Source of the DNA: Candidatus Shapirobacteria bacterium | GTDB lineage: Bacteria; Patescibacteriota; Microgenomatia; UBA12405; BS750m-G30 | Length of the DNA: 64,000 nt | Direction of reading: 5' to 3' | NCBI GenBank assembly: GCA_043817235.1 | Contig: JBDRHA010000011.1 | Location: 35,223-99,222 of the forward strand | Part shown: positions 1 through 64,000 of the stretch, piece by piece | Numbering within the stretch: position 1 is the stretch's first letter | Layout: each line of letters begins with the position of its first letter | Program-made: the position numbers and the translations under genes | Notes under the pieces: model-generated | The model's database searches: none | Told to the model about the DNA's origin: nothing | Seen by the model: only the letters and a program-made list of their open reading frames with translations

Positions 1-1305
1 GGCGATTCTCAAAATCATAAAGAAATCTCCCACTTTCCAATTCTTTTTTTTAATTAAGTCAAGTGTTTTTTTCTGAAGGATTTCAGTTTTTTCTAAAGCA
101 TATTTTTCTAAAATAATTTTCATATTTTTAAGCATTTCTTTAGCCATCTCTTGCTCTACTTTTTTGATCATCAGCTCTTTTCGCCAGTCAGGATAACTCC
201 AGACAAATTCTAATAAATCCGAAGCTTCGGATAATATTTTTATTCTTTCTTTAACTAGAGGAGAGGCAGCTTGGATCTGTTTTCTGCTCATCTTTGGTAA
301 AAAGGGCCTAAGTAAAGAAGCAAGACCTTGGTTTGTTTTCGATCTAAGATAAACACCGTTTATCCATTCTAGTTTATCAAGATCAAAAGTCGGTGAGACC
401 GGCGAGACATCTTTCAGATCAAAATATTTAATAAATTCTTTTAAAGGAAATATCTCTTTTTCTTTTGGGTGAGACCAACCTAATTGACCTAAATAATTTA
501 AGATCGCCTCAGGCAAAAATCCTTTTTCCCGATAGTAGCTCAAGCTGGCATGATTTTTTCTCTTGCTCAGTTTTCCGCCTGCCGGATCAAGTAAAACCGG
601 AGTATGCAAAAATTGAGGCATTTTCCACTTCAAATAGCGATAAAGTAAAATATGTTTCGGAAAAGAAGGCAGCCATTCATGCCCTCGCACCACATGAGTG
701 ATTTTCATTAAGTGATCGTCCACTAGCGCCGCCAGGTGATAAGTCGGAAAACCATTAGATTTAAGAATAATTTGATCATCGATAAAACGACTGTCAAACT
801 TAATTTTTCCCCTAATTAAATCCTGGCCCATAATTATTTCGTTCTCCGGAATTTTCATCCGCACTACCGCTTTTTCCCCTTTTTTTAATCTCTCCTGAGC
901 CAGTTGGGAATCAAGACCCCGACAATGACGGTCGTACATTGATGGCTTTCCCTTCTTTTGACAACCTTTTCTGATTTTTTCCAGCCTATCTTCAGAACAA
1001 AAGCAATAATAGGCTTTTTTTTGACTGATTAATTTTTGAGCATATTTTTGGTAAATCTCCAGCCTCTCTGATTGCCGATAAGGACCCTCATCAGGGTTTA
1101 AGCCTATCCAGGTCAGTCCCCGGTACAACTGATTTTCGGCATTTTTTACCAAACGTTTTTGATCCGTGTCTTCCAGTCTTAAAATAAAAGATCCTTTGTT
1201 TTTCTTAGCATAAGCAAAGTTCAGCAAGGCGCTATAAATTCCTCCAATATGAATAAATCCGGTGGGAGAGGGAGCAAAACGCGTTCGAATAACTTTATTT
1301 TTCAT
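1..1305 (-). CDS. gltX: glutamyl-tRNA synthetase (partial; C-terminus runs off the left window edge)
   Basis: Minus-strand translation from ATG at 1305-1303 gives MKNKVIRTRFAPSPTGFIHIGG...RLEDTDQKR...HVVRGHEWL...GGKLSKRK (class I GluRS HIGH and KMSKS-type motifs). The frame stays open to position 1. It is absent from the ORF track because it is truncated. Confidence 0.85.
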   Translation of the reverse strand, partial: MKNKVIRTRFAPSPTGFIHIGGIYSALLNFAYAKKNKGSFILRLEDTDQKRLVKNAENQLYRGLTWIGLNPDEGPYRQSERLEIYQKYAQKLISQKKAYYCFCSEDRLEKIRKGCQKKGKPSMYDRHCRGLDSQLAQERLKKGEKAVVRMKIPENEIIMGQDLIRGKIKFDSRFIDDQIILKSNGFPTYHLAALVDDHLMKITHVVRGHEWLPSFPKHILLYRYLKWKMPQFLHTPVLLDPAGGKLSKRKNHASLSYYREKGFLPEAILNYLGQLGWSHPKEKEIFPLKEFIKYFDLKDVSPVSPTFDLDKLEWINGVYLRSKTNQGLASLLRPFLPKMSRKQIQAASPLVKERIKILSEASDLLEFVWSYPDWRKELMIKKVEQEMAKEMLKNMKIILEKYALEKTEILQKKTLDLIKKKNWKVGDFFMILRIA

Positions 1306-1344
1306 CAATTGAATTCTAACACACTCACTTGCTATACTAAAAAA

Positions 1345-2397
1345 ATGGCTAATCTTACCCGTTCTGCTTTTATCACCCGCCAAAGCGTAAAGTACGGTTT
1401 ATTTGCCATTGCCACTATTGTCTTTCTTCGAACCGGCTGGAGCATGTTTCAGGCTTACTGGAAAGCCAAACACCCTGCTCCGCCACCGCCCCCTACAGTC
1501 GCCTTTGGCCAGCTTCCCAAACTTGATTTTGGGGAAACTAAACCCAGGCCAAATAAAGAATTTATTTTGGAAACGATTGAAGGCGGACTACCTCAACTTA
1601 ATGCTCAAGCTCCAGTTTTCTTTATCCCGGCCTTACAAAGCAAGTTTTTAGCCTTGGAGAACACAAACAAGATTGCTCAAAACCTAGGCTTTAGCCCCAA
1701 TCCGGAAAAAATAAGCAATGATCTTTACCGTTATTACAACCAAAAGGTGAACATTACCTTAAAAATAAACGCTTTAACCAAAACTTTTATTTACAGTTAT
1801 CCTTATCTGCAAGATCAAACCCTAGCTCACCAATTTATTCCTGCTCAAGGAGAGCTGGTAGAGAGAGGGCTTGATTTTTTAGCTTTAATAAGCCAAGTTC
1901 ATCCGGATATTGACGGTGCGGGCGCCAAAATAACACTCTGGAAAATAATAGAGGGAAAAACCGAGCCAGCAGTCTCATTGTCAGAAGCAAATCTGGCTCA
2001 AATTGATTTTTATCGTCAGCCCATAAATGGAGAGTATCCAATTTATCCAAAAAGCCTTGACCAAGCAAACATTTCATTGTTGCTTAGCGGAGATCGAGGG
2101 GCGCATCAAGTCGTGGAAGCTCGCTATACTTATTTTTTTGTTGATTTAGAGAAGAAAGCAACTTATCCCCTTAAGCCTCCGGCCGAAGCCTGGCAGGAAA
2201 TTTTGGATGGGGATTATCATCTAGCTAAATTTGACCAAGGAGTAGAAAGTAAAACAATTCCAGTAAGAAGAATTTATCTTGCCTATTTTGATCCTCATTA
2301 TCCGACTAATTTTTTGCAGCCTATCTATGTTTTTGAGGGCGATTATAGTTTTACTGCTTTTGTGCCCGCGATCTCCAACGAATGGGTTGCCGAATGA
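1345..2397 (+). CDS. hypothetical membrane-anchored protein (N-terminal TM helix, Pro-rich linker)
   Basis: ORF-track 1249..2397 trimmed to ATG 1345 (MANLTRSAF...), because upstream codons overlap the gltX start. No recognisable family. Confidence 0.5.
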   Translation: MANLTRSAFITRQSVKYGLFAIATIVFLRTGWSMFQAYWKAKHPAPPPPPTVAFGQLPKLDFGETKPRPNKEFILETIEGGLPQLNAQAPVFFIPALQSKFLALENTNKIAQNLGFSPNPEKISNDLYRYYNQKVNITLKINALTKTFIYSYPYLQDQTLAHQFIPAQGELVERGLDFLALISQVHPDIDGAGAKITLWKIIEGKTEPAVSLSEANLAQIDFYRQPINGEYPIYPKSLDQANISLLLSGDRGAHQVVEARYTYFFVDLEKKATYPLKPPAEAWQEILDGDYHLAKFDQGVESKTIPVRRIYLAYFDPHYPTNFLQPIYVFEGDYSFTAFVPAISNEWVAE

Positions 2398-3245
2398 TCT
2401 TTCCAAGATATACTTTCCTTTGCCCAATTTAGAAGAGTAAGAGTTTCGCCAAATCGGTCATTGCTTCCCAGGACAACGGTTAAAACCGGATGGGCTTGGC
2501 CGGACTCTTCAATCTCAAATAATCCCACAAAACATTCTCCTGCTTGCTCGGTCCAGCCTGTTTTTAAACCCCGAATTTCGCCACTTTGACCTAAAAGTTC
2601 ATTCGTAGTTTGCAAATAATGCCGATGAGAGCCGCTAATATCGCTAACCACTTTTTCCTCCAAATCAACAATTTGGGCCAATAGGGGGTTTTGCAAAAAT
2701 ATTCTAGCTAGTTTCGCCAAATCCGCAGCCGTAGAATAATGGTTTTCATCTTCCTCGCCGTCAAAATTCGCAAAATGGGTTCTTTCTAAGCCTTTCTCTT
2801 TAACCCATAGATTCATCTTTTCTACAAAAGCCGACACTCCCCCCGAATAGTTACTGGCCAAATTATAAGCCGCATCATTGGCTGAGTGAACGAGCAAACC
2901 AAAAAGCAGATCAATAACCTTTATTCTTTCACCCCGAAGCAGACCCATATGTCTGCCAACCCAGTATCGTTCTTTTACTTCAAGAACTTTATCCAAATCA
3001 TAATAATCTAAAGCCACTAAAGCTGTGGCAATTTTCGTCAAAGAAGCCGGGGCAAAAGCAATGTTTGGATCTTTAGCCGTTAATACTTGGCCGCTTTGCA
3101 AATCCAAAACCATCCAGGAACGAGCTGTCAAATTATCATTAAATTTTTTTTGAAGCACAGCTTCTTGTTGAGGAATAAAGCCAACCCAGTTTTTTTGACC
3201 ACCAATAGAAAACAAACCAAGAAAAAGCAATAATAAACTTTTCAC
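2343..3245 (-). CDS. D-alanyl-D-alanine carboxypeptidase (peptidase S11, PBP5-like)
   Basis: Signal peptide followed by the SxxK (ASLTK), SxN (HSAND) and KTG (KTGWT) active-site triad of serine DD-peptidases. Confidence 0.75.
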   Translation of the reverse strand: MKSLLLLFLGLFSIGGQKNWVGFIPQQEAVLQKKFNDNLTARSWMVLDLQSGQVLTAKDPNIAFAPASLTKIATALVALDYYDLDKVLEVKERYWVGRHMGLLRGERIKVIDLLFGLLVHSANDAAYNLASNYSGGVSAFVEKMNLWVKEKGLERTHFANFDGEEDENHYSTAADLAKLARIFLQNPLLAQIVDLEEKVVSDISGSHRHYLQTTNELLGQSGEIRGLKTGWTEQAGECFVGLFEIEESGQAHPVLTVVLGSNDRFGETLTLLNWAKESISWKDHSATHSLEIAGTKAVKL

Positions 3246-4651
3246 CTTTTTTGCAAATTAGAATCGACCACCCTTATTGCTAGCTCCGCTAGCTGTTCTT
3301 TGGCTGCCAAGCTGGGCGCATCCATTACCGCTGTTCTTCCTGATGTTGCGCAAGGAAAAGCTATCACTTCGCGCAAACTTGGCTCGCCCAAAATCGCCAT
3401 CAGCAAGCGATCAATACCTGGAGCAATGCCGCCATGGGGCGGAACTCCATACTCAAAGGCTCTAAGCAAATGATTAAATTCTTGTTTTTGTTTAGCGCTA
3501 AAACCAATTAGGTCAAAAATCTTAGATTGAATCTTGGCATCGCTTATCCTAATGCTTCCCCCGCCTACTTCCGCTCCGTTTAAAATCAGGTCATGTTGGA
3601 GACTATGCGCTTCAAGCGGATCTTTGTCCAAAAGAGGGACATCCTCCGGAACAGGACTGGTAAACATATGATGGCAAGGAGCAAAGCCAGCTTTTCCCGA
3701 CCCATGGAAATAATCTTCTTTTGTCTGCTTGACAAAAAGAGGAAAATTAATTATCCAGGCAAATGCCAGCTCGTCTTTATCTTTCTTATTTTTTCTAAGA
3801 TCTGGCTTGTCTGAATGGTATTTCTTCATCGCCAAGTCATAAGAAATCCTAGGCCAGGGAGACTTGTTCATCTTTTTTTTGGGAAAAACTTCTTCAATCA
3901 TTGCCGCAAACAAATTTTCAGTGAGAGCTAAAATATCCTCCTGTTCCACAAAGCTCATTTCAATATCTAGCTGGGTAAATTCGCCGTAGGCTCGATCATG
4001 GCGAGCATCCTCATCCCGAAAACAACGGGCAATTTGAAAATAGCGCTCAACACCGGCTACCATTAAAAGCTGTTTATATTGCTGAGGAGACTGAGGAAGA
4101 GCATAAAAGTTCCCCGGCTGCAAGCGGGAAGGAACAAGAAAATCGCGGGCCCCTTCAGGGGTAGTTTTTGTTAAATTAGGAGTTTCAATTTCACAAAAAT
4201 CTCTAGCCAAAAGCCAGGAGCGGATAAAGTTTACTGCTTTAGATCTTGCCCGAATATTGTAGGCCATTCTTGGCCGACGCAAATCTAAATAACGATATTT
4301 AAGCCGCAGCTTTTCCTCAATTGCCAACCCATCAGTCTTTATAGGAAAAGGAAGTTCTTTGGCTTTGTTTAAAATGGCAAATTTCTTTACTTCCAGCTCT
4401 ACTTTGCCAGTGGCCAAATCCGGATTAACTAGTTTTTCCGGGCGTTTTTTTACTAAACCTACTACTTCCACCACATCTTCTAGGCCTAGCTTTTTTAGCT
4501 TCTCTCCCCCTACGACCTGAATAATGCCACTCCGATCCCGAAGATCAAAAAAAACAATCTTTCCGTGGTCTCTTAAGGAATCTACCCAGCCAAAAAGCTT
4601 TATCTTTTTCCCCACTTTATCTTGCGACTTTAAGTTTAAAGTTCTCTTCAT
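3242..4651 (-). CDS. aspS: aspartyl-tRNA synthetase, short form lacking the bacterial insertion domain
   Basis: Class II aaRS motifs: QSPQQYKQLLM, RCFRDEDARHDR (motif 2), GGGSIRI, PPHGGIAPGIDRL (motif 3), plus an N-terminal OB fold. Confidence 0.75.
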   Translation of the reverse strand: MKRTLNLKSQDKVGKKIKLFGWVDSLRDHGKIVFFDLRDRSGIIQVVGGEKLKKLGLEDVVEVVGLVKKRPEKLVNPDLATGKVELEVKKFAILNKAKELPFPIKTDGLAIEEKLRLKYRYLDLRRPRMAYNIRARSKAVNFIRSWLLARDFCEIETPNLTKTTPEGARDFLVPSRLQPGNFYALPQSPQQYKQLLMVAGVERYFQIARCFRDEDARHDRAYGEFTQLDIEMSFVEQEDILALTENLFAAMIEEVFPKKKMNKSPWPRISYDLAMKKYHSDKPDLRKNKKDKDELAFAWIINFPLFVKQTKEDYFHGSGKAGFAPCHHMFTSPVPEDVPLLDKDPLEAHSLQHDLILNGAEVGGGSIRISDAKIQSKIFDLIGFSAKQKQEFNHLLRAFEYGVPPHGGIAPGIDRLLMAILGEPSLREVIAFPCATSGRTAVMDAPSLAAKEQLAELAIRVVDSNLQKR

Positions 4652-6348
4652 TTAACTATTTTACCACCTTTTTTGGCACAAGGCCGCAAGTCTTTAACCT
4701 TAAGAACTATTTTTACCTTCCCGGTAAAACAATCTTCGCTAAGTGAAGCGGCTAAGTCAACCAGCTCGCCCGCTTTTAGCTCGCCATAATACTTGCCCAA
4801 GTTAAAACCAATTGCCTCAGCCCATATTTTTTCTTCTGGAAGTGTTTGCGGATCATCTAAAGCCATTTTTAAGTGATCAGCGCTGCGGCCTACTTGCCTA
4901 AGCTCAGTTAGCCTCAGGCCCTCAAAAAGAAATAGCGGCTCAGGGTTGCCCAAGCCAAAAGGTGCAAGCTTGATAATCTGCTGATAGTATTCCGGATTCA
5001 CCTGGCTTAAGCTTAATTTCGCTTCCAGCTCAATTTTCGGCTCCAGCCCTTTTTTGGGCAGATGCTCTTTAATAAGTCTTTTAAGTTTCTTCTTCAAAAT
5101 AGGAATATTTTTAGTTTTTATTTCAAATCCGGCGGCTAGAGCATGCCCTCCTAAGCCGACAAATATATTTTCTATCTCTCGCAAGACTTTAATAATATTA
5201 AGTCCCTCAACTGACCGGGCTGAGCCACGGCTGACTTTTTCCTCTTTGCTGATAATTACCGCTGGTCGATAAAACTCGTCTTTTAGCTTGCTAGCAATTA
5301 ATCCGACAATGCCCGGATGAAAGGACGAAGAGGCACTAAAAATAAAACCAGAAGGCTTTTCCTGATCAAGATCCTTTTTAGCTATTTCTATCCCCTTTGC
5401 AGTAAGGCTCTTTCTTTCGCTGTTTATTTCCTCAGCCATTTTGGCAAGCTTGTTCCCCTTAATGGCGGTTTGGCTGCAAAGCAAGCGTAAGCCATCTAGG
5501 GGGTTGGCAATCCGGCCCAAGGCATTTAGCCGGGGAGCAACAAGAAAACCAATTTTATAAATATCTAAGGTTTTGTTATCAATTCCCGCTTCACAAAAGA
5601 GGCGGCGCAAACCCACTCTGCTAGTATTTTCTAAATAAGGAATCCCCTGCTTGATTAAGATTCTGTTTATGCCTCGAACTTCCATCATATCCGCTACCGT
5701 TCCCAAAGCCGCTAAACCTAGGTCCGGCAGTTCCGCTCCCAGCTCTTGCAGTTCTCGGGCCAAAAAATAGGCTACCCCGCTGCCGGAAAGCCCAGTAGCG
5801 TGAATGATGGCCAAGGCCTTAGGTAAAGTTTTTTGGGGCAAGTGATGATCGGTAACAATCACCTCAATTCCTGCTTCCTTAAGCTTTTTTATTTGCTCAT
5901 GCTCAACAATGCCATTGTCAACCGTAATTACTAAGCTCAAATTTGGGAAATTTCTTTTTAGTTTTTTCACTCTGCCGGCCTTAAGACCATAGCCATCATC
6001 TTGGCGACTGGGGATATAGGGGATCGCCTGAGCTCTTGCTTGGTGCAAAGCCTCCCAAACAAGAGCGGTAGCGCAAAAACCGTCAACATCATAGTCCCCA
6101 TAAACCAAAATCGTTTCTTTATCTGCTACTGCTTTTTTAATTCTCTTTAGAGCTTTGACTGTTTCCTTTTTATTAATACCCGCTTTGCTTAGGTCAACTT
6201 GGGAAATATTTACCGGATTGAGAAAAGATTTTACTCCCAGGGCAGTTTTAACTCCCCTGTTCCAAAGAAGAGCCAAAAGTAATTTTTCAGGAGTAAGTTT
6301 CTTTTTTAATACCGGGTTTTTCTTTTTTAACCGCCAAGAGGAATTCAT
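4648..6348 (-). CDS. recJ: single-stranded-DNA-specific exonuclease RecJ
   Basis: DHH family motifs VYGDYDVDGFCATA and VTDHHLP, and a DHHA1-like C-terminus. Confidence 0.85.
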   Translation of the reverse strand: MNSSWRLKKKNPVLKKKLTPEKLLLALLWNRGVKTALGVKSFLNPVNISQVDLSKAGINKKETVKALKRIKKAVADKETILVYGDYDVDGFCATALVWEALHQARAQAIPYIPSRQDDGYGLKAGRVKKLKRNFPNLSLVITVDNGIVEHEQIKKLKEAGIEVIVTDHHLPQKTLPKALAIIHATGLSGSGVAYFLARELQELGAELPDLGLAALGTVADMMEVRGINRILIKQGIPYLENTSRVGLRRLFCEAGIDNKTLDIYKIGFLVAPRLNALGRIANPLDGLRLLCSQTAIKGNKLAKMAEEINSERKSLTAKGIEIAKKDLDQEKPSGFIFSASSSFHPGIVGLIASKLKDEFYRPAVIISKEEKVSRGSARSVEGLNIIKVLREIENIFVGLGGHALAAGFEIKTKNIPILKKKLKRLIKEHLPKKGLEPKIELEAKLSLSQVNPEYYQQIIKLAPFGLGNPEPLFLFEGLRLTELRQVGRSADHLKMALDDPQTLPEEKIWAEAIGFNLGKYYGELKAGELVDLAASLSEDCFTGKVKIVLKVKDLRPCAKKGGKIVK

Positions 6349-6374
6349 GCTAGTATTGTATAATATTAGCGCTT

Positions 6375-7769
6375 ATGATGAAAACAAATATGCCCCGGGC
6401 TATTTTAAAAGCAATCAAAAAATTCCAAAATAAGAATTTTGAAATCTATCTAGTCGGCGGGGCCGTAAGGAATTTTATTTTGGACAAAAAGACTAAAGAT
6501 TGGGATCTAACGACTAATGCCCAGCCGGAAGAAATTCAAAAATTATTCCCCAAAAACAGCTTTTATAAAAATAGATATGGCACCGTTACAGTTGTGGTTA
6601 AAGAAAAAGTTAAAAGAATATTACTAGAAATTACTACTTTTCGGAAAGAGTTTGGCTACTCAGACAAAAGACATCCGGACAAAATAATTTGGGGAAAAAC
6701 CCTAAAAGAAGATTTGGCCCGCAGAGAATTCACAGTTTCCGCTATTGCCCTAGAAATAAAAAACATAAACCTCAAAAGCTTTACTTACGAAAACAAAATC
6801 ATTGATCCTTATTACGGACAAAAAGATCTAAAAGACAAAATTTTAAGAACCGTGGGCAACCCGGAAAAAAGGTTTAGCGAAGATGCTTTAAGAATGATGC
6901 GGGCGGTGCGAATTGCTTCTCAGCTGGGCTTAGTTATTGAGAAAAAAACTTTTGTTTCTATTAAGAAAAGTAAAGAGAAAATTAAAAAGATCGCCTGGGA
7001 AAGAATAAGAGATGAGCTTTTTAAGATTCTTGCCTCTTCTTACCCGGCGGAAGGAATATTAGTACTTTATAATACCGGATTATTGTACTTTATCCTTCCG
7101 GAGCTAATTGCCGGCCGAAATGTTGCTCAAGCTAGGCACCACGTGGATGACGTTTGGAACCATTCGCTCAAGTCTCTGCAATTTTGTCCGGCTAAAGATC
7201 CGATAGTTAGACTAGCCTGCCTCCTTCATGATATAGGAAAACCAGCTACCGCCCAAGGCAAAGGCGAAGAAAGAACTTTTTATAATCATGAGGTAGCCGG
7301 AGAAATATTAGCTAGAAAGATTGCCGGAAGACTAAGACTATCCAGAAAAGATCAAGAAAGACTCTGCCGCCTGATAAGATATCATCAGTTTACCCTAGAC
7401 GAGAAACAAACTGATAAGGCCTTTAGAAGATTTATCAAAAAGGTAAAAAAGGAAAATATTAAAGACATGCTTGATTTAAGAATCGGCGACCGGCTAGGTG
7501 GCGGTGCTAGAGAAACTTCTTGGAGACTAGAGTTATTTAAAAAAAGACTAGCCGAAGTTCAAAAACAGCCTTTTTCCTTAAAATACCTAAAAGTTAACGG
7601 CCAAGACGTGATGAGAGTGCTAAAAATACCCCCCGGGCCCAAGGTGGGAAAAATTCTAAAAGCTCTTTTTAAGGAGATAGAAAATGACAAAGAAAAAAAT
7701 GCCAGAAAATATCTTCTTTCTCAAATCAAAAAAATCTATTCCAGACTACCAGTAAAGGAACAGCGATAA
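6375..7769 (+). CDS. cca: CCA-adding tRNA nucleotidyltransferase with HD domain
   Basis: Pol-beta NTase head (LVGGAVRNFIL...DWDL, RREFTVSA) and an HD domain (LLHDIGKP). Confidence 0.8.
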   Translation: MMKTNMPRAILKAIKKFQNKNFEIYLVGGAVRNFILDKKTKDWDLTTNAQPEEIQKLFPKNSFYKNRYGTVTVVVKEKVKRILLEITTFRKEFGYSDKRHPDKIIWGKTLKEDLARREFTVSAIALEIKNINLKSFTYENKIIDPYYGQKDLKDKILRTVGNPEKRFSEDALRMMRAVRIASQLGLVIEKKTFVSIKKSKEKIKKIAWERIRDELFKILASSYPAEGILVLYNTGLLYFILPELIAGRNVAQARHHVDDVWNHSLKSLQFCPAKDPIVRLACLLHDIGKPATAQGKGEERTFYNHEVAGEILARKIAGRLRLSRKDQERLCRLIRYHQFTLDEKQTDKAFRRFIKKVKKENIKDMLDLRIGDRLGGGARETSWRLELFKKRLAEVQKQPFSLKYLKVNGQDVMRVLKIPPGPKVGKILKALFKEIENDKEKNARKYLLSQIKKIYSRLPVKEQR

Positions 7770-8583
7770 AGGTGGAAGAATAAGTCCCCAGGACAGTGCC
7801 GATAAGCAAGGCTAAGGAAAAATAACGAGTAGACTCGCCGCCCAGTAAAAACAGGGAAAGAAGAACAAAAATAATAGTCATTGAGTTGTTAATAGATCGA
7901 ACTAAAGTTTGATTAATAGCCAAGCTTGCAAGTTGATTAAAACCCGCTTTTGGATAGACCCGGCCAAATTCCCGAATTCCATCAAATACGACCACTGTAT
8001 CGTGAACGGAAAAGGCGAGAATTGTCAGAAAAGCCGTCATAAACAAACTATCCACTTCTATCCGAAAAAAACGACCAAGTAGAGAAAAACTTCCCAGCAA
8101 GATCAGACTATCATGGAGCATGGCTAAAATAGCACAAATACCAAATGCCTTATCATTAAACCGAAAGGAAATATAAATTAAAATTCCCAAAATAGCCAAC
8201 CCAATACTAATCAAAGTCTTAGTTAGCAAGCCATGCCCCAAAGAAGCAGATAATGATTCAAAGCGCAGTTCGGCAAAAGATCCAAATTCATTTTCAATCT
8301 CTTTTTGCCAGGTGCTTTTAAGATCTTTGGCGGCCGGACGGGACTTAATAAGCCAAGTTTGCGAACCGGTTTGATTAACCTCCAAAATATCATCCTTTCC
8401 CTTGACAAAACCGATCCAGTCTTCTTTATTGACCTCCTTCTCAAAACCAATCTCCCAGAGATTTCCTCCCTGAAAATCAACCGAAGGCAACAATCCCCAT
8501 TTCAACAAAGAGAAAGTGCTAATAATAAGCAAAAACCCGGAAAAAGAAAAATACAACCAGCTGTGCTTAATAAATCTAATCAT
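7726..8583 (-). CDS. secF: protein-export membrane protein SecF
   Basis: SecF-like 6-TM RND-type domain, immediately downstream of secD. Confidence 0.8.
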   Translation of the reverse strand: MIRFIKHSWLYFSFSGFLLIISTFSLLKWGLLPSVDFQGGNLWEIGFEKEVNKEDWIGFVKGKDDILEVNQTGSQTWLIKSRPAAKDLKSTWQKEIENEFGSFAELRFESLSASLGHGLLTKTLISIGLAILGILIYISFRFNDKAFGICAILAMLHDSLILLGSFSLLGRFFRIEVDSLFMTAFLTILAFSVHDTVVVFDGIREFGRVYPKAGFNQLASLAINQTLVRSINNSMTIIFVLLSLFLLGGESTRYFSLALLIGTVLGTYSSTFIAVPLLVVWNRFF

Positions 8584-9944
8584 TTTTTTGTATCTATCGG
8601 ATGATAAAAACGCCGCACAATTGTCCGAACCACAATTACTCCGGTGAAAACCTCAACCACCACCCCTAAGCCCAAGGTCAGGGCAAAGCCCCGCACCATT
8701 CCTGAGGTATTTAAAAAGCCCCAGCTAAAAGGGTTAAAGAGTAAAAAGCAAATAATCAAGGTGCAAACATTAGCATCTCTTATTGAATCCCAAGCTCGGC
8801 CAAAGCCCAGCTCCATGGCCAGGATTTTATTTTTTCCGGCCCTTATCTCTTCCTTCATTCTCTCAAAAATTAATATATTAGAATCTACCGCCATTCCCAA
8901 GGAAAGCAAGAATCCCGCAATTCCAGACATGGTCAAGGTTATTGGAATTAACTTATACAAACTCAGGCTTATAAGGGTGTAAATTATTAGTCCTATTACC
9001 GCCAGGAAACCCAAAAATCCATAGAAAAAAATCATAAAAAGGGCAACTAGTCCTACTCCCAGCAAGCCTGCCGTTACTCCTTTGAGGATAGATTCCCTTC
9101 CCAAAGACGGATCAACTTTCTCCTGCAATACTAACTCTATGCTCACTGGCAGAGCGCCAGCGTTCAGCTGGGAAACTAATTGTTTTGCTGCGCTTAGCTC
9201 AAACTCTCCGGAAATTACCGCTTGACCATCTTCTATTGGTTCTTTAATTACTGGGGCAGATAATAAAAACTCATCCAGAAAAATAGCCATTCGTTGGCCT
9301 ACATTGTCCCGAGTTAACTGGCCAAAAAGCCTTTGGCCCTCCTGGTCAAAGGCAAGCCCCACTTGAGGTTTGCCGGTGTTCGGGTCAAAGCGCACCTCAG
9401 CCTTTTTTAAATTTCCTCCGGTCAGCCCGGTTTCTTTTGAAAAAAGATCATAAACAGTAGCGCTTGCTGTTGCCTCAATAGGAAGCTCTTCCTCTAAGCG
9501 AAAATCCAGGCTTGCCGTTTGCCCCAGCAAAGCTATCGCCTGCTCTGGCTCCACTTGGCCGGGAATCTCCACAATTAAATGATGCTCATTTAGGGCCTTA
9601 GCTATCCTCACTGTAGTCTCGCTAATGCCAAAAAGGTTTACCCGGCGCTCAATGTTTTCTCTTAGTGAATTAAGAGCGATTTCCTGATTCTCCTCATCTA
9701 AACCCTCTGTTTGCGCTCGGAAGGCCAAGTGTACGCCTCCGGCCAAATCCAAGCCCTTGCGTAAATAAAGATCTTTTTTAATGCTGATTGGCCCTAAATT
9801 AAAATTTAGGTTGGGCCGGGAAAGAGAAATATTTTTCGTTTTTCCCAATAAAGCTATTTGTTTTTCAAATTTTTCTGGCAAAGCAATAGCGAGGGAAAGA
9901 ATACTTAAAATAAAGATCAGCCAAACAGAAGAACTTCTTTTCAT
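8580..9944 (-). CDS. secD: protein-export membrane protein SecD
   Basis: SecD periplasmic head and C-terminal TM bundle (LDLAGGVHLAF...). Ends with TGA. Confidence 0.85.
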   Translation of the reverse strand: MKRSSSVWLIFILSILSLAIALPEKFEKQIALLGKTKNISLSRPNLNFNLGPISIKKDLYLRKGLDLAGGVHLAFRAQTEGLDEENQEIALNSLRENIERRVNLFGISETTVRIAKALNEHHLIVEIPGQVEPEQAIALLGQTASLDFRLEEELPIEATASATVYDLFSKETGLTGGNLKKAEVRFDPNTGKPQVGLAFDQEGQRLFGQLTRDNVGQRMAIFLDEFLLSAPVIKEPIEDGQAVISGEFELSAAKQLVSQLNAGALPVSIELVLQEKVDPSLGRESILKGVTAGLLGVGLVALFMIFFYGFLGFLAVIGLIIYTLISLSLYKLIPITLTMSGIAGFLLSLGMAVDSNILIFERMKEEIRAGKNKILAMELGFGRAWDSIRDANVCTLIICFLLFNPFSWGFLNTSGMVRGFALTLGLGVVVEVFTGVIVVRTIVRRFYHPIDTKK

Positions 9945-10117
9945 TTAAAGAGAGCAATTTGCTTGGCTTTTTTAATAAACAAGAGCACTAATCGGCTTTT
10001 TCTGGCATTGACTTTAAATTCCACTTCATCTCCAATCTTTATTCCCACCTCTTTTACAAAATCATGAGGAATTGTAACCGCTAGACTATTACCGGTTTTG
10101 ATCACTTTTCTTTTCAT
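9941..10117 (-). CDS. AbrB/MazE/SpoVT-type swapped-hairpin DNA-binding protein
   Basis: MKRKVIKTGNSLAVTIPHDFVKEVGIKIGDEVEF is the classic SpoVT/AbrB fold signature. Start moved to Met6 of the ORF-track call. Overlaps the secD start by 4 nt. Confidence 0.5.
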   Translation of the reverse strand: MKRKVIKTGNSLAVTIPHDFVKEVGIKIGDEVEFKVNARKSRLVLLFIKKAKQIALFK

Positions 10118-10128
10118 GTGCCCAATGA

Positions 10129-10719
10129 TCAAACTTTGCCTAATTCCTGATCGTTTCCCAAAATAACCGCCAAATTTTTCATCAAAATATTAACCAAAAA
10201 AGGATCTCTGCTTCTTTTTCTTAATTTGAACTCTTTTAAATCCATAACTGCATAATTTATTTCTCTGCCTCTGCGTTTTTCTTCTTTTACCACCAGTTTC
10301 CCTATCTCCGGAAGCACTACTCTGCCTACAATCAAAAAGTCTACTTCTGATTGGCTTCCCTCCCAATTTAAAAATTCAGGAGAAAAAGCAACCAATCTTA
10401 GTTCTCCTAATCGAGAGCGATTTTTAATTATTTCTCCTCCCAGCCCCACTATCTTGGCCATCATGGAAAGAAAATCAGTATAAAAAGGGTAGTCTCTATT
10501 AAGAAAATAAAAAAGACGATTGCCCCGCCTTTCTTTTAAGAGTAAACCCGCCTCAGCTAAGTTATTTAGCTCGCGGCGAACGGAATTAATCTCTTCGCCA
10601 ATTTCTCGAACCGCTTCCCTTATATAATACGAGGAGCGCGGCTGGTCAAAAAAAAGCTTTAATAATCCTATTCGGGTTTTGGAAACAATTATTTTTTTTA
10701 GAGCCTTAGTCATAATCAA
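10129..10719 (-). CDS. winged-HTH transcriptional regulator with a C-terminal minimal-nucleotidyltransferase-like region
   Basis: N-terminal wHTH (YYIREAVREIGEEINSVRRELNNLAEAGLL). The C-terminal ...RLVAFSPEF...SEVDFLIVG loosely resembles the MNT GS...D.D motif. Domain assignment is inferred. Confidence 0.45.
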   Translation of the reverse strand: MIMTKALKKIIVSKTRIGLLKLFFDQPRSSYYIREAVREIGEEINSVRRELNNLAEAGLLLKERRGNRLFYFLNRDYPFYTDFLSMMAKIVGLGGEIIKNRSRLGELRLVAFSPEFLNWEGSQSEVDFLIVGRVVLPEIGKLVVKEEKRRGREINYAVMDLKEFKLRKRSRDPFLVNILMKNLAVILGNDQELGKV

Positions 10720-11905
10720 CAGTATTTCCTAAGGGCAAAACTTCTATCCATATTTGTCCGCGATCAAAAGCGATTTCTTTTCCCTTTAGATCCGAAAAAA
10801 TAGTTCTACTTTCCTGGTCTTTTTTAGCCCATTTTCCCTCAGTTGCTCCCCCATCCTGAAAAACTAAAGCCTTGCCGCTACCGATAGTGGCATACAAAAG
10901 ATGCTTGTGATCGTCTACTGGCCCAGTTTCTTTTGTAAACTGAATAACTATTGCCTTTGCTTCCAGTTGGCTATTGGCAAGAAAATCTATATGTGGCTGG
11001 CCCCCGTCTTCTCGCAAATAGACATTATTCTGAGCGTCATATGCCCAGTGCACGCTATAATCCTTATAGCCCTGCCAGAAATCAAAACTAATATTGCCTA
11101 TCCTATCGGAATCAGACACCGGCTTATCTTCTTTAAATTCCCAAGACTGAAAAGTATTGGCTTCCTGCCAGCCCGGTAGCCCTCTTTGTTCATCGGCATA
11201 ATCCCAAAGGAATTGCGAATTACAGTACATGGTGTGCTCTGTTGCTCGGCTTTGCCCAGTTCTTTCCGGCTCGCGGCGGCAAGCGGTATAGGGAAGAGCA
11301 AACTGATCCATATCGTTCCAGGAACCGGCATCTTTCCAGCCAAGCTTCTCAATTTGGCATAAAGCCTTGGCCCGATTATCTACAGTAACATCAGAACACA
11401 AGCCTGCTCCACCAACATGAACATATAAAGGATTAGCTCCGTATTCTAGTGCCCAGTCCAAAAAATAAATCCGGGAGGAGCGCACCGGCCCAAGATCATA
11501 TTTTTCTTTTACCGGAACGGCCGCAGCACAATAGTAAACCCCCATAAAGCGAGTAATTCCGCCCTCTGCTACTGCTTCATAGATAATATCCGCCCGAAAC
11601 AAGCCCGATTGAGGTCGGGAGTCCTCGTGATTCTCAATCATTACAGCCATTGGGCGTCTTTGATCCCAAATTTCTTTTTCGCCTGCGGTATACATTACAC
11701 CATTAATCGGACACTCCTGATCCTTTGGTCCAGCAAAAACAACCTCCCCATCCGAACCAATTTCCTGTTCTACCAAAGGAGAGGAGATGAGCCCTGCCTC
11801 TTTCTGCCAAAAAGAAAAAGCAGAAAAGCTTACTCCTCCGGCAAAAAGATAAACCCCGAATAAAAGAAGCCAGTGCCTTTTCTCTAAATTAAATATTTTT
11901 TTCAT
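10706..11905 (-). CDS. DUF3048 family secreted/lipoprotein (YerB-like)
   Basis: N-terminal TM/signal, then RPMAVMIENHEDSRPQSGLFRADIIYEAVAEGGITRF, typical of DUF3048. Confidence 0.6.
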   Translation of the reverse strand: MKKIFNLEKRHWLLLFGVYLFAGGVSFSAFSFWQKEAGLISSPLVEQEIGSDGEVVFAGPKDQECPINGVMYTAGEKEIWDQRRPMAVMIENHEDSRPQSGLFRADIIYEAVAEGGITRFMGVYYCAAAVPVKEKYDLGPVRSSRIYFLDWALEYGANPLYVHVGGAGLCSDVTVDNRAKALCQIEKLGWKDAGSWNDMDQFALPYTACRREPERTGQSRATEHTMYCNSQFLWDYADEQRGLPGWQEANTFQSWEFKEDKPVSDSDRIGNISFDFWQGYKDYSVHWAYDAQNNVYLREDGGQPHIDFLANSQLEAKAIVIQFTKETGPVDDHKHLLYATIGSGKALVFQDGGATEGKWAKKDQESRTIFSDLKGKEIAFDRGQIWIEVLPLGNTVDYD

Positions 11906-11907
11906 TA

Positions 11908-12387
11908 TTAGCTTCTAATAGCAATTGCCTGTTTGATAGCCAGCTCTTCCTCTTTGGATAATTTGCCATCAGCTACTTTACCACTTTTGACAATTTTAAT
12001 ATATAGCCGGGTTAAATTCCTACCATGTAAACTGGTAATTAAAAATCCGGATTCAAAGTCATCAAGCAAAGCAAAAGAAAAGCTTTGATTGCCTCCCATT
12101 TCTGCAAAAGGGTTAAAGCGCACCAGGCCAGCTTTTTGATAGTGAGATCTTCCTCTTTTTTCTAGCAAAACCAGCAGTTCTTGAGCGTTTTTGCTTTCCT
12201 TGTTCTGCTTTTCTAAATTCTTTAAAATCTGGTCCAAAAGCCTGGGCAAACTTTCTTTTCCCACCTCTTTAGTCAAGCGGCGGTAATGAGAGAGAATTGC
12301 CCAAAAAAAACCGGTCAAAACCAAATTCCAAAAAAACAAAACATAGATAAGGTAATTAGGAGAAAAGTTAAATCCAGTATTTGTCAT
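11908..12387 (-). CDS. DUF4446-like small membrane protein
   Basis: N-terminal TM helix and a conserved VRFNPFAEMGGNQSFSFALLD block. Family call from memory. Confidence 0.4.
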   Translation of the reverse strand: MTNTGFNFSPNYLIYVLFFWNLVLTGFFWAILSHYRRLTKEVGKESLPRLLDQILKNLEKQNKESKNAQELLVLLEKRGRSHYQKAGLVRFNPFAEMGGNQSFSFALLDDFESGFLITSLHGRNLTRLYIKIVKSGKVADGKLSKEEELAIKQAIAIRS

Positions 12388-12440
12388 CTCCAGTAAATTT
12401 TAACCCTTTTCTCTACAGGGTGTCAACCGACTTTTTGTCA

Positions 12441-12449
12441 TGCTATAAT
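12441..12449 (+). promoter_or_regulatory. extended -10 promoter (TGcTATAAT), only 7 nt upstream of ATG 12456, suggesting a leaderless transcript
   Basis: TGCTATAAT at 12441-12449 in the divergent intergenic region. The ATG follows directly with no room for an RBS. Confidence 0.3.
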
Positions 12450-12455
12450 ACCCTA

Positions 12456-12677
12456 ATGGCTAAAAAGAGAAAAACGAGAAAAGATAAAGTCATCCTCTCT
12501 CTAAAGAGGGAGCTAGCCAAAGAAGAAAGACCCAAAGTTTATTTATCTAAAGGTAAAAAAGAAAATAAATTTACAGAAATTAGCCTTCCTCTTGGAGCCA
12601 TCAAAAAGGACTTAGTAAAAAGTTTTTTGCTTTCAACATTTGCAATTGTCTGCCTCTTTTTGCTATATTTAGCCTGA
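12456..12677 (+). CDS. small basic membrane protein, hypothetical
   Basis: ORF-track 12381..12677 trimmed to ATG 12456 (MAKKRKTRKDK...). Lys-rich N-terminus and a C-terminal TM helix. Confidence 0.35.
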   Translation: MAKKRKTRKDKVILSLKRELAKEERPKVYLSKGKKENKFTEISLPLGAIKKDLVKSFLLSTFAIVCLFLLYLA

Positions 12678-12732
12678 ATACTAGTTTTAGCAATTACACT
12701 AGTTTTTGCTTTGAAAGGGGGTGAAGTAAAAA

Positions 12733-12873
12733 GTGGAATTTTATTGTGTAAAATGTCGACAAAAGAGAGACACTGAGGACTACCAAAAAGTCACTCTAAA
12801 AAATGGCCGCCCTGCTTTGAAAGCCAAATGTCCAGTCTGTGGAACTGGAATGTTTAAAATCGTTGCTGCCTAA
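12733..12873 (+). CDS. DUF5679-like zinc-ribbon protein (46 aa)
   Basis: GTG start after an in-frame TAA. Encodes (M)EFYCVKCRQKRDTEDYQKVTLKNGRPALKAKCPVCGTGMFKIVAA with two CxxC pairs. A purine-rich AAAGGGGG lies upstream. Not in the ORF track, which has a 60-aa cut-off. Confidence 0.5.
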   Translation: MEFYCVKCRQKRDTEDYQKVTLKNGRPALKAKCPVCGTGMFKIVAA

Positions 12874-12910
12874 TTAAACAGTTAGACTGCTTAAACTTAA
12901 GCAAAAGAAG

Positions 12911-12940
12911 TCTCCCCCGCAGCGGCGGGGGGGTTTCTTT
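12911..12940 (+). terminator. rho-independent terminator
   Basis: CCCCCGC-AGCG-GCGGGGG stem-loop followed by GGTTTCTTT. Confidence 0.55.
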
Positions 12941-12971
12941 GTTGGGAGGTTATTGTTATAATACTATTATC

Positions 12972-13254
12972 CTTGAAAGTTTGAACGGTGGCCCCGCAAC
13001 GGCGGGGAGGAAAGTCCAGACTGCAAAAGGCATGGTGTTTTGGGAAACCAAAACTTCCGATTTGCCAACTGGCGAATCGGAACGAGATAGGGCCACAGAG
13101 ACGAGTCTCCCGACGTTACGTCGGGAGGGTGAAACGGGCAACCCTCCCAGCAGCAATCTCAAGTCCGGTAGGGTGCCTTTCCCAATTAATACCGGGGTAG
13201 AGAGCATTAGATAGATCACCGTATAAAACAAAATCTGGCTTATTAAGCTTTCAG
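12972..13254 (+). ncRNA. rnpB: RNase P RNA (bacterial type A-like, reduced length ~280 nt)
   Basis: Preceded by TATAAT (12957-12962). Contains GAGGAAAGTCCAGAC (the P4 5' strand, GGAAAGUCCGGGC-like), CGGGAGGGTGAAACGGGCAACCCTCCC (the AGGGUGAAA motif) and the 3' element ACAAAATCTGGCTTATTAAGCTTTC (cf. ACAGAACCCGGCUUA). The 5' GAAAGT pairs with the 3' GCTTTC as P1. Confidence 0.7.
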
Positions 13255-13257
13255 GGA

Positions 13258-14244
13258 TTAATTTTTCTTCAAGATAAACTCTTGGAAAAGAAGACGGGCA
13301 GTAAGATAGGTCGGGATGGCCAACAAGGCACCGGCTACTCCGGCTAAGTTAGCCCCGATAACAATGCTAATCAAGGAGGTCACCGGATTAATCCCTACCA
13401 CTCTAGACATAATTCTTGGCACTAAATAATTATTTTCTATTTGCTGGACAATAAAAGCCCAGGCAGCTACAGCCAAGGCCGTAAGCGGGGAGATAAACAA
13501 ACCGATAAGTACCGCCGGAATCGCTCCGATAAATGGCCCCATCCCAGGCACTACTTCTAATATCCCCATAAAAACGCTTAAGGGAAGAGCGAATTTCAAT
13601 CCCAATAGAGAATAGCCAATATAAGAAAGAACCCCAACAAAAAGCATTAAAAGGAGTTGAGCGCGCACCCAGTTGCCCAATATTTTTTCTAATCTCCTAA
13701 CCAATCCCTGGCCCTTAATTTGAATTTCTTTGCCAAAAAAATCTAATAAATACTGGTCTAAATTCTCATGCTCCAGAAGAAAGTAAAAACTGATCACTAA
13801 AATAGCCATCACTGTAATAAAGCTGGAAAAAAACCCGAAAGTGAAAGATAAAATCCGAGAAGATAAATTACCAATTTGACCCAACTGATTGGTTAAAAAA
13901 TCACTGCCCAAAAAATCTAAGCGCAAGCTCTGGGCAATAGAAGGAAAGGTTTTAACTAAATCAGTAGTTTGGCTAACAACTGCCGGAATAACCAAGGCCA
14001 GTGAGCCCACCAAAACAATAATTAAAATCAAATACATTATTAAGGCCGCCAAAGTTCGAGGCACTCCTCTTTTTTCCAATCTTGTTACTGTCGGATTTAA
14101 AGCGCCGGCCAAAATCAAGGCAATAAACAGGCCAAAGAGCACCTCTTTTATTTCATAAATCAGCCAAAAACCGAAAACAAGAAGAAGGCCGACAATAACG
14201 CTTTTGGGTGAAACTTCAATAACTAGTTTTTTTTCGTTAGCCAT
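13258..14244 (-). CDS. AI-2E family (PerM/YhhT-like) transporter
   Basis: 328 aa, about 8 predicted TM helices, with a topology and length typical of UPF0118/AI-2E proteins. Confidence 0.5.
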   Translation of the reverse strand: MANEKKLVIEVSPKSVIVGLLLVFGFWLIYEIKEVLFGLFIALILAGALNPTVTRLEKRGVPRTLAALIMYLILIIVLVGSLALVIPAVVSQTTDLVKTFPSIAQSLRLDFLGSDFLTNQLGQIGNLSSRILSFTFGFFSSFITVMAILVISFYFLLEHENLDQYLLDFFGKEIQIKGQGLVRRLEKILGNWVRAQLLLMLFVGVLSYIGYSLLGLKFALPLSVFMGILEVVPGMGPFIGAIPAVLIGLFISPLTALAVAAWAFIVQQIENNYLVPRIMSRVVGINPVTSLISIVIGANLAGVAGALLAIPTYLTARLLFQEFILKKN

Positions 14245-15136
14245 TACTCCATTTTTTCATTCTTTGGCCTGCTTTGTCAAGAGAGCCTTTTTGATCCGCC
14301 CTAACCTTAATAAAAAGTTTATTTTTTCTAAACCATAATTTCTGTTTTTTGGCAAAGCTTAGCTCATCTTTAAACCATTCATTTTTTACCAAGCTCAATT
14401 TCTTCTTTTTTTTAAAATAATCTTCAAACTCTTTATAAGCCAAGCAGTTTAAACCGGGATCTTCCCAGCAATATAAAGATAATAAATATCTAATTTCTTT
14501 AATTATTCCTTGCTTCATTCGTTTTTCAATTCTTTTTTTTATCTTCTCTCCTATAAATTCCAAAGGGGCATCCAAATATATACCTAAAATATTAGCATTC
14601 TTTAAAAAAAAATTTTTATCATTTTTTTTTCTACTTAAGCTAAGCTCAACCAAGCGGATCAATCTTCGGGGATTATTTTGATCGGAATTATTCAAATTTT
14701 CCCATCTTTTCGGATCCATCTTCCTTGCTCTACTTTTTAGATCGCTTAGTTTTAATTTTTCCAGTTTACGCCGCAAAGGCCAGTTCGGAGCAATGCCTTG
14801 GGTATCCAAGCCCTCTAAAAGAGTTTTTAAATAAAAAGCACTGCCGCCAACAACAATTGGCAATTTATTTCTGCTCCAAATATTTTTAGCTGCCAAAATA
14901 GCCAGCCTAGCCCATTGATAAGAACTAAAAGTCTGATTAGGGCGGATAAGGTCAACTAACCAAACTTTTTGGTTTTCTTCTAAGTCTTTACCCGTGCCAA
15001 TGTCCATTCCTTGATAAACCTGACGGGAATCAGCTGATATTAATTCACCTTGAAGGTCAGCAGCCATTTTTAGAGCCAGCGAGGTTTTGCCAAGAGCAGT
15101 TGGACCGTAAATTACTAGCAACTTCTTTTTAGGCAT
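14237..15136 (-). CDS. miaA: tRNA dimethylallyltransferase
   Basis: P-loop GPTALGKT, and ...SADSRQVYQGMDIGTGK, typical of MiaA. Start chosen at MPKKKLLVIYGPT (the ORF track extends to 15175). Confidence 0.8.
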   Translation of the reverse strand: MPKKKLLVIYGPTALGKTSLALKMAADLQGELISADSRQVYQGMDIGTGKDLEENQKVWLVDLIRPNQTFSSYQWARLAILAAKNIWSRNKLPIVVGGSAFYLKTLLEGLDTQGIAPNWPLRRKLEKLKLSDLKSRARKMDPKRWENLNNSDQNNPRRLIRLVELSLSRKKNDKNFFLKNANILGIYLDAPLEFIGEKIKKRIEKRMKQGIIKEIRYLLSLYCWEDPGLNCLAYKEFEDYFKKKKKLSLVKNEWFKDELSFAKKQKLWFRKNKLFIKVRADQKGSLDKAGQRMKKWSNG

Positions 15137-16115
15137 AATCTTTGCCTGTAAACAGTTCGCGAATGATATCTTCAATCGAAGGCTCGGTAATGTTCACGTC
15201 TTCCACCGGAAGCTTTTGGAGCATTTCCGCCGCCGCAAAAGAAGCGGCTTTTCTTTTTACTAATATTTCCGCTTTTAGGGGCTCAAATGATCTAATTTTC
15301 CCCAAGCCCCTCAGGTCTTTTCTTTCTAGCCTCTTATTAAAAACTACTGAAATAAGCTTATGATCGGCAAACTTACTAATGATTTCTTCCAGCTGGCCAT
15401 CGAAAATAATCTTGCCCTTGTCAATAATAATTACTCTTCTAGCCAACTCCTTAACATCACCCATATAATGAGAAGTTAGAATAATCGTCGCATTATGTTT
15501 TTGGTTATACCCTTTAATAAAATCTCTTATTTTTTTCTGCATCACCACATCCAAGCCAATCGTTGGCTCGTCCAAAAAGAGCACTTTGGGCTGGTGAAGC
15601 AAAGCAGCAATTAGCTCACATTTCATTCGCTGGCCCAAAGAAAGCTTTCTTACTTGAATTTTAAGTAGATCCTTAACCTCCAGAAGCTTAACTAATTCTT
15701 TAAAGGTTTCTTCGTATGCTTTTTTATCAATTTCATAAATTTCCCGATTTAAGTTAAAAGTTTCCAAGGCCGGAAGATCCCACCAAAGCTGATTTTTTTG
15801 GCCCATGACAAAGGAAATTTGTTTTAAATATTCTTTTTTCCTTTCCCAAGGGATATAGCCCAAAACCGAAATTTCCCCTCCGTCCGGATAAAGAAGACCG
15901 GAAAGGCATTTAAGCGTAGTAGTTTTACCCGCCCCGTTGGGGCCAATAAAGCCGACCAATTCGCCCTGGCCTATTTCGAAACCCACCTTATCCACAGCTT
16001 TTACCGTTTCATATTGGCGCTTAAATAAAGACCTTAGCGAGCCAACTAATCCCGGCTGTTTTTGGAATACTTGATAGTATTTTTTTAAGCAGTCAACTTT
16101 AATTGCCGTCTCCAC
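15129..16115 (-). CDS. ABC transporter ATP-binding protein (ABC-2/DrrA-like); no permease adjacent
   Basis: Walker A GPNGAGKTT, signature LSLGQRMK, Walker B LFLDEPTIGLD. Confidence 0.75.
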   Translation of the reverse strand: METAIKVDCLKKYYQVFQKQPGLVGSLRSLFKRQYETVKAVDKVGFEIGQGELVGFIGPNGAGKTTTLKCLSGLLYPDGGEISVLGYIPWERKKEYLKQISFVMGQKNQLWWDLPALETFNLNREIYEIDKKAYEETFKELVKLLEVKDLLKIQVRKLSLGQRMKCELIAALLHQPKVLFLDEPTIGLDVVMQKKIRDFIKGYNQKHNATIILTSHYMGDVKELARRVIIIDKGKIIFDGQLEEIISKFADHKLISVVFNKRLERKDLRGLGKIRSFEPLKAEILVKRKAASFAAAEMLQKLPVEDVNITEPSIEDIIRELFTGKDYA

Positions 16116-16159
16116 TAAAATATCCTACCAAAAAAGGGCTCGCGATAAAAGAGGATAAG

Positions 16160-16432
16160 TTATTTTACTGCTTTTTTCAGGGCTGTCCCAGGAGTAAATC
16201 TAGGCATCCGGCGAGGAGCAATTTTCTTTTTTTTGTCTTTGCCGATAGGAAGCACTTGCTTGGACTTAAAAAGCCGTGTCCAAAAGACCCCGAAACCAGA
16301 AAGCTTCACCCGTTCTCCGCGAGCTAAAGCTTTAGAAATTTCCTCTAAAAAAGCATCCACTATATCTTTAGTGGTTTTTTTAGTAAGTTTTAGCCGAGCA
16401 GCTAAGTTTTCAATTACTTGACTCTTTTTCAT
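16160..16432 (-). CDS. hup: HU family DNA-binding protein
   Basis: HU/IHF fold: ...KLSGFGVF...PRRMPRFTPG. Confidence 0.85.
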   Translation of the reverse strand: MKKSQVIENLAARLKLTKKTTKDIVDAFLEEISKALARGERVKLSGFGVFWTRLFKSKQVLPIGKDKKKKIAPRRMPRFTPGTALKKAVK

Positions 16433-16462
16433 AAGTGATTTTACCCCAAGTTAGCAAAAATG

Positions 16463-18052
16463 TCAATCACGATTTTTAGCGCTAGCCGTAGCCTGAACCC
16501 TTACCTCACGAATACCGGTAATCTTTATTTGGCCCGCCCACTTTGCTTCTTCATCTAATTGCCGGCTTATTTCATTAATCAAAACAGTCAGCTGATCATC
16601 AGATATTTCTTCAGGCTGAACAATCACCCTTATCTCCCGCCCTGCTTGATAGGCGGCCACATCGGCGACTCCTTTATGCGATCGGCAAATTTCCTCAATC
16701 TTAGTCATTCGCTTCAAGTATTCTTCGTGCGCCTGGTAACGCGCTCCTGGCCGCGAACCGGAAGCTGCGTCTGCTATCCAAACAATGCCCGACTCTACGC
16801 TGGAAAAAGGCTTATCTTCATGATGCTCCTCAATACAGGCAATAATTTTAGGAGGAAAGCGAAACCGTTTTAAAAAGGCAACACCGGCATCCACGTGAGA
16901 ACCCTCTTCATCCATTACCACTTTGCCTATATCGTGTAAAAGGCAGCCCAAGCGAACTACTTTTACATCTGCTTTTAGCTCCTGAGCAATAGAAACGGCA
17001 ATCTTCGTTTCCTCTATAGTATGAATTGCTAAATTTTGGCCAAAAGAAAAGCGATACCTATAACGCCCAATCATCTTTACAATTTCCACCGGCAAGTGGT
17101 AGACGCCAACCGCCTGGCAAATCTTTTTTCCTTCCTCTAAAAGAATTTTATCCATCTGTGCCTTAGTTTGAGAAACTACTTCTTCAATCCGAGAAGGCTG
17201 AATGCGGCCGTCGCGAATTAATTTTTCTAAAGCGATTTTGGCAATTTCCCTTCTTAAAGAATCAAAAGAGGAAATCCTTGCCTCATTGCTCTCGTCCAGC
17301 TCAATTTCCACCCCTGTTGCCTGTTCAAAAGCGCGAATATTCCTTCCTTCCCTGCCAATAATTTTCCCCTTAATATTGTCGTTGGGCAACTGAAGACTGG
17401 AAACCGTATAGCCGGCCACATAGTCGGTAACCCCGTGGCGTAAAGCCTCGGCCAATATTTCCTGGCTAAGCTCTTCCTCGTTAGTCTTAATTGCCTCTTT
17501 TGCTTCTTCTATTTTTTTTGCTTCCCAAGCAACCAGCTCTTTTTGGGCAGTTTTGAGAAGAAGATTTTTTGCTTCTTCTTTGCTCAAAGCAGCAATTTTT
17601 TCCAGGGTAGAAAGATGCTTTTTTCGTAAATCTTCAGCCTCTTGCCGCTTTTGTCCTAATCCCTTTTCTTGAGCATTAATATTCTCCTCGCGCGCGCTTA
17701 GGTATTTTTCTTTTTCAGCTTGAGCGCTGGCTCTTTTTTCTACTTCTTTTTCTCTTTGATTTACTTCTTCCAAAAGCTGAACCAGCTTTAACTCCCGGCT
17801 CTTAAATTCCTGCCCAATTTGTGTTCGAACTTTTTTTACTACTACCCTTGGTGTCTTTGTCTTCCTGGCCGATTTGCTAATTCTCTTAAGTTCCTTTTTT
17901 TCAATTTTCGGCTTTTTCCCAAAACGAAAAACAAAATTTTTAAATCCTCCTAACATTATTCCTCCTTTTTTGAAAATCCGGCGAAGGCAAAAAAACGCTA
18001 AAAGAACGGAAGCTGCTTTAAGAATTAAAAAACAGTATTTTCTTTCTAACAA
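16463..18052 (-). CDS. rny: ribonuclease Y
   Basis: N-terminal TM helix, coiled coil, KH domain (GKIIGREGRNIRAFEQATGVEI) and HD domain (LLHDIGK). Confidence 0.8.
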   Translation of the reverse strand: MLERKYCFLILKAASVLLAFFCLRRIFKKGGIMLGGFKNFVFRFGKKPKIEKKELKRISKSARKTKTPRVVVKKVRTQIGQEFKSRELKLVQLLEEVNQREKEVEKRASAQAEKEKYLSAREENINAQEKGLGQKRQEAEDLRKKHLSTLEKIAALSKEEAKNLLLKTAQKELVAWEAKKIEEAKEAIKTNEEELSQEILAEALRHGVTDYVAGYTVSSLQLPNDNIKGKIIGREGRNIRAFEQATGVEIELDESNEARISSFDSLRREIAKIALEKLIRDGRIQPSRIEEVVSQTKAQMDKILLEEGKKICQAVGVYHLPVEIVKMIGRYRYRFSFGQNLAIHTIEETKIAVSIAQELKADVKVVRLGCLLHDIGKVVMDEEGSHVDAGVAFLKRFRFPPKIIACIEEHHEDKPFSSVESGIVWIADAASGSRPGARYQAHEEYLKRMTKIEEICRSHKGVADVAAYQAGREIRVIVQPEEISDDQLTVLINEISRQLDEEAKWAGQIKITGIREVRVQATASAKNRD

Positions 18053-18109
18053 TCATGACCAAATATTTTTAGCTAATTAATTTTTCCCTCACCTACTAAT
18101 AAAGTTATT

Positions 18110-18787
18110 TTACGCTAAAATTCCTCGCTCGTCAATCAAAGATTTAATTAATTTATAGGAAAAACCTTTTCTTGCCAGGTAGGAAATCAGCTTTTTTCTT
18201 TTTTCCTTTATGTCAGCCAGAGTTTTTAATTTTTTTTCCAGCAGGGATTTTGCCATTTGCTCCTCATCGTAATCGCTCTCGGCCAATGCCCTATCTATTA
18301 AATTTCTGCTTACTCCCCTTCTGGCTAATTCCCCCTTTAACTCTAGAACAGACCGGGGCCGAAATACAAACCGCTGCTCAACCCACCAGCGCGCAAAATT
18401 TAAATCAGAAAGTAAACTCTCATCTTTAAGGTCTTTTATTATTTTTTCTATTATTTTGCCTGTTTTTAGCTGCAAAAAAGCAGGCGCTTTTTTTAAAGTC
18501 GGCTCACTTTTTTTTAGATACTCAAATAGCCGCTGCTTCATTTCTGCTAAAGTGCGGGGGCGGCAAGAGAGAAGCCTTAGGGCCTTAGCTCTTATTCTTT
18601 CTTTAATCTCATCTTGCCAAAACTGAGTCAGCTCCTTTAAAGAAAGCTTTTGGCCAACCGTTAAGCCATAACGAAGTACTAAAAATAAAGAAGCTCCGAG
18701 GGTAAAATCGGAAAAAACTATATTAACTCTATCTTTGCTTCTCTTTTGAGGAGCAATTTTAAGAATTTCCCAGATAGCCATCAGCAA
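18110..18787 (-). CDS. recX: recombination regulator RecX
   Basis: 225-aa helical-repeat protein immediately downstream of recA, the conserved recA-recX arrangement. Confidence 0.55.
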   Translation of the reverse strand: MLMAIWEILKIAPQKRSKDRVNIVFSDFTLGASLFLVLRYGLTVGQKLSLKELTQFWQDEIKERIRAKALRLLSCRPRTLAEMKQRLFEYLKKSEPTLKKAPAFLQLKTGKIIEKIIKDLKDESLLSDLNFARWWVEQRFVFRPRSVLELKGELARRGVSRNLIDRALAESDYDEEQMAKSLLEKKLKTLADIKEKRKKLISYLARKGFSYKLIKSLIDERGILA

Positions 18788-19819
18788 CTAGTCTTTTTTC
18801 TGGACCAAGCTAATTACTTCTTTGGTGACCTTTTCCGTAAATGAGGAGTTTTTTTCCAAGTGGTCTTTGGTTGCCTCCCGTCCCTGGCCTAAGTTTTCTT
18901 TTTTATACTTAAAAAATGACCCGGATTTGGTTATTACATTATATTTTAAAGCCATATCCAAAATACACCCCGATTGAGATACACCACCTACGTTCATAAT
19001 TTCGAATTCGGCATCTTTAAAAGGCGGAGCAACTTTGTTTTTGACTACTCTAGCTCGATGGGTACTGCCAATTACTATCCCCTCGGCATCTTTAATGTTG
19101 CCGGTTTTGCGTAAATCAATGCGCACCGAAGAATAAAACTTTAAAGCCATGCCGCCGGAAGTTGTTTCCGGGTTGCCAAAGAATACGCCTATTTTATGGC
19201 GAATTTGATTGGTAAAAATAACTGCTGTTTTAGACTTAGCAATTGCTCCGGTCAATTTGCGCAGCGCCTGAGACATTAACCTCGCCTGAACACCCACCAT
19301 AGCATCGCCCATTTCTCCTTCAATCTCTGCTCGGGGAACTAAAGCAGCTACTGAATCAACAACTACTAAATCAAGCCCTCCCGAACGAACCAAGGTTTCT
19401 ACAATTTCCAAACCCTGTTCGCCCGTATCCGGCTGGGAAATTAATAAGTCATCAAGCTTGACTCCAATCTGTTCTGCCCGCTGTGGATTTAAAGCGTGCT
19501 CAGCATCCACGAAAGCGGCCACACCTTTCTTTTTTTGCGCCTCGGCAATAACATGCAGACAAACCGTAGTTTTTCCTGAAGCTTCAGGCCCATAAATTTC
19601 CGATACTCGACCGCGGGGAATGCCTCCGACGCCCAAAGCCAAATCTAAAGTCAGACAGCCAGTAGAAATAGCCGGAACATCAACTGCTTTTTGGTCGCCC
19701 AACTTCATAATCGCACCCTTGCCGTACTGTTTTTCAATCTGCTCCATGGCTATTTTAACCGCCTGCAGTTTCTGTTTTTGAATATTACTATTACCCGAAG
19801 ACATAATCAATTTAACCAT
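18788..19819 (-). CDS. recA: recombinase RecA
   Basis: Walker [10 protein letters not shown], and ...[19 protein letters not shown]. Full-length RecA. Confidence 0.9.
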
Positions 19820-19856
19820 ACACTATGTTAAAATACAATAGATATTTAAAGCTAAA

Positions 19857-19871
19857 AACGGAGCGTGGCGC
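19857..19871 (+). repeat. 15-nt direct repeat AACGGAGCGTGGCGC (copy 1), a duplicate of the tRNA-Pro 5' end, followed by a GC-rich hairpin (19872-19911)
   Basis: Identical to 20161-20175. It is followed by CGCGCCCGC...GCGGGCGGG and then AATTGGCAAGC, which resembles the tRNA D-loop AATTGGCTAGC. Confidence 0.7.
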
Positions 19872-19925
19872 CGCGCCCGCTAACGCCTGAGCGTAGCGAT
19901 GGCGGGCGGGTAATTGGCAAGCACT

Positions 19926-20162
19926 ATGTATATTACCTATGTTTTAAAAAGTAAAAAAGATAATAAGTTATACATCGGATACACTAAGAATATAGAAGCA
20001 AGACTAGAAGAACACAATCACGGATTGGTCAATGCAACGAAAAATAGAAGGCCGTTCGAAGTAGTTTATTTCGAAGCATGCAGAAACAAACATAAAGCTT
20101 TACAAAGAGAAAAATATTTTAAAACAGGTTTTGGAAGAAGATTTTTGAAAACAAGAATTTAA
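19926..20162 (+). CDS. small GIY-YIG nuclease family protein (COG2827-like)
   Basis: MYITYVLKSKKDNKLYIGYTKNIEARLEEHNHG is a GIY-YIG/URI domain. Start set at ATG 19926 (the ORF track begins at TTG 19914). Confidence 0.7.
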   Translation: MYITYVLKSKKDNKLYIGYTKNIEARLEEHNHGLVNATKNRRPFEVVYFEACRNKHKALQREKYFKTGFGRRFLKTRI

Positions 20163-20175
20163 CGGAGCGTGGCGC
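20161..20175 (+). repeat. 15-nt direct repeat copy 2 (overlaps the GIY-YIG stop codon and the tRNA-Pro 5' end)
   Basis: Exact match to 19857-19871; the two copies are 304 bp apart. Confidence 0.7.
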
Positions 20176-20236
20176 AATTGGCTAGCGCGTTCGGATGGGG
20201 TCCGAAAGGCTGCGGGTTCAAATCCCGCCGCTCCGA
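20163..20236 (+). tRNA. tRNA-Pro (anticodon GGG), CCA not encoded
   Basis: Hand fold: acceptor CGGAGCG/CGCUCCG with the C1-G72 pair typical of tRNA-Pro; D-stem GCGC/GCGC; anticodon stem UUCGG/CCGAA; loop AUGGGGU (U33, G37); T-arm GCGGG-UUCAAAU-CCCGC; discriminator A. Confidence 0.75.
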
Positions 20237-20263
20237 CACATGTTTTAAGATATATAATAAGTT

Positions 20264-22135
20264 ATGGATCAAACTGAAGGACAACCTAAGTTCGAGATTC
20301 AAGCAGTAATTGAACAAAAACCATTTGCAGCCAGAACCGCAAGGTCTTTTTTTAGCAAATGGTGCGAAATAAATAGCTCTATTCAGCCAGAATTTATTGA
20401 CCGAGAGACGTGGGAAGCAAGAAACCAAGAAGGCATCTTGGAAGAAAGATCGGGCGGAAAACAGGTTCTTTTTATTCCTAAAGATTTACATCTTTGGGAA
20501 ATGATCGGGGTAATGGAAGCCATAGACAACTCTACCTTCGCCGCAAAACTGGAAAGACGAACTGAAGCAAAAGAGAAATTATTAAAGCTTGGAAAAAATT
20601 TTCAAGATGCCGGGGCTTACATTGCCCAACGATTAGGCGGAATTAACGAAGGCAAGGGCATAGCAGAGGCACTTGCTCTGGAATTCTATGGCTATGGACA
20701 GTCTCTAATCTCAGGAAAAAAACCAAAAGATGCTTCTAGTATAGAAGAAATTGCCGCAAGAGAACTCACACCGGAAGAACTAGAGGCAACTGATCGCTTT
20801 CTGACTGGAGAAAGTCTTTATAAATCTCGACAAAAAAGAGCTAAGAACAATCTTGAAAAAGAGCGGCAAAAAACTCTGGCCCAGTTTTTCCGTCTAGCCG
20901 AGAAAGCTTTTACTCTTACCAAGAGAAGCGAACTCCACAAGCCCAGCACAAGGTTAAAACCATGGCAGAGTGACGCACCAATCCATGCTGTATTTCTCGA
21001 AAGAGTGGAAAAAGCAGTAACTCAAAAGATCAAAACTCCCGAAAGAGAGCTCACGGCCGCAGTTTTTCGGCGCGGCCTAGAGAGACTGGCGAGTGAAATG
21101 AGAGAAACCACTGACATGCACGACGAAAGGACCGGAGAAATCACGCCAGGATGGAAAAGAGCTTTAAATAAGTTTCTTGTCAATATTGGGCTTGATCCAA
21201 TCATTGAGCAAAAAAGATTAATGGAAGTGCTCGAGATTCCGAAACTAAGAAACGAATTGAAAGATATCCACCGCTCAGGAGACTCTGTCCAAATAAGCAC
21301 TAAAGAGCGGGAAATTGCTGATAAAATCCAACGAGCAGTATCTGATTTTCCTTATCAAGAGTTTGCAAATAGTCCAGCGAAAATGATCGCTAAAAAATAC
21401 GTCAATTGCGTAGGAGCATCAATGCTGGGAGGCGCTTTAATGAAGGAAGTCGGGTTAAGGTACTTAGTCGCAGATGCGCCCGACCATTCCGTAATCCTTC
21501 TTATAACCAATGACGGAGAAGTTGAATTGCGAGACATGGGAAGGGTTTCAGGAAATGTAAAGTTAAAAGATGAAATGATTAAAAAGCAAAAAGAAGATGG
21601 CAGTCTTCTTGCCGTAAAAGACATTGTGGCCTTCAGCCTTAACCCTTCGCCTAAAGGGTTAAGGTTTGATGTTATCAGCCCGGTTTATCGTATTATTTTC
21701 CCCTGGGTGCAAGCAATTGATCGGCCATATTTGACTGTATTCGGGCCTGAACACGGAGAACAAGCTCAGGTATTAGGAAATACTGCTAACACTTTTTGGT
21801 CCATACTTAATTTCGAAAAAAGCACTGAAGGTTATCGTCGGGTTATAGCAACTGATCCGAATAAAAGTACGGTATATTTTAATTTGGGTCTTGCTTTTTA
21901 CGCTCACAGTCGGGAGAAAGAAGCAATAAAATTTTTTCGGCAAGCATTAGTTATTAATCCCAAGTTTGCAGATGCTTACTATGAACTAGCCCAGGTCTTC
22001 CAATCTTATAAGCGCTATCAGGAAGCAGCTGAAACATACCGGGAATTTATTGGTCTAGCAGATGAAAATAGAGATAAAAGAAAAATAAAAAGAGCTAAGC
22101 GAATGATTGCTAAATTAGCAAAAAGATCTAATTAA
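20264..22135 (+). CDS. hypothetical 623-aa protein: transglutaminase-like Cys-His-Asp core plus C-terminal TPR repeats
   Basis: KYVNCVGASMLGGALMKEVGLRYLVADAPDHSVILLITNDGEVELRD resembles the C...H...D core of transglutaminase-like peptidases (inference). The C-terminal YFNLGLAFYAHSREKEAIKFFRQALVINPKFADAYYELAQVF are TPR repeats. Confidence 0.5.
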   Translation: MDQTEGQPKFEIQAVIEQKPFAARTARSFFSKWCEINSSIQPEFIDRETWEARNQEGILEERSGGKQVLFIPKDLHLWEMIGVMEAIDNSTFAAKLERRTEAKEKLLKLGKNFQDAGAYIAQRLGGINEGKGIAEALALEFYGYGQSLISGKKPKDASSIEEIAARELTPEELEATDRFLTGESLYKSRQKRAKNNLEKERQKTLAQFFRLAEKAFTLTKRSELHKPSTRLKPWQSDAPIHAVFLERVEKAVTQKIKTPERELTAAVFRRGLERLASEMRETTDMHDERTGEITPGWKRALNKFLVNIGLDPIIEQKRLMEVLEIPKLRNELKDIHRSGDSVQISTKEREIADKIQRAVSDFPYQEFANSPAKMIAKKYVNCVGASMLGGALMKEVGLRYLVADAPDHSVILLITNDGEVELRDMGRVSGNVKLKDEMIKKQKEDGSLLAVKDIVAFSLNPSPKGLRFDVISPVYRIIFPWVQAIDRPYLTVFGPEHGEQAQVLGNTANTFWSILNFEKSTEGYRRVIATDPNKSTVYFNLGLAFYAHSREKEAIKFFRQALVINPKFADAYYELAQVFQSYKRYQEAAETYREFIGLADENRDKRKIKRAKRMIAKLAKRSN

Positions 22136-22875
22136 GCCAACTGGATATAGGTAATATTTCTATCCCCAAAATAGGATACTAGAGAATCTTTGTCGTGAGA
22201 AACAGAAGTAAAATCAATCCCAGTACATTTATTCTCAACCAATGCTTGTTTCGCTTTATCGTTTACATAAAACCCAATCGGGTTGACTACGGTTGGAGAA
22301 AAAAACAAATCCAAGTCTTTATATAGTCCCGATTTTATAGCTAAGATTTCCGCCCAAACTTGGGTAACCTCTTTGGTATTCAAACTTTCTTTATCGGCTC
22401 TCATCACTTCTTTTGCCGAATTTAAATTTAATTGTTTTAACTTTTTTTTCGATATTACTTCAATCAGCCAAAATTTAGATTTTTTAAAGTCAATTTGTTT
22501 TAAATGCTCCTTTTGCTCGATAACCTGAAAGGCATTATAGCCGCCAATCTTTTTTCCCCTCTGTTTTAAGATAACCGAATGAATCTGATAAGGTGGTAAT
22601 TTTAAACCTAAAAAAATCTTTAGTAGTTTGTTACTAACAACTAAAACAGAGGGATTAAGAGGCACACAGCTAATAAGATCAGTTAAAGTTGCCCCGTCTA
22701 TTACCTCCAAATAGTTAAAATTTGGCTTAAGGTTAGGAAATTTAATCTGATTAAGTTTATAAACTGAATCAGGTGCGTTTTTATCGTAGTCCGGACTCAT
22801 TTTTCGGCATTGAGGATAGGGAGCCCTGCCAATTCCGGTTAATGAATGCTTTAGCAAATAGATCGCTGACTTCAT
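22132..22875 (-). CDS. hypothetical protein (247 aa)
   Basis: Long ORF with a complex composition, convergent with the TPR gene and overlapping it by 4 nt. No recognisable family. Confidence 0.45.
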   Translation of the reverse strand: MKSAIYLLKHSLTGIGRAPYPQCRKMSPDYDKNAPDSVYKLNQIKFPNLKPNFNYLEVIDGATLTDLISCVPLNPSVLVVSNKLLKIFLGLKLPPYQIHSVILKQRGKKIGGYNAFQVIEQKEHLKQIDFKKSKFWLIEVISKKKLKQLNLNSAKEVMRADKESLNTKEVTQVWAEILAIKSGLYKDLDLFFSPTVVNPIGFYVNDKAKQALVENKCTGIDFTSVSHDKDSLVSYFGDRNITYIQLA

Positions 22876-22927
22876 AGCCTAATTTTCCCAAAACCTAACT
22901 GCCCTTGTCAATTATCAAACTAAAGCT

Positions 22928-22953
22928 TATCTCTTCAGAGATTGCTTTTTCCC
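22928..22953 (+). repeat. copy (a) of the rpsI 3'-end sequence (att-like core)
   Basis: TATCTCTTCAGAGATTGCTTTTTCCC. The minus strand reads GKKQSLKR-stop, against rpsI KKKQSPKR-stop, and matches 28003-28030 at 24 of 28 positions. Confidence 0.65.
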
Positions 22954-22990
22954 TTTTCAAAAAAACTCTGATTTTGATAAAATTAACTGA

Positions 22991-23936
22991 ATGAAAAAAA
23001 TTTTATTAATTGATGCTGACGGCATAGTAATTGAGCCACGCGATAGGTATTTTAGCGAAAAGTTTTCTGAAGAATATAATGTTCCTCTTGAAAAAATTCT
23101 TCCATTTTTTAAAAACGAGTATAAAAAGGCATCTTTAGGAAAGATTGATCTAAGAAAAGCCTTACCGGCTTACCTCAAAAGGTGGGGGCTGGAAAAAAAG
23201 CGTGAATGACTTTCTTGAATACTGGTTTGAGAGTGAAAAGAAAGTAGACAAACAAATAATAAGCCTGGTAGATAATTTAAGAAAAAGAGGCATTAAGTGC
23301 TATCTTGTTTCTGATAACGAAAAAAGAAGAACAGAGTATTTATGGGACAATTTAAATTTAAAAAATCATTTTGATGGTGCTTTTTCCTCCTCTGCCTCAG
23401 GGGTCACAAAATCGGAAAAATCCTTTTTCCAAAAAATATTAACCAAGTTATCAGCGACACCCTCTGAAATAATTTACTGGGACGATGATCTTAAAAACGT
23501 TAAGACTGGAAAAGCAGCAGGGATAGAATCTTATTTTTACAAAGATTTTGGGGAATTTATTAGAAGGTTAGACAAAGTATTACCTAAAGTAATGAAAAAA
23601 GTTATGGCCTTCAATAGTGATGATTTTTATTGCGATCTAGTTTTTAGCAAGAAAATTAAAGTGAAAATTGTTAAAGAAACAAAAGAACTATTAGCTTTTT
23701 ATCATACTCGGCCAAGCTGGTCGACTCATATCGTAATTGTCCCCAAAAAACATATTGCTAAACTTACAGACGTAAAAGACATGAATCTGATTAAAGAAAT
23801 TTTTTCTATTGCTAAAGAAATTATTATCGAAAATGATTGGGATAATAAAAACTTCAAAATAATTTCGAATGGCGGAACTTTTCAAGATTCCGAACATCTT
23901 CATTTTCATCTCGTTTCCGGAAAGAAAATAAGATAG
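22991..23936 (+). CDS. HAD-IA hydrolase fused to a HIT-family hydrolase, split by a frameshift near 23202
   Basis: ORF1 carries HAD motif I (LLIDADGIV). ORF2 carries HAD motifs II-IV (YLVSDN, K, WDDD) and then a HIT domain with the histidine triad HLHFHLV. The two ORFs overlap by 8 nt at GGAAAAAAAGCG. The second frame is open from about 23150, so a 1-nt indel would fuse them. Confidence 0.5.
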
Positions 23937-23963
23937 ATCAGAGGAGATTGCTTTTTCTTTCTA
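23937..23963 (+). repeat. copy (b) of the rpsI 3'-end sequence (att-like core, degenerate)
   Basis: ATCAGAGGAGATTGCTTTTTCTTTC. The minus strand reads KKKQSP.., and GGAGAtTGCTTTTTCTT matches the rpsI end. Confidence 0.55.
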
Positions 23964-23991
23964 TTACTATTAACAATAACTTTTGTTAAAA

Positions 23992-23997
23992 TTGACA
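23992..23997 (+). promoter_or_regulatory. TTGACA -35-like box upstream of the dinD-like gene
   Basis: AATTGACA lies about 30 nt downstream of repeat (b). No canonical -10 at 17-nt spacing. Confidence 0.2.
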
Positions 23998-24043
23998 GGT
24001 GAAAATTACCTAAGCTTTGGAGGAGTTATTTCGAAACGATTTA

Positions 24044-24886
24044 ATGAAAAAATCAAATTCGATCATCTTATTCAAACAGAAAAAAATTCGTCGCACTTGG
24101 GACGAACAAAAGGAACTATGGTATTTCTCGATTGTTGATGTTGTTGGTATATTGACTGGTAGCCCAAGACCACGAAAATACTGGAATGCTCTTAAAACAA
24201 AGCTAAAAGAGGAAGGAAGTGAGTTGCCCCAAAAAGTGGGACAACTGAAATTAAAATCATCTGACGGAAAAAAATATTTTACAGATGTCGCTGTTGTAGA
24301 AACTCTTTTAAGACTGATTCAATCAATTCCATCGCCTAAAGCTGAGCCATTTAAGGTATGACTGGCTAAAGTGGGTTATGAAAGAATTGAAGAGACCGAA
24401 GATCCTGAGCGTGCAATAGATAGAGCGATGAAAACTTATTTGCAAAAAGGATACTCAAAAGAATGGATAAATCAGCGATTAAAAAGCATTGAAGTCAGAA
24501 AAGAACTTACCGATGAATGGCAAGACAGAAAGATGAAAGAGGGACTGGAATGCGCAATATTGACAGATGAAATTACAAAAGCTTGGGCTGACAAAAGCGT
24601 TAGAACTTATAAAAAGTTCAAGGGCCTAAAAAGAGAAAATCTGCGGGATAATATGACAAATTTGGAGTTGATTCTCAATATGCTGGCAGAGGCCCCTACA
24701 ACGGAAATATCTAAAAAGCAACTGCCGAGGGGGCAAAAATAAAAATGATCAGTAGCCCGCAAAGGTGGCTGCGCAGCCAAGAAAGCAAGACTTGAAATTG
24801 AAAAACAAACTGGAGAAAAAGTTGTTAGCCCTAAAAATGCTAAACGTTTACACGGGAAAGAATCAAAGAAATTACCAACAAACTAA
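24044..24886 (+). pseudogene. DNA-damage-inducible protein D (DinD)-like gene with three in-frame stop codons
   Basis: A single frame encodes a DinD-like N-terminus (TWDEQKELWYFSIVDVVGIL...). After TGA at 24359-24361 comes ..YSKEWINQRLKSIEVRKELTDEW..LKGLKRENLRDNMTNLELI..EAPTTEI, and after TAA 24740 and TGA 24746 comes ..ARKGGCAAKKARLEIEKQTGEKVVSPKNAK. There are no frameshifts. ORF-track pieces are 24017..24361 and 24371..24742. Confidence 0.6.
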
Positions 24887-24912
24887 TTTACCTCTTCGGA
24901 GATTTTTTTAAT
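24887..24912 (+). repeat. copy (c) of the rpsI 3'-end sequence (att-like core)
   Basis: AATTTACCTCTTCGGAGATTTTTTTA. TTACCTCTTCGGAGA is identical to the rpsI end, and the minus strand reads ..KSPKR-stop. Confidence 0.6.
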
Positions 24913-24919
24913 AGACTAA

Positions 24920-24948
24920 TTGACAAAATTTTACAGGAAAGATAAACT
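24920..24948 (+). promoter_or_regulatory. sigma70-like promoter TTGACA-N17-TAAACT upstream of the DUF3160-like gene
   Basis: TTGACA at 24920-24925, a 17-nt spacer, TAAACT at 24943-24948, and ATG at 24963. Confidence 0.4.
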
Positions 24949-24962
24949 GGGTTCATACCTCT

Positions 24963-27287
24963 ATGACTATGGAAGATCAAAATTATAATCAGATTGTGCC
25001 GGAAAATCTTCAAACCGCGCCACCCATTGTTCCTAAACCAAAAAACAAGAAAAAGTTTTTTATAGTTTCAGGAATTTTAGGAACTCTAATAATTACTTTT
25101 CTAGCCTTTTACTTGGGGCAGTTAAGCCGGGAAACATTAAAGGAAGCCCCTCAAAACACTAATAATCCAGCTTCTATTTTGACTGCTAATTTCGCTACCT
25201 ATGAAGAAATACCGGTAAACATCAACCCGAAAATCCCGCCTTATTCGGTCAGCCAAGACCTGAGCAATGTTTTAAATGCAGAAGATTTTACTTTTTCTTC
25301 AGAAGTGAAAGATTTATTAGTAAAAAACGCCTTTGCTGTAAGACCAGCTCACAACGACGAGTTTTTCTCGCTTTACGAGTCAAATCGCTATAACTACACA
25401 CCGAATTTCATTACTACTGATTCCATGATCCATAATTACCACTTGATGTTCGATTTCTTGCTAAAACAGCTTGAGGAGCAAAAACTTGCAGATGAGCTAA
25501 AACAGTTAAGCGCGAATATGCTTTCTGAGTCATTAAGTCAACATAGTAGTTTGAAAGGAACAGAATGGGAAAATGCCGCGAAAAGGAATGTCGGATTTTT
25601 CACTGTCGGCAGTAAACTTCTGGACCCATCGCTAGCCGTTCCTTCCCTTGTCACAAATGAGGTAAACCAAGAACTAACTCTTATCGAAGCTCATCAGAAC
25701 ATAGAGAAGTCGCCTGTAATGAGTATTGGCAGCGCCAATAATACTATGATCGATACCCCGCAAGGACTACAATCACTAGAGGCGCTAAAAGAAGATTATT
25801 CCCAATATATACCTCGTGGACATTATGACAAAACAGAACAGCTAAAAGCCTATTTTAAGTCAATGATGTGGTATGGACGTCTAACTTTCAGAATGAAAAA
25901 TGATGATGAAATAAAATCAGCCTTACTTATCACTTTGGCTCTCAGCAAAGAGGACAATCAAAACAGCTGGAATAAGATTTACGAGCCGGTGAATTTCTTT
26001 GTGGGCAAGAGCGATGACATTACGTATTATCAATTAAAGGATTTAGTAGAAAAAGTTTACGGTACGAATGCGACAATTCAATTGGTAGCAAATGATAAAA
26101 ATAAACTTGCCTCTTTCATTGACGAAACTAAAAATTTGGAACCACCGCAAATAAATTCCATACCCATTTTTGAAGCTTCAATCCAAGCCGATAGAGAAAA
26201 AGAAATTAAGGGGTTTCGCTTTATGGGGCAAAGATTCACTATCGATGCTTCTATCTTTCAACGACTAGTTTATCGGGAAGTTGGCGATAAAACTAAATCT
26301 TGTCAAGAATTTAAACCAAACGAAACAGGCTGCCTGCAAGGAGCGCGGTGTCTTCCTAAAGGGCTAGATATCCCTGCGACTCTAGGATCAAACGAGGCTA
26401 AAAATACATTGAAAGGATTAGGTGAAACCAGCTATTCTTGCTACTCGGAAAACATGGCCAAAATGAACGAGTACATTACCAGTCTTAATACAGAGACCTG
26501 GACTCAAAACTTATATTGGGGTTGGCTATATCAACTTCGCCCGCTCCTTGATGAAAAATTGAGCGGTTATCCAAGTTTTATGCAAAACACCGCCTGGCTA
26601 AGAAAAGATCTCAGCGCGTTTTTGGGGAGTTGGACAGAATTGAAGCATGATACCATACTTTACGCAAAACAAGTTTATGCCGAGTTTGGCGGAGGCCTTA
26701 TCGAAGAAAAAGACGATCGCGGTTATGTTGAGCCGAATCCTTTTGTTTACGCGCGTCTTGCTTCACTTCTGAGAATGACAAGCGAAGGACTAGAAATACG
26801 AGGATTATTAACAACAAGCATGAAAGATAATTTAAGCAAATTGGAACAATTAGCAGTGTCGCTCAAAATAATATCGGAAAAAGAATTGAATAATGAAGAA
26901 TTAACTAACGAAGAATACGAGCTTATTCGCTCGTATGGTGGGCAATTAGAGCATTTTTGGCTGGAAGTTAACAAAGATGAAGCAACCTTCAAAGAGTCTA
27001 CCAGTCAAGAAGACTACCTAAACGAGAATCCGGCTGCCATTGTGGCGGATGTTGCTACTGACCCGAATGGAAGAGTACTAGAAGAGGGCACTGGTAATAT
27101 TTTTGAGATCTTTGTCGTAATTCCGATTGATGGTAAATTAAGAATTGCCAAAGGCGGTGTTTATTCCTACTACGAGTTTACTTGGCCTCTCTCAGAGAGA
27201 CTAACTGACAAGAAATGGCGAGAAATAATTGACTCCGACCAAACCCCCCAGCTACCGGAATGGACTAATAATTATATAGCCCAGTAG
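24963..27287 (+). CDS. large membrane-anchored extracytoplasmic protein (DUF3160-like)
   Basis: 774 aa with an N-terminal TM helix and a large domain with conserved Cys pairs. It resembles DUF3160 proteins; family assignment from memory only. Confidence 0.45.
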   Translation: MTMEDQNYNQIVPENLQTAPPIVPKPKNKKKFFIVSGILGTLIITFLAFYLGQLSRETLKEAPQNTNNPASILTANFATYEEIPVNINPKIPPYSVSQDLSNVLNAEDFTFSSEVKDLLVKNAFAVRPAHNDEFFSLYESNRYNYTPNFITTDSMIHNYHLMFDFLLKQLEEQKLADELKQLSANMLSESLSQHSSLKGTEWENAAKRNVGFFTVGSKLLDPSLAVPSLVTNEVNQELTLIEAHQNIEKSPVMSIGSANNTMIDTPQGLQSLEALKEDYSQYIPRGHYDKTEQLKAYFKSMMWYGRLTFRMKNDDEIKSALLITLALSKEDNQNSWNKIYEPVNFFVGKSDDITYYQLKDLVEKVYGTNATIQLVANDKNKLASFIDETKNLEPPQINSIPIFEASIQADREKEIKGFRFMGQRFTIDASIFQRLVYREVGDKTKSCQEFKPNETGCLQGARCLPKGLDIPATLGSNEAKNTLKGLGETSYSCYSENMAKMNEYITSLNTETWTQNLYWGWLYQLRPLLDEKLSGYPSFMQNTAWLRKDLSAFLGSWTELKHDTILYAKQVYAEFGGGLIEEKDDRGYVEPNPFVYARLASLLRMTSEGLEIRGLLTTSMKDNLSKLEQLAVSLKIISEKELNNEELTNEEYELIRSYGGQLEHFWLEVNKDEATFKESTSQEDYLNENPAAIVADVATDPNGRVLEEGTGNIFEIFVVIPIDGKLRIAKGGVYSYYEFTWPLSERLTDKKWREIIDSDQTPQLPEWTNNYIAQ

Positions 27288-27316
27288 ACAAATTTATTAC
27301 CATTACGAAAAGATGG

Positions 27317-27997
27317 ATGCAAAGAAAAATCGCAGGGTCAATTTTATTATCTTTCGTTTTTGTTGCTATCCTTTGGGGTTGTAAGCACTATTACCGAAGG
27401 CATTTTCCCTACTCATCAGTTTATTTTGGCAATAGCATTGCTTCAAAAAAAGAAATGGCTGACCTGGATAATAATTCCAGTCCAGAGACTTATTGTCTTG
27501 AAAACGGACGTCTGACCATCAAGGAAAATACAAAAACTGTTTGGCAATCACCCCTTGAGTGGCAGATAGATGATTTTGTTATTGAAGATTCTAATAACGA
27601 TGGCGTCTTGGATATAAATTTATCTCTTTGGAAACCAGGAAATTTTGGCACATCAAGGCCATTTTGGGTTGAAGAAAACGACATGAGCGTAAAAAATCAT
27701 TTTTTCGTTTTAGATTTTATTAACGGTTCGACAAAACAAATTTGGGGCTCTTCTAGTCTCAGTGAGCCAAATTGCGAATTTCAAATCGCTGATATTGATA
27801 ATGATGGAAAAAATGATTTGATCGTAATCGAAGGAGACTATTCCCAAAAACCAGATTGTAACGGAAATTATCTTGCTGTTTGGAAATGGAACGGCTGGGG
27901 ATTTTCAAATGAGTGGCGAAGTGAAAAAGGAAATTTTTCTCACTTTGAGATTGAAAAAATTGATGAAAAAGAGTACATTATCGCAAATCCGCCATGA
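27317..27997 (+). CDS. secreted/membrane-anchored protein with FG-GAP/calcium-binding-like DxDxDG repeats
   Basis: N-terminal TM/signal; DSNNDGVLDINLSLW and DIDNDGKNDLIVIEGDY motifs. Confidence 0.45.
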   Translation: MQRKIAGSILLSFVFVAILWGCKHYYRRHFPYSSVYFGNSIASKKEMADLDNNSSPETYCLENGRLTIKENTKTVWQSPLEWQIDDFVIEDSNNDGVLDINLSLWKPGNFGTSRPFWVEENDMSVKNHFFVLDFINGSTKQIWGSSSLSEPNCEFQIADIDNDGKNDLIVIEGDYSQKPDCNGNYLAVWKWNGWGFSNEWRSEKGNFSHFEIEKIDEKEYIIANPP

Positions 27998-28002
27998 GAA
28001 AC

Positions 28003-28030
28003 TTACCTCTTCGGAGACTGCTTTTTCTTG
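28003..28030 (+). repeat. copy (d): the authentic rpsI 3' end, reference copy of the repeated core
   Basis: TTACCTCTTCGGAGACTGCTTTTTCTTG encodes ..KKKQSPKR-stop on the minus strand. Confidence 0.65.
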
Positions 28031-28413
28031 CGGGCGCGGCCCATTTGCCCAGCTTTTCTTCTCTCTCTTATTCGCGAATCAACCGTGAGCAAGCCCTTCT
28101 CGCGCATGAGAGGCCTATAAACACCTTCGTTATACTTTACTAAAGCCCGAGCTAATGATAAAGATATTGCTTCTGCCTGGCTTTTAAAGCCGCCGCCTCT
28201 TACCCAAAAATAGCCATAAAACTTTCCTTGGCATTCACCGGCAATTAAAGGTTTTTCATAAATTGCCCTTAGTCTTTCGCCGGGAAAATATTTGGCAATT
28301 GGCCTTTGATTAACTGTAAATTCTCCCTTCCCTTCAAATAAGCGAAGGGTGGCCGAAGCCTCTTTTCTTCTTCCTTTGGAATATATGTATTTTTTCTTTC
28401 TGCCTTTAGCCAT
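28003..28413 (-). CDS. rpsI: 30S ribosomal protein S9
   Basis: Ends ..RRKAGQMGRARKKKQSPKR. Start set at MAKGRKK (ORF track 28461). Confidence 0.85.
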   Translation of the reverse strand: MAKGRKKKYIYSKGRRKEASATLRLFEGKGEFTVNQRPIAKYFPGERLRAIYEKPLIAGECQGKFYGYFWVRGGGFKSQAEAISLSLARALVKYNEGVYRPLMREKGLLTVDSRIRERRKAGQMGRARKKKQSPKR

Positions 28414-28840
28414 TGTCTTTTGCTTTAACAAACTCCATTTTAGCGTAAGGGTGCTTGTCATCTTTGTAAACCTTTAATCTCGTCATTCTTTTTTTTCTTA
28501 GTTTATTTTTCGGAAGCATCCCCCAAACCGCTTTTTCAATTACCATCTTGGGGTTTTTTTCTTTTAAATCTTTTAAGCTAATTTCTTTAATCCCTCCCGG
28601 GTAGCCGGTATAGTGCTGATAAAGCTTGTCTTTAAGCTTATTGCCGGTCACTCTAATTCTTGAGGCGTTAATAACGACTACATTGTCTCCTTGGTCCAGG
28701 TGATAGCTAAAAGAAGTTCTGTGTTTGCCCATAAGCAGTAAAGCAACTTGGCTGGCAAATCGGCCCAAGATTTCCCCTTTGGCGTCTAAAAGATGCCAAT
28801 TTCTTTCTCCTTTTTTCTTTTTACTATGCACTGTTTTCAT
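28406..28840 (-). CDS. rplM: 50S ribosomal protein L13
   Basis: NWHLLDAKGEILGRFAS...YHLDQGDNVVVINA is the L13 signature. Confidence 0.85.
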   Translation of the reverse strand: MKTVHSKKKKGERNWHLLDAKGEILGRFASQVALLLMGKHRTSFSYHLDQGDNVVVINASRIRVTGNKLKDKLYQHYTGYPGGIKEISLKDLKEKNPKMVIEKAVWGMLPKNKLRKKRMTRLKVYKDDKHPYAKMEFVKAKDNG

Positions 28841-29292
28841 TTCTTCTTTTCTTTTTTAACCTGATCTTTTTGCTTCCTGGTTTCCTTTTTAATTTTTTTA
28901 TCTTTATTTTTTTTGATCTCTTTTTTTACCCCGCCCTGACCGTCAATAAATTCAACCATTACTAAAAGAGCATTGTCGCCCCTTCTTCTTGCTAGTTTTC
29001 TTTGCCGTGTTATTCCCCCTTCATTTTTCTGAAAACGAGGAAGAATATCTTTAGCGATCTGATTAACAAATTTTTCATCACCAAATAAAGAAAAAGCAAA
29101 CCGCCGGCCGGAGAGATCGTTTCTTTTTAATCGGGCAATTATCCTTTCAGCTAAAGAAACAGCCACTCTAGCCCTGGTCAAAGTGGTTTTGATTTTGCCA
29201 TGCAAAAACAAATCCCGAACTAAATTTTTCTTTAAAGCCCGGCGCTGATCATAGTTTCGGCTTAACTTTTTCCTTTTTTTTAAGTGGCGCAT
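28837..29292 (-). CDS. rplQ: 50S ribosomal protein L17 (Lys-rich C-terminal extension)
   Basis: MRHLKKRKKLSRNYDQRRALKKNLV...GKIKTT is the L17 N-terminus. Confidence 0.8.
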   Translation of the reverse strand: MRHLKKRKKLSRNYDQRRALKKNLVRDLFLHGKIKTTLTRARVAVSLAERIIARLKRNDLSGRRFAFSLFGDEKFVNQIAKDILPRFQKNEGGITRQRKLARRRGDNALLVMVEFIDGQGGVKKEIKKNKDKKIKKETRKQKDQVKKEKKK

Positions 29293-29297
29293 TAATT

Positions 29298-30212
29298 TTA
29301 ATCCTCCAAATTAACTCCCCGGTTAGCTAAAACTTTAGCTAACTGCTGGAAAGATTTCTCTCCAACATTCTTTACCTTTACCAAATCTGCTTTTTTCATT
29401 CCCTCAAAATCCGCTAGCTTCTTAAATCCACTCTTTTTTAAGGCATTAACTAATCTTAGGGGCAGATCAAGCTCCTCAAGGTAAAGAGAAAGATTGTCAT
29501 TATTGTCTTTCTTTTTGACACTTTTTGCTTCTTTTTTGACTGGCTTAACAATCAAAGAAAAGCCACTTGCCAACGTTTGAGCTGCTTGCTTTAAGGCAGA
29601 CGAAGGGCTAATTGTTGCGTCTGTCCAGATTTCCAGCTCCAGCTCATTCATCCCTTTTTTCTTGCCTACACGCATTTCTCTCACCTGATAAGTAGCCTTA
29701 GTAACAGGAGAATAGATCGCGTCAATAGGTATCCAGCGCACCTTATCGCTCTTATTTTCCTCTGCTAGAGAATAACCCGCATCTTTCTTCGCCTCAAAAT
29801 CTATTTTCAGCTCCGATTGACGATTAGCAAGATGAGCTAAAACTAGATCAGGATTAGCAATTTCAACGCCCGTAGGTGTTTTAATATCTCCAGCTTTTAC
29901 TTCCCCCGGACCTTTTTTATTCAGTTCCAGACGAAAAGGCTTGTCTTTTTCTGATCTGATCCTTATTTGTTTAATATTCATAATAACATCAATCAAGTCT
30001 TCCTTAACGCCTTTCAGCAAGGCGAAGGGGTGGTTGGCGCCCTTTACCCTAATCTGTGTAATGGCGATACCCGGAATATAGCCCAAAAGAACCCGGCGCA
30101 AAGAATTGCCAAAAGTATGACCGAAACCGGAGGGCAAGGAAGAAATGACAAAGCGCCCGTAATCTTGAGCTTTATTTTCCTTTTTAGTGATCCAAAATTT
30201 AAAACTTTCCAT
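29298..30212 (-). CDS. rpoA: DNA-directed RNA polymerase subunit alpha
   Basis: N-terminal-domain motifs GFGHTFGNSLRRVLL and a C-terminal HhH domain. Confidence 0.85.
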   Translation of the reverse strand: MESFKFWITKKENKAQDYGRFVISSLPSGFGHTFGNSLRRVLLGYIPGIAITQIRVKGANHPFALLKGVKEDLIDVIMNIKQIRIRSEKDKPFRLELNKKGPGEVKAGDIKTPTGVEIANPDLVLAHLANRQSELKIDFEAKKDAGYSLAEENKSDKVRWIPIDAIYSPVTKATYQVREMRVGKKKGMNELELEIWTDATISPSSALKQAAQTLASGFSLIVKPVKKEAKSVKKKDNNDNLSLYLEELDLPLRLVNALKKSGFKKLADFEGMKKADLVKVKNVGEKSFQQLAKVLANRGVNLED

Positions 30213-30270
30213 TCTTTTTAAAACCTCCTAGTGCTTATTTTAAGCAAATTAAAATTTAATATAATATTGT

Positions 30271-30891
30271 TTAGCGAGAATAATACTCTATAACCAAGCC
30301 GGGGTCCAAGTCTGCCGGCCAATCTTTAACCTCCGGTTCTTTGCCTACCTTACCTATCAAGCCCTTTTTGGCCAACCAAACCGGAATATTTATATCTTTT
30401 TTCTCCAGCCAGCTTTTGATATGAACCAGATTAGCAGCTTTAGCTGACAACTCTACTCGGTCTTTTGGTCTCACCTGATAAGAAGGGATTGTTACTTTTT
30501 GATCATTAACCTTAACTTGACCATGAGCAATAAGCTGTTTAGACGCGGCCCGAGAAGGGGCAAAGCCCAAGCGATAAACAACATTATCCAGCCTCGCTTC
30601 TAATAAACGGACTAAATTTTCTTCAGGCTGTCCGGCTAAGCTTTCCGCGCTAAGGAAATAATTTTTAAGCTCCCGCTCCCTAAGGCCATAATATCTTTTT
30701 ATTTTCTGCTTCCCTCGAAGCTGAGTGCCAAAGCCGGAAAGCCGCAAGCTGCTTCTTAAACCATGGTCTCCAGGCGGAACTCCGCCTTTTTTATCTATCG
30801 GGCATTTAGGCGAAAAACAGCGTTCCCCTTTTAAATAAAGCTTTGCTCTTTCCCGGCGGCAAATTCGGCACTTTTTAGGCATACTGGCCAT
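30271..30891 (-). CDS. rpsD: 30S ribosomal protein S4
   Basis: N-terminal Zn-ribbon CRICRRE..C..PKC and an S4 domain. Confidence 0.85.
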   Translation of the reverse strand: MASMPKKCRICRRERAKLYLKGERCFSPKCPIDKKGGVPPGDHGLRSSLRLSGFGTQLRGKQKIKRYYGLRERELKNYFLSAESLAGQPEENLVRLLEARLDNVVYRLGFAPSRAASKQLIAHGQVKVNDQKVTIPSYQVRPKDRVELSAKAANLVHIKSWLEKKDINIPVWLAKKGLIGKVGKEPEVKDWPADLDPGLVIEYYSR

Positions 30892-30892
30892 G

Positions 30893-31282
30893 TTAAATTC
30901 TTCTCCTTTTGGGTGGTCGCGGGCCGTTATGAGGAAGGGGAGTAATGTCGGAAATGGCCAGCAGATCTATTCCCCTTCTTGCGCCTAATATTTTTAAAGC
31001 CGCATCACGGCCGGGACCCGGACCCTTAATATAAACTTCCAGTTTTTTTAAACCTAAATTTTTAATAATTTCTATGGCTGACTCCAGAGTGGTGTTGGCC
31101 GCATAAGGAGTTGATTTTCTGGTTCCTTTAAAACCTAAGCGTCCGCTTGAAGTCCAAGCTAAAGGATAACCCTTTTCGTCGGTAATAGTAACTACTGTAT
31201 TATTAAAAGAAGCAGTAATATAAGCCCGACCCTCACCGGTCAGAGATCTTTGCTGTTTTTTTACTTTATCTTTTTTTGCCAT
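30893..31282 (-). CDS. rpsK: 30S ribosomal protein S11
   Basis: ASFNNTVVTITDEKGYPLAWTSSG is the S11 signature. Confidence 0.85.
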   Translation of the reverse strand: MAKKDKVKKQQRSLTGEGRAYITASFNNTVVTITDEKGYPLAWTSSGRLGFKGTRKSTPYAANTTLESAIEIIKNLGLKKLEVYIKGPGPGRDAALKILGARRGIDLLAISDITPLPHNGPRPPKRRRI

Positions 31283-31285
31283 TTT

Positions 31286-31702
31286 TTAGCTTTTCTTTTC
31301 TAAAGCCTCCTTTTGCTGAGCTTCAATTTTGGCCCACATTTCTTTAGTTAAAGCGCCAACAGTCTTTTTCTTGCCTCTCTTGGTGCGGGCATTAACTCTT
31401 GTTCTCTGTCCTCGGACAGGTAAGTTTACGATATGCCTGATTCCTCGATAAGAGCGAATGGCCTTAAGTCTTTCAATATCTCCTCTTATTTCCGCCCGCA
31501 GATCTCCCTCAGTTTTATAAGAGCGCACACCAGCCAGAAGCCGGCTAATTTCTTCCGGCGTCAACTGCGCTGCCCTTTTGTTCGCATCAAGATTAGATAT
31601 TTTAATTACTTTTTTAGCTCGACTAGGCCCAATGCCGTAGATTCTTGTTAAGGCAACTTCTAGTCTCTCCTTGTCTGGAATTTGAAAACTACCTAATCTC
31701 AT
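31286..31702 (-). CDS. rpsM: 30S ribosomal protein S13
   Basis: ..RIYGIGPSRAKKV.. is the S13 signature. Confidence 0.85.
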   Translation of the reverse strand: MRLGSFQIPDKERLEVALTRIYGIGPSRAKKVIKISNLDANKRAAQLTPEEISRLLAGVRSYKTEGDLRAEIRGDIERLKAIRSYRGIRHIVNLPVRGQRTRVNARTKRGKKKTVGALTKEMWAKIEAQQKEALEKKS

Positions 31703-31704
31703 TT

Positions 31705-31818
31705 TTAACCTTGCCTTTGCTTATGCCGAGGATTTTTACATATAACAAAAACTTTGCCTCGTCGGCGCACAATTTTGCATTCTCGGCATCTTCTTTTAAC
31801 ACTTGGTTTTACTTTCAT
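31705..31818 (-). CDS. rpmJ: 50S ribosomal protein L36 (37 aa)
   Basis: Hand-translated minus strand: [37 protein letters not shown]. Below the ORF-track size cut-off. Confidence 0.85.
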
Positions 31819-31822
31819 TTTC

Positions 31823-32044
31823 TCATTTTTCCCGATAAATAATTCTTCCCTTGGTAGAGTCATTGGCATCTATTTCCACCCTTACTTTGTCTCCCGGAAC
31901 AATTCGAATATAGTTAAGCCTCATTCGCCCGGAAAGATAAGCCAAAACCTGCTGACCATTTTCCAGAGTTACCTGAAAAGTTGTGTCAGGCAAGGGTTTT
32001 GCCACCACACCACTAAAAATATGTTTTTGACTGTCTTTGGACAT
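31823..32044 (-). CDS. infA: translation initiation factor IF-1
   Basis: S1-like OB fold: [33 protein letters not shown]. Confidence 0.85.
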
Positions 32045-32780
32045 AGTTCCAACTAAACGGAGTTAATTCTTCCGCTCGGTTTTGGTCAACTAAAATTGTT
32101 TTCTCAAAAAGTGCTGTCATTTTACCATCTTGAGCACTAATTGTCCACCCATCGGGTTCAAGCTTAATTTCTCCGCTTCCTTTAGAGTAAATTATTTCTA
32201 TTGCTAGAGTCATTTCCTTTTTAAGCTTAGGTGTATTTTCTGCCTTCCCTTTTAAAAAACCGGGTATATTAGGAAAAACATGCAATTTCGACCCCACTCC
32301 ATGGCCGGTAAGATCTTTAACTACTTTGTATCCAGAGTCTTCAATAGATTGCTGAATTGCTCTAGATAAATCACCCACAAATCCTCCTGCTTTTGCCATC
32401 AAAATTGCTTTTTGCAAGGCTGTTTCACCTGCTTTAAGAAATTCCGATTCTTTTTTAGTTCCCACTTCTAGCGTATAAGCCATGTCAAAATGCTGGTTTT
32501 TAAAAACTAGACCCATGTCTAAACTAACTAAATCCCCTTTTTTTATTTCCTTTTTATCCGGAATGCCATGAACTACACCAGAGTTTAAATTAATGCAGGT
32601 CGCCCACTGATAGCTGCCCACAGTTTTAAACGAAGCATCAAAGTCTTCTTTATCCAGCCAGTCTTGAGCAATTTGATTAATTTCTTCCAGCCTTTTTCCC
32701 TCTTTTATCTCCTCAAGGGTCTTGCCAAAAATATCACTTAATTTTCTTCCTCCATAGGTTAAAGCTTTCTTATCGCTCAT
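32013..32780 (-). CDS. map: type I methionine aminopeptidase
   Basis: Pita-bread metal-ligand motifs (..HGIPD...[12 protein letters not shown]..). Start trimmed to Met15 of the ORF-track call to avoid a 53-nt overlap with adk. Confidence 0.75.
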
Positions 32781-33384
32781 TTTCTTTAGATATCTTATAG
32801 ACTCTATTTCTAATTTCGGCATGAATCGGCTTGATCCTTCTTTCTCCGTTAACCTCAGCTAAAATTCCCCTTTTTTTATAATAAGCCAGAATAGGATTGA
32901 TGTTTTCTCCATACTCTTCCAGCCTTTTTTTAATTGCGGCTTGGCTCTCGTCTTTTCTTTTTTGATTCGGATAAAACCCTTTTCCTTTTTGAGCTAGTTT
33001 ATTTCGCCGCTCCGTTATTACGCTAGGCCTTACTTTAAGATGAATTACCAGATTCAAAAAAGAATTATGCTTAAGCAAAAACTCATCCAAAAGAGGCGGC
33101 TGGCCTGACAGGCGAGGAAAACCATCTAAGATAAATCCTTTCTTTAGTGCTTTTTTTAATAGGGGACTTAGAACGGACATAGTTAAAGCCGTCGGAACCC
33201 ATTTTCCTTGAACAACATACTTTTCTGCCAGCTTGCCTTTTTTTGTTTTTTTCTCAATTTCCTTTCTAAAAATCTCGCCCATGGAAATATGCTCAAGACC
33301 AAATTCCTTTTCCAAAAACTTGGCCTGAGTGCCCTTGCCGCTGCCAGAAGGGCCAATAATTATTAAATATAAGGGTCTTTTCAT
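32770..33384 (-). CDS. adk: adenylate kinase
   Basis: P-loop IIIGPSGSGKGTQA. Confidence 0.85.
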   Translation of the reverse strand: MKRPLYLIIIGPSGSGKGTQAKFLEKEFGLEHISMGEIFRKEIEKKTKKGKLAEKYVVQGKWVPTALTMSVLSPLLKKALKKGFILDGFPRLSGQPPLLDEFLLKHNSFLNLVIHLKVRPSVITERRNKLAQKGKGFYPNQKRKDESQAAIKKRLEEYGENINPILAYYKKRGILAEVNGERRIKPIHAEIRNRVYKISKENER

Positions 33385-33385
33385 T

Positions 33386-34675
33386 TTAAAAATATGATTG
33401 GTAACGCCAGGTTTGAACTAGATTTTCCAGCAAGCGGTGCAACTCTAAAACTACTGACACAACAATTAAGATTCCTGTCCCGCCTAAAGATAAAGTCGAA
33501 AGATTAGTTATATTTTGACTTAAGGAAGGAAGAACAGCAATAAGGCCTAAAAATACCGCGCCGGCCGCTGTCACCCGAGAGAGTAAAAAAGAAAGGAACT
33601 TTTCTGTGCTAACTCCTGGGCGTACGCCAGGGACAAAAGCGCCGGACTTTCGTAAATTTTCAGCTACGTCCTTAGGGTTAAAAACCACGGTAGTATATAA
33701 ATAGGCAAAGCCCACCACGAAAATAAAGTAAGAAATACTATAAGATAAACCATTAACCTGAAATAGGCCGGAAATGCGCTGGCCAAAATTAGCTAAGCCC
33801 TCAATTTGAACTTGGGTTAAAAAACGGCCAATCAGCTGGGGCAAAGACACTAAAGAAAGAGCGAAAATAATCGGCATAACTCCGGCACTATTAATTTTTA
33901 AAGGCAAATAGCTTTCCTGGCTGGCCGCACCCGCTCGAGCCCGACGAGCATAACGAACAGGTACTTTTAAAAAGGCTTCGTCCACCAAGGTGATGCCCGC
34001 TACCAGGCCAATGCTCATTATAAAGAAAATCAGTAAGCCAAAAATATTTGATTGGGAGGCAACCGAAAAGGATTGATAAAAATTAATGGGATAACGGCTC
34101 ACAATTCCGGCGAAAATAAGCAGAGAAATGCCATTGCCTATCCCATACTGGTTAATTAGCTCCCCGAAAAACAAGAGGAGAACTGTTCCTGCCGTCATCG
34201 TCAAAACAAAGCTAAGCAAAAGAGGAAAAGACAAGGGCTCTATTATTCCCTGACTTTTAAGCAGAGCATACATTCCTATTGACTGAAGAACGGCCAAGGG
34301 AATAGTCGTTAGCCGAGTATACATGGTCAATTTTTGCCGGCCGTATTCTCCTTCTTCTCTAAGCTGTTTAATTTGGGGAAAAACAAATCCTAATAATTGG
34401 AACATCACCGAAGCATTAATGTAAGGAGTAACGCCCAAAGCACAAATGGAAAAATTAGCTAAAGTACCTCCGGAAAACATGTCCAGTAAAGCCAGAAATT
34501 GATTTTGATTAAAAAAAGACTGTAAAACTTGCGTCTTTACCCCAGAGCTGGGAAGATGAGCTAGCAGCCGAAAAACGAAAAGAATAAGCAAAGTAAAAAG
34601 CATTTTCTTTCTAACCTGAGGAATTTTCCAAGAGTCAATATAAACTCTAAGAGCCAAGATGATCTTTTTTTTCAT
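33386..34675 (-). CDS. secY: preprotein translocase SecY
   Basis: 10-TM SecY topology at its conserved position after rplO. Confidence 0.85.
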   Translation of the reverse strand: MKKKIILALRVYIDSWKIPQVRKKMLFTLLILFVFRLLAHLPSSGVKTQVLQSFFNQNQFLALLDMFSGGTLANFSICALGVTPYINASVMFQLLGFVFPQIKQLREEGEYGRQKLTMYTRLTTIPLAVLQSIGMYALLKSQGIIEPLSFPLLLSFVLTMTAGTVLLLFFGELINQYGIGNGISLLIFAGIVSRYPINFYQSFSVASQSNIFGLLIFFIMSIGLVAGITLVDEAFLKVPVRYARRARAGAASQESYLPLKINSAGVMPIIFALSLVSLPQLIGRFLTQVQIEGLANFGQRISGLFQVNGLSYSISYFIFVVGFAYLYTTVVFNPKDVAENLRKSGAFVPGVRPGVSTEKFLSFLLSRVTAAGAVFLGLIAVLPSLSQNITNLSTLSLGGTGILIVVSVVLELHRLLENLVQTWRYQSYF

Positions 34676-35118
34676 CTGTCAATCCGGCCGCCAGCCTTGA
34701 TAATCTTTTTGGCTGCAGATTGAGAACAGGGTATTTTTACTTCCAGTTTTTTAGTAATCTCTCCATTGGCTAAAACCTTTACTTTCTTATCTTTTGCCCT
34801 TATCATTCCCTTTTTAATCAGGGTTTTAAAATCTACCCTTTGCCCAGTCTTAAAGCTTTGGCTAAGTTCGCCCAGAGTTAAGATTTTCCCCTCGTCTGTC
34901 TTTCTCATCTTTCCTTTGCCGCGCAAAAAAGGAAGTCTTTTTAGCCAAGATTTCTTTACTTTTGTTCCGCTAAAACCCAGGCGAACTTTCCCTCGAGCCT
35001 TATTGCCTTTACTTCCCCGTCCAACCGTATGGCCTCCTTTTCCTGAACCGTAGCCTCGACCAAGCCTTTTGGCTCGCGATTTAGTCTTAGTTTTAGGTAA
35101 AGAGCTTAAGCTAATCAT
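34672..35118 (-). CDS. rplO: 50S ribosomal protein L15
   Basis: Gly/Lys-rich L15 N-terminus (..GRGYGSGKGGHTVGRG..). Confidence 0.85.
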   Translation of the reverse strand: MISLSSLPKTKTKSRAKRLGRGYGSGKGGHTVGRGSKGNKARGKVRLGFSGTKVKKSWLKRLPFLRGKGKMRKTDEGKILTLGELSQSFKTGQRVDFKTLIKKGMIRAKDKKVKVLANGEITKKLEVKIPCSQSAAKKIIKAGGRIDR

Positions 35119-35573
35119 CCTCTTAAGCTATCTAAACCTTTAAAGACCGCCTTTAGGTTAGCATTTTTATTGGCGGATCCGAGCATTTTAGCAATCAGGT
35201 CCTCAATCCCGGCCACTTGAGCAATAGACCTTATAACTCCTCCGGCAATAAGGCCGCTTCCCTTTCTGCCTGGCTTAACCACCACTCTTGCCCCTTTAAA
35301 TTTAGCCATAAAGCCATGAGGAATATTTTGATTTTTTAATCTAATCTGAATCGCGCTTTTTCTTGCTTTTTTCATCGCTTTTTTGATTGCCCCGGGAACA
35401 GATTTCGCCGAAGAAAGAGCATACCCGACTTTCCCTTTCTTGTTGCCCACTACTGCTAAAACAGTAAAAGCTATTTGGTTGCCGCCTTTGGTTTTTTTAG
35501 AGGTTCTTTTAACTTCCAAAATCCTCTCTTCCCATTCACTGTTTCTTTCTTCTTTTTCAAAATTATTAGCCAT
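35115..35573 (-). CDS. rpsE: 30S ribosomal protein S5 (no L30 gene follows it)
   Basis: S5 dsRBD plus C-terminal domain. rplO overlaps its 3' end directly, so rpmD is absent. Confidence 0.85.
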   Translation of the reverse strand: MANNFEKEERNSEWEERILEVKRTSKKTKGGNQIAFTVLAVVGNKKGKVGYALSSAKSVPGAIKKAMKKARKSAIQIRLKNQNIPHGFMAKFKGARVVVKPGRKGSGLIAGGVIRSIAQVAGIEDLIAKMLGSANKNANLKAVFKGLDSLRG

Positions 35574-35589
35574 TGCTTTGTCTTAAAAT

Positions 35590-35934
35590 TTATAAGCTCA
35601 GTCCTCCTTGACGAGCTCCTTCTGCTAAAGCTTTAACGCGTCCATGATAAGCATAACCTGAGCGATCAAAAACTACTTTTTTAATTCCTAAAGACAGTGC
35701 TTTTCTAGCTATTTCTTCCCCTGTAAGATAAGCTATTTTGGTCTTATCCGTCTTGTCTTTTTTCTTCAATAAAGTCTTGCTGAAAACCGATAGCAGGGTT
35801 TTGCCGGTGGGTAAATCTACTATTTGGCCTAAAATATGACTATTTGAGCGGCAAACAACCAATTTTCGCCCCCTGTTGAGCTTTTTAATTCTGCCTCTGA
35901 TTTTTCTGGCTCTTCTTATTCTTGTCTCTTTCAT
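35590..35934 (-). CDS. rplR: 50S ribosomal protein L18
   Basis: L18 signature. Confidence 0.85.
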   Translation of the reverse strand: MKETRIRRARKIRGRIKKLNRGRKLVVCRSNSHILGQIVDLPTGKTLLSVFSKTLLKKKDKTDKTKIAYLTGEEIARKALSLGIKKVVFDRSGYAYHGRVKALAEGARQGGLSL

Positions 35935-35936
35935 CT

Positions 35937-36485
35937 TTAAGCACCTGCCTCGCTTTTGGCTATTTTACCAGGTTTTAACTTAATTTCCTCATCAGAATAG
36001 CGAATTCCTTTGCCTTTATAGGCATCAGGTGGAGCAACTTTCCTTAATCTTGCCGCAAAAAGACCCACCTGTTGGCGATCTGGTCCTTTAATTGTAATTT
36101 TATTTTCAGCTGCTTCGGCTTTAAGGTTACCGGGAACTTCAACTTTGACCGGGTGAGAATAGCCCAAAATCAACTCCAGCCAATTATCTTTTAAATTTAC
36201 TTTATATCCAGTCCCCACTACTTCCAGCTGCCTTTCCCAACCCTCGCTTACGCCTTTAACGGCATTAGAGAGCAAGCTTCTTACTGTTCCGTGATTGGCT
36301 CGAGTTTTTTTGTCCTCTCGATGGCGGGTAATAATCAGGGAATTATCTTCTCGTTTCACCTTAATCGCCAAAGGAATCTCAACATTTACTTCCCCCAAAA
36401 CACCTTTTACCAGAATTTTATCTGGCTCTAAAACTACTTCAACTGAATCAGGTATTAAAACCGGTTGTTGTCCTATTTTTGACAT
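35937..36485 (-). CDS. rplF: 50S ribosomal protein L6
   Basis: Duplicated L6 fold. Confidence 0.85.
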   Translation of the reverse strand: MSKIGQQPVLIPDSVEVVLEPDKILVKGVLGEVNVEIPLAIKVKREDNSLIITRHREDKKTRANHGTVRSLLSNAVKGVSEGWERQLEVVGTGYKVNLKDNWLELILGYSHPVKVEVPGNLKAEAAENKITIKGPDRQQVGLFAARLRKVAPPDAYKGKGIRYSDEEIKLKPGKIAKSEAGA

Positions 36486-36488
36486 TTT

Positions 36489-36866
36489 TTACCACAAAAC
36501 AGCAATAACTTCCCCGCCTAAATTCTTTTTTCTCGCCTCTCTGCCACTCATTATTCCTCCAGGTGTACTCATAATCACCACGCCACCAGGAGCGGGAAAA
36601 TAAGGAATATTTTTGCTTCCCGCATAAAAACGGCGTCCCGGCTTAGAATAAAGCTTAATTTGCCAAAATGGCCTTTTTTCTTTGGAAACTAACTCCACCG
36701 ATAGCATATTCTTTTGCACCTCGGCTTTAACCAAAAAATCACTTTTGACTAAAAGATCGGCAACTTCTTTCTTTATTCGGGAAAAAGGAGTAGTTAAAGA
36801 CATTTTCCCCGATAAGTGGGCATTTTTAAGAATAATTAAAAAATTTCCAAGTGGGTAATTGTTCAT
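36489..36866 (-). CDS. rpsH: 30S ribosomal protein S8
   Basis: S8 signature. Confidence 0.85.
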   Translation of the reverse strand: MNNYPLGNFLIILKNAHLSGKMSLTTPFSRIKKEVADLLVKSDFLVKAEVQKNMLSVELVSKEKRPFWQIKLYSKPGRRFYAGSKNIPYFPAPGGVVIMSTPGGIMSGREARKKNLGGEVIAVLW

Positions 36867-36870
36867 TTTT

Positions 36871-37056
36871 TTACCAGCTGGCCTTTCTTACTCCAGGCAA
36901 TAATCCTTCCCGCGCAAGCTTTCTAAAGCAAAGGCGGCAAAGACCAAAAAAGCGCAAATAACCATGTGGCCGGCCGCACAAGCGGCAACGATTATGATAC
37001 CGTACTTTATACTTTAACTTTTTTCCTTCTCTTACTATTTTTGCTTTTGACGCCAT
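36871..37056 (-). CDS. rpsN: 30S ribosomal protein S14 type Z (zinc-binding, 61 aa)
   Basis: C..C...C..C motif [23 protein letters not shown]. Confidence 0.85.
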
Positions 37057-37599
37057 TTATTTTCCTTTTTCTACCAGTGGCAGGCCTAGAGCCAATAATA
37101 ACTCTTTAACCTGTTTCTTTTTAGCACTAGAAACAACAAAAGTAATCTCTACTCCTTTAATTCTTTTAATCTCTTCTGTCGGCAGGGTAGGAAATACTGT
37201 TTGTTCAGAAATACCCAGGCTATAGTTAGCTTGAGAATCAAATTTACTGGTAGGCAAACCTCTAAAGTCTCTTAAACGAGGTAAAATTAACTTTACGATT
37301 ATCTCAACAAAATCATACATTCTTTTGCCGCGTAAAGTTGACTTTAAACCGACAATCTCTCCTTTTCTAAGTTTAAAACCGGAAACTGCTTTTTTAGCCC
37401 GATTAATCCTGGGTTTTTGCCCAGTAATCAAGCCTAGCTGCTTGCTAAATTCCTCAATCAAAGCTGGATCATCCTTTTCTGCCGCTATTCCCATATGAAC
37501 AACTATCTTCTCTAAGGCAGGAACTTCATGCAAATTAGAAAATCCTAATTTTTCTGCTAATTCCGGTTTTATTTTTTCTTCCCAATCTTTTCTTAACAT
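37057..37599 (-). CDS. rplE: 50S ribosomal protein L5
   Basis: L5 signature. Confidence 0.85.
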   Translation of the reverse strand: MLRKDWEEKIKPELAEKLGFSNLHEVPALEKIVVHMGIAAEKDDPALIEEFSKQLGLITGQKPRINRAKKAVSGFKLRKGEIVGLKSTLRGKRMYDFVEIIVKLILPRLRDFRGLPTSKFDSQANYSLGISEQTVFPTLPTEEIKRIKGVEITFVVSSAKKKQVKELLLALGLPLVEKGK

Positions 37600-37616
37600 T
37601 TTTTATTTACCTCTTT

Positions 37617-37937
37617 TTACGAGAGCAGGCTTTTACAACGTGAACAAATTCGCTGTTTTTGCCCACTTTTATCCACTAACCAGCTTATTCGAGAAGGCTT
37701 TTTGCATTTCGGGCAGAAAATCCCCAACCTAAAAACAGGAAGAGGCTTTTCAAGATCAATAATTCCTCCCGGCTGATCTTTGCCCTGAGCCTTAACATGC
37801 TTTTTAACAACATTAATACCCTTAACAAGAGCCTTTCTTTTCTTAGTAATAATTGCAACCACCTCGCCCTTTTTACCCCTGTCTCGTCCAGTCAAAACAA
37901 CTACCTGGTCTCCTTTTTTAATTTTTAATTTCTTCAT
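37617..37937 (-). CDS. rplX: 50S ribosomal protein L24 with a C-terminal C4 zinc-ribbon
   Basis: KOW motif GDQVVVLTGRDRGKKGEV; C-terminus CPKCKK...CSRCKS. Confidence 0.8.
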   Translation of the reverse strand: MKKLKIKKGDQVVVLTGRDRGKKGEVVAIITKKRKALVKGINVVKKHVKAQGKDQPGGIIDLEKPLPVFRLGIFCPKCKKPSRISWLVDKSGQKQRICSRCKSLLS

Positions 37938-37938
37938 T

Positions 37939-38304
37939 TTAAATGAGCTCCTTAGCCATTGCCGCTACTTTAGTAAATCCTTTTTCTCTAACTTCGCGAG
38001 CCACCGGACCAAAAATTCTGCTTCCTTTGGGTTCTTGGCCTTCAATAATCACTCCGGCATTATCGTCAAAACGAATATAAGAGCCGTCAGGCCGGCGCTC
38101 CGTCTTTCTAGTGCGCACAATTACAGCTTGCACCTTTTCTCCTTTTTTAACCATTCCTCTAGGTAAAGCCTCAATCACCGAAGCTACCACCACATCCCCC
38201 AGCCGACCCCACTTTCTTTTCCATCCACCCTTGACATGAAAAACTCGCAGGCTTTTGGCGCCAGTATTATCTGCGGATTTCAAAATTGTTCTCAATTGAA
38301 TCAT
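37939..38304 (-). CDS. rplN: 50S ribosomal protein L14
   Basis: [17 protein letters not shown] is the L14 signature. Confidence 0.85.
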
Positions 38305-38558
38305 TTCTTTACTTCCTTATTTGCCACAACCTTTATCACTTCAATCACTTCAAACCTTTTTAGCTTACTAAGCGGCCTGGTTTCTCTTATTATTACTTGG
38401 TCTCCTTTTTTTACTTGCTTTTCATCGTGAGCATATAATTTCTTTCTTTTCTTTAGCACCTTCCGGTAAAGCGGGTGAGGGCCCACCCTAGTTATCTCTA
38501 CTACTATAGTTTTATTGACCGAATCGCTAATTACTTTCCCCTTAAACCTTTTGGCCAT
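38301..38558 (-). CDS. rpsQ: 30S ribosomal protein S17
   Basis: S17 OB fold. Confidence 0.85.
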
Positions 38559-38768
38559 TTATTTTTCTCCCTCTAATTCTTTTTGTCTAACTAAAGACTT
38601 TACTAAAGCTATCTTTTTCTTTAAGCGGGTAGTCTTTTTTACATCTTTTCCTTTATCTTGGGCTTTTTTCATCGCCGCTTCTAGTCTATCCTTCTCCAAC
38701 TTCGCCAGCTTTCCCCTCAGCTGGCTAATTGAGCTTTGATCCAGCTCCCGTTTCTCTTTCTTTTTCAT
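38559..38768 (-). CDS. rpmC: 50S ribosomal protein L29
   Basis: L29 helical-hairpin signature. Confidence 0.8.
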
Positions 38769-39181
38769 CTGTTTCCCTCTTTAAAGATTAATTTAGTTTT
38801 AAAAGGAATTTTTGCTGCCGCCAAAGTCAGAGCTTCCCGAGCCATTTTTTCCGGTACCCCACCCAGCTCAAAAAGAATCTTGCCCGGCTTAACCACCGCT
38901 ACATGAGTATCAACCTCACCCTTGCCCGCACCCATAGGTGCTCCGGGCGATTTTTTAGTAATCGGCTTATCAGGAAAAGCCCTAATCCACACCTTACCGC
39001 TTCTTTTAGTAAACCCGGTAATTACCCTTCGGGCCGCTTCAATCTGATTGCTCTTAAACCAGCCGCGTTCTAAACTCTTTAATCCAAACTCGCCAAAAGC
39101 CAGTTTATTGCCTCTTTGGCTAAGCCCTCTCATCTTTCCTCTAAACTTTTTCCGATATTTAGTTCTTTTTGGTCCTAACAT
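38765..39181 (-). CDS. rplP: 50S ribosomal protein L16
   Basis: L16 signature. Confidence 0.85.
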
Positions 39182-39198
39182 TTTTGTTTTCTTTCTGG

Positions 39199-39849
39199 TT
39201 AATCTTTTTCACCCCGATTAATGTAAACTTTAACCCCTACATAGCCTGAACGAGTCAGCGCGGGCACCTCCGCATAATCAATCTCGCTTCTTAGAGAATT
39301 TAAAGAAACCTTGCCTCTTGGATATTTTTCAGTTCGCGAAATCTCTGCTCCGTTCACTCTTCCCGATATAACAATCTTTACTCCTAGTGCTCCTGCTGCC
39401 ATAATTCTGTCTAGGGCATTGCCCGCAACTTTCTGAGCCCTCATTCTTTTTTTCAGCTGATAGGCTACTCTTTGAGCAACCAAACGAGCTGACAAATCCG
39501 GGTTTTTAAATTCTTCCACTTCAAGTTCTAAATTTTTCTCCGGATTGGGAATAGAAACAATTTTTAATAAATCTCTTTTAAGCTCTTCTAGGCTTTTCCC
39601 GCCCCTGCCAATAACCAGGCCAGGCCGGCTTACCAGCAAACCAATCTTAATCTTCTTGTTCATTCTTTCTATTTTTACAGACACAAGGCCAGCAGCAGCA
39701 ACTCTTTCGTTTAAAAACTTACGAATCTTTAAGTCTTCCAAAATTAAATCTGAGTAACTGCCCTTTTTGGCAAACCACTTAGATTCCCAATCAAGATTAG
39801 TGTTTCCTTTTGCCAAACGAAAAGCAATTGGATGAGTTTTTTGCCCCAT
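39199..39849 (-). CDS. rpsC: 30S ribosomal protein S3
   Basis: KH plus S3-C domains. Confidence 0.85.
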
Positions 39850-40250
39850 TACTGCCCTTCCCTTCCTATCAGTATTATCCGCACATGGCTCATTCTTTTT
39901 TGTCTTAAACCTTGATTGAAACGAGCTCCGTGAAAACGGTCAACTCTTTTTAATCTTGGTCCTTGCGTAACAACGATTTCTTTAAAGTGGATACTTTCTT
40001 TTTCTAAGCTGAAATTATTCTGGGCGTCAGATAAAGCTGTTTTAATTGCCTTTTTTAAAAGCCTGCTCCCTTTTCTATTCCATAATTCTAAATATTCTAA
40101 AGCCTCAGCTGGACTTAGGCGCTTCACCGCTTCGGCAACCAAACGCAGTTTTCGCGGCGAAATTCGCAAATATTTAGTTTGAGCTGCTACTTCCATCAGC
40201 TTTTCCTTTCTCTTGTCTGTTTTAGTGTTTTTTTTGACTTCTCCTGCCAT
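39849..40250 (-). CDS. rplV: 50S ribosomal protein L22
   Basis: L22 signature. Confidence 0.85.
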   Translation of the reverse strand: MAGEVKKNTKTDKRKEKLMEVAAQTKYLRISPRKLRLVAEAVKRLSPAEALEYLELWNRKGSRLLKKAIKTALSDAQNNFSLEKESIHFKEIVVTQGPRLKRVDRFHGARFNQGLRQKRMSHVRIILIGREGQ

Positions 40251-40251
40251 T

Positions 40252-40530
40252 TTATGTCTTTTCTACAATTCTCTTAACCACTCGGCCATGACCGTGAAAA
40301 GTTCTAGTTAAAGCAAATTCACCCAGCCGATGCCCTACCATTTCCTCAGTCACAAAAACCTTAATAAATTTACGGCCATTGTGAACCAAAAAAGTATGAC
40401 CAATAAATTCCGGCGGAATTTGGCTAGAGCGTGCCCAAGTTCTTAGGGGCTCTTTTTTATCTTTCTGAGCCTTAACCTTAATTAGCAATTTCTCATCAAT
40501 ATATGGTCCTTTTTTTAATGACCGGCTCAT
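40252..40530 (-). CDS. rpsS: 30S ribosomal protein S19
   Basis: [12 protein letters not shown]... is the S19 signature. Confidence 0.85.
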
Positions 40531-41288
40531 TTCTTCCCTCGCTTTAATATTAACCGATTAGAATATTTAACTTTTTTTCTGGTTCTTTTTCCCAAAGCTC
40601 TTTTTCCCCAAGGAGTTTTCGGCGACTTCATTCCTATTGGAGAGCGCCCCTCTCCTCCGCCATGCGGATGAGAATCGGGGTGCTGAGCTACTCCTCTTAC
40701 TGTCGGCCTTATTCCTCGACGACGCTTATCTCCTGCCTTTTTAAGCTTCGTGCTTGACCAACCGACCTGGCCAACCTGGCCAATAGTAGCCCGAACATCC
40801 GAAGAAAACTTTCTGATCTCTCCTGAAGGTAATTTTACCACAATATGGTCTTTTTCTCTCGCCTGGACAAAAGCAGCTCCTCCAGCGCCCCGAACCATTT
40901 GACCACCCTTGCCCGGTTTAATTTCCAAATTATGAACAGGAAGCCCCAAGGGAATGTCTTTAAGCTTTAGAGCATTACCTATCTTAGCTTCCGCTTTTTT
41001 TTCGGCCGAAATAATTTTATCGCCAACTTTCAGGCCATCGGGAGCCAAAATATATCTTCTCTCACCGTCAGGATAAATAATCAAAGCCAGGTCAGCTTGG
41101 CGGTTAGGATCATATTCAATCGCCTCAACTTTACCGGCTATCCCTATCTTATTCCGTTTCCAGTCTATAACTCGCATGTAGCGCTTATGCTCACCGCCCC
41201 GGTGACGAACGCTAATCCTGCCTTGAGCATCTCTGCCGCCAGTTTTTTTTCTAATCTTGGTTAGTTTTTTAATCCTGCCCTTAGACAT
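40527..41288 (-). CDS. rplB: 50S ribosomal protein L2
   Basis: L2 RNA-binding and C-terminal motifs (..HPHGGGEGR..). Confidence 0.85.
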
Positions 41289-41562
41289 TTTTAATTTTTT
41301 CTCCTTTTTTAAGCCAAATCATTGCCTTTTTGCTTCTTTTTAAAACAACTTTTCGCTTTTGGCGCCATAAATTTTTAGTTTTAGGTGCAAGATTAATAAT
41401 TCTTACCTTCTGAGCCTCGACGCCCAAATACTCGCCAACTGCTTTTTCAACCATGCCCTTTGTAGCCTGAGGGTGAACATAAAATGACCAAATCCCCTGG
41501 TCTCTTAAACCCATTGCTTTTTCCGTCAAAACCGGTTTTTGAACAACTTGACTTAAGTTCAT
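41281..41562 (-). CDS. rplW: 50S ribosomal protein L23
   Basis: L23 signature. Confidence 0.8.
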   Translation of the reverse strand: MNLSQVVQKPVLTEKAMGLRDQGIWSFYVHPQATKGMVEKAVGEYLGVEAQKVRIINLAPKTKNLWRQKRKVVLKRSKKAMIWLKKGEKIKNV

Positions 41563-42239
41563 TTTTCCAGCCAGTACTTTTCCAGACTAGATAAAGCATT
41601 TTCTTCAAAAATTAACCAGTCACTATTTAAAATCCGATAAGCATTAAGTTGATTGTAATATGCCATCTTTACTTTAGGTAAATTGGCAAAAGAACGGCTA
41701 ATGTTTTCTTTTCCTTTTTTACTTATCAGTAACAAAACCTTTTGGTTGTTCTCTTTGATCGCCTTTTCCAAAAAAAGAGCCGCGGCTTTAGTTTTAGGTT
41801 CAATTTTCTCTAAAGAGGCGGCAATTATTCGTTCTTTTGCCAATTTATCGGAAAGCAAGGAAAATAAGGCTCTTCTGCGCATTTTTTTAGGCATTTTTAA
41901 TTGCCAATTTTGGCTGCCGGTAGGTCCATGCGCTACCCCGCCACCAACAAAAATAGGAGCATAACGATCACCATGCCGGGCCCGACCCGTTCCTTTTTGC
42001 TTCCAAATTTTTCTTCTTGAACCACTTACTTCCCCTCTAGTTTTTGTTTTAGAATGAGCCCTCCTTTGATTAGCCAAATAAACTCGTATTGCCTGGGCAA
42101 CTAATTTTGGCCTTACTTGTTGACCAAATATCTCAGCTGATACATTTATCTTATCTATTTCTTTCCCTTCTAAAGAAAATAGCTTTATTTTCAGCTTTAC
42201 CTTTCGGATCTTCTCTTTTTGTATTACTTTTTTACTCAT
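41559..42239 (-). CDS. rplD: 50S ribosomal protein L4
   Basis: L4 signature. Start trimmed to Met10 of the ORF-track call. Confidence 0.8.
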   Translation of the reverse strand: MSKKVIQKEKIRKVKLKIKLFSLEGKEIDKINVSAEIFGQQVRPKLVAQAIRVYLANQRRAHSKTKTRGEVSGSRRKIWKQKGTGRARHGDRYAPIFVGGGVAHGPTGSQNWQLKMPKKMRRRALFSLLSDKLAKERIIAASLEKIEPKTKAAALFLEKAIKENNQKVLLLISKKGKENISRSFANLPKVKMAYYNQLNAYRILNSDWLIFEENALSSLEKYWLEK

Positions 42240-42903
42240 TGTCTTTAAAATCAAATAGTTGATCAAATTTATTCAATTTTTTGCCCTGTTTTTCCAAAAT
42301 CAGCCAAGAACTATTATATCCGGGAACAGCTCCCTGGACCCAAACTTCCTGTTTTTCCGGATTTACTCTTACCAAAACCAAATTTTTTACTTTACACTTT
42401 TGATTGCCAAAGTGGCCAGGCATTTTTTTTCCTTTAAAAACTCTGCCTGGAGTTTGGGCTCCTATAGCTCCCGGCGCTCTTTCCCGATCAGACTGTCCAT
42501 GAGTCTTTGGCTGGGTAGCAAAACCCCAGCGCTTAACAGCACCGGCAAAGCCTCTTCCTTTGCTTACTCCTGAAACCGCAACCAGCTCCCCAGGCGTAAA
42601 TACCTCTTCCACTTTTAGTTCTTGTCCAGACTTCAAATTACTGCCATCTTCAATTTTCACTTCAGTAACATAAGCTAGATTATCTTTAATGCCCGCTTTT
42701 TTAAAATGACCTACTTGAGGTTTTTTCTTGCTTTTTTTCTTCCCTGAGCCAAGCTGAACTGCTTGATAACCATCTGTTTTATTCGTTTTCACTTGGATAA
42801 TAAAATTTGCAGGCGCATGAAGAATACTAACTGGCCACAACCTACCCTCCAGGTCATAAACCTGGCTCATCTTGAGTTTTTTAAATAACATCCCTTTTAC
42901 CAT
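42232..42903 (-). CDS. rplC: 50S ribosomal protein L3
   Basis: L3 signature. Confidence 0.85.
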   Translation of the reverse strand: MVKGMLFKKLKMSQVYDLEGRLWPVSILHAPANFIIQVKTNKTDGYQAVQLGSGKKKSKKKPQVGHFKKAGIKDNLAYVTEVKIEDGSNLKSGQELKVEEVFTPGELVAVSGVSKGRGFAGAVKRWGFATQPKTHGQSDRERAPGAIGAQTPGRVFKGKKMPGHFGNQKCKVKNLVLVRVNPEKQEVWVQGAVPGYNSSWLILEKQGKKLNKFDQLFDFKDNE

Positions 42904-42913
42904 TTTTTATCTT

Positions 42914-42950
42914 CAGAAAAAAACAGGGCCTTTTTTCGGCCCTTTTTTCC
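42914..42950 (-). terminator. intrinsic terminator/attenuator-like hairpin between rpsJ and rplC
   Basis: The minus strand reads AGGGCC-GAAAAAA-GGCCCU followed by GUUUUUUUCUG, sitting in the 75-nt rpsJ-rplC gap. Confidence 0.4.
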
Positions 42951-42978
42951 ACCTAAATCATTAATCCTTTATTAATTA

Positions 42979-43287
42979 TTACATCTTTATTTCTATATCT
43001 ACGCCGGCTGGCAGCTCTAAGTGCTGTAAGCCGTCAATTACTTTCAGGTTTGCATTGTAGATATCAACCATTCTCTTGTGGATCAATATCTCAAAATGCT
43101 CCCGCGCGTCTTTATCCGTATGCGGGCTGGTAGTAACCACAAATAACCTTCTTTTGGTGGGTAAAGGTACCGGACCAGTAACCCTAGCCCCACCGGTTAC
43201 AGCAGCTTCCACGATCTTAGCCGCTGCCTCGTCAATAATTCGGTGATCGTATGATTTTAAACGTACTCTAATTCTATTTTTAAGCAT
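42979..43287 (-). CDS. rpsJ: 30S ribosomal protein S10
   Basis: S10 signature. Confidence 0.85.
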   Translation of the reverse strand: MLKNRIRVRLKSYDHRIIDEAAAKIVEAAVTGGARVTGPVPLPTKRRLFVVTTSPHTDKDAREHFEILIHKRMVDIYNANLKVIDGLQHLELPAGVDIEIKM

Positions 43288-43312
43288 CTAGCTAATTCGC
43301 TCCCGTTAAGCT

Positions 43313-44500
43313 TTATTTAATGATCTCGGTTACAACACCAGCACCTACGGTCAAGCCGCCCTCTCTTATGGCGAAATGCTGTCCCTTTTCTAAAGCTACA
43401 GGCTTAAGCAGGGCAACTTTAAGATTGGCATTATCGCCAGGCATAACCATTTCTACTCCTTCGGATAATTCAATTGAGCCAGTAACATCCGTTGTGGTCA
43501 CATAAATCTGAGGCCGATAGCCGGAGAAAAATGGTGTATGTCTCCCACCCTCTTCTTTTTTCAAAACATAAACCTCAGCTTTAAACTCCTGATGGGGAGT
43601 AATGCTTCCGGAAGCAGCCAGAACCATGCCTCGCTCAATGTCTTTCTTTTCCACCCCTCTAAGCAAAACTCCTACATTATCTCCAGCCTGACCGGCATCT
43701 AATTGTTTATGAAACATTTCCACCCCGGTCACTACTACTTTGCGAGTTTCGCTCAAACCGACAATCTCTACCTCGTCATTAACCGCCACTTTACCCCGGT
43801 CAATTCGGCCGGTAACTACTGTGCCTCTCCCTTTAATAGAGAAAACGTCTTCAATAGACATAAGGAAAGGCTTATCCAGATCTCTCTTGGGAGTAGGGAT
43901 GTATTCATCAATCGCATTAAGAAGCTCCTCGATAGAATTCTCCGCTTCGGAATCTCCCTCTAATGCTTTAAGAGCCGCGCCTTTAATAATTGGAATTTTG
44001 TCCCCATCGTACTGATACTTTTTCAGCAAGTCTCTTACTTCCATCTCTACCAGATCCAAGAATTCCTTATCTTCAACTAGATCGACTTTATTAAGAAAAA
44101 CAACAATATTAGGAACCTCTACTTGATGAGCAAGTAAAACATGCTCTCGAGTTTGAGGCATGGGGCCGTCTGGAGCAGAAACAACCAAAATTGCTCCATC
44201 CATTTGAGCTGCACCGGTGATCATATTTTTGATGTAGTCAGCATGGCCAGGGCAATCAATATGGGCATAATGTCTTTTCGCTGTTTCGTATTCCACGTGG
44301 GCAACAGCAATAGTCAAAATTTTGCTTTCATCCCGAACTGCCCCTCCCTTGGCAATTTCACTATAAGATTTCTCTTTCGCCATATTCTTTTTTGATAGAT
44401 ACTTTAGTATTGCCGCTGTTAAAGTAGTTTTACCATGGTCAACATGGCCAATAGTACCCACATTAACATGGGGTTTAGTTCTTTCGAATTTTTCTGCCAT
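43313..44500 (-). CDS. tuf: elongation factor Tu
   Basis: [18 protein letters not shown] and NKVD GTPase motifs. Confidence 0.9.
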
Positions 44501-44581
44501 TTTTTTTAATCCTCCTTAAAAAAATAATCTTTTTTTCAAAACAAAATTTAACCTATAATTAATATCTTTCATATTTTACAA

Positions 44582-46690
44582 TCAAGCATCTTTTTTTTCA
44601 ACATTCGCCAACTGGGCCTGAATGTTTTGAGGAACCTGCTCATAATGAGAAGGCTCCATGTAAGCTGTTCCTCTACCCTGAGTTAAACTCCTGACTATTG
44701 TAACATAACCGCGGATAGAAGCAAGGGGAACCAAGGCATTAATCAGCTTTACCTTCCCCCGCTCTTCTGTTCCCAAGATCTGAGCCCTTCTTCCAGATAA
44801 ATCACCAATTACTGCTCCCAAAAATTCTTCCGGGGTGGTTACTTCTATTTTCATAATAGGTTCCAAAATCACAGGCTCTCCCTTTTTAGCTGCTTCCTGG
44901 AAAGCAATAGACCCGGCAATTTTAAAAGCCATATCCGAAGAATCTACATCGTGATAACTTCCGTCATAAACTGCAGCTAAAATATCAACCAAAGGGAATC
45001 CAGCCACTACTCCTTTTTCTATCGCTTCTTTTGCCCCTTTTTCAATAGCCGGAATAAAATTGGACGGAATGGCTGCACCTTTAATCTCGGAAACAAACTC
45101 AAAACCCGCTCCCCGCTCTCGGGGCTCAAGCCGAATTAAACAATGCCCATACTGCCCCCGTCCTCCCGTCTGGCGAATATATTTTCCTTCTCCTTGAGAA
45201 ACTTTAGTAATCGTCTCCCGATAGGCAACTTGAGGCTGGCCAACATCTACGCCAACGCCAAATTCCCTTCTCATTCTTTCTACAATAATTTCTAAGTGCA
45301 ATTCTCCCATCCCGGCAATAATTGTTTGGCCGGTATCTGGATCTACTTTGGTGTGAAAAGTAGGATCTTCTTCACCTAAGCGATTTAAGGCTTTACTAAG
45401 TTTTTCCTGATCGGCTTTAGTTTTTGGCTCAATAGCCAAAGAAATCACCGGCTCAGGAAATTTTATTTCTCCAAAAACAATCGGGTGATTAGAGTCACAT
45501 AGCGTATCGCCGGTTTTAGACTCATTTAAACCTATTGCCGCCACAATCTCCCCGGCATATGCTTCTTCTATCCCTTCCCTTTTATTGGCATGCATTAATA
45601 GCAAACGACCAAGTCGTTCATTTTTTTGCCGGGTAGAATTGTAAAGCGTACTGCCGGCCCTCACTGTACCCGAATAGATCCGCAGATAAGAAAGCCTGCC
45701 CACGTGAGGATCTGTTTGAATTTTAAAAAGCAGGGCAGAAAAGGGGCTTTGTTTTCGTGGTTCTCTCTCTTCTTTCTCCTCTGTTGCTGGATTAATTCCT
45801 TCTGTGGGAGGCAGATCTAGGGGCGAAGGCAAATAATCAACTACTCCGTCTAAAATTGGCTGAACCCCTTTGTTTCTTAAGGAAGAGCCGCAATAGATAG
45901 GCACCAACTTATTCGCAATAACCGCTTTTCGCAAGCCAGCCTTAAGCTCCTTTAGATTAATTTCCTTCTCCTCTAAATAACTAGCCATCAGCTCCTCGTC
46001 ATGGGTGCAGATATTTTCAATCAGCGCATTACGATATTTTTTTAGCTGATCCTGATACTCTTTGGGGACTTCGCTTTGAGTATATTCCGTACCCAGCTCA
46101 TTTTTATCCCAAATAAGCATCTTTTTTTCTAAAACCGAAATTACGCCGCGAAAGTCATGCTCTTGGCCCACCGGGAAAGTCAAAATTGCCGGTTGGGTAG
46201 AAAAACGATCTTTAATCATCTCCAAAGTATTGCTAAAATCCGCTCCGATTTTATCCATCTTATTGATAAATACTATTCGGGGAACATGGTAGCGGTCCGC
46301 TTGGCGCCAAACTGTTTCAGATTGAGCCTGAACACCTTCTTCGGCATCAAAAACCATAATTGCTCCATCTAGAACCCGCAAAGACCGCTCTACTTCAGCG
46401 GTAAAATCAATATGTCCCGGCGTATCAATAATATTAATTCTCGCCTCACGCCAAAAAGTAGTTACAGCCGCAGACATAATAGTAATTCCCCGCTCGCGCT
46501 CCTGATCCATCCAATCGGTAACCGTATCGCCCTCATCAATATTGCCCATTTTATAGGATCTTCCTGTATAAAACAGAACCCGCTCAGTAGTTGTAGTTTT
46601 ACCGGCATCAATATGGGCAATAATCCCAATATTCCGAACCCGGTCTAAAGGAACTTCACGATTTTTGATAACCTCAATTGGTTCAGCCAT
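44582..46690 (-). CDS. fusA: elongation factor G
   Basis: AHIDAGKTT, DTPGHIDF and NKMD motifs with the five-domain EF-G length. Confidence 0.9.
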   Translation of the reverse strand: MAEPIEVIKNREVPLDRVRNIGIIAHIDAGKTTTTERVLFYTGRSYKMGNIDEGDTVTDWMDQERERGITIMSAAVTTFWREARINIIDTPGHIDFTAEVERSLRVLDGAIMVFDAEEGVQAQSETVWRQADRYHVPRIVFINKMDKIGADFSNTLEMIKDRFSTQPAILTFPVGQEHDFRGVISVLEKKMLIWDKNELGTEYTQSEVPKEYQDQLKKYRNALIENICTHDEELMASYLEEKEINLKELKAGLRKAVIANKLVPIYCGSSLRNKGVQPILDGVVDYLPSPLDLPPTEGINPATEEKEEREPRKQSPFSALLFKIQTDPHVGRLSYLRIYSGTVRAGSTLYNSTRQKNERLGRLLLMHANKREGIEEAYAGEIVAAIGLNESKTGDTLCDSNHPIVFGEIKFPEPVISLAIEPKTKADQEKLSKALNRLGEEDPTFHTKVDPDTGQTIIAGMGELHLEIIVERMRREFGVGVDVGQPQVAYRETITKVSQGEGKYIRQTGGRGQYGHCLIRLEPRERGAGFEFVSEIKGAAIPSNFIPAIEKGAKEAIEKGVVAGFPLVDILAAVYDGSYHDVDSSDMAFKIAGSIAFQEAAKKGEPVILEPIMKIEVTTPEEFLGAVIGDLSGRRAQILGTEERGKVKLINALVPLASIRGYVTIVRSLTQGRGTAYMEPSHYEQVPQNIQAQLANVEKKDA

Positions 46691-46696
46691 AATTTT

Positions 46697-47176
46697 TTAC
46701 CACCTTAAATGAGAAAAAACTCTATTCGCTTCCGCTATTTTTTCTACTTCTTCTTTTTTGCTCATTGCTCCACCTATTCTATTAGCCGCATCCATAATCT
46801 CAGCGGCTAGTTTTTTTTCAAAAGTAGAATATTCTTTGCTGGGTCTTGCTCGGCTATAGCTTATCAGCCAGCGCAAAGCTAAAGCCTCCGCTCTTCTTCC
46901 TTTCAATAATCTAGGCACCTGGTAAGCAGCTCCTCCTATTCGCCTTGAGCGCACTTCTAATTTAGGCTGAAGGTTGCCAATAGCTGTTTCTAGTGCTAAC
47001 AAAGGTTCTTTTTTGGTTTTTTCTTTAACTATATCTAAAGCTCCATATACTTTTTTTTGGGCCAAGCTTTTTTTACCATGTTTCATCACCCCGTTGATTA
47101 GGCGAGATACTAAAACCTGCTGATAAAGGGGATCAGGGGTGATCTTTCTTGTTTTGGCCTTTCCTCTTCTGCTCAT
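46697..47176 (-). CDS. rpsG: 30S ribosomal protein S7
   Basis: S7 signature. Confidence 0.85.
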   Translation of the reverse strand: MSRRGKAKTRKITPDPLYQQVLVSRLINGVMKHGKKSLAQKKVYGALDIVKEKTKKEPLLALETAIGNLQPKLEVRSRRIGGAAYQVPRLLKGRRAEALALRWLISYSRARPSKEYSTFEKKLAAEIMDAANRIGGAMSKKEEVEKIAEANRVFSHLRW

Positions 47177-47178
47177 TT

Positions 47179-47631
47179 TTAGGCTTCACTGCCAGGAGCA
47201 GCCGGTTTCCCTTCGCCAGCTATTTGACCGGCCTTAACTCCGTATTTGCTCCTGGAGCTTTTCCGGCCAACCACTCCTCCGGCATCATACTTTCCTCTAA
47301 TTAAGTGATAGCGAATACCAGGCAAATCCCGAACCTTTCCTCCTCGAACCAGAACCACTGCATGCTCGGCAACATTATGACCAATGCCCGGAATATAGAC
47401 AGTAACTTCTCGGTTGTTGGAAAGCTTAACCTTAGCCACTTTTCGCAAAGCGGAATGAGGTTTAGTAGGGGTCATCGTTTTAACCAAGGTTACCACTCCT
47501 CTTTTTTGAGGGTTAGCTCTCTTGCTGGTTTTATTTTTTAACGAATTATAAATTCCCCGCAAAGCAGGAGTTTTCACTATTTTCTGGCTTTTTTTACGGC
47601 CACGCTTAACTAACTGATTATAGGTTGGCAT
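47179..47631 (-). CDS. rpsL: 30S ribosomal protein S12 (with a ~25-aa C-terminal extension)
   Basis: [25 protein letters not shown]-like motifs. Start set at MPTYNQL (ORF track 47649). Tail [28 protein letters not shown]. Confidence 0.85.
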
Positions 47632-50600
47632 TTTCTTCTTCCGTATCAAATGATATTTTTGCCCTTTCTTTAGTAGTGGGAATTAGGCGCCCAATAATAA
47701 CATTTTCCTTTAAACCAATCAAATGATCCTCTCTTCCCAGCAAACAACCTTCAGTTAAAATATTAGTTGTCTCCTGGAAAGAAGCTGCAGACAGCCAAGA
47801 GTCGGTGGCCAAAGCGGCTCTAATCAAGCCTAAAATTTCCTGCCTGCCTTTGGCCAATTTCCCCTTGCTTTTCTTTATCTTCCGATTTTCCCGGGCAAAA
47901 ACAGGTTCTTCCACATAGCTGCCTAAAAGAAAATCAGAATCTCCAGAAGAAACAACCCGAATTCGGCTGCTCATCTCTCTAATAATTACCTCAAAGTGCT
48001 TATCATGAATAACAATTCCCTGGGATTCATAAACTCCCTGGATTTGCTCTAACAAATATAGCTGAGCCTCTTTTAAGCCACACAACCTCATTACATCCCG
48101 AACATCCAAAGAGCCTGTGCTTAAAGCTTCGCCTTTTTTAACTTTTTGCCCACTTTTTACCCGAAGATTAGCCGAAGCAGGAAGCAGATATTCTTTTTCT
48201 TCTTTTTTCCCGCCTTTGCTGCCAGTAATTTTAACCTTAATATTATTCTGTGTCTTGTTAATGCTCACTTTCCCGCTAATCTCGACTAAGGGGGAAGCCG
48301 CCCTAGGCGTTCTCATTTCGAATAATTCCTGCACTCGCGGCAATCCTTGGGTAACGTCTAGCCCTAAAACACCTCCGGAATGCTTGGTTCTTAAAGTTAG
48401 TTGAGTACCCGGCTCGCCGATTGACTGAGCAGCAATCACTCCTACTGGCGTTCCTATTTCCACTTGCTTACGGCTAGACAAGTCCCAACCATAACAGCGA
48501 CTGCAAACACCATATCGCGCTTTACATTTAAAGGGTGAACGAACAACTACTGATTCTATCTTTTTCTCTTTAATTAATTGAGCTTTTTGCTCATCTATCA
48601 TTTCTCCGGCAGAAATTAGTTCTTTTTTAGTTTGCGGATCAATAATTTTTTTTGCTAAGAATCGGCCACTAAGGTGGTAGGCAAAATTGTCTTTTCTTTG
48701 CCCTTTATTCCTGACGGTCAAACCTCTTCGCGTGCCGCAATCTTCCTTGCGCACTAAACAAGCATGAGAAACGTCTACTAGTCTGCGGGTTAAATAGCCG
48801 GCATCTGCGGTTTTTAAAGCTGTATCTGTCAAGCCCTTTCTTGAACCCCGAGCTCCAGTTACATATTCAAATACAGATAGCCCCTCTCGAAAGCTGGATT
48901 TAGTCGGCAAAGCAACGATATTGCCCAGAGGATCAACTACTAGCCCCCGCATTCCGGAAATTTGCTTAATCTGATCTGGGCTCGCTCTTTTTTCCCCAGC
49001 TCCCCCCATAATCCTAATGGGTGAATCAAGAGAAAGCGAATTCCAAATTAAAGAAGCAATAGTTTCCGTTGTTTCCAGCCAAATATTTCTTACCAGCTGG
49101 TTTCTTTCCCCCTCGGTAATTAAACCTTCGTGATAATTTTTTTCAATCGCTGTTACCTGCCGATTGGACTCGGCAATAATTTTCTCTTTTTGAGGAGATG
49201 AGCCGCAGTCAAAAATGCTCAAAGAAATTCCCGACAAGTTCATTCCCCAAAAGCCAAAATCCTTGAGTTTATCAATAAGAGCAACCATTTCTTTGCGAGA
49301 ATGATTTTTGAATGCCGCCATCAAAATCTCACTGACTTTTCTATTATCAATAGATTCATTAATAAACCATAAACTCTCAGGAAGAAGTAAATTAAGCATT
49401 ATTCTGCCCGGAGTAGTAAGAATCCATCCTTCCTTTTCCAGGCAAAAGCCAATCAGCTGTCTTAAGCCTAGCAGATTCCCCTCAAAAGCAGAAATGACTT
49501 GATCCGGCTCAAGAAAGCAGGAAAGCTCCGGAAGCACCTCTTCCTTTTTCCTTTTCAACTTTACAAGATCAGCTTCTTGAACAGAAGTTGCAAAATAGCA
49601 GCCCACCACCATCTCCTTGCTCGGAGTATTGATGGGGCGTCCATCTGCCGGCTTAAGCAAATTTCGAGTAGAGACCATCTGCTTTTTAGCTTCTTTCTGG
49701 GCTTGGCTGGATAAGGGCAGGTGAACACCCATTTGGTCACCGTCAAAGTCAGCGTTAAAACCCTTGCAAACACAAGGATGAAGCCGAATAGCTAGGCTAT
49801 CGGTTAAAACCGGTTTAAAAGCCTGAACAGAAAGCTTATGTAAAGTAGGTGCACGATTAAGAAAAACATATTTTCCCTCAACAGCTTCCTCTAAAATCTC
49901 ATAAACTTCAGCAATTCGATGATCAAGAAGGTTTTTGGCACTCTTAATATTTGGAGCCAGCCCCCGAAGCATTAATTCTCGCAAAATAAAGGGCCGGAAA
50001 ATCTCTAAAGCTATTTCCCGAGGCAAACCACATTCATTCAGCTTAAGCTGCGGGCCAACCACAATTACGCTCCGTCCCGAATAATCTACTCTTTTCCCTA
50101 GCAAGTTCTTTCGAAAACGTCCCTTTTTGCCCCGAAGCATATCAGATAAAGAGCGCGGTGGTCTCCTAATCGCCATTCCCCGACGATAGGCCTTGGTTAC
50201 ATCAATAAGCATATCTACCGCTTCCTGAAGCATCCGCTTTTCGTTGCGCAAAATTATTTCCGGAGCGCTCAGAGAAATTAGTCTTTTTAAACGATTATCT
50301 CGATTAATAACCCGGCGGTAAAGATCATTAAGGTCAGATGTGGCAAATCGGCCGCCAGTTAATTGAACCATCGGACGTAATTCCGGCGGAACTACGGGCA
50401 GGGTTTGCAAAATCATCCAGCTAGGATCCACCCCAGCTTCAATCATGCCATTAACTACTCTTATTTTTTTCAGAAGTTGTTTCTTCCTTGGCTGACTGGA
50501 AGTAGCATCTAGATCTTTACGCAAATTTTTAACCAGCTTTTGCAAATCAATCTCTTTTAAAGTCTCTAAAATGGACTCCGCTCCCATCCCTACCTTTAAA

Positions 50601-51385
50601 AATCCATCTGCTCTAAACTCTCTAAAATGAAAAAGCTCTTCTTCTGAAATAGTATCTTGGCTTTTTAACTTCTTTATTTTTTCCCTAAGTAAACGATAAA
50701 GTCCCTTTAAGCTTTCTCTTTCCAAAATTATTTCTTCCTCAATTCTTTTTCTTTTTTGTCGGAAATTTACAGATACTTCCTGCTGGGCAATAGTCCGCTG
50801 ATCCTGATTTTTGATTCTCTTTTTTAAATCATCCTTCTCTTCTTTTTCCTCTTTTGCCAACTCTTCGCTTTTTTCTTTAAGCTCCTTTTTAAGGATATCC
50901 AGCTTTTTTTGAATCCCTTCTTTAAGACTAGACAAAGACTTACTGACTTTATCCGGATAAATATTTACTACTAAATAGCGAGCAAAGTAAATAATCGCTT
51001 CCAGCTCTTTCTGAGGAATTCCTAAAATAGAAGTTAAGGGAAAAGGGGAATTTTTCAAAAACCAAACATGGACTACCGGAACCACCAAAGAAATATGGCC
51101 CATTCTTTCCCTTCTTACCCGCGAAGAGGTTACTTCCACTCCGCACTTTTCACAAATAATACCCTTAAATCTTATTTTTCTATACTTACCGCAATAGCAT
51201 TCGTAATCTTTGGTCGGCCCAAATATCTTTTCGCAAAACAATCCATCTTTTTCCGGCCGCCAAGTGCGGTAGTTAATAGTTTCCGGCTTAGTAACCTCCC
51301 CGTGTGACCAGCCAGCAATTTCCTCAGGTGAGGCAAGTTTAATCCGCAAACCTTTAAAATCAACAATATGCTGATCAAATTCCAT
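47618..51385 (-). CDS. rpoC: DNA-directed RNA polymerase subunit beta'
   Basis: Zn-finger [20 protein letters not shown], catalytic NADFDGDQM and the trigger loop. Confidence 0.9.
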
Positions 51386-54300
51386 TTATTTTTCTTCTAA
51401 CTCCTTTTCGCTTTCAGCTATTACCTGGGTAGGAGATATTAGGATTCCCAAGCCAGCTAATTCCCTGACTAAAACCTTAAAAGATTCCGGCAATGTTGGG
51501 GCAGGAATTTCCTGCCCTTTAATAATCGCTTGAAAAGCAGCGGCTCGGCCTTCAATGTCATCAGATTTAAGAGTGAGCATTTCTTGTAAAGAATAGGCAG
51601 CACGGTGTGCCTCCAGGGCCCAAACCTCCATCTCTCCAAACCTTTGGCCACCCATTCGTGTCTTTCCTCCCAGTGGTTGCTGGGTAACCAAAGAATAAGG
51701 ACCTGTAGCCCGAGCATGAACCTTGTCTTCCGCCATATGATGAAGTTTCAAGATATAAGCAACGCCTACAGCTACCTTTTGTTCATAAGGTAAGCCAGTT
51801 TTGCCATCAAACAACTTTACTTTTCCATCTACTGGAAGATTCGCTTTTTTAAGTAAAGAAACCAGCGTCTCCTCGTTTAATTTTTCAAAAGAAGGAACGG
51901 TATATTGTTCACCTAATCTTTTCCCTGCCCAGGCCAAGTGAGCCTCCAGTATTTGGCCCAAGTTCATCCGGGCAATTACCGATAGCGGAGAAATAACAAT
52001 ATCTACGGGTGTGCCATCAGCTAAATGCGGCATATCTGCCTCAGGCAAAACTCGGGAAACCACTCCTTTATTCCCATGCCTGCCAGCGACTTTATCTCCT
52101 TCTCTAATTTTTCTTAACTGAGCCACAGCGACTTTAATAATTTTATTAACACCTGGATCAAGCTGATCTCCTTTTTCTCGGTCTAAGATTCTTACCCCAA
52201 TAACTATCCCGCCCTCACCATGAGGAACCCGTAAAGACGTATCTTTAACATCTTTTGCTTTTTCCCCGAAGATTGCTCGCAAAAGTCTTTCTTCGGCCGA
52301 AAGCTCCTTTTCTCCTTTTGGCTCCACTTTGCCCACCAAAATATCGTTTGCGGTTACTTCAGAGCCAATCATAATAATCCCCTCTTCGGTCAGTCTGGCC
52401 AAGTCATTTTCGGCAACTCCCGGAATATCTTTAGTAAGCTCTTCTGGACCTAGTTTAGTATCCACCAACCGAGCCTCATATTCACTAATATGAATAGAAG
52501 TTAAAATGTCATTTTTTACTAATTTATCGGAAACAACGATAGAATCTTCATAGCCCAACCCGTCAATACAAGCATAAGCGATAAGTAAATTTTTTCCTAG
52601 GGCCAGCTCGCCTGACTCCATGCTTGGCCCGTCAGCCAGCAAATTCCCTTCTTTTACTTTCTGACCTACTTCTACCAAAGGCCGTTGGTTATAACAAGTA
52701 TCGTTGGGGCTCGTGCGCTGATATTTAAACAGGTGATAAACATGCTTGCCTCCCTTTACTTCTACTTCAGGCCCTACGTTTACTCTTTTATTGCCGGGTT
52801 TAATTATCACTTTTTTGGCATCTACATAGTCCACCACGCCAGGTGCCTGACAAAGAGCAATTCTATTCATAGCCCGCGAAGAAATAAATTCCATGCCAGT
52901 GCCAACAATTGGCGCCTCTGGCTGAACCAAAGGTACGGCCTGGCACTGCATATTCGCTCCCATTAAAGCACGATTAGCCTCATCATGAGCAACAAAAGGA
53001 ATTAGGGAAGCGGATAAGCCCAATACCTGCTGAGGAGAGTAATCGATTAGCTGTATCTTTTCTTTCGGAACCTCAATAAATTCCCCCTGGTAACGAGCCG
53101 GCACCCAGTCCGGCTTCAGAAAGCCTCCTCTATCCTGAGCTACTCCGGCATGAGTAATGTAATAATCAGATTCGTCATCCGCCGAAAGATAAACCACCTC
53201 ATCTGTTATTTTAACCTTAGCCTCCCTCCCCTTTTTAATAAGCTTAATTTTCCGATAAGGCGTCTCTAAAAACCCATATTCGTTTACTCGGGTAAACAAG
53301 GATAAATAGGTCATTAATCCAATATTAATTCCCTCCGGCGACTTGATCGGGCAAACCCGGCCATACTGAGAGCTATGAATATCTCTGATAGAAAAAGTGG
53401 CCCTTTCCCGAGAAATACCGCCCGGACCAATAACCGTAATCTTTCTTAGCAAGCTAAGCTCAGCTAGCGGATTGGTCTGGTCTAGTATTGAGGAAAGGCG
53501 AGAAGTCTTGAAAAAAGAAAGCAAGGCGGATAAAAAGGGCTGGAAATTAAGCAAAGAAGAAGGCCTAACTTTGTCTTTAGTACTAGCTAAGCTCATTCTT
53601 TCCTTAATTCCTCGCTCAAAACGGGAGGCAGCGCGGCGCAGTATTGTTTGACTTAAAATTTCGCCAACCGACCGCAATCTCCGATTACCCAGGTGGTCAA
53701 TATCATCCAGCTTTCTCTCCTCGCCTTTCTCCAGTTTAATTAAATATTCAATCGTCTTGATAATATCCTGGGGAACCAAAACCCAATAACGGGGATCATC
53801 AACGGGAAAAGTTAACCCCAGCCTTTTATTTATCTTATAGCGGCCGACTCGGCCGATTTCATAGTTGGCAATATCAGAAAAAACACTTTTAAATAGGTTA
53901 ATTGCATTTTCCAAAACAAGAGGCTCACCTGGTCTCATTTTCCGGTAAAATTCCAAAAAAGCTTCCTCACGAGTCTTGGTAGAATCTGCCTCTAAGGTAG
54001 GCCTAATAAAGTCGGAAAACTTTTTAATTAGCTCCTTTTCATCGACTAATCCTAAGCACTTTAAGATAACCGTCGCCGGAAATTTCCGCCGGCGGTCAAT
54101 GCGGGCATAAATTATGTCTTTTCGGCCAATTAAAAATTCCAGCCAGGACCCCCTCAGAGGTCTAATTTCCGCTTCAAAAAGAGATCTCCCCGTCTTAGGA
54201 TCATCCGTATCCGTAAAATAAACTCCGGGAGAGCGCACCAGCTGATTAACAATTCCTCTTTCCACGCCGTCAATTACAAATGTTCCTTCTGGAGTCATTG

Positions 54301-54631
54301 TTGGGATTTCTCGAATAAAAACATCTTCTTCAACAACACTGCCTGTTCTTTTATTAGTTAAGCTTGTCTTTATATTCAAAGGAAGACTATAAGTTAAGCC
54401 TTTTTCTCTTGCCCGAGAAGGGCTTATTTTCGGTTCTTCTATTTCTAGATCTTTAAAGTGAATTTCCCAATTGTTGCCGGTATAATCAGTTATCGGAGAT
54501 AAAGAAGAAAATATTTCCCTTAACCCTAGGTCTAAAAACCACTGCCAAGACTGCTTTTGGACTTCAATCAAATCTTGAGCTCTGGGTAGTTTAAGCTGAT
54601 TTCCTTCATAAATGCGCTTTGGTTTAGTCAT
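51386..54631 (-). CDS. rpoB: DNA-directed RNA polymerase subunit beta
   Basis: Rif-region and C-terminal catalytic motifs; length 1081 aa. Confidence 0.9.
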   Translation of the reverse strand: MTKPKRIYEGNQLKLPRAQDLIEVQKQSWQWFLDLGLREIFSSLSPITDYTGNNWEIHFKDLEIEEPKISPSRAREKGLTYSLPLNIKTSLTNKRTGSVVEEDVFIREIPTMTPEGTFVIDGVERGIVNQLVRSPGVYFTDTDDPKTGRSLFEAEIRPLRGSWLEFLIGRKDIIYARIDRRRKFPATVILKCLGLVDEKELIKKFSDFIRPTLEADSTKTREEAFLEFYRKMRPGEPLVLENAINLFKSVFSDIANYEIGRVGRYKINKRLGLTFPVDDPRYWVLVPQDIIKTIEYLIKLEKGEERKLDDIDHLGNRRLRSVGEILSQTILRRAASRFERGIKERMSLASTKDKVRPSSLLNFQPFLSALLSFFKTSRLSSILDQTNPLAELSLLRKITVIGPGGISRERATFSIRDIHSSQYGRVCPIKSPEGINIGLMTYLSLFTRVNEYGFLETPYRKIKLIKKGREAKVKITDEVVYLSADDESDYYITHAGVAQDRGGFLKPDWVPARYQGEFIEVPKEKIQLIDYSPQQVLGLSASLIPFVAHDEANRALMGANMQCQAVPLVQPEAPIVGTGMEFISSRAMNRIALCQAPGVVDYVDAKKVIIKPGNKRVNVGPEVEVKGGKHVYHLFKYQRTSPNDTCYNQRPLVEVGQKVKEGNLLADGPSMESGELALGKNLLIAYACIDGLGYEDSIVVSDKLVKNDILTSIHISEYEARLVDTKLGPEELTKDIPGVAENDLARLTEEGIIMIGSEVTANDILVGKVEPKGEKELSAEERLLRAIFGEKAKDVKDTSLRVPHGEGGIVIGVRILDREKGDQLDPGVNKIIKVAVAQLRKIREGDKVAGRHGNKGVVSRVLPEADMPHLADGTPVDIVISPLSVIARMNLGQILEAHLAWAGKRLGEQYTVPSFEKLNEETLVSLLKKANLPVDGKVKLFDGKTGLPYEQKVAVGVAYILKLHHMAEDKVHARATGPYSLVTQQPLGGKTRMGGQRFGEMEVWALEAHRAAYSLQEMLTLKSDDIEGRAAAFQAIIKGQEIPAPTLPESFKVLVRELAGLGILISPTQVIAESEKELEEK

Positions 54632-54688
54632 TTAAAAAATTTGCAGACCACTAGTGTAAGTCCGCCTGTCAATTTGTGCCTAACCGGC

Positions 54689-54716
54689 ATTATATCATAC
54701 TAAAAATTATTGTCAA
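54689..54716 (-). promoter_or_regulatory. sigma70 consensus promoter for rpoBC (TTGACA-N16-TATAAT on the minus strand)
   Basis: -35 at 54716-54711 and -10 at 54694-54689 on the minus strand, about 55 nt upstream of the rpoB ATG (54631). Confidence 0.5.
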
Positions 54717-54722
54717 GAAAAA

Positions 54723-55721
54723 TTATAGATATTTTCTAATATTTTCTTGGTGCTCTTCTAGTGTTTTGGAAAAATGTATTTCTCCTTGCTGGTCTGAAAT
54801 ATAAAACCAGTAGTCTGAAGTTTGGTAACTAACTACTGCCTGCAAAGAAGACAAGGAAGGGTTGCAAATAGGCCCTGGTGGCAAAAAAGTATTTTTGTAA
54901 GTATTGTAAGCTGATTCCAAAGATAGGTCTTCCGAAATTACTGTTGGCCACCAGCGACAGTCTTGGCTTATTACACATTCCTTGCCAGCCTTGACATACT
55001 GAACCGTAGCATCAATCTGCAAGGGCCAGTTATTCTCCAAGCGCTTAATCAAAATTCCGGCTACAATCCTTCTATCCGCATCACTTTTAGCTTCTCTCTC
55101 TACCAAGGAGGCTAAAACAATAACATCTTTTTGGCCTAAGCCTCTTTCTTCTGCTTTTGGCCATAAGCCCTCAGTTTTCTGGCCAAAATTAGCAGTCAAG
55201 ATCTCTACAACTCTTTCGGCCGAAGCTGTCTCGGGGACAAGGTAAGTGTCAGGAAAGAGATGGCCTTCTTTTCCCTCGGAGGCAACCAAAAAATCCTCTA
55301 TCGAGATAGGCATCTTTTGGGCCAAGATCCAAGCGATCTCTTCTCTGCGTAAACCCTCAATAATTGTTACCCACTGATCCAATCGGCCTTGAGTGAGCAC
55401 TAAACCTATTTGCTTTAAGCTCATGTTCGGAAGAAGACGAAAACTGCCTGCTTGCAATTTGCCGTTAAGGTCGTAGATCTCCACCGCAAGCCAAAAAGCA
55501 TAACGATGACGGATTAAATTTTCTTTTTGAAGACGAATTCCAATTTGACCGCTTCCTTCTCCTTTTTTTACTACAAAAACCTTTGACCCGCCCGAATAAT
55601 TGGGGTCAGCCGGTTGAAAATAATACCAAGAAAGTGCGGCTAATAAAATCGCCAGCAAAAAAACTGCCACAGCAATACCCCATAAATAAGCTTTTTTCAT
55701 TTGCGCCTCTGGCAAAGACAA
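54723..55721 (-). CDS. mltG: endolytic murein transglycosylase MltG (YceG family)
   Basis: N-terminal TM helix and the YceG-like domain (..LASLVEREA..PLQIDATVQY..YNTYKNTFLPPGPICNP). Confidence 0.8.
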   Translation of the reverse strand: MSLPEAQMKKAYLWGIAVAVFLLAILLAALSWYYFQPADPNYSGGSKVFVVKKGEGSGQIGIRLQKENLIRHRYAFWLAVEIYDLNGKLQAGSFRLLPNMSLKQIGLVLTQGRLDQWVTIIEGLRREEIAWILAQKMPISIEDFLVASEGKEGHLFPDTYLVPETASAERVVEILTANFGQKTEGLWPKAEERGLGQKDVIVLASLVEREAKSDADRRIVAGILIKRLENNWPLQIDATVQYVKAGKECVISQDCRWWPTVISEDLSLESAYNTYKNTFLPPGPICNPSLSSLQAVVSYQTSDYWFYISDQQGEIHFSKTLEEHQENIRKYL

Positions 55722-55922
55722 CTAAACTTCTTCAAAAAGAGCGCGGCGATAGTGCTTAGATTTTTTTTCAAAAATAAAAATCCGCCCGCAGCCACAAGTA
55801 GCCTTGGTCATCCCCTGCTTATTTTTACTTCTAACCGCTTTATTTAAAGGCCGACCACAGCCCACACAACGATTCTGAGAAAGCAGCCATGCCTGAATTG
55901 GCGAAATAATATTTTTAAACAT
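55722..55922 (-). CDS. small zinc-ribbon protein, hypothetical
   Basis: CVGCG...CGCG cysteine pairs. Occupies the ruvX-mltG gap where Firmicutes carry yrzB. Confidence 0.35.
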   Translation of the reverse strand: MFKNIISPIQAWLLSQNRCVGCGRPLNKAVRSKNKQGMTKATCGCGRIFIFEKKSKHYRRALFEEV

Positions 55923-56292
55923 CCCATCCTCCCTTTTTTTTGAAAAACCAATATTGTTTTAATAATAAAGCCGCAGCCACCGAATCCACTGCCTTTCTTT
56001 TTGGCTTAAGAACTCTAGCCTGATAAGTTGTTAAAGTCTCATCTTCTAAAACCACTGCTAATTTTAATATATCCCGAAGCTCTTTAGCAAATTTTCTACT
56101 TAATTGAGCTGATTTTCCTTCAGAAATTCCAACAATGACCTTCTTTACTTCCTCATTTTTTACCATTTCTTTAATTAGCTGCATTGTTTTTTGACCTAAA
56201 TTTTTTAATTCTGGGCGGGTTTCAATAACTCCATTGTCTCCAATAGCCAGTCCAATATTTTTCGTTCCCGGATCAATTGCCAATACCTTCAC
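55915..56292 (-). CDS. ruvX: RuvX/YqgF Holliday-junction-resolvase-like nuclease
   Basis: MKVLAIDPGTKNIGLAIGD is the YqgF signature. Confidence 0.8.
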   Translation of the reverse strand: MKVLAIDPGTKNIGLAIGDNGVIETRPELKNLGQKTMQLIKEMVKNEEVKKVIVGISEGKSAQLSRKFAKELRDILKLAVVLEDETLTTYQARVLKPKRKAVDSVAAALLLKQYWFFKKKGGWDV

Positions 56293-57017
56293 TCTTCCAC
56301 CAACCTTGCTTTCACTACTAGTCGGCGCAAATAAGTTCCCGGAGGCGTGCAGGTAACCAAATAAAGCTCTTTGCCTTCGTAATACTGGGAAAGAATGCTC
56401 AGGTCGCTGGGAACAACCTCAAAAATATCTACCACTTGATAAACATATCGGATACCGTCGTAGTGAATAATAATAGAATCCGGACTAGGGCCAGTTTTTA
56501 ATCTATAAAGATCGGTAAAAATTGCCATATAATTATCCGGATCCATATAGGTAGTAGAATGGCCGAAAATAACCGGGCGGCCAAAATTTTCACCCGGAGA
56601 AGCAGTATTAACATACTGAACAAGTTCCTTTTTAAGATCCTCTCCGCCTATATGGACAATCGCATTTTTAATTTTTAATGCCGGAATATCTAAAGAATAG
56701 TATTCTATCTGCTCGTTTGCTATCGGCTTACCATCCGACTCTTCAGCAAGCCAAGAGGAAATCAAAGTATAGTCTTTTGCGTCTTTGGCTAAAACTAAAG
56801 GAACCGAATACCAAGCGCTGTCCTGAGAGACCGGACTATAAATAGGAGTAAAACGAGGAGCATATTTTATCTGGTAACTAGCCATAGGGTAAAGGGCTGC
56901 TCCTACAAGAAAAGTACCCAAACCAAAAATGAAAGCGGAAAGACCTTTTTTATAAAGCGGCGGCCAGCTTTCTCTTCTGCCTAGTCCTTCTTTTTTCTGG
57001 TAATAATAAAGGCTCAT
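56289..57017 (-). CDS. sortase family transpeptidase
   Basis: N-terminal TM helix; His in VIFGHS; catalytic LYLVTCTPP (the TLxTC motif); Arg in RRLVVKA. Confidence 0.7.
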   Translation of the reverse strand: MSLYYYQKKEGLGRRESWPPLYKKGLSAFIFGLGTFLVGAALYPMASYQIKYAPRFTPIYSPVSQDSAWYSVPLVLAKDAKDYTLISSWLAEESDGKPIANEQIEYYSLDIPALKIKNAIVHIGGEDLKKELVQYVNTASPGENFGRPVIFGHSTTYMDPDNYMAIFTDLYRLKTGPSPDSIIIHYDGIRYVYQVVDIFEVVPSDLSILSQYYEGKELYLVTCTPPGTYLRRLVVKARLVEE

Positions 57018-57019
57018 AG

Positions 57020-59104
57020 CTAGTGCTCAACCCTAACAATAATATTACTTTCTTTTAACGGCAGCCAAGGAAAAGAGGAAAAGAGTTTTATGGGAGTATT
57101 TAGCTCATAGCGATAAACACGGGGTATTTTTTTCAATCTTTCCAAAACTTGACTTCGAGCCAGTCCTTTTAAATCTGATCTTAGCGCTTTCAGGTCAGGC
57201 TGAGGATAAAATTTTGCCTTAATAGTTACCTTCCCTAAAAAGCCGCTCTCTGTTTCTTCAATAGGAAGAAATTTAATTTCCAGCTCGTCGGAACTTAATT
57301 CCAAACCCTCAGGAACCTTGGGAGCCAGTTTACTTTGAGCGAAGGCCGCCAAGTCTTTCTGGTCTATGGCTAAACCCGAAGACTTAAGAGCCAGCTGGCC
57401 GGAAAAATCTTCAGCCTCTTCTCCCTCCTTTTTGTCCGCTAAAAAAGAAATAATTTCCGTTTTTGCTGTTTCTGTTACAAAAATTTGGCCTTCTTGTACC
57501 TGCTCGGCCAAACCTCGTTCTATTTTTGCCTCCAATTTCTTTTCCAAATCCGCCTTTAGTCTAACCAAATCATCCGGTGAAACTGCGCTCACTTCTCGGC
57601 TGCTCCCTCCGCTTAAAGCTTCTTTGTTGCGAATCAAAAAATCACCCTCTTTTTCTCCTTCAATGCTAAAAAGACTATCCGAAGCCAAGTTATACTGACT
57701 TCCAATCTGTAAAGCTTCTACCGCCGCCGCCTTCTCTCCCCACCGATCTACCCCAGAAACCAGATCCGGTGTTTTAGAGGCTACTTTTGCTTCTTCAAGA
57801 AGAGAAAAGGTTAAGTCATTAGGGCCAATAATTTTTGTTCCCTGATCAAAGCCCGCCTGCTTGTCAGTTCGGTTATAAATCACTACCTTGCCAGAAGCTC
57901 TTTCTCCAATTAAATTTGTTCCTGTAGCTACTTCCTGCCCTTCTGCTTCCTCTTGATAAGAAAGCTCGCTGGCTATTAAATAATCCTCGCCTACTACAGC
58001 CTTAGCGCTTAGCGAGACTTCATTTTCGCTTTCCAGCTCTTGAGGAGTTAAGTATAAAACCACTTCTTGCTTTAAGCCAAAAAAGCCAAAAGCAAACAAT
58101 CCGCCCATAAGCAAAAGCAAACCTATTGCCAAGACAATCCTCACTTTGGACAAGGAACGAGGAAAGATGCTGCTCAAAAAAAGAAATTTATTTTTAAAAG
58201 GGAAGTTAATATTTATTTTATTGATCTTAGGCGATGGTGATAATTTTTTCTCCTCTTTGTTCTCTTCTTCTTTTATTTCTTTTTCCGAAGAAAGGTCCTG
58301 GAATGAAAACCCAGCAGGAAGGGCTTCTGTTTCAGCTGGCTCCTGATATCTTTCTTTAATCTTTTTTGAAGTCGTCTTTTCTTTTTGCTCTTCTGATTCT
58401 TCCAGCTGAGAAGCAATAATTTCTTTGAGAATCTCCCCCAGCTGCGGCCAATCTAAAACCTGGATATCGGGCAAGTGCAAGAAAAGGTCACCTCTGTCGT
58501 CTACCCAAGGATAGGAAAGCATATCTTCCTCAAGCTCCTGACTAGCTTTTCCCCAAATAATAAATTTGGGCGGCAAAACTCCTTCAAATCCCAGCTGATC
58601 CAAACCTTCTCGTATTTTTTGAGCGCTAACTGTAGCCGAACTTAATTTAAGCCTTTTTTTCACTTTGCCCAAATGAACCAAAGAAAGACGAAAGCCGTTT
58701 TTAAGAAGAAGAAGGGAAATAAAGCTCGGAGGAACTTCTTCTTTTTTTTCAAAATGAAAAATTAAAGACTCGTCATCAATCACAAATCCTCCTGCCGGCC
58801 AGCGATATTCCCGGCACAAGGTTTTAAGTAAATCTGCCTTACTTTCCATTAGTTTTTGGGCTTCCAAAGTCCAAAAAGGCGATATCACAAAAAAAGTTCG
58901 CTTAATGCCAAGTTCTTTTTTTTGAAGACGACTGCCTAAACTTCCGGCCACTGCTTGCTCAAAAGAAGCATAAGTTTTTCCATCCCAATCTTGCTCTTCG
59001 CCTAGCCCTTTAATTCTTAATCCCTCTTCTTCCAGCTGATAAATAAGGGCATTAACCGATTCTTCTTGGATAAGTAAAACTAAAATGTCTTTTTTTTCTT
59101 CCAT
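57020..59104 (-). CDS. hypothetical bitopic membrane protein (694 aa): cytoplasmic N-domain, acidic/Lys-rich linker, one TM helix, large extracellular domain
   Basis: TM segment IVLAIGLLLLMGGLFAFGFFGL near residue 320. No LPXTG-type sorting signal. Confidence 0.5.
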   Translation of the reverse strand: MEEKKDILVLLIQEESVNALIYQLEEEGLRIKGLGEEQDWDGKTYASFEQAVAGSLGSRLQKKELGIKRTFFVISPFWTLEAQKLMESKADLLKTLCREYRWPAGGFVIDDESLIFHFEKKEEVPPSFISLLLLKNGFRLSLVHLGKVKKRLKLSSATVSAQKIREGLDQLGFEGVLPPKFIIWGKASQELEEDMLSYPWVDDRGDLFLHLPDIQVLDWPQLGEILKEIIASQLEESEEQKEKTTSKKIKERYQEPAETEALPAGFSFQDLSSEKEIKEEENKEEKKLSPSPKINKININFPFKNKFLFLSSIFPRSLSKVRIVLAIGLLLLMGGLFAFGFFGLKQEVVLYLTPQELESENEVSLSAKAVVGEDYLIASELSYQEEAEGQEVATGTNLIGERASGKVVIYNRTDKQAGFDQGTKIIGPNDLTFSLLEEAKVASKTPDLVSGVDRWGEKAAAVEALQIGSQYNLASDSLFSIEGEKEGDFLIRNKEALSGGSSREVSAVSPDDLVRLKADLEKKLEAKIERGLAEQVQEGQIFVTETAKTEIISFLADKKEGEEAEDFSGQLALKSSGLAIDQKDLAAFAQSKLAPKVPEGLELSSDELEIKFLPIEETESGFLGKVTIKAKFYPQPDLKALRSDLKGLARSQVLERLKKIPRVYRYELNTPIKLFSSFPWLPLKESNIIVRVEH

Positions 59105-59110
59105 CTTAAA

Positions 59111-60895
59111 TTATTCTAATATCGCATAAATTCTCCTCTTGTCCTGGCCCAAAGATTCCTGTTTAGATATTTTAAATTTCCCCAAAATTCCTGTCTTTCG
59201 AACATGCGGTCCTCCGCAAATTTCCTTTGAAAAATCGCCAACTGAATAAACTTTAACTTGACTAGGATAAGAAACTCCTGGCACCCTTAATGCTCCCTCT
59301 TTCAATGCCCTGTCTAAATCAACCACCTTCATTCTTACTTCCAAGTCCTCTTTAATCTTTTGGTTGACGATCTTTTCTATCTCCCTCACTTCCTTTTCGC
59401 TCAAAGCCCGATCAAAAGTAAAATCAAAGCGCAATCTTTCCTCAGTAATATTGGAGCCCATTTGCAAAACTTCTTTTTCTAAAACCTCCCGCAGCACTTG
59501 CAGCAAAAGATGGGTACAAGTATGATAAGCAACTACTTTTTCAGAATCCCCAGAAAGCCCTCCTTTAAACTTCCCCTTGGCCGCTGTTTGGGATTTCTTT
59601 CGATGAGCCTCAAGAGCTTTTAAAAATCCTTTTTCATCTAACTCTTTTCCAGCCTTGGCTGTCTCTTCAATAATCATTTCCAAAGGGAAACCAAAAGTTT
59701 CGTAAACAAAAAAGGCTTTTTCACCTGAAATTGTTTTCCCTTTAGTTTGAGAAATAATTTTTTCAATTTCTTGTAAGCCCCGACCAACGGTTGCTCTAAA
59801 TCTTTCTTCTTCTTTCTTAAAAACAGCTAAAATATCTTCTTTTCCCTTTTCCAGCTCCGGATATTCACCGCCATAATTATCCTGATTAGTAAAAACTGCC
59901 TGAGCTACTCTAGAAACAAATGGCTTATCAACTCCCAATAATTTCCCCTGTCGAACCGCTCTTCTGATTAACCTTCTCAAAACATAACCTTGCTCTTTAT
60001 TGCCCGGCTCCACTCCGTCGGCAGCAATAAACACTGCCGATCTTAAGTGATCGGCAATAATCCTCATTTCCCGCTGATGTTCCCCGTTAACATAGATCTT
60101 GCCCGACAGTTTTTCAATTATATTAATTAAAGAAGCAAAAACAGAAGTTCTGTAATCATCTTCACCGAATCCATTTAAAATTGCGATCATTCTTTCCAAT
60201 CCCATACCCGTATCAATATTTTTTTGTTTTAATTTTTCATAACTCCCGTCCGCTTTGCGATTGTATTCCATAAAAACATTATTCCAAATTTCAATATATT
60301 TGCCACATTGACAAGAAAGGTTACAGCCAGGAGAGCATTTCTTTTTTCCGGTATTGATAAATATTTCTGAATCGGGACCACAAGGTCCAGTTGTTCCTGC
60401 AGGACCCCACCAATTTTCCTTTTTTCCAAAGAAACAAATTCTTTCCTGGGGAATCCCTAGCTTTTTCCAAACTTTAGCAGATTCGTTATCTCGAGGCGCA
60501 TTTTGATTCCCCCCAAAACAACTAACAGAAATTTTTTGCGGATCAATTTTTAAGTTTTTAGTCAAAAATTCATAGCTCCAAAGCAAAGATTCCTCTTTCC
60601 AATAATCTCCCAATGACCAATTTCCTAACATCTCAAACCAAGTATGATGAAAACCATCACCTACTTCAATAATATCCACTGTGCGAACTGCTTCTTGAAT
60701 ACTTACGAGCCTCTTTCCTAAAGGATGAGGTTCACCGAGCAAGTAAGGAGCAAGCGGCTGCATGCCTGCAGAAATAAAAAGAGTAGAAGGGTCATTTTCC
60801 GGAATAAGGGGAGCGGAGGGAATAACTTTGTGTTCTCTATCTTTAAAAAATTTAAAATATTTGTCCTTCAGCTCTTTGGCAGTAATTTTCGCCAT
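59111..60895 (-). CDS. alaS: alanyl-tRNA synthetase, truncated form (594 aa, no C-Ala domain)
   Basis: Catalytic core (..FFKDREHKVIPSAPLIP..), tRNA-recognition region and an editing-domain HxxxH/CxxxH (HTCTHLL..CGGPHV). Confidence 0.8.
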   Translation of the reverse strand: MAKITAKELKDKYFKFFKDREHKVIPSAPLIPENDPSTLFISAGMQPLAPYLLGEPHPLGKRLVSIQEAVRTVDIIEVGDGFHHTWFEMLGNWSLGDYWKEESLLWSYEFLTKNLKIDPQKISVSCFGGNQNAPRDNESAKVWKKLGIPQERICFFGKKENWWGPAGTTGPCGPDSEIFINTGKKKCSPGCNLSCQCGKYIEIWNNVFMEYNRKADGSYEKLKQKNIDTGMGLERMIAILNGFGEDDYRTSVFASLINIIEKLSGKIYVNGEHQREMRIIADHLRSAVFIAADGVEPGNKEQGYVLRRLIRRAVRQGKLLGVDKPFVSRVAQAVFTNQDNYGGEYPELEKGKEDILAVFKKEEERFRATVGRGLQEIEKIISQTKGKTISGEKAFFVYETFGFPLEMIIEETAKAGKELDEKGFLKALEAHRKKSQTAAKGKFKGGLSGDSEKVVAYHTCTHLLLQVLREVLEKEVLQMGSNITEERLRFDFTFDRALSEKEVREIEKIVNQKIKEDLEVRMKVVDLDRALKEGALRVPGVSYPSQVKVYSVGDFSKEICGGPHVRKTGILGKFKISKQESLGQDKRRIYAILE

Positions 60896-60945
60896 ACTTA
60901 ATTATATACAAAGCCAAAGCGTCTGACAATCAAGCAAAATTTCTA

Positions 60946-61110
60946 TTAAGCTCCTTTATGAGTAAAGAATTTTCTTTTGCGAGGCTCTTTTATTTTCTCT
61001 TTTGCATCCCGGCTCGCTTCTTCCAGTTTTTCTTTTAATAAAGCAATTAGCTTTTCTTTATCTTTTTCTTTTAACAAGAAACCAATGGTAAAACCAATTA
61101 GCGCTCCCAA
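60946..61110 (-). CDS. possible small YtxH-like membrane protein (start uncertain; TTG or non-canonical)
   Basis: The minus-strand frame reads ..GIFLGALIGFTIGFLLKEKDKEKLIALLKEKLEEASRDAKEKIKEPRKRKFFTHKGA. It is more protein-like than the low-complexity plus-strand ORF 60977..61165. Confidence 0.3.
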   Translation of the reverse strand: MGALIGFTIGFLLKEKDKEKLIALLKEKLEEASRDAKEKIKEPRKRKFFTHKGA

Positions 61111-61169
61111 AAAAATTCCGGAAAAATTCTCGCCCAGTTTTTTTTCACTTTTTTCTTTAGAGTAAAAAT

Positions 61170-61520
61170 ATGGACAACACTGTGCAAATTATTTTTATTG
61201 CCAGCTTATCTTTGCTGACAATAATCTTTGTAATTATCGGAATTTGGATAGTGCTGGTATTAAGGGAAATCAGGAGTACGATTAAAAATTTAAATCAGAC
61301 GATTGATAATCTGGAAAATTTTACGGCTAAACTCAGCGAGCCGGCGGAGTTTTTAGGCGGGATGATTAAGGGACTAGAGCGGGGTTTAGAGACTATTTCT
61401 TTGGTCAAGGGTTTTTTTGGTAAAAAAAAGAAGGAAAAATCAAGAGGGTTAATCAGGGGCAATTGGGTTCAATTACTTTTTCGCTTATCTTTCCGGTCGG
61501 GCTTTGAGAAACTATCGTGA
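61170..61520 (+). CDS. DUF948-like membrane protein
   Basis: N-terminal TM helix then a coiled coil (IRSTIKNLNQTIDNLENFTAKL). Family call from memory. Confidence 0.4.
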   Translation: MDNTVQIIFIASLSLLTIIFVIIGIWIVLVLREIRSTIKNLNQTIDNLENFTAKLSEPAEFLGGMIKGLERGLETISLVKGFFGKKKKEKSRGLIRGNWVQLLFRLSFRSGFEKLS

Positions 61521-62058
61521 TGTCTTCATCCTGATAAGAATTTACTTCTTTGCTAAACTCTCCCCTTGGAGAAACCAGTACAGCCTGTCCATCTATTTTT
61601 ACCGCCGCTTCTTTACTGGTTTTTCCTTCCACTAAAACTTTCTCAGACCCGCAAGAAGCATGGACCGAAAGCTTTGGGGGTGAATTAAAAATTACGTATT
61701 GCCTAACTAGATAAATAACCGCCAAAACAATCAAGAAGCCAGCCACTAAAGTGCTACTTGTTAACAGCGGCGCTTTTTCCAAAAATATATTTCTTTTTCT
61801 AATTTCTAAATTAGCTGCCGCTTCTCCTTCCCAGTCTCTACGAAATATCCTAACCAGCCTTAAGGGTGAAAGACCTAAAAAAGCAGCATAGTCCCGAACA
61901 TAAAGCTGAGCATAATCATAATTTGGGAAAACTTTCTGGTTTTCCTTCTCAATTGCCTCAAGGTATTGGCGGGGAATTTTAGTTTCTTCAGCTACCTTTT
62001 TTAAGGAAATGTTTTTCCCCAGCCGAGTCCTTTTAAAAATCTCGCTTGCTCTGTCCAT
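61453..62058 (-). CDS. RodZ-like HTH membrane protein
   Basis: N-terminal XRE-type HTH (LGKNISLKKVAEETKIPRQYLEAIE), a TM helix and a C-terminal extracytoplasmic domain. Confidence 0.4.
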   Translation of the reverse strand: MDRASEIFKRTRLGKNISLKKVAEETKIPRQYLEAIEKENQKVFPNYDYAQLYVRDYAAFLGLSPLRLVRIFRRDWEGEAAANLEIRKRNIFLEKAPLLTSSTLVAGFLIVLAVIYLVRQYVIFNSPPKLSVHASCGSEKVLVEGKTSKEAAVKIDGQAVLVSPRGEFSKEVNSYQDEDITIVSQSPTGKISEKVIEPNCP

Positions 62059-62070
62059 TATTTGTCTCGC

Positions 62071-63918
62071 TTAACTTTCAGCCTGGAGCTCAGGCGGAAG
62101 ATTGGCGACTAATATTTCTCTTGGCTTAGAACCTTGAGCCGGCCCTACTATTCCCGCTATTTCCAACTGATCTAATATTCGCGCCGCCCGCGCATACCCA
62201 ACCTTGAGTCGGCGCTGAATCAAAGAAGCTGAAGCCTTTTTCTCTCCAATAATCAATTGAGCTACCTTAATAAAAAGCTCATCCCTTTCTTCACCATTAA
62301 CTACATAAGTTTTTGTACCGGATACCGGAACCGGCTGAGTAATTACTCTTTCGTCGTACACTGTCTCGCCCTCTTTTTTCAAAAATTCTATTAGTCGTTT
62401 TACCTCTTTGTCTGAAACAAACGGACCCTGAATCCGGGAAGGCTTAGCTTGATCAGGGGGAATAAAAAGCATATCCCCCCGGCCCAGCAGCTTCTCTGCT
62501 CCAGGGGTATCTAAAATAACCCGAGAGTCAGTCATGCTGGCCACCGCAAAGGAAATACGCGCCGGAATATTGGCTTTAATTAAACCGGTAAGAACGTCCA
62601 CCGAAGGGCGCTGGGTTGCTAATAATAAATGAATGCCGGTAGCCCGAGCCATTTGGGCAATCCGGCAAACAGAATCTTCTACTTCAGCCGGAGCATAAAG
62701 CATAATATCTGCCAGCTCGTCAATGAAAATAAGAATATAAGGCAAACCCTCTAAGCCCGATGTTTCATTATAGCTTTCCACATTCCGCGCCCCCACTTCA
62801 GAAAAGAGTTTATAGCGCCGATCCATTTCCTTAATAGCCCAATTAAGAGCAGAAACCACTTTTTCCGGTTCGTGAATTACCGGCGAAAGCAAATGAGGCA
62901 CGCCGTTATATAAATTCATTTCAACCCTTTTGGGGTCTACTAAAATCATTCTTACCTCATCCGGGGTAGCGCGCATAAGCAAGGTAGCAATCCAGGCATT
63001 CATTAAAACACTTTTTCCTGATCCCGTTTGCCCAGCGATAAGAACATGGGGCATTTTGCTTATATCTGCCACCCGAAAATTTCCGGAAACGTCCAAGCCC
63101 AGAGGAACAGCCAATTTTGAAACAGATTCAGAAAGAAGATCGCTTTGGAGCATTTGTCTTAAGCCCACCATCTGTAACCCCCGATTCGGAACTTCAATGC
63201 CTACGAATGAGCGGCCAGGAATAGGCGCTTCAATTCTTATCTGGCCAGTAGGAGCAGCCAGGGCCAGGGCCAGGTCATTGGAAAGGGCAGTAATTTTAGA
63301 AAGCTTTGTCCCCAAAGCCACTTCCAGAGCATACTGAGTAACAGCCGGCCCTTTATTAATTTCCCCCACTCGAGCCATAATACCAAAAGAATCAAGAGTT
63401 TTTTCAATTACACTGGCATTTGCCTTAACATCTCCCCGATCCGCTTCACCCCCTATCGCATCTTCCAATACATCCAAAGGAGGATGACGCCAAATCTTAT
63501 TTTTCAAAGAAGGAGTTGGGCTAAGCAGCTCTTCCTCTTTCTTGCTTTCTTCAAGATTTAGCTGCGGCGGACTAGCCTTAGTTTCATTTTTTTGGGTCAC
63601 AAAAACCGCCTTTTTGGGCATCAAGGGGCCAGAGAAAAGTTTACTTTTTATTTGCCAGAAAATATCAAGGCTAAATTTTATCAGCTGATCTAAGGAGGTA
63701 TTAAAAAGGATAACTAAACTAATTAAAAAGCCAAAAAATAGCAGAAAAAAAGCCCCAAAGCCGGTAATTAACAAGCGGAGTTCCTGCCACATCATTTGGC
63801 CAACTAAACCGCTTTGGGATAGACCAGCTAAAGAAAGAATGGCTAAAAAAGAACCTAAAAGCACATATAGCTGCTTAAACGGAGTGCTAAAACGAGACAA
63901 AAAAAGGCCAATTGCCAA
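62071..63918 (-). CDS. ftsK: DNA translocase FtsK/SpoIIIE
   Basis: N-terminal TM helices, Walker A GQTGSGKS, and a C-terminal gamma winged-helix (..IQRRLKVGYARAARILDQLE..). Confidence 0.85.
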   Translation of the reverse strand: MAIGLFLSRFSTPFKQLYVLLGSFLAILSLAGLSQSGLVGQMMWQELRLLITGFGAFFLLFFGFLISLVILFNTSLDQLIKFSLDIFWQIKSKLFSGPLMPKKAVFVTQKNETKASPPQLNLEESKKEEELLSPTPSLKNKIWRHPPLDVLEDAIGGEADRGDVKANASVIEKTLDSFGIMARVGEINKGPAVTQYALEVALGTKLSKITALSNDLALALAAPTGQIRIEAPIPGRSFVGIEVPNRGLQMVGLRQMLQSDLLSESVSKLAVPLGLDVSGNFRVADISKMPHVLIAGQTGSGKSVLMNAWIATLLMRATPDEVRMILVDPKRVEMNLYNGVPHLLSPVIHEPEKVVSALNWAIKEMDRRYKLFSEVGARNVESYNETSGLEGLPYILIFIDELADIMLYAPAEVEDSVCRIAQMARATGIHLLLATQRPSVDVLTGLIKANIPARISFAVASMTDSRVILDTPGAEKLLGRGDMLFIPPDQAKPSRIQGPFVSDKEVKRLIEFLKKEGETVYDERVITQPVPVSGTKTYVVNGEERDELFIKVAQLIIGEKKASASLIQRRLKVGYARAARILDQLEIAGIVGPAQGSKPREILVANLPPELQAES

Positions 63919-64000
63919 TAACCAAAAAGGAACTAAGATAGAAACAGGACCAAGAAGAGCGATTAATTGCTGATTAATCTCAATTAAAAATAGTCCTTTT

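Follow-up and report, generated by a model that had tools for sequence, protein, structure and literature searches.

Integrative elements that target tRNA genes restore the tRNA with a fragment that they carry; kilobases in length, they rely on integrases, and the part of the gene that they duplicate is its 3' end. REP elements are accompanied by the RAYT transposase (REPtrons), and elements of the IS200/IS605 type have hairpin ends. In-frame palindromic repeats, the Rickettsia palindromic elements (RPEs), were reportedly described by Ogata and colleagues in 2000, and we know of no autonomous partner for them. A fungal mitochondrial mobile ORF that carries or creates a duplicated gene end, at Allomyces atp6, is said to have been found by Paquin and colleagues in 1994. 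As to GIY-YIG nucleases, a minimal stand-alone domain is characteristic of prokaryotic Slx1-like proteins (Dunin-Horkawicz et al. 2006, PMC1564403). According to PMC2330249, phage T4 SegB is a free-standing GIY-YIG homing endonuclease gene located in a tRNA gene cluster. For Candidate Phyla Radiation bacteria, passages of Tsurumaki et al. 2024 (PMC11270868) report rRNA genes with insertions that are not introns and contain GIY-YIG ORFs. No description of the cassette analyzed here was found in the open-access full-text literature.

The locus under study lies in a 64-kb stretch of DNA, referred to as the window, and its features are listed in Table 1. In our best reading, which we regard as moderately probable, it is a two-part selfish cassette, consisting of a GC-rich palindrome (H) and a minimal GIY-YIG nuclease gene, in the promoter-proximal end of tRNA-Pro(GGG). 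A scan of the window found two exact copies (0 mismatches) of the 15-mer AACGGAGCGTGGCGC that the first-pass annotation had noticed; with as many as 2 mismatches allowed, no third match appeared elsewhere in the window, and 100 shuffled sequences gave none. The left copy spans the 5' acceptor strand, nt 8-9, and the 5' D-stem of tRNA-Pro. Since AATTGGCAAGC matches tRNA nt 14-24 at 10 of 11 positions, the true duplicated segment is not 15 but 26 nt long (nt -2 to 24, 25/26 identical) and is split by H after nt 13; thus, the D-loop-like remnant mentioned in that annotation is real, and the 15 nt are not the full length of the duplication. The nuclease ORF starts 3 nt past the end of the stub, and its stop codon TAA (20160-20162) shares 2 nt with the second repeat and ends directly before nt 1 of the tRNA. 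Cutting out 19872-20175 (304 bp) would give back one single tRNA. The intact tRNA-Pro(GGG) and the stop codon overlap had been described correctly, as ARAGORN and Rfam show, and so had the GC-rich hairpin behind the left copy; the protein, previously counted as 79 aa, has 78 aa.

Table 1. Features of the tRNA-Pro cassette in the window
Feature	Position	Strand	Evidence or remark
Promoter-like site TTAACC-16 nt-TACAAT	19812..19839	+	Consensus scan; 5' of stub
Left repeat copy, AA + tRNA-Pro nt 1-13 (dead stub, part 1)	19857..19871	+	
H, GC-rich imperfect palindrome CGCGCCCGCTAACGCCTGAGCGTAGCGATGGCGGGCGGGT, 40 nt, after tRNA nt 13	19872..19911	no strand	
Stub part 2, AATTGGCAAGC, tRNA-Pro nt 14-24 (D-loop + 3' D-stem)	19912..19922	+	10/11 vs intact gene
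Stand-alone GIY-YIG gene, 78 aa, 28.7% GC	19926..20162	+	Pfam PF01541, 2.6e-18
Right 15-nt repeat copy, overlapping stop codon + tRNA nt 1-13	20161..20175	+	
Intact tRNA-Pro(GGG)	20163..20237	+	ARAGORN; Rfam RF00005 20163-20236, 63.7 bits, E = 1.9e-13

The base composition of the ORF and H is foreign to the window (28.7% and 75% GC, respectively, vs 40%), which contains a single GIY-YIG copy and a single hairpin of the H type. The 3'-end duplications of rpsI, previously taken to mirror the tRNA repeat, are copies of a 25-nt motif of 76-84% identity with neither H nor a nuclease gene, and the parallel is not upheld. An Rfam search (E up to 10) yielded tRNA as the sole family, with none in the upstream stub or hairpin. 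We rejected a tRNA intron, a group I intron, or an intervening sequence, because the insert sits in a truncated stub, the functional tRNA is uninterrupted, and tRNA alone is recognized by Rfam; moreover, 304 bp leave no space for a ribozyme plus an ORF.

Relatives were reached via RecA, and the nearest ones are distant, with RecA identity of 82% or less. In the relative L084 (RecA 82% identical), divergent recA and tRNA-Pro(GGG) genes are 110 nt apart without the cassette, and the relative L083 (RecA 78%) likewise has recA and tRNA-Pro(GGG) without it; an exact 26-mer of tRNA-Pro had no match in metagenome contigs. Judged by presence and absence at the homologous site, in comparison with these distant relatives, the cassette is an insertion. 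It had been proposed that a mobile cassette generated a target duplication; the empty sites bear out the insertion, but a classical target-site duplication of fixed length is not what we observe, as the duplicated length varies between loci and one copy is always interrupted by the hairpin. As in tRNA-targeting integrative elements, a tRNA gene is the target and stays intact through partial duplication. Unlike those elements, the insert has only 304 bp, the 5' end is duplicated, and there is no recombinase: no integrase or recombinase domain was found in the cassette or among the tested ORFs of the adjoining recA-rpsI island.

The layout recurs widely in a set of 81 nuclease-family loci. A permissive gapped alignment of flanks produced mostly junk blocks, and a junction-anchored “join” test was used instead. 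The combination of a stub, H, a short tRNA continuation, the ORF, and an uninterrupted gene was detected in 51 of the 81 loci, and 62 of them have a tRNA on the same strand within 160 nt past the nuclease stop (median gap 6 nt), representing at least 13 tRNA identities; no opposite-strand tRNA was found 3' of the nuclease ORF among the loci examined. The duplicated segment is variable between loci, with a left part of 6-30 nt and a right part of 5-19 nt. Stubs reach at most ~nt 38, and the ORF begins 0-46 nt beyond them. H is located within nt 1-21 of the stub or, in 3'-side stubs, at T-arm loop/stem junctions. Wherever a locus has a stub, an ORF, and a called tRNA, the disrupted copy is the upstream one. 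The first-pass annotation had named two observations that would speak against its reading, a conserved arrangement in relatives with no direct repeat and a different functional RNA in the upstream copy; in fact, the repeat is a general feature of these loci, and the upstream copy matches no other RNA family in Rfam.

Targets are not confined to tRNA genes, as the same layout is found at protein-coding epimerase loci (L074, L069, L160). One locus, L001, has two tandem cassettes in tRNA-Pro(UGG), inserted after nt 13 as in the window and with the same H subtype, suggesting repeated invasion of one locus. It should be noted that repeated invasion fits a selfish element and not a simple homing-endonuclease cycle. 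At least 4 loci share the arrangement ORF-H-tRNA-Lys(UUU), with a promoter of its own and conserved synteny; this arrangement appears to be inherited vertically, so that a host role is conceivable. A phage origin of the cassette was considered and rejected: there was 1 match in 2.9 million viral contigs, an ordinary ORF-H-tRNA-Lys locus. By its description, one related report concerns the same host group and insertions other than group I/II introns at scattered sites of structural RNA genes (passages of PMC11270868); unlike our cassette, those insertions are in rRNA genes, and the passages do not mention hairpins, palindromes, or tRNA genes.

The ORFs decay and get lost. A premature stop is present in L027, only 24-nt remnants of the ORF in L031, and a frameshift in L074, the orthologue of which, L160, is ORF-less. 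We also considered the import of a foreign 5' gene end at L074/L160 and rejected it; the two loci are orthologues with ~80% nucleotide identity throughout, so that their diverged stubs simply reflect age. Stub-H-tRNA loci without an ORF were found in five further cases (L095, L096, L098, L137, L144). Second tRNA copies resembling the full-length gene also occur: L033 and L070 have near-full, H-disrupted copies beside the intact tRNA, and in L014 a degenerate tRNA-Lys copy of full length lies between the ORF and the tRNA. Many contigs stop at the cassette, which would be expected of a repeat.

The hairpin had been treated as a side feature of the cassette; instead, H is an independent, dispersed mobile palindrome that mostly occurs with no nuclease gene in its vicinity. 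The exact 20-mer of H is present at more than 120 metagenome loci (a lower bound). A perfect-stem finder overlooked many copies; in its place we used a fuzzy two-arm search, for which reversed sequence served as the control (11 control vs 82 hits at a limit of 3 mismatches; later counts use limit 2, with the control run at 3). The resulting set includes 175 copies, 137 of them unique and some nested in other copies, with lengths of 34-62 nt and both orientations represented (72:95 overall, 22:29 beside ORFs). Among the matches listed, no nuclease gene lies within 120 nt in 81 of the ~98 copies scored, and 58 of the ~98 have no nearby second copy of the flank; clean H insertions show no duplication. 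A 38-nt variant, from which H of the window differs by one substitution and one extra T, occurs in several unrelated metagenome contigs. Compensatory changes were found at 4 pairs of the H stem, and the covariation score was reached by 0/500 shuffles and the pair count by 2/500. The obvious 9-bp outer stem has no compensatory change; the changes appear in a register offset by 4 nt. Covariation was used in place of minimum free energy (MFE), since composition alone accounts for the energy of the folded stub and hairpin, the stability of which resembles that of shuffled sequences (z = 0.09).

H is also translated in frame within genes for SufS-like, ValRS, LepA, KsgA, and MnmA proteins (the valyl-tRNA synthetase was identified by eye). 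The resulting peptides lie within the class-V aminotransferase, RrnaAD, and MnmA domains and, in the LepA-like GTPase, between the GTP-binding domain and domain 2. H thus resembles RPEs, with a likeness of form and placement and not of compared sequence, in being a short imperfect palindrome that is dispersed and occurs in frame within housekeeping genes and also in RNA genes. It differs from them in being much shorter (34-62 nt), GC-rich in AT-rich genomes, found in Patescibacteria, and physically linked to a candidate mobilizing nuclease gene. Dispersed hairpins with a nuclease gene beside or bracketed by them are likewise reminiscent of REP/RAYT systems, the bracketed form being seen in 4 of the 81 loci, in which the ORF lies within the H loop (L058, L080, L026, L069). 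No inverted repeats bracket the nuclease gene in the window, where both H arms are upstream of the ORF. In contrast to REP/RAYT, the enzyme is of the GIY-YIG type and not the HUH Y1 transposase that is the hallmark of REP elements, H also occurs in genes and tRNA stubs and not solely in intergenic DNA, and partial gene-end duplications such as that of the cassette are absent from REP/RAYT systems.

More than 1000 relatives of the 78-aa protein share 60-74% identity with it, nearly all of them in Patescibacteria. Among 30 sequences from different candidate phyla, 29 positions are invariant, including Y5, Y16, G18, R26, H30, and E62. The AlphaFold2 model (pLDDT 96) is one compact domain that makes up the whole protein; no DNA-binding module was found in it. 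The closest sequence matches are the UPF0213 structures 1ZG2 (E = 1.4e-8) and 1YWL (5.3e-7). In Foldseek comparisons, the Slx1 nuclease domain (TM 0.68-0.76, rmsd 2.0-3.6 A, 29-35% identity) was closer than I-TevI (TM 0.50), and the group I intron endonuclease model TIGR01453 reached 20 bits vs a cut-off of 56. On the basis of this model, the protein is predicted to be a minimal Slx1/UPF0213-like nuclease and not a homing enzyme of the I-TevI type. The likeness to Slx1/UPF0213 proteins (PDB 7CQ3, 6SEI, 4XLG, 1ZG2, 1YWL) consists of the best sequence and fold matches and the minimal stand-alone domain; unlike Slx1, the 78-aa protein has neither an Slx4 partner nor a RING domain and is encoded in a mobile-looking cassette.

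Protein sequence tracks target identity weakly: the target is shared with the nearest non-syntenic protein neighbor in 17 of 61 cases vs 9.3 expected. Co-evolution of protein and target was rejected, this weak signal being all that was detected. Together with the lack of a DNA-binding module, the weak tracking makes sequence-specific homing of the 78-aa protein to tRNA-Pro doubtful. The cassette shares with free-standing homing endonuclease genes a small intron-less ORF at the end of an essential gene, presence/absence, partial duplication, a displaced pseudo-end that is left behind, and ORFs that decay and get lost. It departs from them in the duplication of the 5' rather than the 3' end, in the palindromic element that is always alongside, in a target site that is regenerated with no obvious immunity, and in many targets with little co-variation of the protein. 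Compared to the I-TevI/Seg type in particular, the GIY-YIG domain and presence/absence are observed; a DNA-binding domain and immunity or one site per lineage are not, and the protein consists of the catalytic domain only (78 aa), nearer to Slx1 in fold.

The promoter-like site 5' of the stub is putatively the original promoter of tRNA-Pro, which, judging from its consensus match, would now drive the stub, the hairpin, the nuclease gene, and the tRNA. Pairs of -35/-10 hexamers within 60 nt 5' of the stub were detected in 19/67 loci vs 2/67 control windows. Hexamers resembling -10 boxes are present at the 3' end of the ORF, too, where the sequence ends with ...AGAATATAAT; because the ORF end mimics a -10 box, the tRNA might have a separate promoter.

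In the reading of the locus as a selfish cassette, the original 5' end of the tRNA would stay beside the promoter as a dead 26-nt stub, and because a complete tRNA copy starts right after the nuclease stop, the host keeps a working tRNA. The nuclease gene would be transcribed from the tRNA promoter, and the tRNA could be released by RNase P from the 3' end of the transcript. Given the similarity to Slx1/UPF0213, the constant nearness of H, and the lack of a sequence-reading domain, a hairpin or branched substrate is likelier than a long specific sequence, and the nuclease probably acts on such DNA, for example H or the hairpins in the D and T arms of tRNA genes. Breaks may be repaired by copying an allele that has the cassette, for which the stub and the intact gene would provide homology arms, and new sites might be founded by rare microhomology or template-switch events. 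Later, the ORF would decay and disappear, and stub-plus-H scars would remain. Since the intact tRNA retains the invaded sequence, there is no classical homing immunity. We know of no insertion chemistry that predicts a clean H insertion in the stub, variable duplication length, and random H orientation.

Several other explanations were weighed against this reading. The duplication might have been passive, i.e., a tandem duplication of the tRNA gene or its 5' part came first, H and then the ORF entered the redundant upstream copy, and the deletion bias of small genomes trimmed the gap between the ORF and the tRNA, so that the cassette would be mobile but not the maker of the repeat. We consider this unlikely, yet it accounts for H inserting cleanly, without duplication (in-frame copies, and 58 of ~98 among the matches listed), for the near-full-length disrupted tRNA copies (L033, L070) and the degenerate tRNA-Lys copy (L014), and for the ORF-less stub-H-tRNA loci; a stop codon tight against tRNA +1 also fits streamlining. 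However, prior duplications would be needed at no fewer than 14 different tRNAs and at an epimerase gene, with the disrupted copy always upstream when the ORF is present. Moreover, stubs never extend past ~nt 38, the ORF start is always 0-46 nt behind the stub, and stubs that hardly differ from the intact gene (25/26 identical here) leave little time for such precise trimming, unless gene conversion maintains the likeness. It is improbable that the small GIY-YIG protein is instead a conserved tRNA-linked host factor, e.g., for nucleic-acid processing or repair, with the stub and hairpin serving as a leader or regulatory region. The strong conservation of the protein (29 invariant positions in 30 sequences), the constant co-orientation of the ORF directly upstream of the tRNA, and the ORF-H-tRNA-Lys(UUU) arrangement with its own promoter and conserved synteny would be expected of such an operon; nevertheless, the site is empty in relatives, the neighbors include at least 13 tRNAs as well as protein-coding genes, ORFs are decayed or deleted, cassettes occur in tandem and contigs break at them, the base composition is foreign, H copies have either orientation and for the most part lack the gene, and Rfam gives no RNA family for the stub or the hairpin.

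The region between recA and rpsI suggests another possibility, namely that the repeat is an attachment-site duplication left when this island (19.8-28.0 kb) entered tRNA-Pro via a site-specific recombinase. The recA-rpsI interval is indeed variable, with rpsI adjoining recA in the relatives L081 and L082, and the island has accessory-looking genes, including those with Bro-N, DUF3160, and TPR domains. Still, we find this scenario very improbable: the island ORFs tested contain no integrase or recombinase domain, the repeat copies are 304 bp apart on one and the same side of the island, the duplicated end of the tRNA is 5' instead of 3', the divergent recA/tRNA-Pro pair is already present without the cassette in L084 and L083, and dozens of unrelated contexts show the same 300-bp layout. 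The odds are extremely small for a chance repeat or for mis-assembly at a repeated element, even considering that the source is a metagenome-assembled genome and that contigs often break at the cassette; 0/100 shuffles gave any further AACGGAGCGTGGCGC match, and more than 100 independent assemblies, produced by many studies, have the same architecture, among them L004 (OZ246398.1), a record deposited at chromosome level.

Going beyond the selfish cassette at this locus, we tentatively suggest, as a possibility that is on the whole doubtful, that H and the 78-aa protein are the two components of a mobile system found in Patescibacteria alone, in which the Slx1-like, structure-specific nuclease cuts DNA hairpins and so promotes insertion of both H and the nuclease gene, and the essential gene is “healed” by partial duplication. 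The cuts in such a system would include those in single-stranded hairpins at the D and T arms of tRNA genes and in the loops of H.

To our knowledge, the stand-alone Slx1-like/UPF0213 GIY-YIG proteins, for which structures have existed since 2005, have no assigned function; if the selfish-cassette reading is true, this family would gain a concrete role and a defined DNA partner, H. A two-component system, if real, would provide the first autonomous partner for RPE-like in-frame palindromes, the first biological role of a UPF0213/Slx1-like protein, and a new chemistry of transposition or homing. The layout would also illustrate a design principle, if it holds: a selfish gene that sits behind a tRNA promoter and is followed by a regenerated tRNA is expressed without harm to the host. 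At ~300 bp, it would be a compact natural scaffold for studies of break-induced duplication. For genome annotation, upstream tRNA fragments of this kind are best labeled pseudo-stubs and not split or duplicated tRNAs. In Patescibacteria, a palindrome that resides in frame in core enzymes and also in tRNA stubs affects the evolution of protein and RNA genes, as well as genome assembly.

The 15-mer AACGGAGCGTGGCGC occurs twice at the locus; no third copy was found in the window at two or fewer mismatches, and none in 100 shuffles. The upstream 15-mer is followed by a GC-rich imperfect palindrome, referred to as H, and then by an 11-nt continuation of the tRNA sequence; therefore, the upstream copy is a 26-nt tRNA stub (nt -2 to 24, 25 of 26 identical), with H cleanly inserted after nt 13. 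The TAA stop codon of the nuclease ORF directly adjoins the first nucleotide of the tRNA. The ORF has 28.7% GC, and its GC3 is 24%, compared to 34-41% in the adjacent genes; the composition of the cassette (H and the ORF) is foreign. The first-pass annotation had described a 304-bp cassette with a 15-nt duplication and a 79-aa gene. This description is correct overall, except that the ORF encodes 78 aa and the duplication extends over the 26-nt stub; its core idea, a mobile GIY-YIG cassette at a tRNA 5' end with a duplication, holds.

Features of the recA-rpsI interval in window coordinates
Feature	Position	Description
recA (-)	18788-19819	
Variable region	19820-28002	8.2 kb, between recA and rpsI
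Promoter-like site	19812-19839	adjoins stub
15-mer, first copy	19857-19871	
Palindrome H	19872-19911	40 nt, 75% GC (window, 40%)
Stub continuation	19912-19922	11 nt; 10/11 match to tRNA nt 14-24
Nuclease ORF	19926-20162	78 aa; starts 3 nt past stub; Pfam GIY-YIG 2.6e-18
15-mer, second copy	20161-20175	
tRNA-Pro(GGG)	20163-20237	opens with second 15-mer copy; ARAGORN; Rfam tRNA 63.7 bits
rpsI-stop motif, island copy	22924-22948	76% identity
rpsI-stop motif, island copy	24885-24909	84% identity; T-run after
rpsI-stop motif	28000-28024	25 nt, over rpsI stop codon
rpsI (-)	28003-28461	

The window is part of a Candidatus Shapirobacteria genome. For both its nuclease and its RecA, a 100% identical NCBI entry exists on one 336,659-bp contig, and the nearest RecA relatives are only 78-82% identical. 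In two relatives, L084 (82%) and L083 (78%), recA and tRNA-Pro(GGG) are divergent, as in the window, and their spacers of 110 and 294 nt, respectively, contain neither a nuclease gene nor the hairpin. The window stub occupies the position of the tRNA start of L084. The window cassette is an insertion. The L083 spacer (79-372) is GC-richer, with the repeated motif CTCCTCCGAGGTG, and could correspond to a structured RNA or to repeat DNA. In two further relatives (L081 and L082), rpsI directly adjoins recA; thus, the interval of 19.8-28.0 kb in the window is a variable region. Besides tRNA-Pro, it encodes a 623-aa TPR protein, a 247-aa hypothetical protein, a HAD-HIT fusion, a Bro-N protein, a 774-aa DUF3160 protein and an FG-GAP protein; the ORFs examined there gave no recombinase. 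The motif over the rpsI stop codon (AACTTACCTCTTCGGAGACTGCTTT) has two further copies inside the island, the better conserved of which has a terminator-like look; none of the motif copies is associated with H or a nuclease gene. The island copies may be left over from rpsI 3' ends.

Cassettes of the same anatomy are found at many genes. More than 1000 proteins have ~60-74% identity to the 78-aa protein, almost all from Patescibacteria where named. Scanning a single genome for each species gave at least 584 loci. Among the best 80 of these, which were fetched, and the window (81), a same-strand tRNA lies within 160 nt past the ORF stop in 62 loci (median gap 6 nt; 10 nt or less in 38), with at least 13 tRNA identities represented and no opposite-strand tRNA after an ORF, and the full window layout is found in 51 loci. 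This layout includes a copy of the leader and the 5' portion of the downstream gene, cut by the CCCGCCCGC…GCGGGCGGG hairpin, followed by 5-19 nt of gene continuation, 0-46 nt, the ORF, and the complete gene. The nearest match to the window, L001, is at tRNA-Pro(UGG), with H after GGCGC (nt 13) and an unusual hairpin arm, CGCGCCCGC, common to both. It has two tandem cassettes; their stub-hairpin parts are 100% identical to each other, and their ORFs are visibly diverged (about three-quarters identical, estimated by eye). Already occupied sites can be re-invaded.

Several variants of the layout were found. An ORF-spacer-H-tRNA-Lys(UUU) arrangement has its own TTGTCA…TATAAT promoter, with H at approximately tRNA nt 3 and the GGG end of H restoring the tRNA start. 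The ORF is located within the hairpin loop in four loci (L058, L080, L026, L069). Three loci (L074, L069, L160) have a protein-coding target, the GxxGxxG region of an epimerase. In L108 and L158, tRNA 3'-end stubs have H in the T-arm. The cassette is often a contig end, a repeat-like behavior. An AT-rich inverted repeat, ACCCTGTTAAATAA … TTATTTAACAGGGT, flanks the ORF of an 84-aa nuclease subclade (L052, L053, L077, L078; also L026), ~40 nt either side of ORF 2501-2755; this suggests that the design with the ORF in a hairpin loop occurs with more than one hairpin family. In L019 (1004-1442), the ORF position between stub-H and tRNA-Lys is taken by a member of another GIY-YIG family (MCYVYILCNEETDRYYIGSS…), with a member of the 78-aa family upstream of it, and the stub has a small additional hairpin, CCCCGATTAAATCGGGG, in the D-loop. 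Two loci (L024, 2745-2900; L055, 2767-2900) have tRNA-like sequence after H that is interrupted again, at the anticodon loop or beyond it, and L098 (4947-5020) has a 3' partial tRNA-Gln copy after the intact gene.

The ORFs show the pattern of gain, decay and loss of selfish nuclease genes. The L027 ORF has an in-frame stop, the L074 ORF has a frameshift at its end, and L031 has two 24-nt ORF remnants in which only the first and last codons are kept. L160 is an orthologue of L074 without the ORF, with the same stub, H and orientation, and the epimerase genes of the two are ~80% identical throughout. Stub, H and tRNA are found without an ORF in seven more loci (L095, L096, L098, L110, L137, L142, L144), where the stub-to-tRNA spacer is 20-80 nt and some spacers resemble ORF ends.

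H is a structured palindrome with its own, independent dispersal. An exact 20-mer of H matched more than 120 metagenome loci, 80 of which were fetched; among the ~98 H copies scored in these 80, 17 lie no more than 120 nt from a nuclease ORF, 23 lack an ORF and have an uninterrupted copy of the flank nearby, and 58 are simple insertions. All loci together contain 175 H copies (137 unique), most of 34-62 nt, in orientations of 72:95 overall and 22:29 for copies just upstream of an ORF; several are nested within the loop of another copy. The window H differs from a 38-nt variant, present on several unrelated contigs, by one substitution and one extra T. No compensatory change was found in the obvious 9-bp outer stem. 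With the pairing register offset by 4 nt, CCCG|CCCGC-AA-CGCC…GGCG-G-GCGGG, 4 pairs (11 cells) are changed on both sides; the covariation score was reached by 0 of 500 shuffles and the pair count by 2 of 500, and no slid control came near this score. Therefore, the hairpin is under selection, and the presence of both orientations points, as the simplest reading, to a role at the DNA level.

H is translated in frame in genes for a class-V aminotransferase (SufS-like), valyl-tRNA synthetase, a LepA-like GTPase and KsgA/RsmA, and twice, at different sites, in MnmA. Such in-frame reading inside housekeeping genes is a hallmark of Rickettsia palindromic elements (RPE), and H behaves as RPE/REP-type palindromes do, although its associated gene is a GIY-YIG nuclease and not RAYT. 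The in-frame copies, which are also present in glycosyltransferase genes, add 13-17 residues (…PPATPE… or …RPQRLS…), and the hosts are other Patescibacteria (L086/L106, L092, L121, L127, L162, L091, L087, L104). H also lies within tandem heptamer repeats (CCGATTA, CTACAAC, GTAATTG and similar) in L103, L120, L123, L125, L127, L129 and L143, which explains apparent flanking repeats of 6-7 nt. Directly right of H, GGGGGAGTTGCCGG or AGTTGCCGG is found in unrelated loci (L092, L141, L100/L136); one H subfamily may extend this far, or the motif may be a second repeat.

The AlphaFold2 model of the nuclease is one compact domain (pLDDT 96), with invariant residues Y5, Y16, G18, R26, H30 and E62. The nearest proteins by sequence are the structural-genomics UPF0213 proteins 1ZG2 and 1YWL; by fold, they are joined by the nuclease domain of Slx1 (TM 0.68-0.76, 29-35% identity), a structure-specific endonuclease, and the I-TevI catalytic domain is farther off (TM 0.50). 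A 2006 superfamily analysis (PMC1564403) treated prokaryotic Slx1-like proteins as minimal domains that stand alone, with no known role. Protein similarity follows target identity weakly: identity is 64.7% for same-target pairs versus 63.0% for different-target pairs, and the nearest non-syntenic neighbor has the same target in 17 of 61 cases versus 9.3 expected. Because of this weak tracking, and because no DNA-binding module was found in the 78-aa protein, a long protein-read target sequence is unlikely. Across ~80 junctions, the insertion point of H is between tRNA nt 1 and 21, most often immediately ahead of the D-stem (nt 8-9), in the D-loop (nt 15-17) or immediately ahead of the 3' strand of the D-stem (nt 19-21); where the stub is a tRNA 3' end, H is at the T-loop/T-stem junction. 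These positions fit an enzyme acting on small DNA hairpins, which we consider a lead and not a test, because each junction can be placed only to within 2-4 nt and short stubs are overrepresented in the sample.

The ORFs lie within 0-46 nt of an H-containing stub, or inside H; promoter-like pairs are found upstream of stubs in 19 of 67 loci versus 2 of 67 controls, and the ORF end mimics a -10 box. The displaced tRNA promoter would drive transcription of the ORF, and RNase P would free the tRNA from this transcript. The nuclease may recognize hairpin or branched DNA, and repair of the break would copy the cassette, with homology arms provided by the stub and the intact gene. As for the origin of the duplication, a fixed staggered cut is ruled out, because the repeat length is variable and H is present in one of the copies. 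This leaves two models: an active one, in which fork collapse or a hairpin break is followed by microhomology-mediated template switching, and a passive one, in which a tandem duplication arises spontaneously, one of its copies receives the insertion, and deletions then trim the locus. In L033 (2838-2940, Gln) and L070 (2812-2920, Thr), a second near-full-length tRNA copy directly follows the intact tRNA and is split by H at the D-loop position of the upstream stub; these loci may be intermediates of either model.

The working mode is nearest to that of free-standing homing-endonuclease genes, with the target kept alive by gene-end duplication, as in fungal mitochondrial homing-endonuclease genes; however, two defining features of the free-standing enzymes, a DNA-binding domain and target-site loss, are missing here. 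T4 SegB, in a tRNA cluster, is another example of such genes (PMC2330249). The cassette does not match an integrase island, an IS with a fixed target duplication, or an intron. A 2024 survey (PMC11270868) reports that insertions in CPR rRNA genes that are not introns can contain GIY-YIG ORFs; its available text concerns rRNA insertions, with no mention of hairpins or tRNAs. Full-text searches of open-access papers turned up no account of this cassette. The window cassette is one instance of a widespread, and apparently so far undescribed, system of a hairpin and a minimal nuclease in Patescibacteria.

What the first reader, a model, noticed from the sequence alone, without database searches (positions are those of the whole stretch)
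20264..27997. A ~7.7 kb accessory island between recA/tRNA-Pro and rpsI with decaying cargo and no integrase
Everything from the TPR/transglutaminase-like gene to the FG-GAP-like gene is non-housekeeping, wedged between two highly conserved loci. It contains a frameshifted gene and a multiply nonsense-interrupted gene. It is bounded on one side by a tRNA with a mobile insert and on the other by repeated rpsI-end cores. This is an integration hotspot accreting cargo over time; the cargo (surface or extracytoplasmic proteins, a DinD-like gene, a putative peptidase) hints at phage or plasmid origin.
Basis: inference. Interest (0 to 1): 0.6.

Follow-up and report, generated by a model that had tools for sequence, protein, structure and literature searches.

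The report
Decaying gene island beside rpsI
This is a real patchwork of foreign, partly broken genes that piled up in several steps next to a ribosomal protein gene in a tiny uncultured bacterium; it is an ordinary kind of gene-gain hotspot, notable only because small leftover copies of the ribosomal gene's end record the steps.

Summary
The window comes from a Candidatus Shapirobacteria MAG. In six related genomes that reach the junction, the block ...rpoA-rplQ-rplM-rpsI sits next to recA-recX-rny. The junction holds nothing (64 bp) or different genes each time. Only the window carries these about 8 kb.

Cargo:
- a TPR protein with an invariant Cys/His/Asp triad
- an Imm11-family immunity protein
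- a HAD-HIT fusion, frameshifted in an A7 run
- a DinD/Bro-N gene with three in-frame stops
- DUF3160
- a CapA/FG-GAP partner that has lost its whole CapA domain in frame

There is no recombinase, and only 331 nt are non-coding.

Three relics of the last 15-25 nt of rpsI lie in the spacers between cargo modules. The outermost still carries the ancestral rpsI downstream spacer. I read this as serial insertion at the rpsI stop codon, each event regenerating the gene end, followed by decay.

The closest known analogue is tandem accretion of integrative elements and their decayed remnants at the 3' end of rpsI in streptococci.

Phage or plasmid ancestry is supported only for the DinD-like pseudogene; the other cargo looks like ordinary chromosomal CPR genes.

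Verdict: a new member of a known kind, of modest interest.

The parts
18788..19819 (-). recA, the conserved left flank (context, not part of the island)
   Evidence: Pfam-type identity and 100% match to a Candidatus Shapirobacteria RecA. recA-recX-rny-HU synteny is shared with L089-L092, L096 and L181.
19859..19912 (+). Displaced 5' fragment of tRNA-Pro (CGGAGCGTGGCGC, 19859-19871) followed by a 40-nt GC-rich hairpin. To its left is the ancestral tRNA-recA spacer.
   Evidence: Exact 13-nt duplicate of tRNA positions 1-13. The spacer is homologous to L091. Hairpin -17.4 kcal/mol, z -1.4.
19914..20162 (+). 82-aa GIY-YIG nuclease ORF, a small cassette inserted in the 5' part of the tRNA-Pro gene. 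It is the lowest-GC gene in the window (0.297).
   Evidence: PF01541 E=3e-18. Absent from the tRNA-recA spacer of L091, L096 and L181. GC z=-3.9.
20163..20237 (+). tRNA-Pro(GGG), with its 3' end pointing into the island. It is present upstream of recA in 3 of the 6 other related genomes, so it is ancestral to this subclade.
   Evidence: ARAGORN and Rfam. tRNA-Pro(GGG) occurs in the same position in L091, L092/L096 and L181. No relic of its 3' end lies in the island.
20264..22135 (+). 623-aa protein: N-terminal helical region, a central domain with invariant Cys382/His408/Asp424 (papain/transglutaminase-like by inference) and C-terminal TPR repeats
   Evidence: TPR Pfam hits at residues 500-610. 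About 100 full-length homologues at 35-54% identity, named Paceibacterota, Yanofskybacteria, Nealsonbacteria or Parcubacteria, in ordinary chromosomal contexts. Invariant columns. AF2 model pLDDT 75, with Cys at a helix start and His/Asp on the following strands. No phage or plasmid match.
22132..22875 (-). 247-aa Imm11-family (polymorphic-toxin immunity) protein, an orphan with no toxin partner nearby
   Evidence: No direct Pfam hit. 320 related clusters. 17 of 25 relatives match PF07791 Imm11. GC 0.343, below all 54 core genes.
22876..22951 (-). Relic B: the displaced original rpsI 3' end (22927-22951, reads KKQSLKR*) together with about 50 nt of the ancestral rpsI downstream spacer (22876-22926)
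   Evidence: 22/25 identity to 28003-28027, with 0 of 100 shuffles matching. Translation. The spacer aligns with the rpsI downstream spacers of L090 and L091.
22991..23936 (+). HAD phosphatase-HIT fusion gene, split by a frameshift in an A7 run (23193-23199). It has its own promoter-like site at 22954-22983.
   Evidence: PF00702/PF13419 and PF01230 hits. Frames. Promoter scan. GC 0.316, z=-3.2. No viral relatives.
23939..23962 (-). Relic D: partial rpsI 3' end (reads KKKQSP..), starting 2 nt after the HAD-HIT stop codon
   Evidence: 20 nt match the L090 rpsI end at 18/20 and the window's own rpsI end at 17/20 (my count of the sequences).
24017..24886 (+). DinD/Bro-N-family pseudogene with three in-frame stops (24359-61 TGA, 24740-42 TAA, 24746-48 TGA)
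   Evidence: Both halves hit phrog_15286, E 2.5e-36 and 1e-54. PF02498 Bro-N. 63% aa identity to an Arcobacter plasmid Bro-N gene, with the first stop at a conserved Trp. 158 relatives in IMG/VR.
24888..24902 (-). Relic C: the stop-proximal 15 nt of rpsI (reads ..SPKR*), 1 nt after the DinD stop codon
   Evidence: 15/15 identity to 28003-28017.
24963..27287 (+). DUF3160 protein (774 aa), the first gene of a conserved DUF3160 + CapA-like pair
   Evidence: PF11369 E=7e-233. 73-79% identical homologues in many CPR lineages, always followed by a 578-580-aa PGA_cap protein but in different neighbourhoods. The same pair occurs on Deinococcus megaplasmids at 36-39%. No phage match.
27317..27997 (+). 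Remnant of the CapA(PGA_cap)+FG-GAP partner gene. The signal anchor is fused in frame to the C-terminal FG-GAP-like domain, and about 355 codons of the CapA domain are deleted.
   Evidence: 73% identity to residues 393-578 of the 580-aa partner. The N-terminus MQRKI..YY is also conserved. PF13517.
28003..28461 (-). rpsI. Its last 25-27 nt (28003-28029, KKKQSPKR*) are the current, functional copy (A) of the repeated core. This is the conserved right flank.
   Evidence: rplQ-rplM-rpsI synteny with L001 and L089-L091.

Best explanation
The segment from about 19872 to 28002 is the variable content of a chromosomal gene-gain hotspot. It sits at the junction between the ribosomal protein operon (ending in rpsI) and tRNA-Pro/recA, in a Candidatus Shapirobacteria genome.

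It was assembled by at least five separate events.

(i) Three insertions occurred at the rpsI stop-codon region.
- They brought in HAD-HIT, then the DinD-like gene, then the DUF3160 + CapA-like pair.
- Each module carries its own promoter-like sequence.
- Each event regenerated the end of rpsI and pushed the previous rpsI terminus outward. This left relics B, D and C.

(ii) The TPR and Imm11 genes were inserted between the old rpsI 3' spacer and the 3' end of tRNA-Pro.

(iii) A GIY-YIG cassette was inserted into the 5' part of tRNA-Pro. It regenerated the tRNA and left a 13-nt duplicate.

The duplicated 15-25(+)-nt gene ends are the signature of site-specific or short-homology recombination of a circular intermediate with the gene end. 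This is the process known as tandem accretion at the 3' end of rpsI in streptococci. Here every recombination and transfer gene is absent, so the enzyme must act from elsewhere or has been lost.

Most cargo comes from other CPR lineages. One gene, the DinD-like one, belongs to a family that travels on phages and plasmids.

The cargo is now eroding through nonsense codons, one possible frameshift and one in-frame domain deletion.

Shown: the variability of the spot, the relics and their rpsI origin, the pseudogenes, and the absence of mobility genes.
Inferred: the order of events, the circular intermediate and the type of recombinase.
For: Synteny. Six related genomes reach this junction (L181 and the L092/L096 organism stop before rpsI). 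RecA is 67-82% identical.
- L090 has 64 bp between rpsI and recA.
- L089 has ndk.
- L091 has a 137-aa gene plus tRNA-Pro.
- L001 has a 176-aa ORF that reads as NYN-like by eye.
- L096 has RadC-like, MazG-like, DUF2075-like and HAD-like ORFs (named by eye from the translations) plus tRNA-Pro.
- L181 has a glycosyltransferase-like ORF (by eye) and a PIG-L gene plus tRNA-Pro.

No window cargo gene is found in these loci or in the rest of the window.

Relics.
- The rpsI terminal 25-mer recurs 3 times, only inside the island, on the same strand, always in spacers. Expected matches are 0.00 and 0.06.
- The relics translate as KKQSLKR*, KKKQSP.. and ..SPKR*.
- Of 62 gene ends tested, only rpsI has such a copy.
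- Relic B keeps about 50 nt of the ancestral rpsI downstream spacer, homologous to L090 and L091.
- The stops of HAD-HIT, DinD and FG-GAP lie 1-5 nt from a relic or from rpsI.
- Relatives with a single gene have no relics.

Mosaic origin.
- Gene GC ranges from 0.30 to 0.41. GIY-YIG, HAD-HIT and Imm11 lie below all 54 core genes. The tetranucleotide z-score reaches 3.5.
- The best TPR homologues are only 54% identical and are named as Parcubacteria-type.
- DUF3160 is 73-79% identical across proteins named as CPR3, Kuenenbacteria and Parcubacteria. The best RecA relative is 82% identical.
- The DinD-like gene is 63% identical to an Arcobacter plasmid gene.

Decay.

Precedent. The 3' end of rpsI is a tyrosine-integrase target with tandem accretion of decayed elements (PMC5357655, PMC5704250). 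Many hotspots lack integrases (PMC5635113). Genomic islands are common in Patescibacteria (PMC12455944).
Against: - No recombinase is present in the island or in the syntenic flanks, so the enzymatic step is unproven.
- The relics differ in which part of the core they keep. C keeps the stop-proximal 15 nt and D keeps the gene-internal 20 nt. A single fixed att core does not predict this.
- The relics share GAGATT where the live rpsI has GAGACT. They may therefore derive from other rpsI alleles or from one another.
- The modules are far smaller (1-3 kb, one or two genes) than any described IME or ICE. Only 331 nt of spacer remain, so decay of large elements would have had to trim very precisely.
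- The core was not found on any viral contig or next to DinD or DUF3160 homologues elsewhere.
- Composition and codon usage of the two largest genes are indistinguishable from the core.
- Only one genome shows the array.
- The comparison genomes are 18-33% diverged in RecA. No strain-level empty or intermediate site was seen.
Confidence: 0.7

Rival explanations
1. The hotspot turns over purely by homologous recombination in the flanking core genes (rpsI, recA/tRNA-Pro) after DNA uptake from related cells, with no site-specific step. The rpsI-end copies are by-products of sloppy short-homology or Campbell-type crossovers with donor fragments that carried their own rpsI ends.
For: Half of bacterial hotspots lack any mobile element, and their flanking core genes recombine more often (PMC5635113). 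Every relative has different cargo at the same spot, so donors with 'cargo next to rpsI' exist. Relics B, C and D carry variants (GAGATT; AGAAAG in D) that match other rpsI alleles such as L090 better than the resident one. recA is adjacent. No recombinase is present.
Against: Double-crossover replacement would swap cargo and would not stack it with duplicated 15-25-nt gene ends. Such short duplicated segments are poor substrates for RecA. None of the cargo genes was seen next to rpsI in any other genome examined.
Confidence: 0.2
2. The region is the remnant of one larger integrative element (prophage, ICE or IME) that entered at the tRNA-Pro 3' end or at rpsI and then lost its integrase and structural or transfer genes.
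For: It lies next to a tRNA 3' end, the classical target. One gene belongs to a phage-associated family. The cargo is decaying. An Imm11 immunity gene and a DinD-like gene are typical island cargo.
Against: There are three internal rpsI-end relics and a mosaic GC (0.30-0.41), which argue for several events. There is no tRNA 3' repeat. There are no PHROG structural, integrase, relaxase or replication hits. The DUF3160-CapA pair and the TPR gene are ordinary chromosomal genes in other CPR genomes. Only 331 nt of non-coding DNA are left to hold remnants.
Confidence: 0.05
3. The genes are ancestral to the lineage and were lost in the relatives, so the pattern reflects differential loss rather than gain.
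For: CPR genomes are strongly reductive. TPR, DUF3160 and DinD have core-like GC and codon usage. The nearest sampled relative is only 82% identical in RecA.
Against: Seven genomes have seven non-overlapping gene sets at the spot, including a 64-bp empty site. The displaced rpsI end with its ancestral spacer shows that DNA was inserted between rpsI and its former downstream sequence. The closest TPR homologues carry names of another CPR class.
Confidence: 0.03
4. The island is a metagenome-assembly chimera, with foreign CPR contig pieces joined between rpsI and tRNA-Pro.
For: The source is a MAG. The DUF3160 pair is highly similar among co-occurring CPR lineages. The frameshift sits in a homopolymer.
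Against: The window lies inside a 336,659-bp contig, and both flanks are syntenic with relatives. The junctions carry lineage-specific rpsI-end copies and the ancestral spacer, which a chimera would not create. The repeats are only 15-25 nt, which I judge shorter than common assembly k-mers.
Confidence: 0.02

Closest known systems
Tandem accretion of IMEs/ICEs and their decayed derivatives (CIMEs, cis-mobilizable elements) at the 3' end of rpsI in streptococci (IMESag-rpsI and the Tyr_4/5/7 integrase families; PMC5090054, PMC5357655, PMC5704250)
   Same: The target gene and position are the same: the 3' end of the S9 gene, with the gene end regenerated. The direct repeats contain the rpsI terminus. 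Several units are stacked in the same orientation, and older att copies are displaced outward. The units lack integration and transfer genes, as defined for CIMEs, and carry accessory cargo.
   Different: No integrase, relaxase or replication gene is present anywhere in the array. The units are 1-3 kb and hold one or two genes, against 5-18 kb for IMEs. The host is a CPR bacterium, for which I know of no described conjugative helpers (from memory; not searched here). The relics are unequal fragments of the core rather than uniform att sites. Excision was not tested.
Integrase-free horizontal-transfer hotspots between syntenic core genes (Oliveira et al. 2017, PMC5635113)
   Same: The accessory content is flanked by conserved core genes and differs in each related genome. 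There is no recognisable mobile element. It lies near a tRNA and a highly expressed operon. Defence- or immunity-type cargo is present.
   Different: That model invokes homologous recombination in the flanks and predicts replacement. Here scars of gene-end duplication show additive insertion at a defined point.
tRNA-linked genomic islands
   Same: The island starts directly after the 3' end of a tRNA gene.
   Different: There is no integrase and no direct repeat of the tRNA 3' end. The only tRNA duplication is 13 nt of the 5' end, and it belongs to the GIY-YIG cassette.
Integron cassette arrays and clusters of attC sites lacking an integrase (CALINs)
   Same: The modules are small and mostly co-oriented, hold one or two genes, and are separated by a recurring short sequence. 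No local integrase is present.
   Different: The recurring sequence is a copy of rpsI coding sequence, not an attC. The spacers show no attC-like imperfect hairpin. The modules have their own promoter-like sites.

Membership tests
Chromosomal HGT hotspot / variable spot between core genes | Flanked on both sides by core genes that are syntenic in related genomes | tested here: met
   rpoA-rplQ-rplM-rpsI and recA-recX-rny-HU are conserved in L001 and L089-L091. The recA side is also conserved in L092, L096 and L181.
Chromosomal HGT hotspot / variable spot between core genes | Accessory gene content differs between related genomes at the same spot | tested here: met
   Seven genomes have seven different contents, one of them empty (64 bp). 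No shared cargo by tblastn.
Integrative element at the 3' end of rpsI (streptococcal IME/ICE type) | Insertion at the 3' end of rpsI with the gene end regenerated and direct repeats containing that end | tested here: met
   Relics at 22927-22951, 23939-23962 and 24888-24902 are copies of 28003-28029. Relic B retains the ancestral downstream spacer.
Integrative element at the 3' end of rpsI (streptococcal IME/ICE type) | Encodes its own tyrosine or serine integrase | tested here: not met
   Pfam, PHROG and NCBIfam scans of the nine ORFs of at least 70 aa that fill the segment show no recombinase. Only 331 nt are non-coding.
Integrative element at the 3' end of rpsI (streptococcal IME/ICE type) | Mobilisation module (relaxase/oriT) or conjugation module | tested here: not met
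   No relaxase, coupling-protein or T4SS family hit. oriT was not searched.
CIME (cis-mobilizable element: att sites kept, integration and transfer genes lost) | Bounded by attL/attR-like repeats while lacking recombination and transfer genes | tested here: met
   The HAD-HIT, DinD and DUF3160-pair modules each lie between two rpsI-end copies and have no mobility genes.
CIME (cis-mobilizable element: att sites kept, integration and transfer genes lost) | Derived from a decayed ICE/IME and mobilisable in cis by an incoming element | not testable with these tools
   This needs excision or transfer assays, or population read data. No remnant of mobility genes is left to show descent.
tRNA-targeting genomic island | Direct repeat of the tRNA 3' end at the distal boundary, plus an integrase | tested here: not met
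   No approximate copy of the tRNA-Pro 3' half or middle occurs in the window. No integrase.
Integron cassette array / CALIN | attC sites: imperfect inverted repeats of 57-141 nt that fold as hairpins | tested here: not met
   Spacer folds are not better than shuffles on either strand, z from -1.9 to +1.1. The repeat is rpsI coding sequence.
Prophage remnant | Phage structural, packaging, lysis or replication genes, or several phage-family hits | tested here: not met
   Only the DinD/Bro-N pseudogene has a specific PHROG and viral relatives. HAD-HIT hits generic HAD and HIT PHROGs, and TPR hits only through its repeats.

The most novel reading that the evidence does not exclude
The three relic-bounded units may not be wrecks of larger elements. 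They may be natively tiny, promoter-bearing gene cassettes of one or two genes that a recombinase encoded elsewhere in the genome (or in a co-resident element) inserts at the rpsI stop codon. Each insertion would regenerate the gene end. That would be an integrase-unlinked cassette-accretion system in CPR bacteria, analogous in logic to integrons but using the end of a ribosomal protein gene as the docking site. The GIY-YIG cassette that regenerates the 5' end of tRNA-Pro, and the NYN-like ORF in L001 flanked by a 23-nt repeat of a promoter-like sequence just upstream of recA, would be further examples of the same target-regenerating insertion.
Probability: 0.12. Interest if true: 0.7.

Novelty: new member of a known kind. 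Interest (0 to 1): 0.35.

Why it matters
It gives a concrete, well-delimited example of how a streamlined CPR genome gains and then loses genes. The empty site and alternative fillings are available in related genomes, and built-in scars order the events. It also shows that the end of rpsI, a documented docking site for integrative elements in streptococci, is used in a very distant lineage. That suggests convergent targeting of a conserved, essential gene end.

If the units prove to be trans-mobilised cassettes, this would point to an undescribed gene-capture route in bacteria whose mobile elements are poorly known. As it stands, it is an ordinary hotspot island with an unusually legible history.

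Tried and rejected
Only L001 was useful.

2. The exact look-up of the window RecA failed because the called start codon differs. The source genome was recovered through the homologue search instead.

3. The metagenome scan with a RecX alignment first failed. It then gave a single locus, L096.

4. Integron reading: the spacers do not fold like attC sites. Rejected.

5. tRNA-att reading: no tRNA 3' relic. Rejected.

6. Terminator reading of the repeats. The hairpin is 3-5 bp, is not picked up by the terminator scan, and the copies retain rpsI coding sequence and the downstream spacer. Rejected as the primary explanation, although a secondary terminator role for the + strand genes is not excluded.

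7. Toxin-immunity pair reading for TPR + Imm11. The two genes are convergent, and the TPR homologues checked in three loci have no neighbour called Imm11; the hypothetical neighbours were not themselves tested. Not supported.

8. Alternative genetic code for the TGA stops. A TAA stop is also present, and all other genes read normally in table 11. Rejected.

9. Rfam found only the tRNA.

11. The core was searched for in viral contigs and in all fetched loci. It is found only at the rpsI ends of relatives.

Full report
**What is there**

The window is part of a 336,659-bp contig of an NCBI MAG labelled Candidatus Shapirobacteria. RecA and the TPR protein match its records at 100%. GC is 0.40. 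Almost every gene is on the minus strand: rpoB/C, the S10-spc-alpha ribosomal operon, then rplQ, rplM and rpsI ending at 28003.

To the left lie rny, recX and recA on the minus strand. Then, on the plus strand, come an 82-aa GIY-YIG ORF (19914-20162) and tRNA-Pro(GGG) (20163-20237).

All are non-housekeeping.

**The cargo, gene by gene**

- 20264-22135 encodes a 623-aa protein with C-terminal TPR repeats.
  - About 100 full-length homologues exist at 35-54% identity. The named ones are Paceibacterota, Yanofskybacteria, Nealsonbacteria or Parcubacteria. They sit in ordinary chromosomal neighbourhoods.
  - Cys382, His408 and Asp424 are invariant. In the AF2 model they sit at a helix start and on the next two strands.
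- 22132-22875 (minus strand) has no direct Pfam hit. It belongs to a family of 320 clusters, and 17 of 25 sampled members match Imm11.
- 22991-23936 is a HAD-HIT fusion interrupted by a frameshift inside an A7 run. This could be a real mutation or a homopolymer error.
- 24017-24886 is a DinD/Bro-N gene.
  - Its two main pieces match phrog_15286 at E 2.5e-36 and 1e-54.
  - It has three in-frame stops and no frameshift. The first is TGG to TGA at a conserved Trp.
- 24963-27287 is DUF3160 (E=7e-233).
- 27317-27997 is what remains of its invariable partner gene. In the five other CPR contexts examined, DUF3160 is followed 5 nt later by a 578-580-aa PGA_cap(CapA)+FG-GAP protein. In the window, the signal anchor is joined in frame to the last 186 residues and the CapA domain is gone.

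There are thus three decay events, not two.

**Is it an island?**

Yes. I recovered the same chromosomal neighbourhood from six other related genomes (RecA 67-82% identical). The flanks are strongly syntenic, and the junction holds something different every time:

| Locus | Content between rpsI and recA |
|---|---|
| L090 | 64 bp, nothing |
| L089 | ndk |
| L091 | 137-aa gene plus tRNA-Pro |
| L001 | 176-aa ORF that reads as NYN-like by eye |
| L096/L092 | RadC-like, MazG-like, DUF2075-like and HAD-like ORFs (named by eye) plus tRNA-Pro |
| L181 | glycosyltransferase-like ORF (by eye) and PIG-L gene plus tRNA-Pro |

None of the window's cargo genes occurs in these loci or elsewhere in the window.

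Composition gives only partial support.
- The 22.5-25 kb stretch has GC 0.34 and a tetranucleotide z-score of 3.5.
- GIY-YIG (0.297), HAD-HIT (0.316) and Imm11 (0.343) lie below all 54 core genes.
- TPR, DinD and DUF3160 fall within the core range, and synonymous codon usage is not distinctive.
- The unevenness itself argues for several sources.

**The rpsI-end copies**

The last 25 nt of rpsI (28003-28027) recur at three places:
- 22927-22951 (22/25)
- 24888-24902 (15/15)
- 23939-23962 (about 17-20 nt)

They occur only inside the island, on the rpsI strand, and always in spacers. The expected number of matches is 0.00 and 0.06 in shuffles. They still read as S9 C-termini: KKQSLKR*..SPKR* and KKKQSP... 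Of 62 gene ends in the window, only rpsI has such a copy.

The outermost copy (B) is followed by about 50 nt that align with the rpsI downstream spacer of L090 and L091. B is therefore the original rpsI terminus with its original 3' flank, now 5 kb from the gene.

Each plus-strand module ends 1-5 nt from a copy, or from rpsI itself. Each starts with a promoter-like site just after the previous copy. This partitions 22952-28002 into three units: HAD-HIT, DinD, and DUF3160 with its partner.

TPR + Imm11 lie beyond the old spacer, so they entered at a different point.

The GIY-YIG ORF is a further small insertion. The first 13 nt of the tRNA are duplicated at 19859-19871, next to the ancestral tRNA-recA spacer that L091 still shows.

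**Mechanism**

Insertion that regenerates a gene end and displaces the old end outward is the hallmark of integration by recombination between a circular molecule and the gene terminus. The 3' end of rpsI is a documented target of three tyrosine-integrase families of streptococcal IMEs and ICEs. Those elements are often found in tandem accretion with decayed elements. Units that keep att sites but have lost integration and transfer genes are called CIMEs (PMC5357655, PMC5704250, PMC5090054). The window looks like the end state of such accretion in a CPR genome.

The caveats are real.
- No recombinase, relaxase or replication gene is present.
- Only 331 nt are non-coding.
- The units are much smaller than any described IME.
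- The relics keep different parts of the core.
- The relics share GAGATT where the live gene has GAGACT.

A short-homology, Campbell-type route using donor DNA from relatives remains a serious rival; this is the integrase-free hotspot model of PMC5635113. Integron-like attC structure, a tRNA att site and a prophage remnant were each tested and not met.

**Origin of the cargo**

- It shows DNA-level similarity to plasmid and small phage records.
- It is 57-60% identical at protein level to two phage contigs.
- It has 158 relatives in IMG/VR.
- It is 63% identical to an Arcobacter plasmid gene.

DUF3160, the TPR N-terminal part, Imm11 and HAD-HIT gave nothing in viral contigs. DUF3160 and the TPR N-terminal part also gave nothing in the phage records. 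In plasmids, DUF3160 matches only distantly, on Deinococcus megaplasmids, again beside CapA. The TPR N-terminal part has no plasmid match.

**Verdict**

The central interpretation is supported: a hotspot with stepwise accretion, decay and no integrase. The origin claim is mostly unsupported.

This is a new member of a known kind. It is a decayed accretion island at the rpsI end inside a variable spot, in a lineage where such islands are known to be common (PMC12455944). Interest is modest (0.35).

The most novel reading left open is that the units are trans-mobilised mini-cassettes docking at the rpsI stop codon. I give it about 12%.

Noticed in passing
window 19859-20175: The GIY-YIG ORF (82 aa, catalytic domain only) is inserted in the 5' part of tRNA-Pro. 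The first 13 nt of the tRNA (CGGAGCGTGGCGC) are duplicated at 19859-19871. After them come a 40-nt GC-rich hairpin and AATTGGC (tRNA positions 14-20). The intact tRNA follows the ORF. The displaced fragment still abuts the ancestral tRNA-recA spacer seen in L091. This looks like a target-regenerating mini-element.
   Followed up: partly
L001 9238-9260 and 9891-9913: In the relative L001, the single gene between rpsI and recA (a 176-aa ORF that reads as NYN-like by eye) is flanked by a 23-nt direct repeat, GTTGACATTCGGGTAGT(A/T)TTTGG. The repeat contains a TTGACA motif and lies just upstream of recA. It is read directly, and it suggests the same duplicate-the-target style of insertion at this junction.
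   Followed up: no
L096 4082-4376: The tRNA-Pro to recA spacer of this relative holds an extra GC-rich stretch of about 200 nt that is absent from L091 and L181. It has no Rfam match.
   Followed up: partly
window 24963-27997; L081-L087, L098-L100: DUF3160 and a CapA(PGA_cap)+FG-GAP protein form a tightly linked two-gene pair (5-nt gap). The pair is 73-79% identical across CPR lineages named as different classes, which is about as conserved as RecA within Shapirobacteria. Its neighbourhood differs each time, and in L098 an IS-type rve transposase lies nearby. The pairing also exists on Deinococcus megaplasmids. Its function is unknown.
   Followed up: partly
L097 2989-3885 (Arcobacter cloacae plasmid pACLO): The closest annotated relative of the DinD/Bro-N pseudogene sits inside a type I-B CRISPR-Cas operon, between cas4 and cas1b.
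   Followed up: no
window 20230-20245: The window's tRNA-Pro gene does not encode the 3' CCA: the discriminator A is followed by CAC. The tRNA-Pro genes of L091, L096 and L181 all encode CCA. The island's left junction therefore begins exactly at the CCA position.
   Followed up: no
window 20264-27997 versus the rest: Five of the six island genes, plus GIY-YIG and the tRNA, are on the plus strand, while nearly all of the 54 core genes in the window are on the minus strand. The cumulative GC skew reverses only across the island.
   Followed up: no

Follow-up and report, generated by a model that had tools for sequence, protein, structure and literature searches.

The question raised by this locus, at the end of the ribosomal super-operon of a Candidatus Shapirobacteria bacterium, is why pieces of the 3' end of rpsI recur downstream of the gene, and how the genes lying between them came to be there. 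In the 64-kb stretch of DNA that was analysed (64,000 nucleotides, hereafter the window), rpsI is full length (411 nt), and the S9 C-terminus ARKKKQSPKR-stop is kept in all relatives. A sequence-only reading of the window had described four copies of about 25 nt that delimit three gene modules, as left by serial site-specific integration. Alignment of the copies and their flanks, the check it had proposed, upheld the repeats, all of them on one strand, but revealed that only copy a is full-length whereas b and c are halves of 14-20 nt. The three extra copies are intergenic and lie at most 5.1 kb from the live rpsI end.

Features of the rpsI-tRNA-Pro interval, with positions numbered from the first letter of the window.
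Feature	Position	Strand	Remarks
tRNA-Pro(ggg)	20163..20237	+	convergent with rpsI; conserved far boundary of the variable interval
Imm11-family immunity-like gene	22132..22875	-	flanks site a; divergent neighbour of the array
Site a, near-complete displaced rpsI terminus	22923..22951	-	25/29 vs d including flank; 51 nt upstream of the Imm11-like gene
Module 1, HAD-HIT fusion gene	22952..23942	+	one frameshift; Pfam HIT and HAD matches; ORFs in two frames
Site b, codon-upstream half copy	23943..23959	-	unrelated GATCAGAG, then core and R arm
Module 2, Bro-N (phrog_15286) pseudogene	23960..24887	+	in-frame TGA 24359-24361; frameshift near 24742-24757
Site c, stop-proximal half copy	24885..24904	-	L arm and core, then unrelated TTTTTAATAG; encodes ...KSPKR-stop
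Module 3, DUF3160 gene (24963-27287) and FG-GAP-like partner (27317-27997)	24903..28002	+	Pfam DUF3160 E 7e-233
Site d, live rpsI terminus	27999..28030	-	...KKKQSPKR-stop coding end at 28003-28027
rpsI (ribosomal protein S9)	28003..28413	-	intact; closes the ribosomal super-operon; Pfam Ribosomal_S9 E 2.8e-31

On the plus strand, site d consists of an L arm TTACCTCTTCG, a core GAGACT and an R arm GCTTTTTCTT, and its junction with the FG-GAP-like gene was reproduced at 100% in an independent Logan assembly (L013). Site a is identical to d at 22 of 25 positions (22927-22951) and reads KKQSLKR-stop; two of its three coding differences from d are synonymous. Site b has the exact 14-mer GAGATTGCTTTTTC (23944-23957) in common with a and matches d at 16 of 17 positions, including all 10 of the R arm, while site c has the exact 15-mer TTACCTCTTCGGAGA (24888-24902) in common with d and matches it at 20 of 22 positions with flank, including all 11 of the L arm. 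Sites b and c are reciprocal halves with sharp boundaries that overlap in GGAGATT, and a b-c fusion restores 27 of the 28 nt of the site, which is what is expected of hybrid att sites produced by conservative recombination. Identity common to all four sites amounts to about 6 nt, and the L and R arms do not form an inverted repeat, unlike those of a canonical recombinase core site. The earlier description of a and c as in-frame relics with stops just upstream holds for a, where a stop lies two codons upstream, but not for c, which terminates a 41-codon ORF.

The cargo between the sites is partly decayed. The frameshift reported in module 1 was seen again, but it falls within a G5 run and might be a sequencing error; the GC content of this module is 31-34%, compared with about 40% in the backbone. 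Module 2, previously taken for a dinD-like pseudogene, is indeed a pseudogene and was identified as Bro-N, for which more than 8000 homologues were found, with 80-86% amino acid and 77-82% nucleotide identity across Parcubacteria and Microgenomates phyla; nucleotide homology is restricted to 24044-24872 and ends at the ORF. The gene pair of module 3 had been called intact, which suits the DUF3160 gene but not its partner, since the latter covers residues ~392-578 of its 578-580-aa homologues and has lost the ~350-aa PGA_cap domain. Homologues of the pair are 73-79% identical in CPR3, Kuenenbacteria and Parcubacteria, again with homology confined to the ORFs. The best non-self match of S9 is 77% identical, with no close relative in the databases. 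Given the identities across phyla of DUF3160 and Bro-N, the modules carry horizontally mobile CPR genes. Moreover, in another genome the same DUF3160 pair lies between direct repeats of 43 nt that are 79% identical and comprise a tRNA-Ser 3' end with its flank (alignment score 23, shuffle maximum 16). Promoter-like boxes, such as the TTGACA boxes noted earlier after each repeat, are about as frequent as chance would give (24 found, 23 expected).

Syntenic comparison found the order rpsI, tRNA-Pro, recA in nine lineages. The rpsI-recA interval of ~8 kb in our genome is reduced to 50 nt and tRNA-Pro in one relative (L004) and to a single 0.6-kb gene in another (L046), while other relatives carry unrelated cargo there; all relatives have at most 77% S9 identity, hence the comparison does not reach strain level. 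Relics of the rpsI end were present in only 2 of the ~16 lineages examined. The second is the distant CPR contig L015, in which another in-frame ARRKKQSPKR-stop lies 85 nt past the live S9 end. This relic differs from the live end by 10 nucleotides, with identical runs of at most ~6 nt. Since all 10 differences are synonymous, the two ends evolved as functional S9 termini in separate lineages and were joined later. Similar displaced gene-end relics occur at the tRNA-Pro boundary in the window and in L007, L011 and L015.

Of the mechanisms considered, recombination into a site at the rpsI end best fits this anatomy because of the reciprocal half-sites with their GAGAYT core, the intact rpsI and the mobile cargo, and it is also supported by the near-empty syntenic sites and by the independent relic in a distant CPR lineage. 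We give somewhat better than even chances to tandem accretion, at the rpsI 3' end, of small, decayed, integrase-less islets acquired horizontally; in favour of it are the DUF3160 pair bracketed by tRNA-Ser, the tRNA-Pro relics and the streptococcal rpsI precedent discussed below. The repeats with their half-sites, the foreign and mobile cargo, the empty sites in relatives and the independent relic are directly seen, whereas a site-specific, enzyme-mediated recombination and the order of arrival of the modules are inferred; the serial site-specific integration proposed earlier stands to this extent. The target would be a segment of ~28 bp over the last S9 codons and the stop, with L arm, core GAGAYT and R arm on the plus strand. 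Incoming DNA would each time have undergone conservative recombination inside this segment or inside one of its displaced copies, so that the live gene retained a complete end (d) and older ends were shifted downstream. Among the displaced ends, a would be a near-complete relic, b a hybrid of foreign sequence, core and R arm, and c a hybrid of L arm, core and foreign sequence. Two histories fit the data equally well. Bro-N may have come first, between two full sites, of which the distal one later received HAD-HIT and the proximal one the DUF3160 pair; or an island of HAD-HIT and DUF3160 may have come first, followed by a Bro-N circle with a full copy of the site that entered a GGAGATT secondary site.

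Mobility functions were sought throughout the locus. Neither the modules nor the other window ORFs that were scanned yielded an integrase, relaxase or transposase domain, in agreement with the recombinase-free window reported before, and none of the relatives scanned for an integrase or transposase (L002, L005-L008, L011) has one in the rpsI-recA interval. Xer genes were not seen in the 64-kb window, where FtsK alone was found. Since the modules lack a recombinase, the enzyme would either be supplied in trans or have disappeared, a situation known from cis-mobilizable elements (CIMEs). The Imm11-like gene has no direct Pfam match itself, but Imm11 was matched by 9 of 10 tested among its 320 representatives (5 above the gathering cut-off); it is not a recombinase. 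A transposon or casposon that generates target-site duplications was rejected: terminal inverted repeats at module ends did not exceed shuffled controls, no transposase was found, and the duplications are unequal (14, 15 and 25-29 nt). An IMEX/Xer-dif module was rejected as well, as the 28-bp site is not built of partly palindromic XerC/XerD arms with a 6-bp spacer between them; the sites lack the dif-like TTATG motif and show no resemblance to dif consensus sequences. The likeness to integron cassettes suggested earlier did not hold up: IntI, attI and attC structures are lacking, no recombinase was found, the neighbour is of the Imm11 family, and the repeats derive from coding sequence, measure 14-29 nt and fold weakly.

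Several observations count against accretion. The modules, at 1-3 kb, are far smaller than known ICE or IME remnants and hold no trace of mobility genes; the scanned ORFs include no recombinase, the common core is ~6 nt, the arms are not inverted and relics occur in few lineages. The b and c breakpoints might also coincide by chance: for two relics that had been truncated independently, the odds of this are ~1 in 4-5.

The same rearrangement might have come about by illegitimate recombination facilitated by homology after DNA uptake, with no site-specific enzyme. Here the conserved ribosomal operon would provide the homology that anchors the 3' part of a donor rpsI with its downstream cargo, and the far end of this DNA would be joined via microhomology just inside the recipient rpsI end, leaving displaced termini. 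The failure to find a recombinase in the scanned ORFs suits this explanation, as do recA and conserved anchors on either side, and the cargo between rpsI and tRNA-Pro is different in every lineage, mostly without repeats. In addition, the L015 copies, with their synonymous-only differences and short identical runs, are consistent with allele replacement by a diverged donor. However, such joints could fall anywhere in the 411 nt of rpsI, whereas the breakpoints of a, b, c and L015 all lie in the last 15-33 nt. Module 1 is distal to a relic and could not have been anchored in rpsI, and the reciprocity of b and c with the same 7-nt overlap points to a conservative single crossover instead of one-sided end joining. 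We consider this route rather unlikely.

A functional element specific to the lineage, a bidirectional terminator or RNA stability hairpin (TCTC-TTCG-GAGA and a T-run) selected 3' of plus-strand genes and merely resembled by the rpsI end, is very improbable. Sites b, c and d do start 0-6 nt past a plus-strand stop codon, with a T-rich tract after them, and copy a has a small hairpin (z = -2.0); but no plus-strand gene precedes copy a, the hairpins are weak, with folding energies between -2.3 (site c) and -11 kcal/mol and a z of ~0 for b, c and d, and a terminator scan (intrinsic-terminator criterion of a GC-rich stem of at least 5 bp and a U-tract) listed none of the four. The motif has no further copy on either strand of the 64-kb window and is absent after the same genes in other genomes, and the S9 frame and stop codon are maintained in the copies, with changes that are synonymous.

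Least probable of all is chance similarity or an assembly artefact. The contig comes from a metagenome assembly, and in this AT-rich window exact 13-16-mers common to arbitrary position pairs are frequent (112 observed, ~78 simulated), so that repeat length by itself does not establish significance, which comes from the fixed query. When the rpsI end serves as that query, the window holds one place matching at 15/15, two at 16/17 and one at 22/25, whereas each of 60 Markov-3 simulated windows held none at any of these levels and none of 100 shuffles gave a second match with up to 3 mismatches. Three such matches observed together, repeats shorter than assembler k-mers and the recurrence of the d junction in an independent assembly make this explanation extremely unlikely.

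The precedent for tandem accretion is streptococcal. The hotspot at the rpsI terminus had been thought undescribed, but in streptococci this 3' end is a documented attB of ICEs and IMEs (IMESag-rpsI, IME_..._rpsI; Tyr_4/5/7 integrases), with tandem accretion and decayed integrase-less CIMEs (PMC4701971, PMC5357655, PMC5704250, PMC5090054). The two systems are alike in the target gene and 3' position, the gene kept intact, direct repeats with the gene end, hybrid internal att sites in tandem arrays and decayed elements without integrase. They differ in that the host here belongs to the CPR (Shapirobacteria), the modules are single genes or pairs, the common identity is ~6 nt, and no integrase, relaxase or oriT remnant is present. 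Of the features that mark ICE/IME-type elements, repeats with the gene end and an intact target are found, and an integrase or ICE/IME remnant is not. The lack of an integrase is compatible with the definition of a CIME, though an origin from an ICE or IME is unproven. What is new is therefore the occurrence of this target in another phylum, the use of the rpsI 3' end as attB being known.

Other systems resemble the locus in part. When phage 21 and e14 integrate at the 3' end of icd, or genomic islands at the 3' ends of tRNA genes, they bring along a substitute for the gene end that they displace; the product stays the same, as the differences are synonymous. The displaced synonymous end in L015 is comparable, but those elements have their own integrase and span tens of kb, whereas here the duplicated segment is 25-33 nt. 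IMEX/Xer-dif modules (CTX phi, TLC, GGI, Acinetobacter pdif) resemble our array in lacking an integrase, in having flanking sites of ~28 bp whose arms can be exchanged and in occurring as arrays, and a host recombinase moves them in trans; their sites, unlike ours, do not overlap a coding gene end. Integron arrays likewise consist of small co-oriented gene modules, each followed by a repeat.

A wider reading, which we regard as doubtful, is an exchange of genes among CPR bacteria through integrases acting in trans, by which single genes or pairs are captured at the ends of universally conserved genes. The circulating genes would be Bro-N, the DUF3160 pair and small GIY-YIG genes (75-86% identity across phyla), the targets would be the rpsI 3' end, tRNA-Pro ends and the tRNA-Ser 3' end, and the cassettes would carry only a short gene-end mimic. 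If true, the exchange would be integron-like in function, with housekeeping gene ends as attachment sites.

Gene acquisition is scarcely documented in the tiny genomes of the CPR/Patescibacteria, and the recognisable recombination scar at the end of the super-operon marks the rpsI/tRNA-Pro/recA junction as a gene-acquisition hotspot in Microgenomates, with cargo that includes genes nearly unchanged across CPR phyla. The practical value is modest: the scar could serve to find islands in CPR MAGs and may point to the recombinase. The locus also carries the target preference of Firmicutes ICEs and IMEs over to a lineage very far removed, and the conserved coding sequence of the S9 C-terminus seems to have been repeatedly exploited as an attachment site.

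In this Candidatus Shapirobacteria (Microgenomates, CPR) MAG, displaced copies of the rpsI-end motif were found at three positions (sites a, b and c, site d being the live S9 terminus); the copies are co-oriented and intergenic, and no further ones occur in the 64 kb. Exact 13-16-mers common to arbitrary positions are frequent in this AT-rich window (112 observed, about 78 simulated), and for this reason the rpsI end served as a fixed query when significance was assessed. With it, matches of 15/15, 16/17 and 22/25 were obtained at one, two and one window sites, respectively, and in none of 60 Markov-3 simulations. The repeats are real, although of the four copies of about 25 nt described in the sequence-only reading only site a is a full-length displaced copy. 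It matches site d at 25/29 positions and reads KKQSLKR-stop in the S9 frame, with two of three coding changes synonymous. Sites b and c are half copies: c retains 15 consecutive nt of the stop-proximal half without a mismatch, and b covers the codon-upstream half, sharing an exact 14-mer with a and matching d at 16/17. Both have sharp ends and share the overlap GGAGATT, and when the left part of c is fused with the right part of b, 27/28 nt of the rpsI site are restored. This anatomy matches the hybrid att sites left by conservative reciprocal recombination. Because coincident breakpoints are expected about 1 time in 4-5 if two relics were truncated independently, the reciprocity is suggestive, not conclusive.

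Positions of features in the window and in compared contigs (handles beginning with L). Site architecture is written on the plus strand as stop-proximal arm L = TTACCTCTTCG, core = GAGAYT and codon-upstream arm R = GCTTTTTCTT; the rpsI-end motif is TTAYCTCTTCRGAGAYTGCTTTTTC.
Feature	Sequence	Position	Strand	Description
recA, recX, RNase Y	window	16.4-19.8 kb		beyond rpsI and the variable interval
15-nt direct repeat	window	19857-19871 and 20161-20175		AACGGAGCGTGGCGC, the tRNA-Pro 5' end
GIY-YIG ORF	window	19914/19926-20162		bracketed by the 15-nt repeat
tRNA-Pro(ggg)	window	20163-20237		convergent with rpsI
247-aa ORF	window	22132-22875		adjoins site a
Site a	window	22923-22951		L'-core-R'
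G5 run	window	23186-23190		frameshift of module 1
Site b	window			y-core-R; R arm 10/10 as in d
Bro-N gene	window	24044-24886	plus	module 2
Site c	window	24888-24902		L-core-x; position of the exact 15-mer; L arm 11/11 as in d
DUF3160 partner gene	window	27317-27997	plus	module 3
Site d	window	27999-28027		L-core-R
rpsI	window	28003-28413	minus	closes the ribosomal super-operon
Direct repeat at DUF3160 pair	L016 (likewise L017)	293-335 and 4977-5018		43 nt, 79% identical
Displaced tRNA-Pro end	L011	13830-14205		tRNA-Pro 1-30, 20-nt insert CTGTCTGCCGACAGGCAGGC, 31-47, GIY-YIG, intact tRNA
Second tRNA-Pro copy	L007	13970-14095		full copy, 1.6 kb from the real gene
Displaced tRNA-Pro end	L015	10382-10443		13-nt 5' relic and CGCGCCCGC... 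insert, without ORF
Duplicated S9 end	L015	8428-8577		live rpsI end ...ARRKKQSPKR-stop, 28 open in-frame codons, second ARRKKQSPKR-stop

From the recA-side genes to rpsI, the interval holds tRNA-Pro(ggg), the small GIY-YIG ORF, a TPR protein, the 247-aa protein and the three plus-strand modules. The databases contain no close relatives for a polymorphism test: in a search of 5.8 billion proteins the best S9 match outside the source genome is 77% identical, and the sole contig matching exactly is 994 bp long and duplicates window sequence. The synteny of rpsI, tRNA-Pro(ggg) and recA extends across Microgenomates and to the distant contig L015. In L004 only 50 nt separate rpsI from tRNA-Pro, and in L046, where the downstream order equals that of the window gene for gene, a 0.6-kb NDK gene alone lies between rpsI and recA. 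Comparison with related genomes, as suggested by the sequence-only reading, thus yielded near-empty intervals, but in relatives of at most 77% S9 identity, so this is not strain-level polymorphism. Other lineages carry 1.3-7.3 kb of unrelated cargo (glycosyltransferases, SufBD, Fic, HinP1I restriction-modification, LexA and others). Nucleotide, half-site and peptide searches of 14 other rpsI loci revealed rpsI-end relics only in L015, and the viral collection held neither a motif copy nor a provirus bearing a CPR rpsI.

The Bro-N gene (phrog_15286) of module 2 is interrupted by an in-frame stop and a frameshift. It has more than 8000 intact homologues, with 80-86% protein and 77-82% DNA identity across Parcubacteria and Microgenomates phyla, and the homology spans the start codon to the 3' end of the gene. 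In other genomes it lies within RadC-Dam-BroN-PLD-methylase clusters, a setting that looks like a mobile restriction/defence cluster; its usual neighbours are a Dam-type methylase (sometimes RadC-fused) on one side and a PLD-family nuclease on the other (L025-L035). Most Bro-N contigs are just 1-5 kb long, which fits a repeat breaking assemblies. The best homologues of the module 3 DUF3160 protein (73-79%) come from CPR3, Kuenenbacteria and Parcubacteria. Its partner, a PGA_cap plus FG-GAP protein of 578-580 aa elsewhere, was initially taken as intact in the window; an internal deletion has in fact removed about 350 aa (1.2 kb) including PGA_cap, so that only the signal segment and 186 aa at the C-terminus remain. 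The pair occurs in varied contexts, usually near tRNA genes, and in L016 and L017 it is bracketed by a direct repeat made up of the 3'-terminal 8 nt of tRNA-Ser(gga) and 35 nt of flank; no such bracketing repeats were found in L019 and L023. An extra T-loop match, GGTTCGAAT, lies upstream at the L016/L017 locus. Module 1 (HAD-HIT) is low in GC and has one frameshift, which lies in a homopolymer, and its pseudogene status therefore hangs on a single position that may be a sequencing error. The identities of the modules equal or surpass those of S9 (77% to its best non-self match), a pattern that points to their recent acquisition by horizontal transfer. The 247-aa protein has no direct Pfam match and its single-sequence AlphaFold model was unusable (pLDDT 35); homologues place it in the Imm11 (polymorphic-toxin immunity) family, and it is not a recombinase. 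No toxin gene adjoins it, so the variable interval contains an orphan immunity gene here.

Contig L015, whose S9, like that of L014, is only about 40-44% identical to that of the window, turned up in a metagenome scan for the rpsI-end motif. Its second S9 end lies 85 nt past the live stop and 6 nt ahead of the next gene. The two 33-nt end copies differ at 10 positions, all of them synonymous (10/10), and therefore both ends evolved as working S9 termini in different lineages before displacement. This resembles icd with phage 21 and e14, where the integrating DNA supplies a replacement gene end. Between the two ends lie 84 nt of GC-rich, moderately structured spacer (z = -2.3).

Displaced gene ends were also observed at the tRNA-Pro boundary. 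In the window, a 39-nt GC-rich hairpin and then a piece resembling tRNA positions 14-26 come after the upstream copy of the 15-nt repeat. The stretch 19857-20237 looks as if an element carrying a replacement 5' part had inserted itself at the 5' end of the tRNA. The second tRNA-Pro copy of L007 carries a 20-nt insert identical to that of L011 and a 30-nt D-loop insert. Displaced tRNA-Pro ends are absent from L004 and L046, and no tRNA-Pro 3'-end repeats that could mark an island source occur in the window.

Integration of streptococcal ICEs and IMEs at the rpsI 3' end has been published, with three tyrosine-integrase families using the site and frequent tandem accretion, and decayed integrase-less CIMEs at this site keep attL and attR (PMC4701971, PMC5357655, PMC5704250, PMC5090054); the insertion hotspot is therefore not undescribed, as had been supposed. 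The CPR array would work in a similar way and shares with streptococcal accretion the gene-end repeats and an intact rpsI. Serial site-specific integration is plausible and partly supported, but the modules yielded neither an integrase nor remnants showing descent from an ICE or IME. As the sequence-only reading had stated, the window encodes no recombinase: Pfam, NCBIfam and PHROGs searches of its non-ribosomal ORFs found none, nor was a recombinase or integrase found in the relatives' rpsI-recA intervals scanned. The proposed likeness to integron cassette arrays fails, the array being no integron, and Xer/dif module arrays and casposon-type insertion were likewise rejected. Transposon-like insertion was discarded, as the module ends have no TIRs above chance and the duplications are unequal. 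Carriage of the motif along with the cargo was also rejected: it is absent behind the DUF3160 partner in 5 other genomes, and for modules 2 and 3 the nucleotide homology does not extend beyond the ORFs.

We lean slightly towards tandem accretion by conservative recombination in the ~28 bp that end rpsI, or in displaced copies of this segment. Each accretion would involve recombination within this end or a displaced copy, by an enzyme that may have acted in trans or since disappeared; the data agree equally well with two orders of events. Homology-facilitated illegitimate recombination following DNA uptake is an unlikely but serious candidate, which accounts for the missing recombinase and for the L015 pattern; however, it leaves unexplained the b/c reciprocity, the position of module 1 distal to a relic, and the fact that in a gene of 411 nt every breakpoint lies within 15-33 nt of the stop. 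That the motif is a terminator or RNA element seems very improbable given its weak folding, the lack of other copies in 64 kb, its absence behind the same genes elsewhere and the preserved S9 reading frame; Rfam searches of 19.8-28.5 kb and of L015 found nothing but tRNA. Chance or misassembly is scarcely credible, since no simulation produced such matches and the d junction was recovered in an independent assembly.

Tandem accretion at rpsI belongs to a kind of finding already known. A CPR-wide exchange of cassettes at conserved gene termini, with integrases acting in trans, would be a broader reading that we regard as improbable. The array is nonetheless a true scar of recombination, and it marks a hotspot at which this CPR genome acquires genes.

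Follow-up and report, generated by a model that had tools for sequence, protein, structure and literature searches.

The interval from 24044 to 24886, which a first-pass annotation had described as a DinD-like gene broken by in-frame stops, is most probably (roughly 0.9) an ordinary pseudogene of fairly recent date, derived from a horizontally acquired gene of the PDC-S13 type, in which an N-terminal Bro-N domain is joined to a C-terminal module resembling that of DinD. This assignment is based on comparative sequence analysis of a 64,000-nucleotide stretch of DNA from Candidatus Shapirobacteria, referred to in full as the window.

A full-length frame crossed by three stop codons

From the ATG at 24044 to the TAA at 24884-24886 the gene occupies a single frame of 281 codons, which ORF calling with translation table 11 divides into two ORFs at 24017-24361 and 24371-24742. 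The features of the gene are as follows.

24044 to 24886, + strand: probable pseudogene, a full-length, frame-preserving remnant of a gene for a Bro-N domain and a DinD-like C-terminal module (PADLOC PDC-S13 type; model PDLC04920, E 4e-124 over residues 1-275)
24086 to 24358, + strand: region encoding the Bro-N domain, aa 15-105 (Pfam PF02498)
24359 to 24361, + strand: in-frame stop 1, TGA, in place of Trp106 (TGG in four of four aligned DNA homologues)
24392 to 24838, + strand: helical C-terminal module with distant homology to E. coli DinD, approximately aa 117-265 (BLASTP and PADLOC cross-matches)
24734 to 24748, + strand: scrambled patch of five consecutive altered codons that includes stops 2 and 3 and reads AAAAAT-AAAAAT
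24740 to 24742, + strand: in-frame stop 2, TAA, in a Glu/Ser/Asn column (E233; the four closest DNA homologues have GAA or GAG)
24746 to 24748, + strand: in-frame stop 3, TGA, in place of the near-invariant Lys235 (AAA or AAG in homologues)
24884 to 24886, + strand: native terminator TAA (four of four aligned homologues end in TAA too)
24885 to 24909, + strand: terminator-like motif ACCTCTTCGGAGA with a T-run (repeat families D1/D3)

Searching the window by tblastn with the best intact homologue, P0001, produced one HSP that covers residues 1-280 at 85.7% identity (E 9e-155) and spans the three stops, and the DNA alignment with four intact homologues is gap-free up to codon 278. Because a single HSP runs through the stops and the DNA alignment contains no gaps up to that codon, chance similarity is ruled out and so are internal indels, confirming the initial description of one frame with a TGA at 24359, a TAA at 24740 and a TGA at 24746. 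The accompanying claim that the homology continues beyond the first stop was also borne out, as hundreds of intact relatives of about 283 aa, at about 79-86% amino-acid identity, align without gaps through all three. Homology to full-length, intact relatives crossing premature stops is one mark of a pseudogene.

An alignment to homologues had been suggested as a check on the residues lost, and it shows that the stops replace a W, a column of E/S/N and a K. The column at stop 1 is Trp in all 200 homologues, and a single G>A change (TGG>TGA) accounts for the stop. Stop 2 arises from GAA>TAA, a G>T transversion. At stop 3, 175 of 199 homologues have K and 17 have R, and two nucleotide changes lead from AAA or AAG to TGA. 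Stops 2 and 3 lie within a patch where the window copy reads Q-K-stop-K-stop and the family reads L-E-E/S/N-N-K. This patch has the highest 15-nt mismatch density of the gene, with 9 of 15 positions differing from P0002 (permutation p 0.036) and 8 of 15 from P0001 (p 0.26), and the two stops may have a common source in one clustered or complex event. Two other origins were considered for both stops, namely frameshifts that compensate each other and a tandem duplication of 6 nt (AAAAAT-AAAAAT); either is possible, neither is more parsimonious than substitutions, and the cluster itself is only marginally significant. At the 3' end, the TAA of the homologues lies three codons downstream of that of the window copy (six codons in one of the four). 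The terminator-like motif recurs at the 3' ends of genes nearby (22924, 28000).

A Bro-N domain with a DinD-like C-terminal module

More than 8000 matches were obtained when proteins were searched with the conceptual translation; nearly all of the best 120 are about 283 aa long, and they match at 95-100% query coverage and 77-86% identity. Bro-N (PF02498) is the only domain that the Pfam search found in the window copy, and the match is marginal in this decayed sequence (E 1.7e-5, 25.7 bits against a cut-off of 25.6); the same domain is precomputed in all of these best 120 homologues. Members at 60-77% identity come from Proteobacteria, Bacteroidota, Planctomycetota, Cloacimonadota and other phyla.

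The C-terminal half was connected to E. coli DinD by several routes. In a BLASTP comparison of P0001 with E. coli DinD, aa 117-264 alone align, at 25% identity (E 9e-5). Among the PADLOC models, PDLC04920 (286 positions) matches essentially the full length of the window copy and of P0001 (E 8e-134 for the latter), both of which belong to it, and E. coli DinD belongs to its sister PDC-S13 model PDLC04919. The two models cross-match in the C-terminal part, E. coli DinD hitting PDLC04920 over residues 122-250 (E 2.2e-16) and P0001 hitting PDLC04919 over residues 138-277. By contrast, neither the window copy (at E<=0.01) nor the intact P0001 (at E<=1) gives a match to the NCBIfam DinD equivalog model NF008573, which has a cut-off of 242 bits and recognises E. 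coli DinD with 488 bits. The DinD identity proposed for the gene thus holds for the C-terminal half, which is distantly similar, and fails for the N-terminus, which is a Bro-N domain, and for the equivalog model; judged by these profiles, the family is not a DinD equivalog and is DinD-like in its C-terminal half only.

Uranga et al. 2011 (PMC3190988, as cited in PMC10602874) describe E. coli DinD (PcsA) as an SOS-induced protein with an inhibitory effect on post-synaptic RecA filaments. It has the helical C-terminal module (aa 117-264) in common with the family described here, whereas its N-terminus is unrelated to the Bro-N domain found in this family. With the Bro-N proteins of viruses and phages, namely baculovirus BRO and the Ant-type anti-repressors, the resemblance consists of the PF02498 match at aa 15-105; unlike them, the present family is overwhelmingly chromosomal and carries a DinD-like C-terminal module rather than KilA-C or Ant-C. 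The top PHROG match is phrog_15286 (E 7e-119), annotated as of unknown function, and weak matches are to the 'anti-repressor Ant' and 'transcriptional regulator' families. A profile search of solved structures returned insignificant matches only (E of about 0.05, to TcdB), and AlphaFold2 run on P0001 with a shallow alignment of 57 sequences gave a mean pLDDT of 48.5. Taken from the domain content, the ancestral protein probably combined DNA binding through Bro-N with a DinD-type effector module and acted in defence or in the modulation of recombination.

The window copy matches PDC-S13 (PDLC04920) nearly end to end, and PDC-S13 is itself a bioinformatic defence candidate, for which a literature search found no experimental paper. 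Genes of the PDC-S13 type form single-gene units that often adjoin restriction-modification (RM), RadC and RhuM genes. The window copy differs from these in its three stops, in lacking an intact ORF and in having no RM genes nearby.

Relaxed constraint along the whole gene

The intact members of the family are under very strong purifying selection. Pairwise comparison of intact copies (NG86) yielded dN of 0.037-0.057 and dS of 0.7-1.45, with an omega of about 0.04-0.06, whereas pairs that include the window copy have a dN of 0.071-0.091, about double that of the intact pairs. Synonymous sites are near saturation (dS of about 1-1.5), and branch-specific omega values are therefore imprecise. Codons private to one copy were also compared: the window copy has 30 replacement and 36 silent private codons, compared with 6/26, 8/30, 9/32 and 12/52 in the four intact copies (30/36 against 35/140 pooled, Fisher p=1.5e-4). 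The extra amino-acid replacements in the window copy number about 20. It has 53 private nucleotide changes where the intact copies have 19-27, and codon positions 1 and 2 hold 53% of them in the window copy as against 32% in the pooled intact copies. Across the 193 columns that are at least 95% conserved, the window copy deviates at 13, and the 120 close homologues do so at 2.1 on average and at 9 at most. No other copy among 241 million metagenome records carries the private Gly35/Gly39 pair of the window copy, as a scan with a degenerate pattern showed.

A count of rare residues made with a wider, more diverse set of 200 homologues was rejected as a measure of decay; the window copy has 18 such residues, and the most divergent intact members score equally high or higher, with up to 28. 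As this count falls within the range of intact proteins, the case for relaxed constraint is built on the close-relative and replacement/silent tests. With conserved residues replaced, a significant excess of replacements and an intact neighbouring genome, the pseudogenisation offered as one of two initial explanations is upheld.

The position of stop 1 raises the question of whether part of the gene has been kept. The Pfam Bro-N match ends exactly at this stop, and the 109 N-terminal residues by themselves match a second PADLOC candidate, PDC-S04. The full-length protein could accordingly be dead while the first ORF (24044-24361) is still expressed and useful, a two-domain protein having been converted into a stand-alone Bro-N protein of 105 aa that retains a regulatory or DNA-binding role as its effector half decays, perhaps with some low-level reading of UGA as Trp. 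A Trp codon turned into TGA is the textbook setting for near-cognate read-through, in this case by tRNA-Trp. Read-through of stop 1 would, however, still leave translation ending at the TAA at 24740, and the Bro-N part carries the same replacement excess as the part downstream of the stop, the excess in dN being 0.044 before and 0.041 after it. It also carries S62P, E71K, D84V and T85V at near-invariant sites, each of these residues being present in 0-2 of 200 homologues. A consensus scan of the + strand upstream of the gene found no sigma-70-like promoter, which is weak evidence in the same direction. We therefore regard a surviving Bro-N product as very unlikely on sequence grounds. Because the excess in dN is equal in the two parts, the decay concerns the whole gene and extends beyond the region downstream of stop 1.

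An artefact of sequencing or assembly, with a real gene that is intact and stops that are errors or the product of a chimeric consensus, has to be weighed against these same data. The source genome is a metagenome-assembled genome (MAG), and the HAD/HIT gene immediately upstream is split at an A7 homopolymer (23192-23198), a typical site of error. No second assembly of the strain was found by exact protein look-ups or by two pattern scans of metagenomes, one of them with N at stop 1 and the other the scan for the Gly35/Gly39 pair, which gave 0 matches. Errors would nevertheless have had to place three nonsense codons and about 20 private replacements in one 843-bp gene while the other approximately 60 kb remained cleanly coding. 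They would not favour codon positions 1 and 2, the changes are not at homopolymers, and a raised dN with a normal dS is an evolutionary signature and not a technical one. An artefact is thus very improbable, and the replacements and stops are better read as the decay of a real gene.

Stop-codon usage in the host and in the gene

The second explanation initially put forward for the stops was a donor, such as a phage, with reassigned stop codons. Under table 11 the window is 95% coding, with long intact genes that include rpoB, rpoC, the ribosomal operon and recA, and its genes terminate in TAA (39), TGA (18) and TAG (5), showing that the host uses the standard genetic code. It had also been asked whether other island genes display the same pattern of in-frame stops, and they do not: the upstream HAD/HIT gene is the sole other broken gene in the window.

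A gene derived from, or translated in, a system in which TGA and/or TAA is a sense codon (a stop-recoded phage, or code 4 or 25) would find some encouragement in stop 1, as TGA at a Trp position fits code 4. In a homologue from a Peribacteria MAG (L020), moreover, TGA takes the place of an invariant Gly, the pattern that code 25 would give; this TGA more probably comes from the code 25 of its host, so that recoded hosts of the family probably exist. No single reassignment fits the window copy, however, because TGA would have to stand for both Trp and Lys, and TAA for a residue of the Glu/Ser/Asn column (Glu in the closest relatives). The gene itself ends in a normal TAA, its six other Trp residues are read from the sequence as TGG codons, and the closest homologues have sense codons at the stop sites. 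All three stops serve as terminators in this host, and the 64-kb window contains no suppressor tRNA, tRNA-Pro(GGG) being the one tRNA there. Phage genomes offer little in the way of a source, with the family present in 4 of 50,697 records, all of them short, unannotated fecal contigs. We consequently discard the recoded donor as extremely improbable, the least favoured of the explanations considered, and retain loss of function in a host with the standard code.

Three stops and no indels as the probable outcome of neutral change

Three nonsense codons without a frameshift had been called unusual. A random single-base change in this gene has a 6.7% chance of creating a stop, and the excess dN implies about 29 neutral substitutions, from which about 2.0 stops are expected, with a probability of 0.32 for at least three. 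As stops 2 and 3 may in addition represent one clustered event, the number of stops is not out of the ordinary. The probability of finding no indel is 0.23, 0.05 and 0.01 at indel:substitution ratios of 0.05, 0.1 and 0.15, a range assumed from general knowledge of bacterial mutation spectra, and the absence of indels is thus mildly lucky rather than anomalous.

The stops had further been attributed to AT-biased mutation of CAA, CGA or TGG codons. Stop 1 alone has such an origin; stop 2 comes from a GAA codon and stop 3 required two changes. The private mutation spectrum is not AT-biased either, with 28 AT>GC and 17 GC>AT among the 53 private changes, and the GC content of the window copy (0.375) is slightly above that of its homologues (0.35-0.36). 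The gene is A-rich, and its product is rich in Lys and Glu.

Location and origin of the gene

The gene is situated in a variable region between recA and rpsI.

19820 to 28002 (8.2 kb): lineage-specific variable region ('island') that contains the pseudogene
Island contents within 19820 to 28002: a GIY-YIG-like ORF, tRNA-Pro(GGG), a TPR protein and a hypothetical protein
Further island contents within 19820 to 28002: the split HAD/HIT gene, the pseudogene, a DUF3160 protein and an FG-GAP protein

The RecA of the window is 100% identical to P0121, which is encoded on a 336-kb contig of a Candidatus Shapirobacteria MAG. In three close relatives (L089, L091 and L092), whose RecA proteins are 78-81% identical, rpsI and recA are separated by 64-700 nt and the 8.2-kb insert is absent; orthology of S9 (rpsI) was confirmed at 70% identity. 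The earlier description of the locus as an island is therefore correct. The GC content dips to 0.32-0.37 at 22-25 kb, around the pseudogene. A repeat search returned no convincing case of att-like repeats bounding the island or of a direct repeat of the tRNA-Pro 3' end.

Comparison with locus L002 provides a view of how the gene has moved. The Bro-N genes of the window and of L002 have a dS of 1.49 and share 60% identical codons at identical residues, as compared with a dS of 2.8 for recA, saturation for recX and rny, and 36-43% identical codons; the two RecA proteins are 60% identical. Nucleotide homology to 87 other loci starts at the ATG, or a few bases before it, and ends at the stop codon. 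These comparisons show that the gene was acquired horizontally and is located in a dispensable island.

The closest intact copies belong to a cassette of RadC, Dam methyltransferase, BroN, PLD nuclease and methyltransferase genes. In L002 and L004 the gene follows recA and tRNA-Pro(GGG) at a short distance, and a type IIG RM system, RhuM and HsdS adjoin it. The proximity to recA in the window, L002 and L004 is not evidence for SOS/LexA regulation, and neighbour contexts are variable across the census of 139 neighbours. In that census (74 upstream and 65 downstream) the neighbours are mostly unrelated housekeeping genes with some enrichment of RM genes, and a solitary context is therefore normal for the family. 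Loss of a surrounding RM cassette was considered as the cause of decay and is unsupported, as most copies are solitary and the flanks of the window copy contain no remnants of a cassette.

Broken copies of the gene also occur elsewhere. Among about 86 other loci, single nonsense codons were found in four (L040, L048, L058 and L077), a frameshift in one (L027) and a truncation in one (L078).

Discussion

We propose that a stand-alone gene encoding Bro-N and a DinD-like C-terminal module was gained horizontally by the Candidatus Shapirobacteria lineage, that its function was then lost in this lineage, and that the gene subsequently evolved neutrally for approximately 3-4% divergence. During this neutral phase it would have accumulated the roughly 20 extra replacements together with the nonsense change TGG>TGA, and the TAA and the TGA six bases apart would have come from a few clustered changes, the frame having stayed free of indels by chance. 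The order of these decay events is one that we infer from the comparisons, as is the consequence that the gene no longer yields a functional protein. Such a history would place the gene among ordinary pseudogenes of horizontally acquired or defence-island genes, with which it shares nonsense mutations, an elevated ratio of replacement to silent changes, residence in a lineage-specific insert and the repeated, independent inactivation of copies in other genomes; the sole slightly uncommon trait is that the window copy has so far remained free of indels.

The locus is a clean and well-documented case of a gene that died recently in a small genome of the Patescibacteria, and illustrates that several in-frame stops without a frameshift do not require an exotic genetic code. 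For annotators, "DinD" is a loose label for a family that combines Bro-N with a DinD-type C-terminal module. Together with the independently broken copies at other loci, the window copy shows that the PDC-S13 candidate is dispensable and frequently lost, as cargo of defence islands would be expected to be. Of greater interest is the intact family, which is extremely conserved, with a dN/dS of about 0.04, and passes between bacterial phyla as a bare ORF without common flanks.

Constraint and spread of the intact family

Intact homologues of the window pseudogene (24044-24886, forward strand), which encode about 283 amino acids with Bro-N and DinD-like C-terminal domains, are carried by many phyla at 60-86% amino acid identity and show a dN/dS of about 0.04-0.06, indicating extreme purifying selection. 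DNA homology across the family (L001-L088) is confined to the ORF, extended in the closest copies by a leader of about 35 nt. This leader, TGCTGATTTAA.TTATAACTA.A, is conserved upstream of the family gene in L001, L002, L086 and L087. Across the same loci, no integrase, transposase or repeats were found consistently near the family genes. One Cloacimonadota chromosome (L013) holds two intact copies in tandem, at 6001-6810 and 7270-8079 of that locus.

Independent inactivations in unrelated genomes have disrupted approximately 7% of the copies sampled.

Inactivated family copies
L040: TAA at L195
L048: TAA at E216
L058: TAG at E71
L077: TAG at L209
L027: frameshift
L078: truncation

The homologue in a Candidatus Peribacteria MAG (L020) is intact except for a TGA (5719-5721) at the invariant Gly111 column, the signature expected if the host uses genetic code 25 (TGA = Gly).

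The window pseudogene lies in a lineage-specific island

A lineage-specific insert of 8.2 kb (19820-28002) that includes the pseudogene separates recA from rpsI, two genes that lie 64-700 nt apart in three relatives with 78-81% identical RecA. Direct repeats flanking the island were sought and none were found. At 19860, GGAGCGTGGCGC matches 12 nt from the tRNA-Pro(GGG) 5' end exactly; a GC-rich stretch comes after it, and then a GIY-YIG-like ORF that abuts the real tRNA. The arrangement across 19860-20237 resembles a partial duplication of the tRNA, in association with a gene for a GIY-YIG nuclease.

Features of the island
about 19927-20163: small GIY-YIG-like ORF
20163-20237: real tRNA-Pro(GGG)
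22991-23936, forward strand: gene for a HAD hydrolase-HIT domain fusion, directly 5' of the pseudogene
22924-22953, 23943-23959, 24885-24909 and 28000-28029: copies of a terminator-like motif

Several genes of the island, the pseudogene among them, share this terminator-like motif, ACCTCTTCGGAGA(C/T)TGCTTTTT, at their 3' ends. In the HAD/HIT gene, a frameshift located in the A7 run at 23192-23198 or close to it creates two overlapping ORFs, the first of which (22991-23209) holds HAD motif I (DxDG) and the second (23202-23936) the remainder of the HAD domain and the HIT domain. The split gene is either a second island pseudogene or the product of a homopolymer sequencing error.

A shared recA neighbourhood

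The local order recX-recA-tRNA-Pro(GGG)-...-Bro-N gene in the window (18110-19819 and 20163-24886) recurs in two Patescibacteria genomes (L002, 5589-8852; L004, 303-3566) whose RecA is only 60% identical. The proximity of the Bro-N gene to recA is curious because of the link between DinD and RecA in E. coli, and it may merely reflect a tRNA-linked insertion hot spot.
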